A stretch of DNA of 32,000 nucleotides from Coprobacillaceae bacterium. Its GTDB lineage: Bacteria > Bacillota_I > Bacilli_A > Erysipelotrichales > Coprobacillaceae. The translations under genes were made by a program, and so were the position numbers. Numbering within the stretch: position 1 is the first letter of the stretch; the number at the start of each line of letters is the position of its first letter. The stretch covers positions 1,530,001 to 1,562,000 of the forward strand of contig OY776328.1 in NCBI GenBank assembly GCA_963675515.1, given 5' to 3'. The notes under the pieces are model-generated. The model was not told where the DNA came from and made no database searches. It saw nothing but the letters and a program-made list of their open reading frames with translations. Shown here piece after piece: positions 1 to 32,000 of the stretch.

Positions 1-548
1 CCAAACAGGGTTTGTTCATCACCAATCCGCTAAGATGGGAGATAAAAAGAACGTATCCCAGTGAATATCGCGCGGCTGTCAAAACGATTGAGATAATCAA
101 TGAAGTCACCGGTATTGAACTGCCCGAAGACGAGGCTGGGACAATCGCCATCCATTTCTTCAATGCCCAGGATCCCAAGTCATTGGTCAATACCTCACTT
201 AAATCAGTGACGATAATCCAGGACATTGTCAAACTGATTCAAAATCAATTTGGGATAGAGTTTGATGAAAATGAAATGAACTACAATCGGATGATGACGC
301 ATCTTCGCTATTTTGTGAATAATATATTGAACGGCAGCAACCGCAATAAGACGATGCGGGATGACTTCCTGTACCAGTCCATCAGGCAGCAATATCCCGA
401 TATTTACAAGTGTGTGGAGCTGATTGAACGGTATATCGATCTAAAGGCCAAAAAACCCGTTCTCGATGAGGAAAAGATGTATTTGATGATCCATATTCAG
501 CGAGTAGTTGAAAAAGAGAAAATCAAAGGAGAAAGAAATGAGTTATAA
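1..548 (+). CDS. BglG/LicT-family PRD-domain transcription antiterminator, C-terminal part (5' end outside the window)
   Basis: The frame is open from the window edge, so the TTG at 12 is only the first in-frame start. PRD-like segments are present (AIHFFNAQ, MMTHLRYFVNN, YLMIHIQR). The stop at 546-548 overlaps the ATG of the following beta-glucoside EIIBC gene by 11 nt. Confidence 0.75.
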   Translation, partial: KQGLFITNPLRWEIKRTYPSEYRAAVKTIEIINEVTGIELPEDEAGTIAIHFFNAQDPKSLVNTSLKSVTIIQDIVKLIQNQFGIEFDENEMNYNRMMTHLRYFVNNILNGSNRNKTMRDDFLYQSIRQQYPDIYKCVELIERYIDLKAKKPVLDEEKMYLMIHIQRVVEKEKIKGERNEL

Positions 549-1896
549 AGAATACTGCAGTGAACTGGTTGAACATGTTGGCGGCGTTGCCAATATTGCC
601 AGTGTCACTCATTGCGCAACCAGATTGCGTTTCATGCTTGTTGATAGAAGCAAAGTTGACAAAGCTAAAGTTGAGGCTTTGCCAAATACAATTGGAACGG
701 TGTCGGCTCAAGGTACCTTTCAGGTTGTAATCGGACCGAACGTAGCCGATGTTTATGATGAATTAAGCAAGATAGAAGGTATCACCACTGATGGAACGGT
801 ATCTGACGATGAAGGGGATGCAAAATCCGGAATCGATCGCTTTTTGGGGACGATTTCAGCTATCTTTACCCCTTATATTCCGGTTCTGGCATCGGCTGGA
901 ATAATCAAAGGGTTGCTGGCTCTTTGCATCAATTTGGGATGGCTGAGCGTCACGTCAAACACATATGCGATCCTCTTTGCTGCCGGCAACGCCCTTATAT
1001 ATTTCTTCCCGATCCTTCTGGCATTTACCGCGGCTAAAAAGTTTGGAGCTAATCCTTACATCGGGGCAGTCATCGGGGCAGCATTGATGGAACCGAACTT
1101 GACCGCCATAAATGTCACAGGTCAAAACATTGATTTTCTAGGTATCCCTTTTGTCGCCCAATCATTCCAGAATACAGTCATTCCGATCATCCTGGGAATG
1201 TTTGCCTACTCATATCTGGAAAAGGGATTGAAAAAGTATCTGCCTAAATCGACGCAACTGATGCTTGTTCCTTTCATTTCACTGGTGGTTATGGTTCCTG
1301 GTATTTTATTGATCTTAGGGCCGATTGGGGCACTGTTGGCCAATGGAATCGCCAGTCTGTATTCTTGGCTGCTTTCTTTTGGAACAATCCCGATCAGCCT
1401 GATTTTCGGAGGCTTTTTCATCTATGTGATCATGCTGGGGATGCACTGGGTGGTATTGCCGATTCAGCTTTCCATCCTGGCGACCCAAGGGATGGAATAT
1501 TCATTGTGCGCCGGGGGAATGGGAAACTATTCGCTGCTGGGGGTCACCTTGGCTGTGCTGCTTATAAGCAAAAACCAAGAGACTAAAACTATGGCTGGTT
1601 CCGCTTCATTTGTAAACTTCCTGTCTGGGATCACCGAACCGGGACTTTATGGAATCATTTTCAAGAACAAGAAATACTTTATCGCCCTTACTTTAGGCGG
1701 TCTGGCTGGAGGACTGACTTGCGGAATTTTTGGATGTTACATCACCGCTTTTGCCTTCACCGGCCTATTCGGTCTGCCGGCATTTGCATCTTCGCCTACA
1801 GCTACTTACTACTTTATTGCAGTGGCAGTCACAATCGCAGTATCGTTTTGTACAACGTTTGTTCTTGAAAAAGGATTCAAGCCAAAAAAAGCTTAG
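538..1896 (+). CDS. PTS beta-glucoside-family transporter, EIIBC component
   Basis: The N-terminal EIIB domain carries the phospho-cysteine motif VTHCATRLRF, followed by a long polytopic EIIC region. I prefer ATG 538 (MSYKEYCSELVEHVGG), preceded by AAAGGAG at 526-532, over the track start at 508. Confidence 0.9.
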   Translation: MSYKEYCSELVEHVGGVANIASVTHCATRLRFMLVDRSKVDKAKVEALPNTIGTVSAQGTFQVVIGPNVADVYDELSKIEGITTDGTVSDDEGDAKSGIDRFLGTISAIFTPYIPVLASAGIIKGLLALCINLGWLSVTSNTYAILFAAGNALIYFFPILLAFTAAKKFGANPYIGAVIGAALMEPNLTAINVTGQNIDFLGIPFVAQSFQNTVIPIILGMFAYSYLEKGLKKYLPKSTQLMLVPFISLVVMVPGILLILGPIGALLANGIASLYSWLLSFGTIPISLIFGGFFIYVIMLGMHWVVLPIQLSILATQGMEYSLCAGGMGNYSLLGVTLAVLLISKNQETKTMAGSASFVNFLSGITEPGLYGIIFKNKKYFIALTLGGLAGGLTCGIFGCYITAFAFTGLFGLPAFASSPTATYYFIAVAVTIAVSFCTTFVLEKGFKPKKA

Positions 1897-1907
1897 GTCC
1901 AAACGTC

Positions 1908-2369
1908 TTGAAATCCAAAGGTATTGGCTCGCCGGTGTCAGGCGCTGTTGTGGATATCGTTGAAATCAACGATCCGGTCTTTTCAATGAAGCTGGTTGGA
2001 GATGGGGTAGCGATCCATCTTGACAACGGAAACGTGTATGCTCCTTGTAGCGGCAAAGTAACCGTGGTCCACTCGACCAAACATGCGATAGGAATCACCA
2101 GCGACAATGGTGACGATATATTGATACATCTCGGGCTCAATACTTCACGTTTGGACAATAAACATATCAGACTGTTTATCCACCAGAATGACATTGTTCA
2201 AAAAGGTGATCTGATTGCCAGATTCGATTATGAATCATTGCCTGAAGACATCGATCCTGTTGTGGTATTGGTGGTTACCAATCTCACCGGCAGCGAATAT
2301 CTTGAAAAAAAGATCGACCGCCATATTTATGCTGGCGAGTCCATATTTGAAATTAGACAAGGAAACTGA
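1908..2369 (+). CDS. PTS EIIA (glucose-family) domain protein, copy 1
   Basis: EIIA-Glc hallmarks are present: GSPVSGAVV...DPVFS..LVGDGVAI, TKHAIGI and ILIHLGLNT, so both conserved His are retained. The second motif is divergent (GLNTS rather than GIDTV). The start is TTG with no convincing SD, 11 nt after the EIIBC stop. Confidence 0.75.
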   Translation: MKSKGIGSPVSGAVVDIVEINDPVFSMKLVGDGVAIHLDNGNVYAPCSGKVTVVHSTKHAIGITSDNGDDILIHLGLNTSRLDNKHIRLFIHQNDIVQKGDLIARFDYESLPEDIDPVVVLVVTNLTGSEYLEKKIDRHIYAGESIFEIRQGN

Positions 2370-2399
2370 TGTTTCCTTGTTGTTTTATAGGAGAATATT

Positions 2400-4286
2400 A
2401 TGAAATACGACAAATTATTTTCACCAATCAAAATAAACCAGCTGATGGTTAAAAACCGGATAGTGGCGGCTCCTGTGGGCGACACTTTCGAGGACAAAGC
2501 ATTGGGCGGGGCGGGAATCGTCATCGCCGGGCACGCCATTGTCCAGTACGGCAAATCAAGTTTTGCTTCAGGTGATGAACCTGACATCTTTTCAAAATAT
2601 GAGATTGAAAATACCGTTAGCCGCGTCCGCAGGATTCATATGGGTGGGGCCAAGGCATCCATTGAAATTTTTCATGGCGGACTTTATGCCCGGGTTCTCG
2701 ATCATGCGTACGGTCCCCAGGATGACATCCGCGAAGATGGGGTAGTCATCAAGGGGCTGGATGACGATTCAATGCAGGAAGTGTTGAATTGTTACGCAAC
2801 TACAGCCAAAAACGCCAAGGAGGCGGGATTCGACATGATCTTCATGCATTTTGGCCACGGCTGGCTACCGGCGCAGTTTCTTTCGCCCTTGTTTAACAAG
2901 CGTGATGATGAATATGGCGGCAGCTTCGAAAATCGGGCGCGATTTCCATTGGAAATCCTTAAAGCGGTCAGGGCGGCTGTAGGTAAAGATTATCCTATCG
3001 ACATGCGTATCAGTGCATACGAGTGGGTCGAAGGATCAATTGATTTCGAAGATGTCAAAGAATTCATCAAACTGGCTCAAAAGTACATTGATACCGTTCA
3101 AATATCAGCCGGGTTGGACATCAATCACGAAGGAAACGTCCATATGGCGACAACCAATTTTGAAGAACATATGCCCAATGTGCATTGGGCGCAGCAGATA
3201 AAAGAATGCGTGGAGATCCCGGTGTCGGTTGTCGGGGCCGTTTTGAGCGCCAGGGAGGCAAACGAGGTCATATCTCAAGGAAAAGTTGATATGGTGGCAT
3301 TTGGCCGGGCTTTTATCGCCGACCCATACTGGCCAAGAAAAATCCTCGAAAACCGTGAAGAAGATGTTGTTCCATGCCTTCGCTGTTTGCAATGTTATCA
3401 CATTGCCACCAACCGCAAGAATGTCGGCTGTTCAGTTAACCCGCGCTACACTAATGAAGAATTCATCCCTAAGAATGTCGAACCGGCTAAAACAGTCAAA
3501 AATGTTGCCATAATCGGAGGCGGGCCGGCTGGAATGCAAGCGGCGATAACTGCATCTAAACGAGGCCATAAGGTTATCTTATTCGAAAAAAACGATCATC
3601 TTGGTGGCCAGATCGCCAATGTGGCCAAGGAACACTACAAAGAAGACGTCAGACGCTTCTATCATTATCTGATTGGACAGGTTGGAAAATCCAATATCGA
3701 TATTCGTTTAAATGAAGAAGCCACACCTGAAAAGCTAAGGAATCTTGGCCTGGACACTATCGTGATTGCGGTTGGCGCTTCTCAAATAATACCTCCGATT
3801 AATGGCATTGACAGTGAGAGGGTGATCGATGCGATATCCGCAATCAGGAAACCGGAGAATATCGGGGATAATGTTATTGTGATCGGTGGGGGGACTATCG
3901 GAGCGGAAATAGGATTGGAACTCTCACTTATAGAAAACAAGACCGTCAATATTATTGAGATTGGAAACGAGCTGGCGCCCCAAGGCAATTTGCTTTACAA
4001 GATAGCCTTGAATCAAAAAGTAAGACAGGCGAAAACATTGACGGTCAACCTGAATGCCAGATGTCAGGAAATCACCAAAAACAGTGTTGTTATGGAAAAG
4101 GGTGGCCGGATTCAGGAAATTCTATATGATACGGTTATCTACAGCACCGGACTTAGAGCCAATCGTGAATTGGCGCAATCATTTTATGGAATAACACCCG
4201 ATGTTGCGGTAATCGGTGATTGTGTTGCCCCAAGGAAAATCATGGAAGCAATCTACGAAGGACATTCCTTTGCGTTGAACATATAG
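2400..4286 (+). CDS. Fe-S flavoprotein oxidoreductase of the OYE-like NADH:flavin oxidoreductase / 2,4-dienoyl-CoA reductase / 2-enoate reductase family
   Basis: The N-terminal TIM-barrel OYE-like region contains FDMIFMHFGHGWLPAQFLSP..N.R.DEYGGS.ENRARF. A C-x2-C-x2-C-x11-C cluster motif (CLRCLQC...GC) is encoded at 3375-3431. The C-terminal Rossmann region has IIGGGPAGMQAA...LFEK...LGGQ. SD AGGAG lies upstream of ATG 2400. Confidence 0.85.
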   Translation: MKYDKLFSPIKINQLMVKNRIVAAPVGDTFEDKALGGAGIVIAGHAIVQYGKSSFASGDEPDIFSKYEIENTVSRVRRIHMGGAKASIEIFHGGLYARVLDHAYGPQDDIREDGVVIKGLDDDSMQEVLNCYATTAKNAKEAGFDMIFMHFGHGWLPAQFLSPLFNKRDDEYGGSFENRARFPLEILKAVRAAVGKDYPIDMRISAYEWVEGSIDFEDVKEFIKLAQKYIDTVQISAGLDINHEGNVHMATTNFEEHMPNVHWAQQIKECVEIPVSVVGAVLSAREANEVISQGKVDMVAFGRAFIADPYWPRKILENREEDVVPCLRCLQCYHIATNRKNVGCSVNPRYTNEEFIPKNVEPAKTVKNVAIIGGGPAGMQAAITASKRGHKVILFEKNDHLGGQIANVAKEHYKEDVRRFYHYLIGQVGKSNIDIRLNEEATPEKLRNLGLDTIVIAVGASQIIPPINGIDSERVIDAISAIRKPENIGDNVIVIGGGTIGAEIGLELSLIENKTVNIIEIGNELAPQGNLLYKIALNQKVRQAKTLTVNLNARCQEITKNSVVMEKGGRIQEILYDTVIYSTGLRANRELAQSFYGITPDVAVIGDCVAPRKIMEAIYEGHSFALNI

Positions 4287-4296
4287 AGGTGGTACG

Positions 4297-4779
4297 ATGA
4301 TATTTTTTAAAAAGACAAACAAGATAATTGAACTGAGCTGTCCTATCAGCGGGAATGTGAAATCGATTGAAGATGCACCTGATGAAGTCTTTGCCAAAAA
4401 AATGATGGGTGATGGAGTGATTATTGAACCTGTCGATGGGAAGCTGTATGCTCCATGTGATGGTGTGGTATCTATGGTTTTCCCAACCAAGCATGCGATT
4501 GGGATCAGGTTGGAAAATAAAGCCGCGCTTCTGATCCATTTTGGGATTGATACAGTCAACCTGGAAGGAAAAGGATTCAAATGCGATCTGCAAGTAAACC
4601 AGAAAATAAAAAAAGGCGATCTCCTGCTCGAGGCGGACCTGGAATACATCAGGTCAAATGCAACAAGCGATGTGGTGATAATGGCATTAAGCGAGCTGCC
4701 AGAAGGCTCATCCCTGACAAAAGGACTCGGGTTCCACGATGCGCTTGTTTCAACCATAGTAAGAATTGAAAGAATCTGA
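4297..4779 (+). CDS. PTS EIIA (glucose-family) domain protein, copy 2 (canonical motifs)
   Basis: Contains PISGNV..IEDAPDEVFA.KMMGDGVIIEP, PTKHAIGI and LIHFGIDTVNLEGKGF. SD AGAGGTGG lies upstream of ATG 4297. Confidence 0.85.
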   Translation: MIFFKKTNKIIELSCPISGNVKSIEDAPDEVFAKKMMGDGVIIEPVDGKLYAPCDGVVSMVFPTKHAIGIRLENKAALLIHFGIDTVNLEGKGFKCDLQVNQKIKKGDLLLEADLEYIRSNATSDVVIMALSELPEGSSLTKGLGFHDALVSTIVRIERI

Positions 4780-5376
4780 TCATAGTTCTTTGCGGGCAGC
4801 TTTGTAGAACCTCAATTTTTGATTTGAATGACCATAAAACACAGACAGCAATTCTGTTGGTTCGAGAAAATAAGGTAACTGATCTGAAATGCTGGGATTG
4901 TTGGATTATTAGGCGACCAAATTTCGACATTTTGCCACTGGAATTCTCGACCTGGCTATGTGGTCATTCAAAATAGCTTTCAGATGGGATATTTTTCAAT
5001 ATACGGGTTAAGCAACATGCAAATTCAGAAAAATCACATCTGGAAATTAGCCACAAATTATTTTCTTGAATTAAACTAATTGCGATGCGGGGTGCGCAAA
5101 AATACAAAAACATAGATGCTGGTTTAAAAATATATCACACTGACAGCATAGTGTTTGAGGGGACACCCTCAATTGAATGTATTTTCTAAAATAGGCAATA
5201 CTTATTTCAAAGCGGATAATTTGGTGAAATTGGGCTACGATTTGAACTCGGAAGATAATAACCTAAGTGTGTATATTCTTGAGTTGTTGGGAACTGAAAA
5301 AATCTGATATACGTGAAAACATCCCATGAATCCAAAAATTCAAATCTGATTCATTGATAGTATGGACAAGATAGTC

Positions 5377-5424
5377 AAAAGAGCATGATTTCAACCTTGA
5401 TTGCAGTTGATATCGTGCTCTTTT
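5377..5424. terminator. Bidirectional rho-independent terminator, most likely ending the minus-strand yhaO/yhaN-like operon
   Basis: The arms AAAAGAGCATGAT and ATCGTGCTCTTTT pair with one mismatch/G-U. An A-run lies on one side and a T-run on the other. The hairpin sits ~55 nt downstream of the stop at 5479. Confidence 0.6.
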
Positions 5425-5478
5425 GTTTGTTTCGTATTGAAAAATGTATTTAAATAATGTTTCTGTGTATTCTTATTT

Positions 5479-8109
5479 CTAGGCGATCAGTCTGCTGTCA
5501 TGACAAATGAAATAGATGATCTGGTATTTTTCACTTATCTTATTGATCAGTTCTTTGGCGCTGTCTATTCGCTCGTTGTCAAGATTGATAAATGGGTCGT
5601 CGAGTATCAATAAAGGTGCATCAACGTTCTTATACACGGCATCCACCAGGGAAAGTCGCATACACAGCTGGATCAGGTCCTGCATACCGGTGCTAAGCTC
5701 AGCGCTATCATGCAATTCACCATTCTCTTCCAGTTTTACCTTTAAATCAATATCGACCTGATAAGCGTCAGGCTTGTTGGCACTTAAGGCGGCAAGATAA
5801 GTCTTTAATGATTCATTCATCTCGCCCATATACTTGGATGCCAGGCTTTCCTTGGCATCGTTCATACAACTCATTGCCAGCGACAACAATTCATATTGCT
5901 TTTCAAGTTCCGCCTTTTCTTCAACGTTTTGAGCTATCTGGGATTCGATATCTTCAATCTTATCGGCATTGATACTTAACTCATTAATTTGGCTGTTGAA
6001 TTTGGCGATATTTTCAATGATTTCAGATCGTTTTGAACTTAGTTCTCTTTGCCGTTGAGACAAGCTGTCTTTCAATGACATATCATCCTGTTCTGGCAAT
6101 TCAAGTGAATCTAATTGGGTAATGTCATGGTTTTGAGAGAAGTTGTCGACTCGTCTTTTAATATCATTGAAACTCAATATAGCGGCTTTGTAATCCTGGA
6201 ATCTGTTGTTGAGATCTTCAACGGCATCTTTGATTGATTCAGGCAACCCGCCAAAGTACTTGATCATCATACTATCCAAATATGATTGGGTGCTTTCCAA
6301 TTTTTTTGTTGCGCCCGCCAAGGATTCATTTTTTTCAAATAGCTTATGGAAATGATCGATATCACTTCTTAATGCCCGCAGCGAAGCCTGATAATCATCT
6401 AAAGGATTTTGCATATCGTATTTCGACAGAAATTCATCAACTGCTTTCTTCACTGCAACGATATCTTTTTCCAACTGCACCAGAGCAGCTGATTTTGTCT
6501 CGATTTCTTTTTTCAAGCGATTGTAATCGGACAGCTCGGTCAGGATGTTTGCCAAGGCTGCCGTGATGTTGTTATCGCCTTCACCCAGCTGTGCCAAAAA
6601 CGCTTTGGTGTTGTTTTCGATAGTTGTCTTGTTTTGTAGATCTTTATCCAGCTGTTTGATCAAATCATCTCGTTCACTATCGTTTTGATTGACTTTTGTG
6701 TTTTTATGATTGCTTGGCGAATTTTTCAATGAGTAAACAATCAGCCCTATGCCTGCCACCACCAAAACCCCTGTTATTGCTATGGAAACCAGAACTGCAA
6801 CTATACCTAATAGTGCAATAACGATTCCTGCAATCAGTAAAGGGCTTATTTTGCTTTTTTCAGTTTTTTGTTGCTGGGAATCGATTTCCCTGATTTTGTC
6901 TTTGGCTGTGGAAATTCGCTCATTAAGGTCATTGACTTGTTGGTAGCTGTTGAGACAATTTTTCACGTTATCGACAGATACCTGCTTGTCTTTAAACTTG
7001 CTATCCAGATAATCATATCTATTTGATGTTTCTTCACCGATAACATATTTGCTTTTGTCCGTATTGAGATTTGAAAGCTTGGAAATGTTGTTGTTGCAAA
7101 CCTCCAGTTGATCTGATCTAGGGACACCGCTCTCGAATTTCTTAGCGAGATTGTCAAGTGTGTCTCTTTCTTCAGGCGACATATCAAATTGGCCTTTGAT
7201 TTCAATCTGGGATTTCAATTCTGAAAGCTTGTCGTTAATTTCTTTGATTTCCAGCTGAAGATCATTCAACTCAACGTTATCACCATCAAAGAATCTGTGG
7301 AGCTCTGCAAACTCTTTTTCCTTCTGGTCGAATTCCTTCTTCAGCTCGATGTACTGTCTTTTTTGTTGATAGAGGAGCAGCTTGTCTTGTTGGGCAACAA
7401 TGGCATCCATTTCTTTATCGACTGCATTCTTATCAGCTTTCTCATTATCGATCCATCCTGAAATTGTATCAATGCTTTCAGCGTCGGCGATGCATTTGTC
7501 CAATTGTTGTTTCAGTTTGCCAATTTGGTTGTCTTTATCATTAAGCAGCCCTTTTTTTCCTCTTTTGGCTTTGAACTCGGTTGCCTTTGATTCAAGGAGG
7601 TTTACAACCTCTTGAGAGCGGTCCATGTCGGCTTCTTTGTCGTCTAATCCACCAAGCTTTTGAGAGATGATTGAGTTAAGCAAATCGTTGCCCTTTAATG
7701 TGATGAAAGCAGTGTTTTCATAAGATTCACGATCAACTCCCCAAATTTCATTTCCTATGTCTTCAGTGAAATCAGTGGTGACAAGGTTGGTTGCCAGATT
7801 GATAATCTCAAAAGTGTCAGTTTTAGCAGTCTTGCCAAAGAATCTGGTCATCTTGTATTTCTTGTTATTGTGCTCGAATACGATATTTCCACCTAATTTC
7901 CCGCCATTCCATGGATAATAGGATTTTCTTTCATTGCCTTTCTTTTTTGTACTATAGTCAAGTCCATAGAACATCGCTTTTAAGAAGGCTGCCAGTGTAG
8001 TCTTGCCCCAGCCGTTATCCTGGTAGATCACGTTTAATCCTTCTTCAAAAACATGATTGTATTTTGATAACCTGCCGAAATTTTCGATGTGGCAACTGAT
8101 CAGTTTCAT
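5479..8109 (-). CDS. yhaN: YhaN/SbcC-like AAA ATPase with long coiled-coil regions and a central hydrophobic (transmembrane) segment
   Basis: The N-terminus MKLISCHIENFGRLS...NGWGKTTLAAFLKAMFYG carries a Walker A. The C-terminus has LSTGMQDLIQLCMRLSL (signature-like) and LLILDDPFINLD (Walker B). There are extensive heptad-like K/E/Q/L-rich stretches. The hydrophobic block ISPLLIAGIVIALLGIVAVLVSIAITGVLVVAGIGLIVY sits mid-protein. The ATG overlaps the upstream gene stop (ATGA coupling). Confidence 0.8.
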   Translation of the reverse strand: MKLISCHIENFGRLSKYNHVFEEGLNVIYQDNGWGKTTLAAFLKAMFYGLDYSTKKKGNERKSYYPWNGGKLGGNIVFEHNNKKYKMTRFFGKTAKTDTFEIINLATNLVTTDFTEDIGNEIWGVDRESYENTAFITLKGNDLLNSIISQKLGGLDDKEADMDRSQEVVNLLESKATEFKAKRGKKGLLNDKDNQIGKLKQQLDKCIADAESIDTISGWIDNEKADKNAVDKEMDAIVAQQDKLLLYQQKRQYIELKKEFDQKEKEFAELHRFFDGDNVELNDLQLEIKEINDKLSELKSQIEIKGQFDMSPEERDTLDNLAKKFESGVPRSDQLEVCNNNISKLSNLNTDKSKYVIGEETSNRYDYLDSKFKDKQVSVDNVKNCLNSYQQVNDLNERISTAKDKIREIDSQQQKTEKSKISPLLIAGIVIALLGIVAVLVSIAITGVLVVAGIGLIVYSLKNSPSNHKNTKVNQNDSERDDLIKQLDKDLQNKTTIENNTKAFLAQLGEGDNNITAALANILTELSDYNRLKKEIETKSAALVQLEKDIVAVKKAVDEFLSKYDMQNPLDDYQASLRALRSDIDHFHKLFEKNESLAGATKKLESTQSYLDSMMIKYFGGLPESIKDAVEDLNNRFQDYKAAILSFNDIKRRVDNFSQNHDITQLDSLELPEQDDMSLKDSLSQRQRELSSKRSEIIENIAKFNSQINELSINADKIEDIESQIAQNVEEKAELEKQYELLSLAMSCMNDAKESLASKYMGEMNESLKTYLAALSANKPDAYQVDIDLKVKLEENGELHDSAELSTGMQDLIQLCMRLSLVDAVYKNVDAPLLILDDPFINLDNERIDSAKELINKISEKYQIIYFICHDSRLIA

Positions 8110-9194
8110 TGGATTACCTCTTTTCCCAGGATTGCATTGATACCCATGACAATGATTTTGCTCTTTTCTTCCGGATCAATGTTTAGGTCATTTACTTTTC
8201 GGATAAATTCACCCTTCAATGAAATGTCATTTTCATATTTAAGGTAATCTATTTTGATTTCGGTTTTGTCAACTACCCGGGTGAAATAAAACTGGCTCTT
8301 GAATTTTTGCTGCAAGTAACTGATATCAACCTCGGTTTCTTCAGAAATATCACCCTGAACGATGATTTTGACGATATCTGATTTAGGAATGTCTTTTACT
8401 ATATTCTCTATTGTTTGACCAAGCTGAGTCATATTAACATCATCGCTCATATCGACAAATACTTCGTGAAATTTTCGTCTGGCAAACTCGCTATGGAAAG
8501 TTTTAGTGATTTTGTTTCCCGAAATATCTAACAGGACAAATCCCTTTGTACCGCATTCATCAAATCCGCGACCTTCAAGACATCCGGAATAGCAGTATTC
8601 TCCCCGATAGTCCAACTTTTCACATTTGTATTCATGAATATGACCAAGCGCGAGATAGTCGACGAACTTGTTTTTAAGAACCTCGATATTTATGTTCTCC
8701 GATTTGTTGTCACTTTGATAATTGCTCGTTTGTCCGTGAAGTACAACGATATTGACATCTTTTTCATTCAACAGAAGTTTTGAGTGAAAGTCAGTTGTAT
8801 TGTTCCCTTTAAATTCATAACCGGTGATGACAACATTGTCGTATCTGTAGCTTTTCCAAGAATCTGTGAATAGTTTCAGATTAGATGGAAGTGTGTCCAG
8901 ATTTTTGAAGAAATCATCGCTGTCATGATTTCCTTGCAGATAAAGAAAATCAATGGAGCTGTAAGTTTCGATCAGTTCCAGCACCCGGTCCTTGATTCTT
9001 TTCTGTCTGGTTTGTGGCGTATCGAACATGTCACCGGCAATGATGATGGCTCTTACATCGTTTGAAGAAGCGAACTTCACCATATCTCCAAATGTTTCGA
9101 GAATTTCCAGTCGCCTTTCCTTGGCTTGTTGTGTTGTCAGATGCGTCTCCATCTTTGAATCCAGATGGAGATCGGCACAATGAATAATCTTCAT
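8106..9194 (-). CDS. yhaO: YhaO/SbcD/Mre11-like metallophosphoesterase (DNA repair exonuclease family)
   Basis: Calcineurin-like phosphoesterase motifs are present: MKIIHCADLHLDS, IIAGDMFD, LQGNHD, VLHG, LGHIH. SD GAGGGAG lies upstream of ATG 9194, and the gene is translationally coupled to the ATPase gene. Confidence 0.85.
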   Translation of the reverse strand: MKIIHCADLHLDSKMETHLTTQQAKERRLEILETFGDMVKFASSNDVRAIIIAGDMFDTPQTRQKRIKDRVLELIETYSSIDFLYLQGNHDSDDFFKNLDTLPSNLKLFTDSWKSYRYDNVVITGYEFKGNNTTDFHSKLLLNEKDVNIVVLHGQTSNYQSDNKSENINIEVLKNKFVDYLALGHIHEYKCEKLDYRGEYCYSGCLEGRGFDECGTKGFVLLDISGNKITKTFHSEFARRKFHEVFVDMSDDVNMTQLGQTIENIVKDIPKSDIVKIIVQGDISEETEVDISYLQQKFKSQFYFTRVVDKTEIKIDYLKYENDISLKGEFIRKVNDLNIDPEEKSKIIVMGINAILGKEVIQ

Positions 9195-9321
9195 TAATTT
9201 CTCCCTCGTATTAAAATATTTTCATTCAAAAAACATATTAGCACATTAACGTAGATTCTATCAATAAAAATGGTATAAACCACAAATAATAAATTATATG
9301 TAACCACAATAGTCATTTTTA

Positions 9322-9350
9322 TTGTGTAATAAATATTACTGTGTTACAAT
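9322..9350 (+). promoter_or_regulatory. Putative sigma-A promoter for the small Cys-rich ORF/phosphatase cluster
   Basis: TTGTGT (9322-9327), a 17-nt spacer, then TACAAT (9345-9350) preceded by an extended TGn. Located in the divergent intergenic region. Confidence 0.35.
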
Positions 9351-9412
9351 TTTGTGGTATTGATGATTCGTGTTGTCATGCCAATAGGGCATAAGCAAAA
9401 AGGGGGATGCAT

Positions 9413-9574
9413 ATGAAGAAGTGTAAAATTTGTGAGGAGTGTAAAGACGATAACGAAATGGTTTTTTTCCGTCGTCAGGAATACATTTGCAAGGACTTTG
9501 ATTCCAAATCCCATATAAAAGAAGATGATGATTATCTGGAATTCATGTACTCGACAAACGGATTTGACAAATAA
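9413..9574 (+). CDS. Small Cys-rich protein (53 aa), below the ORF-track length cutoff
   Basis: ATG 9413 is preceded by AAAGGGGGA. The translation is MKKCKICEECKDDNEMVFFRRQEYICKDFDSKSHIKEDDDYLEFMYSTNGFDK, with C-x2-C-x2-C plus a fourth Cys. It is co-directional with and 51 nt upstream of the phosphatase gene. Confidence 0.5.
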   Translation: MKKCKICEECKDDNEMVFFRRQEYICKDFDSKSHIKEDDDYLEFMYSTNGFDK

Positions 9575-9625
9575 GGGAAGCGAGACGGTCTTATAGATGT
9601 ATTGATTTTATGGAGGGGGCAAATC

Positions 9626-10285
9626 ATGATCATTTATGCAATGGGCGACATTCATGGATGTCTAAAGGAGTTCGAAGAATCATTGGCCCTGGTAGATCTT
9701 TCAGGTGACAATGTGCTTGTCCTGTTGGGGGATTATATCCACGGACCGGACAGCTACGGGGTACTTAATCGAATCACCCAGCTGCAAAAGGAATTTGGTA
9801 AAGAAAAGATTGTCGCGCTGATAGGAAACCATGAGGAGATGGCTCTAGATGGAAGTTGGCCCATTGAAGATGACCAATTAGAAGGAAACCATCACAATAC
9901 TCAGTTTTATCTCAACTGGATGAAATCCCTACCTAGATATTATAAAACGGGAAATCAAATATTCGTGCATGCGGGAATTGATGAAGAGGCAGGGGAATTG
10001 TGGGAGATCATGACCGATGATTCAATTTTCACAGCAAAATATCCGGCCCAGACGGGTTCGTTTTATAAGGATATTATTGCGGGACATATCGCAACCGAAA
10101 TAATATCGGGAACACCTGGATATGATGATATATACTTCGATGGGAAATCTCACTACTATATTGATGGCAATGTCCTGGATTACGGTTCGATTCCGGTCAT
10201 TATGGTGGACACAGAAACAAACAAGTATTATCGGGTGACCCAATCTGGCAACTGGTTGATATTGCCTTTTGATGAGGAAAACTGA
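9626..10285 (+). CDS. PPP-family metallophosphatase (Ser/Thr phosphatase / PrpE- or ApaH-like)
   Basis: Motifs GDIHG, LLGDYIHGPDS (a variant of GDxxDRG) and GNHE are present. I prefer ATG 9626 (MIIYAMGDIHG), preceded by TGGAGGGGG, over the track start at 9602. Confidence 0.8.
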   Translation: MIIYAMGDIHGCLKEFEESLALVDLSGDNVLVLLGDYIHGPDSYGVLNRITQLQKEFGKEKIVALIGNHEEMALDGSWPIEDDQLEGNHHNTQFYLNWMKSLPRYYKTGNQIFVHAGIDEEAGELWEIMTDDSIFTAKYPAQTGSFYKDIIAGHIATEIISGTPGYDDIYFDGKSHYYIDGNVLDYGSIPVIMVDTETNKYYRVTQSGNWLILPFDEEN

Positions 10286-10444
10286 CCGTTGTTATCTGTC
10301 TTGAAGCAAATGAAGGTAGTCCGCCGGCCAAACCTGATTATCCAAGGGGGGGGCATAACATGCGGTTTTTGTCATAAAATCTAAACGATTGGCGGTAAAA
10401 CGAAGCTTGAATAAACTATACTAATGAGGGGAAGGGGCAAGTAG

Positions 10445-10948
10445 ATGTTTATTGATTTTTACATGGACGAGGTACTGGAAATTCTATCTCAAAAGATGGA
10501 TTGCACAGACATTACAAAAGACGAAATAATTGAGATGGTCCCAACAAGCATCGACAGAAAAATATTGAATGATTTTTACATTAAAACAGGGTTGAATGTC
10601 GGTCATTACTACAATGATCAAGCCGGAGAAAGAACACTTTTATTTGATAGACTCGGTGCTTACCCGATTTGGGATATGGGATCTGGGGCCTATTTAAATC
10701 CTTCAGGAGAATATGCAGCAGTTGGTGGCGATATCGATTGCCCTGTTGACGTAATTATCGAAGAAGAAGTCCAATTGATAAGCCAAACCGATGATGGAAA
10801 TAACTACATCATTGTACCCTTTGGGGTTGACTTGTTTGAAGACGAGGATGACTGTGATGGCGATGACCTTGATGGGTATAATCCGTATAAAAGAAGGACA
10901 AAACGTGGCTTTGATTATTCTAAATATATGATAACTATTATTAGCTAA
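10445..10948 (+). CDS. Hypothetical acidic protein (167 aa), no family recognised
   Basis: Strong SD (GGGGAAGGGG) upstream of ATG 10445. A single long ORF with a D/E-rich C-terminal part (EDEDDCDGDDLDG). No competing ORF. Confidence 0.6.
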   Translation: MFIDFYMDEVLEILSQKMDCTDITKDEIIEMVPTSIDRKILNDFYIKTGLNVGHYYNDQAGERTLLFDRLGAYPIWDMGSGAYLNPSGEYAAVGGDIDCPVDVIIEEEVQLISQTDDGNNYIIVPFGVDLFEDEDDCDGDDLDGYNPYKRRTKRGFDYSKYMITIIS

Positions 10949-11065
10949 ATACCAGGAAAGTAGAATCGGTTCACAATTTAGAATTACAATTATCTAATTT
11001 GCTGTTAAATATTTGATTAATAAAATCAATGGATTCAGAATGATTATAGAAGGGTGGACTTTAAT

Positions 11066-11689
11066 ATGGATGAAGCAATATATAATAAATGTAATAAAAT
11101 AGAAAACGAGGCACTTGTAAATAAGCAGCCAAAATACCTGAAAATAATTTGTCAATTTTCGAAAAATAAGCAATCAGACATCTTTGGTCAGATTGGAGAT
11201 TATGTTTTTATAAACCCTGATCAAGAATCCAAGAGGAAGAGGCTGTGGGCGTTGTTTGGAAAACCCGTAGTTGAAGGAATAGAAAAAGAATATTGGGTAT
11301 GCTTAGAGGTGGGAAGCGGCAAAGATATTAAAAAGGAAATTCGGTCTGATTTAAACTCAATGTTTGCAGTCTCAAAAAATGTTAAAAAAGGATCTGCTTT
11401 CTTTCAAAACTTGTTTGAATTTGATACATATAAAGATAGAACAAGTTTAAAGTATAAGAAAATTTATAACATATGCAGTGATTTTATTATTTACGAAGTG
11501 GATATAAATGAATTTATTAACAATATAGATACTGGTAATTATCCACTTGATAATTATGCTGAGGTAAAATTTGCTTTAGACTATAAAGCTTTGTTTTGGA
11601 ACCCATCACCTGCGGTTTATGGGAATAAAGAAATGGAGATACTTAATGAATTTTGTTATCAAAGGCCGACGGAGTATATGAAAGAATAG
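11066..11689 (+). CDS. Hypothetical protein (207 aa), no family recognised, very AT-rich
   Basis: ATG 11066 is preceded by AAGGGTGG at 11050-11057; the track start GTG 11054 lies inside that SD. It is the only long ORF here and is followed by a bidirectional terminator. Confidence 0.55.
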   Translation: MDEAIYNKCNKIENEALVNKQPKYLKIICQFSKNKQSDIFGQIGDYVFINPDQESKRKRLWALFGKPVVEGIEKEYWVCLEVGSGKDIKKEIRSDLNSMFAVSKNVKKGSAFFQNLFEFDTYKDRTSLKYKKIYNICSDFIIYEVDINEFINNIDTGNYPLDNYAEVKFALDYKALFWNPSPAVYGNKEMEILNEFCYQRPTEYMKE

Positions 11690-11808
11690 TTTATATGACC
11701 ACATAACACAGATTTAAATTCTTTGTTTCGATATGTCGGAATTATATTTTTGTGAGATCCAATGAATTACAAGTATTAAAAATTATACAAATGGAACCGA
11801 TTGACTTC

Positions 11809-11852
11809 AAAAAAATCCTTAATGCCTGGAAATTGGCACTAAGGATTTTTGT
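11809..11852. terminator. Bidirectional rho-independent terminator between convergent genes
   Basis: A-run, then ATCCTTAATGCC, loop TGGAAATT, then GGCACTAAGGAT (12-bp stem, 1 mismatch), then a T-run. Confidence 0.65.
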
Positions 11853-11906
11853 GGTTGGTTTCATCATTTAATAATATAGGTATTGAAATGACATTATCGA
11901 GAAATT

Positions 11907-13559
11907 TTAGCGGGTTCTTTGCTTATGAACAAATGCCAAGGACAGACTTGCTCCGGCAATAAGAATAAGGTATTTGGAATATGAAGCGGCGTCCCCGGTG
12001 GCGATGACTTCATCAGCTGCTGTTTCGTCGGCCAATTCGGGTGGTGTTACCTCTTTGTTTACATTGATTATCGGAGGAACAACTATCTCCTCTTGTTTCT
12101 CGCTGAAGTAATTGTTGAATGTGATGACATCAACCGGTTCATCAAATCTGAAGTATTCAAGGATAACGCTCAGGATTCCTTTATTGTCGGTCACTGCTGC
12201 AACTATTCGATATTCGCTCTTATCGTAGATGTAGTCGGGATCATTTCCCTCCAGTTCGCTAAGTGTGAAATAATAGATGCCTGGCTGGGTGAATTCCAGA
12301 AAAAAACTGTTGGTGTGGATTGAATCATCAAGGATGGTTATGGTTGGTGTTTCGTTTTTTATATTTGCATATTCGTAATCTTCTTCAGGGACAAGCAGGA
12401 AATCGAAGCTTGGATTGCTGTCATCCTGGTAGTTTAGCACCTGTTTTTCAAATGGCAATGAAATGCCAGTAGGAATTGGCTGGTATACATTGGTGAAGAT
12501 GATGGCATCCTGGACGCCGTTATTATCTATTATGGTCCTGGTTACCAGGCCATATTGATCTGCTTCGAGTGTCACCGTAAATGTGTTGTCATCGTAAAGA
12601 TAGTAGGGACTGTCATTGGCAATCTGTTTTATCTTGGCCTGATAATCCGTATTGGGGAACATGTAGAAGGAAAATGAGTTTCCCTGTTCAGTTGGATAGT
12701 CGATGGCTTTGGTTGAATTCAGGAATTCACCGAAGGGCAGGATATCATACATTCCCACCTGGAACACCTCGTTCCAGCCGGTAACCGGCGTAGTTGCCAT
12801 GCTTACTGGCAGTGTGACTTCGACCGGCAGTGAGACATATGTGTTTTGGAAGATGACCTGGGGCGCGATGACATCATCCTTGTAGATGGTCGTTGAAGCA
12901 AGGTTCAGGTTGAATCCATTTGCTGTAACTACATAATCGACCCGGAACAGCGAATCATCGAAGGTGAAGTTCTGGTAGCCCAGATTCACCTGGGAGATAG
13001 TAAGTGAATAAAGACCAGGTTTGCTTATCGGGTAATCAAGATTGCCGTAAATATCAATCGTTCCATCATCCCACATCATATTTACCAGGTCGACCTGGCT
13101 TCCATCAGGCAGGGTAAGGGTTGTTACAAATTCGAAGTTGGGGTAATCATTAAAGACATCATGGCCGTTGGCCTGGAATTCAACCGTTCCTGTCGGAAAG
13201 GACAAGGTGCCCTGATAAACCTTGTCCAGGACTACTGTGATCACGTTACCTACCTGATTGTAGGAAATGGTGTAATTGGCCACCGGATCCACCACAACAT
13301 CGTAATCCAAAGAAGTATTTAAGCCACTGAATAGATGGCTGTTTTGGCTGGTGGTAATGGTATCCACGACCAGATAACCATCCTGGTCAGGCAACTTCTG
13401 GCGCAAATGGACGGTCAGGTCGCTGGCCGGTGGACCTTCCCAGCTGAAGTTAACCTGGAGTGTCGACGAACCAGTGGCACTTACATGCAGGATATTCAAT
13501 CCCAATACAAATAGAAGACTCAACAAGATGGTAATCAACTTAAATTTGCTTTGTAACAA
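11907..13559 (-). CDS. Secreted cell-surface protein with repeated pilin/adhesin-type (Spy0128-like isopeptide-domain-like) modules and a C-terminal membrane anchor
   Basis: Signal peptide MLQSKFKLITILLSLLFVLGLNILHVSA. There are at least three modules of the type PG(L/I)Y..T(I/L)S(Q/E)... each ending in F.N.Y (FQNTYVS, FTNVYQP, FNNYFSE). The C-terminus is VIATGDAASYSKYLILIAGASLSLAFVHKQRTR: a sorting-signal-like motif, a hydrophobic helix and a basic tail. The start is TTG with GAGAGGG upstream. Confidence 0.8.
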   Translation of the reverse strand: MLQSKFKLITILLSLLFVLGLNILHVSATGSSTLQVNFSWEGPPASDLTVHLRQKLPDQDGYLVVDTITTSQNSHLFSGLNTSLDYDVVVDPVANYTISYNQVGNVITVVLDKVYQGTLSFPTGTVEFQANGHDVFNDYPNFEFVTTLTLPDGSQVDLVNMMWDDGTIDIYGNLDYPISKPGLYSLTISQVNLGYQNFTFDDSLFRVDYVVTANGFNLNLASTTIYKDDVIAPQVIFQNTYVSLPVEVTLPVSMATTPVTGWNEVFQVGMYDILPFGEFLNSTKAIDYPTEQGNSFSFYMFPNTDYQAKIKQIANDSPYYLYDDNTFTVTLEADQYGLVTRTIIDNNGVQDAIIFTNVYQPIPTGISLPFEKQVLNYQDDSNPSFDFLLVPEEDYEYANIKNETPTITILDDSIHTNSFFLEFTQPGIYYFTLSELEGNDPDYIYDKSEYRIVAAVTDNKGILSVILEYFRFDEPVDVITFNNYFSEKQEEIVVPPIINVNKEVTPPELADETAADEVIATGDAASYSKYLILIAGASLSLAFVHKQRTR

Positions 13560-14478
13560 TTTACAAACCCTCTCTTTCTAATTTTGAAACCATTGTAACA
13601 TATGTAAGCGCTTTTTGAAACGTTTATAGTAACTTAATTTTTAAAATATGTACATTATCTATCTTTTAATTGTAATTTGGTATCTTAAAGTAATAGTTGT
13701 GTTTAAAGTAAAAATTCAGGGTATCGTACTTTTAGCTGCAAAAGTTTTCTGTTGGTAGATTTAGCCAATATTACATATTCAATTGGAGCCGGCAGATCTG
13801 ATAGAGCTGACAAGGGGAAACGATAATCTATGCAATTTAGTGGCTACGATTGCGGTTGTGATTGTTATTCCTGGGTCATGCCACCAGTGGTAATCATCAT
13901 ATATTTTGATAATTGAAATTCCATTTGGCTTTAATGTTTCAAGAGAAATTTTAGAAGGGGAGAATTTGAAGCTGATCATAGTTTACCAAGAACGGAAAAG
14001 CATCCTAAGATAAAATTGACGTCAAGTCATAAGATGTCTGATGCGTGGTCTTTGCATATTCACATCTTCGACAACGGTCCAAGTCCGATCGGGTGGTTAT
14101 CACCTTGATTTCTGGGTTAAGCAGCAGGGAATCCATTAATGGTGATAATTGTAATTTTGAAGTATCAAGCGCTTTTGTAAGCCTGTCGATAAAACTCATG
14201 ATTTGGATTTTGCGCTGTAAAATGTGAGGAAATGTTTCAGGGATTGGAAACACCCGAGCATGAGATCAAGGTTGATTGTTACGTTAATAGCCGTCTTATG
14301 GACAAAACCGTCTGAAGGGATGAATGGTCATCAATTTGACTGGATATTCCATTTTTTTTCTTTGTTCGATTTCTTCGGCGCAACCGGCGGTAGAGACCTG
14401 ATCATAGGCATCGGGATTGTTGTGTTTGATCCAATGCAAATAAATTTAATCGCTTGTAAGCGGATATCAATTTAATGG

Positions 14479-14495
14479 TAATTGTGTTACAATTA
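14479..14495 (+). promoter_or_regulatory. 17-bp palindrome TAATTGTGTTACAATTA containing an extended -10 (TGTTACAAT); possible promoter/operator of the lipoprotein gene
   Basis: Perfect 7-bp arms with a 3-nt centre. TGn-TACAAT lies at 14485-14493. The same 12-mer TGTGTTACAATT occurs in the putative promoter at 9340-9351. Confidence 0.3.
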
Positions 14496-14660
14496 TTGTG
14501 AATAGAGCAGGCAGCAACTTTGAAAAACAATGTCATCCAGCCGGCAATAATTATGTTTGAAAACCAGATCCGGTAGCGAAAAGCCGGCAAGACTTGTTTT
14601 TATCTACCTGTATGACAATTGCATGGATAATACTTTTGCGAAGTGAAAGAAGGGATTAAA

Positions 14661-16424
14661 ATGGGATTCAAGTCTCGTAGGGTTATTTCGTTTTTCTTGG
14701 CTTTGACATTGATCATGCTTTCAGGATGTACCGTACAATCAGATGGCGTCAATGGTGGCTATGGCAATACCAGTTCCAACCTGGCCAACGGCGGATTGGC
14801 GGTGGCAGATGATGACTGGATTTACTTTACCAACTATGGTGATTACAATGCCATCTACAAGATCAGGACCGACGGAAGTGGGGAAGAGAAGATCAGCAGT
14901 GATTATGCCTACTACCTGAATTACTATGACGATTGGATCTATTACTGCAACGCCAGTCAGAACAGCTATATTTATAAGATCAAACCCGATGGCACCCAGC
15001 GAACCCTGGTCTTAGAAATTGCAGCCCGCAATCTTGTCATCGTCGATGGGTGGATGTATTTTGTGAGCATTACCTATTTTGAAAATGAAGATACCTCGAT
15101 GACAATCTTCAAGGCAAAGACCGATGGTAGCCAATTGAACCAGTTGTCAGGCACAGCCGTGAATGGATTCGCAGTGGCTGACGATATGATTTACTACATC
15201 GATGCGGCCAGTGAAAACATCTACAGGATGAAAACCGATGGCAGCGCGGCTACCAAGTTGACTGATGGCAGTGCAGTAACGATAAGCGTCTTTGATGATA
15301 GCATCTATTATGTCGACCCGACCGATGAGCAAAACATCCTCTGGATGATGAAGTTGGATGGGACCGGGGCAACCAGACTGAGTGATGACAAGATTACCGC
15401 ATTCAATGTGAGCGGCGAATGGATCTACTATTCTAAAGCCACTGAAGAATTGGGCAGCTTCGAATTCAAGAAGATGAAAATAGATGGCAGCGAAGTTTCA
15501 ACCGTCAATGACGATTCGCCGTTATTGATCAATGTGAGTGGTTCGACCTTGATCTACCTCTCATTCGATATATCGAACCTGATCTCCTGGCAAGTCAGAC
15601 AGACCATCATCAACATGGATGGCACCAACCGCCATGATTATGTTCCGGTGACAATGGATGATGTGCTTGATGGAATCGGGGTGAATGACATGGATGAAAC
15701 AGTCACTCTCAACGATTTGGAAATCACGGTGACCTCGGCCTACTCGACCAATATCCTTAAGAATTCCACTCCGGGATTCGAAGAACCGCTGTTCGATTAC
15801 GTCAGTGATGGAACCAACCTATTTGTCAATGTGACCATCAAGAACAACGGCAGCGAAGCAAAAGACCTGACCCACCTTTTCGGACAACTCGACTACGATG
15901 ACAGCGGCAGCTATGGCGTTGTCTGGATGGCACAGGCCGACATCTCCCAGCTCGATACCCAAAATGATGTCAGATTCCACCTGGGACGGGAAAGTTACAG
16001 TGACAGCCTGACCATAGAAGCTGGAGCGACAATGAATATCCAGCTGTATTACGAAACAGGTCTGGGCGACCGGAGCTTCCCGGTTACTTTGGCGGTGTAT
16101 GAAAATGAAAATACCGACCAGCCGTTGGCAGCCTTTTCCATTACCCCTGATGAAGAATATTACGTTATCTCTTACATGGAGGCATTGAATGTCATCGAAT
16201 CAAAGTTCAACGGTACCAAACCTGATGAAGAGCTTGACAGTATCCCGTTCGATCTGGACGACGATGGCATCAATGAGGTGTACTATGCCTTCAGATACAC
16301 AACCAGCGCTGTTGGTGAGAGTGGCTATTATTTTGTTGCCCGGGATACGGGTGCCATTTACAGTGGCGGCTATGATGAAAACTATCCGGATTTTGTGGCT
16401 GTTCCAACCGGATTGCTTGAATGA
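14661..16424 (+). CDS. Lipoprotein with an N-terminal DUF5050-type beta-propeller repeat region and C-terminal Ig-like/DUF4352-like and PepSY-like regions
   Basis: I prefer ATG 14661 (SD GAAGGGA). The signal peptide has a lipobox (LIMLSGC). Blade motifs repeat about 8 times (DDWIYY.N, IYKIK.DG, IYRMKTDGS, D..IYYVD). The segment TLNDLEITVTS...LFVNVTIKNNGSEAKDL is DUF4352-like. Confidence 0.8.
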   Translation: MGFKSRRVISFFLALTLIMLSGCTVQSDGVNGGYGNTSSNLANGGLAVADDDWIYFTNYGDYNAIYKIRTDGSGEEKISSDYAYYLNYYDDWIYYCNASQNSYIYKIKPDGTQRTLVLEIAARNLVIVDGWMYFVSITYFENEDTSMTIFKAKTDGSQLNQLSGTAVNGFAVADDMIYYIDAASENIYRMKTDGSAATKLTDGSAVTISVFDDSIYYVDPTDEQNILWMMKLDGTGATRLSDDKITAFNVSGEWIYYSKATEELGSFEFKKMKIDGSEVSTVNDDSPLLINVSGSTLIYLSFDISNLISWQVRQTIINMDGTNRHDYVPVTMDDVLDGIGVNDMDETVTLNDLEITVTSAYSTNILKNSTPGFEEPLFDYVSDGTNLFVNVTIKNNGSEAKDLTHLFGQLDYDDSGSYGVVWMAQADISQLDTQNDVRFHLGRESYSDSLTIEAGATMNIQLYYETGLGDRSFPVTLAVYENENTDQPLAAFSITPDEEYYVISYMEALNVIESKFNGTKPDEELDSIPFDLDDDGINEVYYAFRYTTSAVGESGYYFVARDTGAIYSGGYDENYPDFVAVPTGLLE

Positions 16425-17052
16425 GCCATTCAAACAATAAGAATATTGTTTAAATGGGAGATGACTCCAGTGGACCATCCTGCGCGGATCCGGCATGGTC
16501 GGCGCGAAACCTTGATAGAATAACTCAGATCCTTTGGCGGTTGTGAGCTGGCCACCTTGATCGGTGCCCGGATCCAGATGAGACTAAGGTCATCTTTATA
16601 AGACGGGGCTAGATGAAGCGTTGTAAAATGCTTATGGACATCTCAAGGGCGGTACCGGTTGGCCTGGATGCCGATTAATGGCGGGCAGGGAGCGGCTGAT
16701 TTTAAAATTGCGAAGCAGTTGATTGATTGTCTTACTAGCACCAGTTTTGTCAGTGTTTTGAAGGAGTGGATCAGGATCCAAAACTGAACCCTCCTTTTTT
16801 AGCTTGTAATGTTTTCCGATTCCACCTCGGGTCTGGTATGGCTCCTGATTTTAGGGCCTTCATGGCACCGGTTCGTTAAAATGACGGAGAATACTTTTCC
16901 GGAAGAATTTGATAAACGATACCTTGAGTACGCCACCGCCAGGATTAAGGTGCAAGTTTTAAAATTGTCAGAGTCGCTGACTCTTTTGTTGAATCGATTG
17001 TCCAAGGCTCTCAGCCGGTAAATCTAATGACAAAAAATACTATAATCAAAAA

Positions 17053-17099
17053 AATCCTTATTCCATAAGGCATTTACCTGAGAATAAGGATTCTTTTTT
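17053..17099 (+). terminator. Rho-independent terminator whose T-tract is the IS target site
   Basis: Perfect 11-bp stem AATCCTTATTC / GAATAAGGATT with an 18-nt loop, followed by CTTTTTT. The IS left end starts at 17101. Confidence 0.6.
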
Positions 17100-17100
17100 G

Positions 17101-18474
17101 GGCCTTTCGCTGTTTACTATGGGTAAGCAGGAGTATAGCCCCTTGTGCTTCTAGTTAAAATGACCTAAAATTGTATCCATAAACTACTAACGATAACGAG
17201 GTAATGATTATGGATACTTTGGACTTATTTACAAAAGCTCTTAACTTAGGTGAACCTTGGACTGTTTCTGATGTCAATTTTCTGGATACCGACAAAGGCA
17301 TGGAATTGCATATAAATATCAGTTTCACCAAAGGCGGTAAATTCCCTTGTCCGGTTGATGGTTGTAAAGAAATTGGAACTGCATACGATACAACCAAAAG
17401 GACCTGGAGACATCTTAATTTCTTCCAGTACAAGACATTCATCCATGCTGATTTGCCACGGGTAAATTGCAATGATCACGGGCCTCAAACTGTTCAAGTG
17501 CCATGGGCAAGACCGGGATCAGGTTTTACCCTGCTTTTTGAAGGTTGGGTAGTAGAGTTGGCTAAGCATCTTCCGGTTTCTCGCATTGCTCAAATGATCG
17601 ACGAACATGATACGCGGCTGTGGCGCTTCATCAAGCATTACGTCAATGAAGCCCGTAAACTCGAAGATTATTCAGATGTTACAGCCATCGGTATCGACGA
17701 AACAAGCAAGAGAGGCCATAATTACATCACTGTTGCCGTTGATCTCGCCAAACGCAAGGTAATCAACGTTACCCCGGGAAAAGACTCTAAAACAGTTGAT
17801 AATTTCGTCGTGGACTTCAAGGAACACGGTGGTGATCCAGAGCTTATCAATATCATTACTTGCGACATGTCGTTAGGCTTCAAAAAAGGTATCAAAGAAA
17901 ATTTCAAAAACAGCAATACTGTTATCGATAAATTTCATGTAGTAAAACACGCCAACGAGGCAGTAGACAAAGTCCGTAAAGATGAAGTGCGCACCAATTT
18001 CTTATTAAAGAAAACCAAGTACATCTGGTTAAAGAATGAGAGTAACTTGACCGAGAATCAAAAGCAGAAGAAATTTGATTTAGCCAAGTTAAACCTTAAG
18101 ACAGCCCGAGCATACAATATGCGACTCGCACTACAAGATGTTTATGAATCCAGCGACACCGTTGAAGAGGCAACCAGAGGACTCAAAAAACTGTGCTCAT
18201 GGATGATGCATTCCAGACTCGAACCAATGAAGAAATTCGCGAAGTTAATCCGTAATCACTGGGAGGAGATTCTCAACTATTTCAGGTTCAGGTACACCAA
18301 TGCAATTCTAGAAGGAATGAATAGTATTATCCAAAACATCAAGACCAGGGCAAGAGGATTTCGGAATGACGAATACTTCAAAACACTGATATATTTGGTG
18401 TGTGGAAAGCTCAATCTTGAAGCGGTTGTCGCAAAGGGTTAATGGTAGCTACCCACACCAAACAGCGAAGAGCC
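17101..18474 (+). mobile_element. Intact ISL3-family insertion sequence (about 1.37 kb) with imperfect terminal inverted repeats and an 8-bp target-site duplication
   Basis: IRL is GGCCTTTCGCTGTTTACTATGGGTAAGC. The reverse complement of the right end is GGCTCTTCGCTGTTTGGTGTGGGTAGCT, matching about 20 of 25 positions and carrying the GGCTCTTCG-type terminus typical of ISL3. Identical direct repeats CTTTTTTG lie at 17093-17100 and 18475-18482. There is a single transposase ORF. Confidence 0.85.
17210..18442 (+). CDS. ISL3-family transposase
   Basis: The N-terminal zinc-finger region contains FPCPVDGC...WRHLNFFQY. The DDE region contains IGIDETS, ITCDMS and VIDKFHVVKH. ATG 17210 has better SD spacing (GAGG at 17198-17201) than ATG 17204. 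Confidence 0.9.
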   Translation: MDTLDLFTKALNLGEPWTVSDVNFLDTDKGMELHINISFTKGGKFPCPVDGCKEIGTAYDTTKRTWRHLNFFQYKTFIHADLPRVNCNDHGPQTVQVPWARPGSGFTLLFEGWVVELAKHLPVSRIAQMIDEHDTRLWRFIKHYVNEARKLEDYSDVTAIGIDETSKRGHNYITVAVDLAKRKVINVTPGKDSKTVDNFVVDFKEHGGDPELINIITCDMSLGFKKGIKENFKNSNTVIDKFHVVKHANEAVDKVRKDEVRTNFLLKKTKYIWLKNESNLTENQKQKKFDLAKLNLKTARAYNMRLALQDVYESSDTVEEATRGLKKLCSWMMHSRLEPMKKFAKLIRNHWEEILNYFRFRYTNAILEGMNSIIQNIKTRARGFRNDEYFKTLIYLVCGKLNLEAVVAKG

Positions 18475-18548
18475 CTTTTTTGGATAACCGCCCGATCTGG
18501 GCGGGTGACTAGAATAGTGGAAAAACAGAATGGATAGACAGTTCGCTT

Positions 18549-20384
18549 CTATGCTTCCAGTTCCACAGTCAGGTTTTGATTGCGCCGGCTCTTGGCCAGT
18601 GACAGTCCTACTGTCGCCAGGAAAAAGGCCATCAGGATTCCACCCAGGATCAGGGCGTTTTGTGATGTCGTGCTTGTAAGCGTCCCGGAGATGCAATCCT
18701 TGAACAGGGCGACTGCATAGGTCATCGGCATGTAAGGATATAGGACATTGAAAAACTTCGGCACAGTTTCCATCGGGAAAGTTCCACCACATGATGTCAG
18801 CTGCAGGATCAACAGGGTGATTGCGCCAAATTTGCCAAGATTGCCCAGATGGACAATGCAGAACTGGACGATGGCGATTGAAACCATCGACACCAGGCTA
18901 AGCGTTCCAAAGAACACCAGCGGGTGGGCGACCTCAAGACCAAGACCGTAAATCAGCACCAGACCGAGAACTACGGCTTGGGCCAACCCCAGGGCCAGAT
19001 AAATCAGGCTGCGGGCCAGCTTGTGTTCGCTGTTACGGCTCAGGATTGCAAAGCGGCCGTCACCATCGAAGTAGATGCCAAAGAAGATCATCAGGGCGCC
19101 TACCCAGAGTGAAAGCGACATGAAGTAAGGGGCAAAGTAGGTCCCGTAGTTGGCAATCGGGTTGATTGTCTGAGTTTCGATCTGGACCGGGCTGGCAGCG
19201 TATTCCCCCAGCCCATCGAGAGCTGCCAGCTGGGAATTTGTTTCCTCCATGGCACTTGTGACTTCCTGGGTGGCAAGGTCCAGCCCGTCATCAAGCTTGG
19301 TCATGCCTTCACTTAGGTCGCTGGCTCCTTCATTGATTTTCGTGGTAGCCGCTGCGAGTTCATCGGTAGCCGCTTCGATCGTTGCCGTCCCATCGTTCAA
19401 ACTCGCTGCCCCAACACTCAGGCTCTGCGAACCGGTGGCCAGACTGGCAGCCCCGGTGTTAAGCTGGTCACCGGCATTCAACAAGGCCTGGATATTGGCG
19501 GCATTGTCGGGATTTGAAAGCTGCTGGATGAAAGCCATGAAGGTGGGATCCTGGAGCAGCTGGGGATTAGCCTGGACGTAGGCGGTGATGAAGGTTGCCG
19601 TATCATTGACGTTGGCAATCAGACTTTCAACTCCGGCTGTATAGGTTTCCAGACCGGCGCTAAGATCACTGGCCCCTTGGGCGACCTGGCTGGCTCGCTC
19701 ATCAAGCTGGGTAGCACCATCACCCAGGGCGGCTATCCCTTGGCTGTACTCGATGAAACTTTGGTTGAACTGTTCGGTTCCGCTGGCAAGCTCTTGGCTG
19801 CCGCTTGCCAGGGTGGAAGAGCCGGAAGCCAGCTGGTCAAGCCCGTCCTCGAGTGTTGTCATTTGCGCTGGCAGATCGGCAACCTGGTTGGTCAGGCTGG
19901 TCACTATCTCTTGAGTGATCGATTCCTGAGTGCTATTTTCTAGTTGCAAGACCGCCTTAGACAGAATCTGGCTGGCCAGGTAGTTCTTCTTCTCGTTGGG
20001 CGAGTATTCGATTGTCGCGGTCTTTTTCTGTGATGTCGCCGCCGAGGCGATATTGGCAGAGAAGTCTTCAGGGAAGACAATCATCGCATAATATTCATCG
20101 CCGGCGGTACCTTCCTGGGCATCCTCAAGATCGGTCACGATGAAATTCAAACTGGCATTTTCGACCAGCTTGGAGCTGATCTCTTGGCCCAGATTGCGGG
20201 TCGCATTGTTGATAGTGGCGCCACTGTCATTGTTGACCACCGCCACGGGCAGCGTCTCCAGCCGGGAATAAGGATCCCAGAAAGCGCCGAGGTAGAACAG
20301 GCTGTACATCAAGGGGATGACGATAACCCCGATAATAACCAAAGTTCTCACCATCGATTTTTTAGGAAATAATTTTTTCTTCAT
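18549..20384 (-). CDS. YhgE/Pip-domain membrane protein (phage infection protein family)
   Basis: The N-terminus RTLVIIGVIVIPLMYSLFYLGAFWDPYSRLETLPVAVVNND is typical of YhgE/Pip. A long A/S/Q/L-rich extracellular repeat region follows (LASGSSTLASGSQELASG...). The C-terminus is an ABC-2-like polytopic domain. SD GGGAGG lies upstream of the ATG. Confidence 0.85.
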   Translation of the reverse strand: MKKKLFPKKSMVRTLVIIGVIVIPLMYSLFYLGAFWDPYSRLETLPVAVVNNDSGATINNATRNLGQEISSKLVENASLNFIVTDLEDAQEGTAGDEYYAMIVFPEDFSANIASAATSQKKTATIEYSPNEKKNYLASQILSKAVLQLENSTQESITQEIVTSLTNQVADLPAQMTTLEDGLDQLASGSSTLASGSQELASGTEQFNQSFIEYSQGIAALGDGATQLDERASQVAQGASDLSAGLETYTAGVESLIANVNDTATFITAYVQANPQLLQDPTFMAFIQQLSNPDNAANIQALLNAGDQLNTGAASLATGSQSLSVGAASLNDGTATIEAATDELAAATTKINEGASDLSEGMTKLDDGLDLATQEVTSAMEETNSQLAALDGLGEYAASPVQIETQTINPIANYGTYFAPYFMSLSLWVGALMIFFGIYFDGDGRFAILSRNSEHKLARSLIYLALGLAQAVVLGLVLIYGLGLEVAHPLVFFGTLSLVSMVSIAIVQFCIVHLGNLGKFGAITLLILQLTSCGGTFPMETVPKFFNVLYPYMPMTYAVALFKDCISGTLTSTTSQNALILGGILMAFFLATVGLSLAKSRRNQNLTVELEA

Positions 20385-20680
20385 TCTTTTAACCTCCCAT
20401 TTCCATCATGGAGTATAGCACCGTCTTTTCTGCTTGTATTTAGACAAAGCAGGGCGATTGTCCAAAGATAAGACAGATCATCCCAAATGTCATAAGGCCG
20501 GCAGAAAATTATAGGTAAGGCTGATTAATCAGTTGTCATTAAGGGAGGAGCTGTCGGGAGAACGAACTTTGCTACTCATAAAATATCAACTGTTCAAGTA
20601 ATATTTTTAGGATTGCTGTTTATCGGCCGGCGTTAAGGTGCTATACTTATTGACAGATAAATGCAACGAGGAGTACTGAC

Positions 20681-21244
20681 ATGGCAGAATCCAACATCAC
20701 AAAAAAAGCCCTGGCCGCAGGGTTCAAGGAACTTCTAAAAGTTAACAGTTTCGACACTATCAGTGTCCAGGATATAGCTCAAAGATGCGGACTCAACCGC
20801 CAGACATTCTACTACCATTTTCATGACAAATACGAACTGGTCAACTGGATCTATTATCATGAGGCATTGCAGGTGGTTGCGACAAATCTGGACTTCGATA
20901 CCTGGAGTTCCAAGGCGCTGGAGCTGCTGAAAATAATGAAACAAGACGACTATTTCTATCAGCGCACCCTGAGAAACACCAGGAGCAACGAATTCCAGGA
21001 TTACCTGTTCGATTTTTTCCGGGATGTGTTTACCCGGATTATCGCCAGAATTGCCATAAAGGACGAACAGCTGGGCGGGGAAAAATCCTATGTGGCCGAA
21101 TTCCTGGCTTACGGGGTTGTGGGAATGATTGTCGCTTGGGCCAAAAACGGGATGAAACAGACACCAGAAGAGATAGTATCCCATATCCAGATGGCCATCG
21201 AGGATGGAAAAATGTACGCAATAACGCGGGGACAGGAATTATAG
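20681..21244 (+). CDS. TetR/AcrR-family transcriptional regulator (DhaS-like subgroup)
   Basis: The HTH region is ISVQDIAQRCGLNRQTFYYHFHDKYELVNWIY. The gene is divergent from the YhgE/Pip gene, a common pairing. Confidence 0.85.
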   Translation: MAESNITKKALAAGFKELLKVNSFDTISVQDIAQRCGLNRQTFYYHFHDKYELVNWIYYHEALQVVATNLDFDTWSSKALELLKIMKQDDYFYQRTLRNTRSNEFQDYLFDFFRDVFTRIIARIAIKDEQLGGEKSYVAEFLAYGVVGMIVAWAKNGMKQTPEEIVSHIQMAIEDGKMYAITRGQEL

Positions 21245-21436
21245 AGGAAAATACATTCAATCTGTTCCATACGTTATTTTCGCCATTCCATTCCATTAAA
21301 GGTGGCATTGATAGGAAACTTATTCGATTAGACAATTAGTACGCACAGTAAATTCGTAATTTGAATTTTATTGAAGTTGTCAAATTGTCTGGGTAGTAAA
21401 CAGATGTTATAAATCAATTGATTGGAGAGGTTTAAA

Positions 21437-22327
21437 ATGACGGAATCATACAAATATCTTCAAAAATATGAGACTATAGACGTGATTGGTTTCGATCAAA
21501 ATAGGAAAATGGCCAATAAGAATAAGGACATAGTATTGATCCAGAATAGCTTGCCTGAGAACTTTGCAGTTGAGGATCATTTTCATGACTGGCTGGAAAT
21601 CACCTATCTTGTGGAAGGTGAACAGCTGATTAGAATCAAGGAGCGGTCGTATGTCCTTTCAACCGGTGATTTCCTGATGGTAAACTATAATCAGCTTCAT
21701 GAGTCGGTGGCGATAAGACCGTGCAAGAAATTGACAATCCAGATCAAAAGGAGTTATCTGACCCATAACCTGCCTAGTTTCGATCCCGAAAAGATATGGT
21801 GCAACTCGACAACGATAACGACTGTCGAAGAGTACCACCGTTACAAGCATCTTGCTGGCATCTTTTTGGAGATGGCTGTCAGATTCAAAGATCAAACCGG
21901 TTTGGGGGAAATTGGGTTCAAGGGATCGTTGTACAACTTCTTCTATCACCTGATCAGAGATTTTTCCATAGATGAGACTGGCAGTGTAGACAGCGAAGCA
22001 AACCAAAACCATACAATGAACCAGATCATGTCATACATCCATAAGAACTACGAAACAGGAATAACCTTGAAGGATCTGTCGGAGACCTTCTATCTGACGC
22101 CCCAGTATATATCAAAAATGTTCAAGGAATTCAAGAATATGACCTTCCTGGAGACATTGAACGATATCCGGCTGAGCCATGCGGTTTATGATATGATTAA
22201 CACTGACAAGAAGCTCGTGGCGATATGTTACGAGTCCGGATTCAAGAACAACAAATCTTTCATCACCGCCTTCAAACAGAAATACGGGGTTACCCCAAGC
22301 GCATACCGCCAGAGATCAAAAAAATAG
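21437..22327 (+). CDS. AraC-family transcriptional regulator (cupin sensor plus double HTH)
   Basis: The N-terminus is cupin-like (HFHDWLEITYLVEG...LHES). The C-terminus has ITLKDLSETFYLTPQYISKMFK...GFKNNKSFITAFKQKYGVTPSAYR. I prefer ATG 21437 (SD GGAGAGG). Confidence 0.85.
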   Translation: MTESYKYLQKYETIDVIGFDQNRKMANKNKDIVLIQNSLPENFAVEDHFHDWLEITYLVEGEQLIRIKERSYVLSTGDFLMVNYNQLHESVAIRPCKKLTIQIKRSYLTHNLPSFDPEKIWCNSTTITTVEEYHRYKHLAGIFLEMAVRFKDQTGLGEIGFKGSLYNFFYHLIRDFSIDETGSVDSEANQNHTMNQIMSYIHKNYETGITLKDLSETFYLTPQYISKMFKEFKNMTFLETLNDIRLSHAVYDMINTDKKLVAICYESGFKNNKSFITAFKQKYGVTPSAYRQRSKK

Positions 22328-22331
22328 TACG

Positions 22332-22370
22332 GATTGTCTTGTTGATTAAAATAAGACAATCTTTTGTTTT
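22332..22370 (+). terminator. Rho-independent terminator after the AraC gene
   Basis: GATTGTCTT, a 12-nt loop, AAGACAATC, then TTTTGTTTT. Confidence 0.7.
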
Positions 22371-22447
22371 ATAAATGCCAAGAGAACGATATTGAAACCG
22401 GTTATATTTAAGTTAGAAGTTAACCGCTTCAAGAAAAGGAGAGACTT

Positions 22448-25223
<2,776 letters not shown>

Positions 25224-25354
25224 ACAATATCTAACAGAACAAGAATGACTATGATATGTCTATATAATCTATGTAAACACATATGGCGTGTTTAGCAACA
25301 TTTACCATTCTGTTATGCAATATTAGAGTCCCCATCCTGGATTATTGAAATTAT

Positions 25355-25383
25355 TTGATTTCGATATTTCAACGTGGTATATT
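25355..25383 (+). promoter_or_regulatory. Near-consensus sigma-A promoter driving the repeat-containing RNA
   Basis: TTGATT (25355-25360), exactly 17 nt, then TATATT (25378-25383) preceded by TGg (extended -10). Confidence 0.55.
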
Positions 25384-25416
25384 GTTGTTGTAAGAGAAAT
25401 CCTCTTAGAAACAAAC

Positions 25417-25484
25417 CGGAGAACCATAGCCTGAGTTGGAACTACTAAATCGGAGAACCATAGCCTTAGTTGGGAATTTAAAAG
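25417..25484 (+). repeat. Two head-to-tail 34-nt repeat units
   Basis: Unit 1 is CGGAGAACCATAGCCTGAGTTGGAACTACTAAAT and unit 2 is CGGAGAACCATAGCCTTAGTTGGGAATTTAAAAG. The first 23 nt are identical except for 1 position; the tails are A/T-rich and divergent. Confidence 0.85.
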
Positions 25485-25486
25485 AA

Positions 25487-25525
25487 CAAAAACAGAGACG
25501 CAACTAATGTTGTATCTCTGTTTTT
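25487..25525 (+). terminator. Rho-independent terminator (hairpin with a 2x2 internal loop) followed by T5
   Basis: CAGAGA-cg-CAAC-taat-GTTG-ta-TCTCTG, then TTTTT. An A5 run upstream means it could also act on the minus strand. Confidence 0.6.
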
Positions 25526-25649
25526 GCAATATGTAGAAATGTGAAAATGTAGCCAATGGTTTTAAATAGAATCATAGGCAGGTAGTAGATTCATGGTGGT
25601 GATGATCAAATTCATTCACATACGTTTGTCAAAAAAAATCTGAAAAAAC

Positions 25650-25688
25650 TTGACACTCCTAACCTTGAGACTTAAGCTAAGGTTGAGA
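25650..25688 (+). promoter_or_regulatory. Putative promoter of the AbiEi-like gene with overlapping 11-nt direct repeats (possible operator)
   Basis: TTGACA (25650-25655), 17 nt, then TAAGCT (25673-25678). The repeats TAACCTTGAGA (25660-25670) and TAAGGTTGAGA (25678-25688) flank and overlap the -10. Confidence 0.4.
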
Positions 25689-25704
25689 AGGTGGTGGGTT
25701 TATT

Positions 25705-26406
25705 ATGGGTTATTCAACCAAAATAGAAAGTGTTCTAAAGAAATATCCTGAACTCGACATTTTTGATGCCCAGTATCTATATAACAAGAAATTCAAGAAT
25801 ATATCGAAACAAGCATTTTACCAGACCCTTTCGCGACTTACAAAAAAAGGGATGATTAAGAGGATTACCAATGGCATTTACTGTATCCCAAAACAAGGCC
25901 AGTTCGGTCTGGTTGTGGCCCAGGAGAATAATATCATCAGTTATTATTTGGGAAAAGACAACAAAGAAGGCATTGTTGTCGGATATAGAATGTATAATCA
26001 ATATAAGCTCACAACCCAGGTATCCGAGAAAGTGGAACTGTATTCGAAAATTGCAACCACCACAATCAAGAATATCGACAATGTGAGTGTTACTAAAATA
26101 AATATCAAACTGGGTTCCAAAACCAAGAGCCTGATTGAGTTGCTTGAGGTATTGGAGAATGCCAAAAATATTGAAGAGTTGGATCGTGTTAATCTGAAAG
26201 CTTTTATTAGTAATCGGGTTGGAGCTTACGATCAAAAGCTGATGGAAATGATTATGAAGGATATCGGATATAAAAAAAGCACTTTGGCATCTTTGAAAAA
26301 GTGTTTGGATCATTATAAGATTGAAAACAACCTGCCCAACTATTTGAATGCAACTTCCAAATACGTAATGATTGAACTGGAGCTAAATGACGAATCTCAA
26401 CAATAA
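25705..26406 (+). CDS. AbiEi-like / DUF6088-type winged-helix protein (type IV TA antitoxin-like)
   Basis: The N-terminus ...ISKQAFYQTLSRLTKKGMIKRITNGIYCIPK, followed by ...YRMYNQYKLTTQVSEKVELYS, matches my memory of the AbiEi_4/DUF6088 pattern (wHTH, G.Y..PK, then N.LGLTTQVP). SD AAGGTGGTG upstream of the ATG. Confidence 0.65.
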   Translation: MGYSTKIESVLKKYPELDIFDAQYLYNKKFKNISKQAFYQTLSRLTKKGMIKRITNGIYCIPKQGQFGLVVAQENNIISYYLGKDNKEGIVVGYRMYNQYKLTTQVSEKVELYSKIATTTIKNIDNVSVTKINIKLGSKTKSLIELLEVLENAKNIEELDRVNLKAFISNRVGAYDQKLMEMIMKDIGYKKSTLASLKKCLDHYKIENNLPNYLNATSKYVMIELELNDESQQ

Positions 26407-26485
26407 CCAGGCACTTTTTGAAGAACTGATTGCCTTGACTAGAAATCAGGCTGTGCAAAAAACAAACGATGAAGGAACTTTTTGA
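26387..26485 (+). pseudogene. 32-codon ORF resembling the N-terminus of an AbiEii/AbiGii-type nucleotidyltransferase toxin (truncated remnant)
   Basis: ATG 26387 overlaps the 3' end of the AbiEi-like gene, the usual AbiEi/AbiEii geometry. The product MTNLNNNQALFEELIALTRNQAVQKTNDEGTF resembles the remembered N-terminal pattern (..N...LF.ELI..T...) of these toxins but stops after 32 aa. Confidence 0.3.
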
Positions 26486-26507
26486 TTCCGTTTAAAGATA
26501 AGGGCGG

Positions 26508-27260
26508 GTGATTGCTTTGGAAAATAACTTAGATATCTTGGACTGTCTAAAAACTTCTAAGAGTTATTTTGAGGACTTCGCTTCCAGGTTCACTTATCAT
26601 AGCAATGCGATAGAGGGAAGTACCTTGAGTTTCGCCGAAACGTATGCGTTACTGTTTGACAGTAAATACAGCAAGATAGAACAAGCGGATGTCAAGGAAA
26701 TATACGAGGCAATCAATCATAAGTATGCATTGAATATGGTAATTGAGCGGGTAGATGATAAAATATTGTCCATAGATGAGCAATTCCTTACCAAGATAAA
26801 TCAAACGATAAATCATAACATTATTTTCGTTGGAGGCTATCGGTTGGGACGAATCCGAATCCGAGGTTCGCAGAAGGAATTTCCTTTGCCAAGTGAGCTG
26901 GAAGCAGTGATGAATGAATATTATGATAAATATAATCGTTTGTTCCATTCAAGTTTCGATATGGAAGATATTGCGAGAATGCACTTGGATTATGAAAACA
27001 TCCATCCCTACCCTGATGGTAATGGCCGGACGGGGCGATTGATGATAAATTATATATTGCTAGCTGCCAATCAAATACCAATAGTAATACCTTTTGAAAA
27101 CAGAAAAACATATCTTTCTTTGATGGAAGATAATGATGTTGCCGGGCTTGCGGCAATGTTTAAACAGCTCCAGGAAAGTGAATACTCTCGGATTTGTGAT
27201 TTCCTGGATATGGATAGTGAACCAGCAAGACAGCTTATAAGAAAAGATGTCATGGAATAG
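26508..27260 (+). CDS. Fic/DOC-family protein, class II (N-terminal inhibitory helix motif present)
   Basis: The catalytic motif HPYPDGNGRTGR matches HxFx(D/E)GNGRxxR with Y in place of F. The inhibitory motif S-x-x-x-E-G is present in the N-terminal region as YHSNAIEGSTL. The start is GTG 26508 or, with better SD spacing (GGGTGAT at 26506-26512), TTG 26517. Confidence 0.85.
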   Translation: MIALENNLDILDCLKTSKSYFEDFASRFTYHSNAIEGSTLSFAETYALLFDSKYSKIEQADVKEIYEAINHKYALNMVIERVDDKILSIDEQFLTKINQTINHNIIFVGGYRLGRIRIRGSQKEFPLPSELEAVMNEYYDKYNRLFHSSFDMEDIARMHLDYENIHPYPDGNGRTGRLMINYILLAANQIPIVIPFENRKTYLSLMEDNDVAGLAAMFKQLQESEYSRICDFLDMDSEPARQLIRKDVME

Positions 27261-27429
27261 ACCGTGGACAGTTGATTTACAGCTGGCCCGGAGTAGTTAT
27301 GCTGGTTGAATCCCTGATATGGATAAAATATAACCTGTGGTTTGCTTGGATAGTCAATAAAATACCACTCGAATCTTAGAACTGATATAAGTTGACAGAT
27401 CCAAGCAACTGTCAACTTGATATAATGCG

Positions 27430-27462
27430 AAAACCCCGCTCACACATGTGATTGGGGCTTTT
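27430..27462. terminator. Bidirectional terminator between the Fic gene (+) and the RpiR gene (-)
   Basis: AAAA-CCCC-gc-TCAC-acat-GTGA-tt-GGGG-CTTTT. A/T runs on both sides, between convergent stops at 27260 and 27559. Confidence 0.6.
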
Positions 27463-27558
27463 AACTTTGACCGCGAGTCTTCAAAAAATCAATCTGAAAT
27501 GCTGCTTGTTGATATAGTAGGTCGCATTGAAATGAAGAATCACCGGTTGTATTGACCT

Positions 27559-28344
27559 CTACACCAACAAATCTTCCCGATACAGCGAGTAGTAGGTGGT
27601 TATGATGATGTCGATGAAGTTGACGATGCTACTGATGCCCTGGTTGTTGTCATAATCTCCGCCCAGATTGATGGCCAGGTCGTACTTTTCAATATTGGTG
27701 GCACTGGGGTTCTGGGTGATCAGGATGGTATTGACCTCATTTTTGTACATCGAGCTAAACAATGAAGTGCCGATCCGACCCCGGGGTGAAAAGGTGATTG
27801 CCAGATCATCGCTGGTTAGAGTTTTGGCGACTGATGCTTGCTGGTTGTTGTCGATATAGACATAGATGATCTTCCTGAAAAGGCTCAGGCGGTTCTGGAG
27901 GTAAAGCAAAACGAACTGGTAGATTGTGTTGCCAAAGCAGTGGACATTGGTGGAATCATGAATCATACGGCAAAGCCTGATTACCTCTTCGGGGTCTATG
28001 TGGCTGGAAAGGGCATCAATGTTGTCCTTTTTGGCCTGGTTGATGGATGCATATTCCATTTCCAGATCACCCGTGTTGCTCAGGTATTCCCGGGTATAGT
28101 CAATTTCGAACCCGTAGTTGTTGTCGAACTGGTCCTTGAAGGAATTGAAGTTCTTATAACCAAGCTTGCGGCAGAACCGTGAAATGGTGGAAGGGGAGAC
28201 AAAGCAAAGCTCGGCAAGAGACTCGATGCCCAGACTGGCTATCTTGTTGATGTTTTCAAGCATTGTCTTGGCCAGCTGGTAGTAGATGTCGTCTTTCTTG
28301 TTGGTGTTCATGTAGTTAAGTAATTGGTGCAGTATCGTATCCAT
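27559..28344 (-). CDS. MurR/RpiR-family transcriptional regulator (HTH_6 plus SIS domain)
   Basis: Contains SLAELCFVSPSTISRFCRKLGYKNFNSFK followed by a SIS-like C-terminal half. I prefer the ATG at 28344 (MDTILHQ), with SD GGGAGGA, over the track start at 28359. Confidence 0.85.
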   Translation of the reverse strand: MDTILHQLLNYMNTNKKDDIYYQLAKTMLENINKIASLGIESLAELCFVSPSTISRFCRKLGYKNFNSFKDQFDNNYGFEIDYTREYLSNTGDLEMEYASINQAKKDNIDALSSHIDPEEVIRLCRMIHDSTNVHCFGNTIYQFVLLYLQNRLSLFRKIIYVYIDNNQQASVAKTLTSDDLAITFSPRGRIGTSLFSSMYKNEVNTILITQNPSATNIEKYDLAINLGGDYDNNQGISSIVNFIDIIITTYYSLYREDLLV

Positions 28345-28465
28345 AATATTTCCTCCCATTCATTATAGGCAAATATGACAGTTCAGGCAAGTTTTTCTGA
28401 AATGGAAAAAGCTTTCCGATCCTGATTACAGTTTCTTCTTGAGAAGGCTTACAGCACATTAATAA

Positions 28466-29893
<1,428 letters not shown>

Positions 29894-29905
29894 GGAGAGA
29901 GTCTG

Positions 29906-31213
29906 ATGAACAAAATTTCGAATTTTTTAGAGAAATACTTATTGCCGATATCATTCAAAATTTCCAACTTCACACCGATGAAGTCGCTCAGCAACGGGAT
30001 GATGTCGGTATTGCCGATCATGATGGTCGGGGCGGTGTTCGCCATCCTGACCAACTTGCCAATTGATGCGTACAAGGAATTCATCGCCAATGTCGGGATC
30101 AGCAAGTTCTTCATCCTGGGAACCCGGATGACAACCGACATCATCGCTATTTACATGACATTCGCAATCGGGCGCAGCTTTGCCAAGGGAAAAGGCTATG
30201 GCCACGATGCCGGTTCAATCGGGATTATTGCTTTGCTGGCATTCTTCATCATGATGCCATTTGGAACAAGTGAAGCAGGGGTTAACTTCTTTGAGTTCAC
30301 TTATCTTGGTTCGATGGGAATCTTCGTTGGGATCATCTGCGGGATTGTAACTCCAATCATCTATGATGCGGTTGTAAAAGCCAACATCACAATCAAACTG
30401 CCTGAAGGTGTGCCAAGCAACGTGGCAACATCATTCATCAACATCATACCGGCACTGGCAGTTGCGGTATTCTTCCTGTTCCTGAATTTCATCTTCACAT
30501 TGACACCTAGTGGCAATATCTTTGCTTTCATCTATGCGGCTTTGCAGGCACCTTTGCAAGGGCTTGTAGGCAACATGGCTTCAATGGTGATCATCATAAT
30601 CCTGTGCCAGATCTTATGGTTCTTCGGGATCCACGGTTCAATGACCGTGTTGACTGTCATTTTCCCCTTATGGATCTCGATGTACGCTGAAAACATGACT
30701 GCATTCATGGCTAACGGTACTGTGCCAAACCCAATCAACGTAACCTTCTTCGATTTCACAACTATCGGAGGTACCGGCTGTACCCTGGGATTGGCAATCA
30801 TGATGGCCTTCTTCTCCAAATCGAAACAGCACAAGACATTTGGTAAGCTTTTCTTGCCATGTGGATTGTTCAATATCAATGAACCGATGGTTTTCTCAAT
30901 GCCGTTGATGCTCAATACCATGTTTGTCATCCCATTCATCCTTGTACCTTTGTTGGCGGTGGTTATGGCTTATCTGGCTATTGTCGTGTTCGGCCTGGTC
31001 CCTGCTCCAGTAGGAATGATGAACCTGGCCTATATTCCAGCAATCTTCAGGGGGATCATCAACTGTGGTGTACCGGGAGCTATCCTGGAAGTTGCCATTG
31101 TCGCAATGTCGATGGTAGTCTACTACCCATTCTTCAAGATTGCTGACAACCAGGCATTGGCTCTGGAAAAACAAAGCGATGTTGAAGCTCCTTTGGAACA
31201 AGAATTAGCGTAA
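29906..31213 (+). CDS. PTS cellobiose/lactose-family EIIC permease (copy 2)
   Basis: Same architecture as copy 1 (LLPISFKISNFTPMKSLSNGMMSVLPIMMVGAV..., NINEPMVFSMP). SD AAGGAGAGAG. Confidence 0.85.
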   Translation: MNKISNFLEKYLLPISFKISNFTPMKSLSNGMMSVLPIMMVGAVFAILTNLPIDAYKEFIANVGISKFFILGTRMTTDIIAIYMTFAIGRSFAKGKGYGHDAGSIGIIALLAFFIMMPFGTSEAGVNFFEFTYLGSMGIFVGIICGIVTPIIYDAVVKANITIKLPEGVPSNVATSFINIIPALAVAVFFLFLNFIFTLTPSGNIFAFIYAALQAPLQGLVGNMASMVIIIILCQILWFFGIHGSMTVLTVIFPLWISMYAENMTAFMANGTVPNPINVTFFDFTTIGGTGCTLGLAIMMAFFSKSKQHKTFGKLFLPCGLFNINEPMVFSMPLMLNTMFVIPFILVPLLAVVMAYLAIVVFGLVPAPVGMMNLAYIPAIFRGIINCGVPGAILEVAIVAMSMVVYYPFFKIADNQALALEKQSDVEAPLEQELA

Positions 31214-31234
31214 TAAAAGATATAACTATATAAG

Positions 31235-31275
31235 AACCTATCAGCATAAGCCAAATATTTAGCTGATAGGTTTTT
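31235..31275 (+). terminator. Rho-independent terminator after EIIC copy 2
   Basis: AACCTATCAGC, a 16-nt loop, GCTGATAGGTT, then TTT. Confidence 0.7.
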
Positions 31276-31586
31276 GCTTTCTAAACGATAGCAAAAAGCA
31301 AATTCCTCTTCACTTTTCACACTAATTATTCTTGATTGATTCCAACACTAGTCGTATAGATTATGTGGACATAAGCAAAATAAACACAATAATGTAACCA
31401 AATAATGAAACATGCTTGTGCTTTCGTGGAAAATAATTGTATAATGTAACTATATTCCTTAAGACGAATGCTAAAGATAGGTAATGACATTGAAATTGCA
31501 ACAATCCGCAAGTTTTACATGTGCGATTATGAATCAATTCTATGTAATTATCGTAATTGCATTCACACAATATGGGGGGATTTATC

Positions 31587-32000
31587 ATGGGAATTATTAA
31601 GGGAAGGTTTTCAAATCGATATATAATCGCGATCACATTGGTATTTATCGCGTTGTTATCGATTTTTGTCGTATCAAAAATAGTGACAAACCCAGTTTTT
31701 TTTGCAGCAACAGCCGAATCGTTGGATGACAAGAAAGTGATGGTTTTGAGCCTGGCGGCAACAGCAGCCGCATCTTCAACTGCATTGACTTTCATCCCCG
31801 GGGATGTCGCGACACCTATCGCTAATGAGCTTGCTCAATTGAGTTTCTATTTCGTCATCATCCTGAGCGCTATTACTATGGAGAAGATATTAGTCACAGC
31901 AATTGGTTTAGTGGCATTCAAATATATCATCCCATTCGCCTGTGCTTTGGGTTTTTCGTATCTATTCATAAAGTGGGATGTATTAAGGGTACTGGCGATA
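31587..32000 (+). CDS. Membrane protein, N-terminal part (runs off the right edge; absent from the ORF track)
   Basis: ATG 31587 is preceded by GGGGGGA. All 138 codons to the window end are stop-free and encode hydrophobic helices (RYIIAITLVFIALLSIFVV, VMVLSLAATAAASSTALTF, LSFYFVIILSAITM...). A putative promoter (TTGTGC, 18 nt, TATAAT) lies at 31416-31445. The antisense track ORF 31361..31795 is probably spurious. Confidence 0.6.
   Translation, partial: MGIIKGRFSNRYIIAITLVFIALLSIFVVSKIVTNPVFFAATAESLDDKKVMVLSLAATAAASSTALTFIPGDVATPIANELAQLSFYFVIILSAITMEKILVTAIGLVAFKYIIPFACALGFSYLFIKWDVLRVLAI

Follow-up and report, generated by a model that had tools for sequence, protein, structure and literature searches.

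The locus lies in a 32,000-nucleotide stretch of contig OY776328.1 from a Coprobacillaceae bacterium (hereafter the window) and occupies the interval between the stop codon of a gene for a GH1 6-phospho-beta-glucosidase and an AbiEi-like (DUF6088) gene, which is followed by a Fic gene. The features detected in this interval and its surroundings are listed in Table 1. Together, a sigma-70-type promoter, a 5' hairpin, two copies of a 27-nt element, an A-rich spacer and a strong terminator hairpin form a self-contained gene of about 137 nt with no coding potential.

Table 1. Coordinates of the RNA gene and of neighboring features within the window
Feature	Position	Strand	Description
GH1 gene	23742-25223		6-phospho-beta-glucosidase
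Low-GC islet	about 25.2-27.5 kb		34-40% GC, 2.3 kb, between sugar-utilization genes of about 50% GC
Overlapping ORF	25323-25556	-	77 aa
Promoter	25355-25383	+	-35 TTGATT (25355-25360), 17-nt spacer, extended -10 TGgTATATT (25375-25383); predicted transcription start near 25390
5' stem-loop	25391-25407	+	UAAGAG/CUCUUA, 6 bp, 5-nt loop; probably stabilizes the 5' end
Unit 1	25413-25446	+	Junction AAAC, 23-nt core CGGAGAACCAUAGCCUGAGUUGG (25417-25439), 7-nt linker AACUACU; 27-nt repeat at 25413-25439
Unit 2	25447-25473	+	Junction AAAU, core CGGAGAACCAUAGCCUUAGUUGG (25451-25473)
Terminator	25487-25526	+	AAAACAGAGAC-GCAAC-UAAU-GUUGU-A-UCUCUGUUUU plus U run; 18-nt arms at 25487-25504 and 25509-25526
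Spacer	25527-25704	+	Where the toxin gene begins in toxin-linked loci; no toxin gene or detectable remnant
AbiEi-like gene	25705-26406	+	DUF6088
Fic gene	26508-27260	+

Anatomy of the RNA gene

The elements described in the sequence-only reading, which reported a promoter, a leader with a small hairpin, two tandem 34-nt units and a terminator without a credible ORF, were all confirmed. The two 27-nt direct repeats are identical at 25 of 27 positions with a start-to-start spacing of 34 nt, and the 23-nt core occurs only at these two places in the window at up to three mismatches, where shuffled sequences gave an expectation of 0 matches. Tandem Repeats Finder did not report the array, even at a score of 30, because only 27 of the 34 nt repeat. 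The promoter match is not above chance on its own (4 sites found, 4.4 expected), and its support comes from its positional conservation in homologous loci. The terminator hairpin has an energy of -17.8 kcal/mol, although a simple terminator scan did not call it. A 141-nt stretch spanning the predicted RNA folded better than 199 of 200 shuffles (z = -3.5), and the repeats themselves remained largely single-stranded. The minus-strand ORF that overlaps the element cannot be a conserved gene, because homologous loci have one or two units at periods of 27, 34, 35, or 38 nt, which do not keep a reading frame.

Distribution of the RNA gene

The 23-nt core CGGAGAACCAnAGCCUnAGUUGG was found at 19 distinct places, the window and 18 further loci, and every named organism among them belongs to Erysipelotrichales. 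Recovered loci are numbered with the prefix L. An exact scan for GGAGAACCATAGCCTNAGTT in one genome per species (185,579 species) returned nine loci, all from Erysipelotrichales assemblies, and a scan of a metagenome collection returned seven more. Each of the nine assemblies held a single locus, so the element is not a dispersed repeat. Because an exact pattern was used, decayed solo copies would have been missed and core conservation among solo copies is partly ascertainment.

The loci share the same plan. A promoter-like TTGATT ... TGnTATAAT is followed in about half of the homologous loci by a hairpin of different sequence at the same position (GAAGA/UCUUC, GGAUA/UAUCC, GAAAUC/GAUUUC, CAGAUA/UAUCUG), then by one or two core units and a hairpin plus T run. 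The terminator stem (ACAGAGA...UCUCUGU; ACAGAGA...UCUCUGUUUU conserved in the alignment of homologous loci) is itself homologous to the terminators that separate the RNA from the toxin gene elsewhere and shows compensatory variants (ACAGGGA/UCCCUGU, ACAGAGG/CCUCUGU, and CAGAAGAC/GUCUUCUG). Homology with the window gene extends from promoter to terminator (74-83% identity over 117-189 nt), including toxin-linked loci L017 (74% over 189 nt) and L012 (83% over 117 nt). Apart from about 20 nt of weak similarity to L003, homology stops at the terminator.

Genes downstream of the RNA in other loci

In L003, L004, L005, L006 (= L016), L007, L011, and L012, a gene encoding a protein of about 580 aa starts 15-35 nt after the terminator. 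Residues 1-155 of the product match Pfam ToxN_toxin (PF13958, E = 6e-15 to 5e-21) and PADLOC AbiQ (E = 1e-23 and 4e-17 for the two proteins tested). Residues from about 330 to 500 match HipA_C at about the Pfam cut-off (23.8-30.7 bits against 30.5) and the PADLOC candidate PDC-M03A (E = 7e-23). Sequence comparison with solved structures related the N-terminal domain to Bacillus thuringiensis ToxN (4ATO, 6e-10), AbiQ (4GLK, 8e-10), and Escherichia coli ToxN (7D8O). The C-terminal domain aligned with the HipA-like kinase CtkA (3AKJ) across the NxDRHxGNxG catalytic loop and the APIxDxG motif.

The reverse comparison gave the same linkage. A search with the L003 protein found about 70 full-length clusters, and every cluster carrying an organism name is from Erysipelotrichales (Thomasclavelia, Coprobacillus, Beduini, Tannockella). 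These proteins are named "type III toxin-antitoxin system ToxN/AbiQ family toxin" by NCBI, and the toxin-linked loci are therefore already half-annotated. Four of them were examined, including the two most divergent at 39% identity, and in each case the same core was found upstream (L017, L018, L019, and L020-L025). In total, 11 distinct toxin-linked loci were seen (PF13958, E = 1e-15 to 5e-21), with two units plus a homologous terminator 15-35 nt upstream of the gene for the protein of about 580 aa. All have two units, one of which is degenerate in L018, with periods of 27 (L020), 34, 35, or 38 nt. A toxin gene preceded by a terminator that is in turn preceded by tandem repeats is the criterion used to define type III loci (PMC3401426).

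The predicted toxins depart from ToxN in their active site. Residues K33, T52, S53, and K55 of ToxN (PMC8860590) are not conserved: the segment with K33 is deleted in 62 of 62 fusions, T52 is kept in 3 of 62, S53 in 30 of 62, and K55 in 2 of 62. A profile-profile alignment at 99.6% probability showed the same. In contrast, the kinase motifs NxDRHxGNFG and APxxDSG were invariant in 30 fusions. At the sequence level, the cognate proteins thus do not keep the catalytic residues of ToxN, an endoribonuclease that processes its repeats at an A-rich site, although an AAAU-type junction precedes most units.

Conservation of the RNA core

Across 19 distinct unit sequences, 18 of the 23 core positions are invariant, whereas the toxins are only 39-58% identical to one another. 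Variation is concentrated at core positions 11 and 17 (columns 15 and 21 of the unit alignment) and in the 4-nt junction, which is usually AAAU; the junction before unit 1 in the window is AAAC. The identity of core position 11 follows the toxin clade, being U in the main clade, C in L018/L019, and G in L020. Junction variants are shared by both units of a locus (AAGA in L006, ACAU in L010, UGA in L019). Both patterns fit a cognate protein-RNA pair. The minimal period of 27 nt, corresponding to junction plus core, shows that the 7-nt linker of the window copy is dispensable.

A ToxI-like H-type pseudoknot can be drawn for the core (G2G3 with C14C15; C8C9A10 with U21G22G23) with both variable positions in loops. 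All five pairs are invariant apart from one C-to-U wobble change, so that no covariation supports any fold of the core, the layout had no advantage over shuffles, and the near-invariance of the core makes the comparison uninformative. The MFE fold leaves the units largely unpaired. No Rfam family matched at gathering thresholds over the window, and a permissive scan of 25300-25600 at E up to 10 gave only chance-level matches.

Solo copies of the RNA gene

The promoter, repeats and terminator of a type III antitoxin RNA are present in the window, but no ToxN/AbiQ, CptN or TenpN family toxin gene lies immediately downstream. A tblastn search with five toxins gave only chance hits at other coordinates of the window (best E = 0.37). 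Alignment by eye had suggested that the toxin 5' UTR and start codon survive at 25527-25600, but this was rejected because an nhmmer profile of 11 toxin 5' regions (5' UTR plus coding sequence) and the tblastn search found nothing there. Outside the window, the absence of a cognate toxin rests on an indirect argument: none of the 120 best toxin clusters has a longest contig as large as the 2,881,239-bp contig containing the window, suggesting that a fusion toxin on the same contig is unlikely, an inference that depends on gene calling and on the word filter of that search.

Seven other distinct loci are also solo, L002 and L010 with two units and L001, L008, L009, L013 (= L015), and L014 with one. 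Their neighbors are unrelated to one another and include glgB, parB, a DeoR regulator, an aconitase-like gene, an AraC regulator, and a RelQ-like gene. L008 and L014 share only the 149-nt RNA gene, at 88% identity, and their flanks do not align. Promoters and terminators were not part of the search pattern, yet every solo copy with upstream sequence to compare keeps a promoter-like site and all keep a terminator, which argues for retained expression.

Relationship to the AbiEi-like and Fic genes

The two genes downstream of the RNA in the window match PADLOC AbiEi (E = 9e-77) and PDC-S04 (Fic; E = 8e-47). Whether the repeat co-occurs with such genes or with ToxN-like genes had been proposed beforehand as a check, and the outcome favored the latter. 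A tblastn search with the AbiEi and Fic proteins of the window gave no hits in any of the other 18 distinct RNA loci, none of which has an AbiEi homologue of this subfamily or a Fic homologue nearby, and the one context examined for an AbiEi homologue (54% identity), recovered twice as L026 and L027, has no copy of the core. The AbiEi-like and Fic genes share the low-GC islet with the RNA but are an unrelated module and not part of the RNA system.

Interpretation of the window copy

The RNA gene in the window is best explained as a stand-alone member of a previously undescribed RNA family whose other members include the upstream repeat RNA of type III-like toxin-antitoxin loci in Erysipelotrichales. 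In those loci, a promoter drives one RNA with two copies of the almost invariant core, each preceded by an AAAU-type junction, and a terminator separates it from a gene for a predicted toxin with a ToxN/AbiQ-like N-terminal domain and a HipA/CtkA-like Ser/Thr kinase domain. The anatomy, the homology and the linkage to toxins elsewhere come directly from the sequence comparisons, whereas expression, RNA-protein binding, neutralization of the toxin and any role in this genome are inferred, and the term antitoxin is itself an inference from architecture. We consider this explanation probable overall. We are highly confident in the identity of the element and regard its expression as probable, but a selected function in this genome is only a tentative proposal.

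The sequence-only reading had inferred a type III antitoxin-like RNA from architecture alone and had listed an orphaned antitoxin among its options, and the comparative data support that option. Its alternatives, a repeat-RNA partner for a non-ToxN effector and an unrelated sRNA or protein-binding array, are not supported. Two details needed correction. The conserved unit is a 23-nt core plus an AAAU-type junction with a variable linker of 0-11 nt, and the cognate ToxN-like toxins are kinase fusions that lack the ToxN catalytic residues, so cleavage at ACUAAAU, which had been likened to the cleavage contexts of ToxN-type nucleases, is not assured.

The arrangement of the toxin-linked loci mirrors that of ToxIN, where a constitutive promoter makes abundant repeat RNA and a terminator lets only a fraction of transcripts reach the toxin gene (PMC3401426). 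By analogy, the terminator would set a high RNA-to-toxin ratio. We infer that the ToxN-like domain is mainly a sequence-specific RNA-binding module that recognizes the core, that the kinase is the toxic activity, and that bound RNA keeps the kinase inactive. The classical mechanism, in which ToxN cuts the repeats and stays bound to the product, may therefore not apply. In this view the RNA of the window, if expressed, can only act in trans, as a decoy or immunity RNA that would neutralize an incoming ToxN-like/kinase toxin (anti-addiction); otherwise it is a recent relic of a lost toxin cassette. A more far-reaching possibility, unlikely on present evidence, is that the family defines a new kind of toxin-antitoxin system in which a catalytically inactive ToxN-like domain serves only as a sequence-specific RNA sensor that holds the fused kinase in check while the core RNA is bound. 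The solo RNA genes of about 150 nt would then be selected, horizontally spread immunity genes that neutralize such kinase toxins in trans, which would make them an RNA anti-addiction module.

Among the other explanations, a neutral relic, left after loss or replacement of the toxin gene in a defense islet, is the most plausible, although we consider it unlikely. The toxin is absent, the RNA lies next to another defense-type module, unit 1 has an atypical junction, and in Tannockella kyphosi (L017) the complete RNA-toxin pair lies directly upstream of an AbiEi/AbiEii pair, so a similar island could have lost its toxin here. However, the promoter, both cores and the terminator are intact, no toxin remnant is detectable, and the retention of promoter-like sites and terminators by the other solo copies in unrelated contexts is unexpected for free decay. 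A role as partner RNA or operon leader of the AbiEi-like/Fic module is very unlikely. The RNA is adjacent, on the same strand and in the same islet, and terminator read-through could contribute to AbiEi/Fic transcription, but the co-occurrence data largely refute this reading, AbiEi-type proteins are themselves the antitoxin or regulator of their modules, and the RNA is, by its linkage, cognate to another toxin family.

A trans-acting base-pairing or housekeeping sRNA with one or two seed copies, which the toxin family merely uses or monitors, also is improbable. The extreme conservation of the core, its largely unstructured state in MFE folds and the solo single-unit genes in several genomes would be consistent with it, but there was no excess of complementary sites in the window (five 9-mers against 3.5 expected, and one 10-mer), no Rfam family matched, the core variant tracks the toxin clade, and the strict two-unit arrangement directly upstream of ToxN-family genes in every toxin locus examined is the hallmark of a cognate RNA. 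Direct repeats between a promoter and a terminator, with the terminator preceding the gene in toxin-linked loci, could indicate a DNA-level operator array, a cis-acting attenuator or a riboswitch. This is very unlikely because solo copies occur with the next gene on the opposite strand (L002, L008) or in unrelated contexts, the next gene in the window starts 180 nt beyond the terminator, the spacing between units varies from 27 to 38 nt, and the terminator stems show compensatory changes typical of an RNA element. Phage-borne ToxI mimics occur (phage PhiTE and ToxIN), but a prophage-carried pseudo-ToxI is the least likely reading here. Two patterns gave zero matches in 2.9 million viral contigs (IMG/VR), no match was found in the phage (INPHARED) or plasmid collections, and there are no phage genes around the element in the window. 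Full-length fusion toxins also were absent from these viral, phage and plasmid collections, where only the separate domains gave hits.

Comparison with described systems

The layout of a promoter, short tandem repeats, an intrinsic terminator and a PF13958-family gene is shared with the toxIN family, in which 1.9-5.6 copies of 31-62 nt are found (PMC3401426), compared to two copies at periods of 27-38 nt in the toxin-linked loci. The A-rich AAAU junction is comparable with the GAAAU cleavage context of ToxN (PMC8860590), and a conserved core of about 23-27 nt with variable flanks parallels the ToxI core pseudoknot with its single-stranded overhangs. The cognate proteins differ in their size of about 580 aa, compared to 70-288 aa for the toxIN family, in their kinase domain and in the loss of the ToxN catalytic residues; the core differs in being nearly invariant across toxins that are only 39% identical. 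Blower et al. (2012) list a toxIN locus in Coprobacillus sp. 29_1, but their toxIN toxins span only 70-288 aa (PMC3401426).

Described HipA-family kinases (HipBA, HipBST, YjjJ/HipH) are controlled by protein antitoxins (HipB, HipS) or by fused HTH, HipS, or HIRAN domains (PMC8262856). That survey of HipA-homologous kinases does not mention ToxN/AbiQ fusions or RNA control, and neither did any paper found describe an RNA-controlled, ToxN-domain-fused Hip-like kinase. Literature searches for the core sequence, ToxN-kinase fusions and orphan ToxI found nothing specific in the library searched, and the RNA, its invariance, the kinase fusion of its toxins and the solo copies are, as far as could be found, not described. 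Orphan antitoxins such as chromosomal ccd-like anti-addiction modules could neutralize a related incoming toxin. The anti-addiction orphans described are proteins and the solo ToxI-like repeats described are phage-borne, whereas the genes reported here are chromosomal RNA genes with their own promoter and terminator in at least eight distinct contexts.

Three features would extend the present picture: an uncatalogued RNA family with an almost invariant core across diverged toxins; cognate toxins that look like RNA-gated kinases rather than RNases, which, if so, would bring RNA antitoxins into the HipA persistence and defense kinase world; and the repeated occurrence of the RNA gene on its own in genomes that lack the toxin, which makes the idea of RNA-based immunity or anti-addiction directly testable. 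For annotation, the core gives a simple sequence signature for these loci and explains an otherwise puzzling sRNA-like gene next to an AbiEi/Fic module.

Genomic setting of the islet

A tRNA scan of the window found none, and no convincing flanking repeats of the low-GC islet were detected. A GH1 gene lies upstream of the RNA both in the window and in L020-L025, but the GH1 proteins are only about 38% identical and the downstream genes differ, so this shared synteny was judged to be coincidence. The islet was probably acquired horizontally. The best named homologue of the host SbcD is from Lachnotalea glycerini at only 62% identity. Taken alone, this suggests that the host may not be Erysipelotrichales, which would fit such acquisition, although one gene cannot settle it. 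In T. kyphosi, the RNA-toxin and AbiEi/AbiEii pairs lie beside an IS66 element and an SLFN-type ATPase, and a defense-island setting is thus common to both genomes.

Cognate toxins and sequence of the RNA core

The cognate toxins, represented by the genes at three toxin-linked loci (L003, L006, and L017) and by about 70 protein clusters (P0002-P0069), are fusions of about 580 amino acids that join a ToxN/AbiQ-like domain to a HipA/CtkA-like kinase domain. The canonical ToxN catalytic residues are not conserved in these proteins while the kinase catalytic motifs are invariant, suggesting an RNA-gated kinase toxin rather than an RNase. Positions of these genes and of the other features are compared in the table below.

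Part of the RNA core in both repeat units of the window (ACCA-UAGCCUNAGUUGG) resembles a tRNA 3' end followed by the common D-arm sequence UAGCUCAGUUGG. No tRNA model matched, and the resemblance may be coincidental, although it is of interest because HipA-type kinases target aminoacyl-tRNA synthetases.

Positions of the features in the window and at related loci
Sequence	Position	Feature
Window	5479-9194	SbcCD-like pair
Window	11907-13559	Protein with a streptococcal pilin isopeptide-linkage domain
Window	17204-18442	ISL3-family transposase
Window	25200-27500	Low-GC islet with the RNA gene, an AbiEi-like gene and a Fic gene
Window	25426-25440 (and unit 2)	Part of the core resembling a tRNA 3' end and D-arm sequence
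Window	25651	TTGACA
Window	25661-25690	Inverted repeat, AACCTT-N12-AAGGTT
L003	3407-5146	Cognate toxin gene
L006	5138-6868	Cognate toxin gene
L017 (Tannockella kyphosi CP088239, 137968-145707)	3001-4740	Cognate toxin gene
L008	4831-4978	Solo RNA copy
L014	28-175	Solo RNA copy
L020-L025	2890-2943	Two abutting units

Genomic context in the window

The RNA gene, the AbiEi-like gene and the Fic gene (PADLOC PDC-S04) are held in a low-GC islet (34-40% compared to about 50% in the flanking GH1, PTS and RpiR genes), which lies between the 3' ends of two convergent sugar-utilization genes. No flanking repeats were found around the islet. Inspection of the sequence showed an inverted repeat, centered on CTTAAG, just upstream of the start codon of the AbiEi-like gene and after a TTGACA, which may be an autoregulatory operator of the AbiEi-like protein. 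The window also contains an ISL3-family transposase, a protein with a streptococcal pilin isopeptide-linkage domain, and an SbcCD-like pair. The best named homolog of the SbcD protein, from Lachnotalea glycerini, is only 62% identical, so the host belongs to a poorly sampled lineage.

Toxin-linked and solo loci elsewhere

The T. kyphosi locus (L017) is a defense island that holds IS66 genes, the RNA-toxin pair, an AbiEi/AbiEii pair, and an SLFN/AlbA_2 ATPase gene. The solo copies L008 and L014 share only a 149-nt module. In both, CAAACTACT upstream of the -35 element is the inverted complement of AGTAGTTTG just after the unit, which may be a hint of a mobile mini-element or a recombination site. 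In the toxin-linked loci L020-L025, the two units abut with a period of only 27 nt and no linker. The upstream GH1 gene is broken into fragments in L023 and L024, while the RNA-toxin pair is intact.
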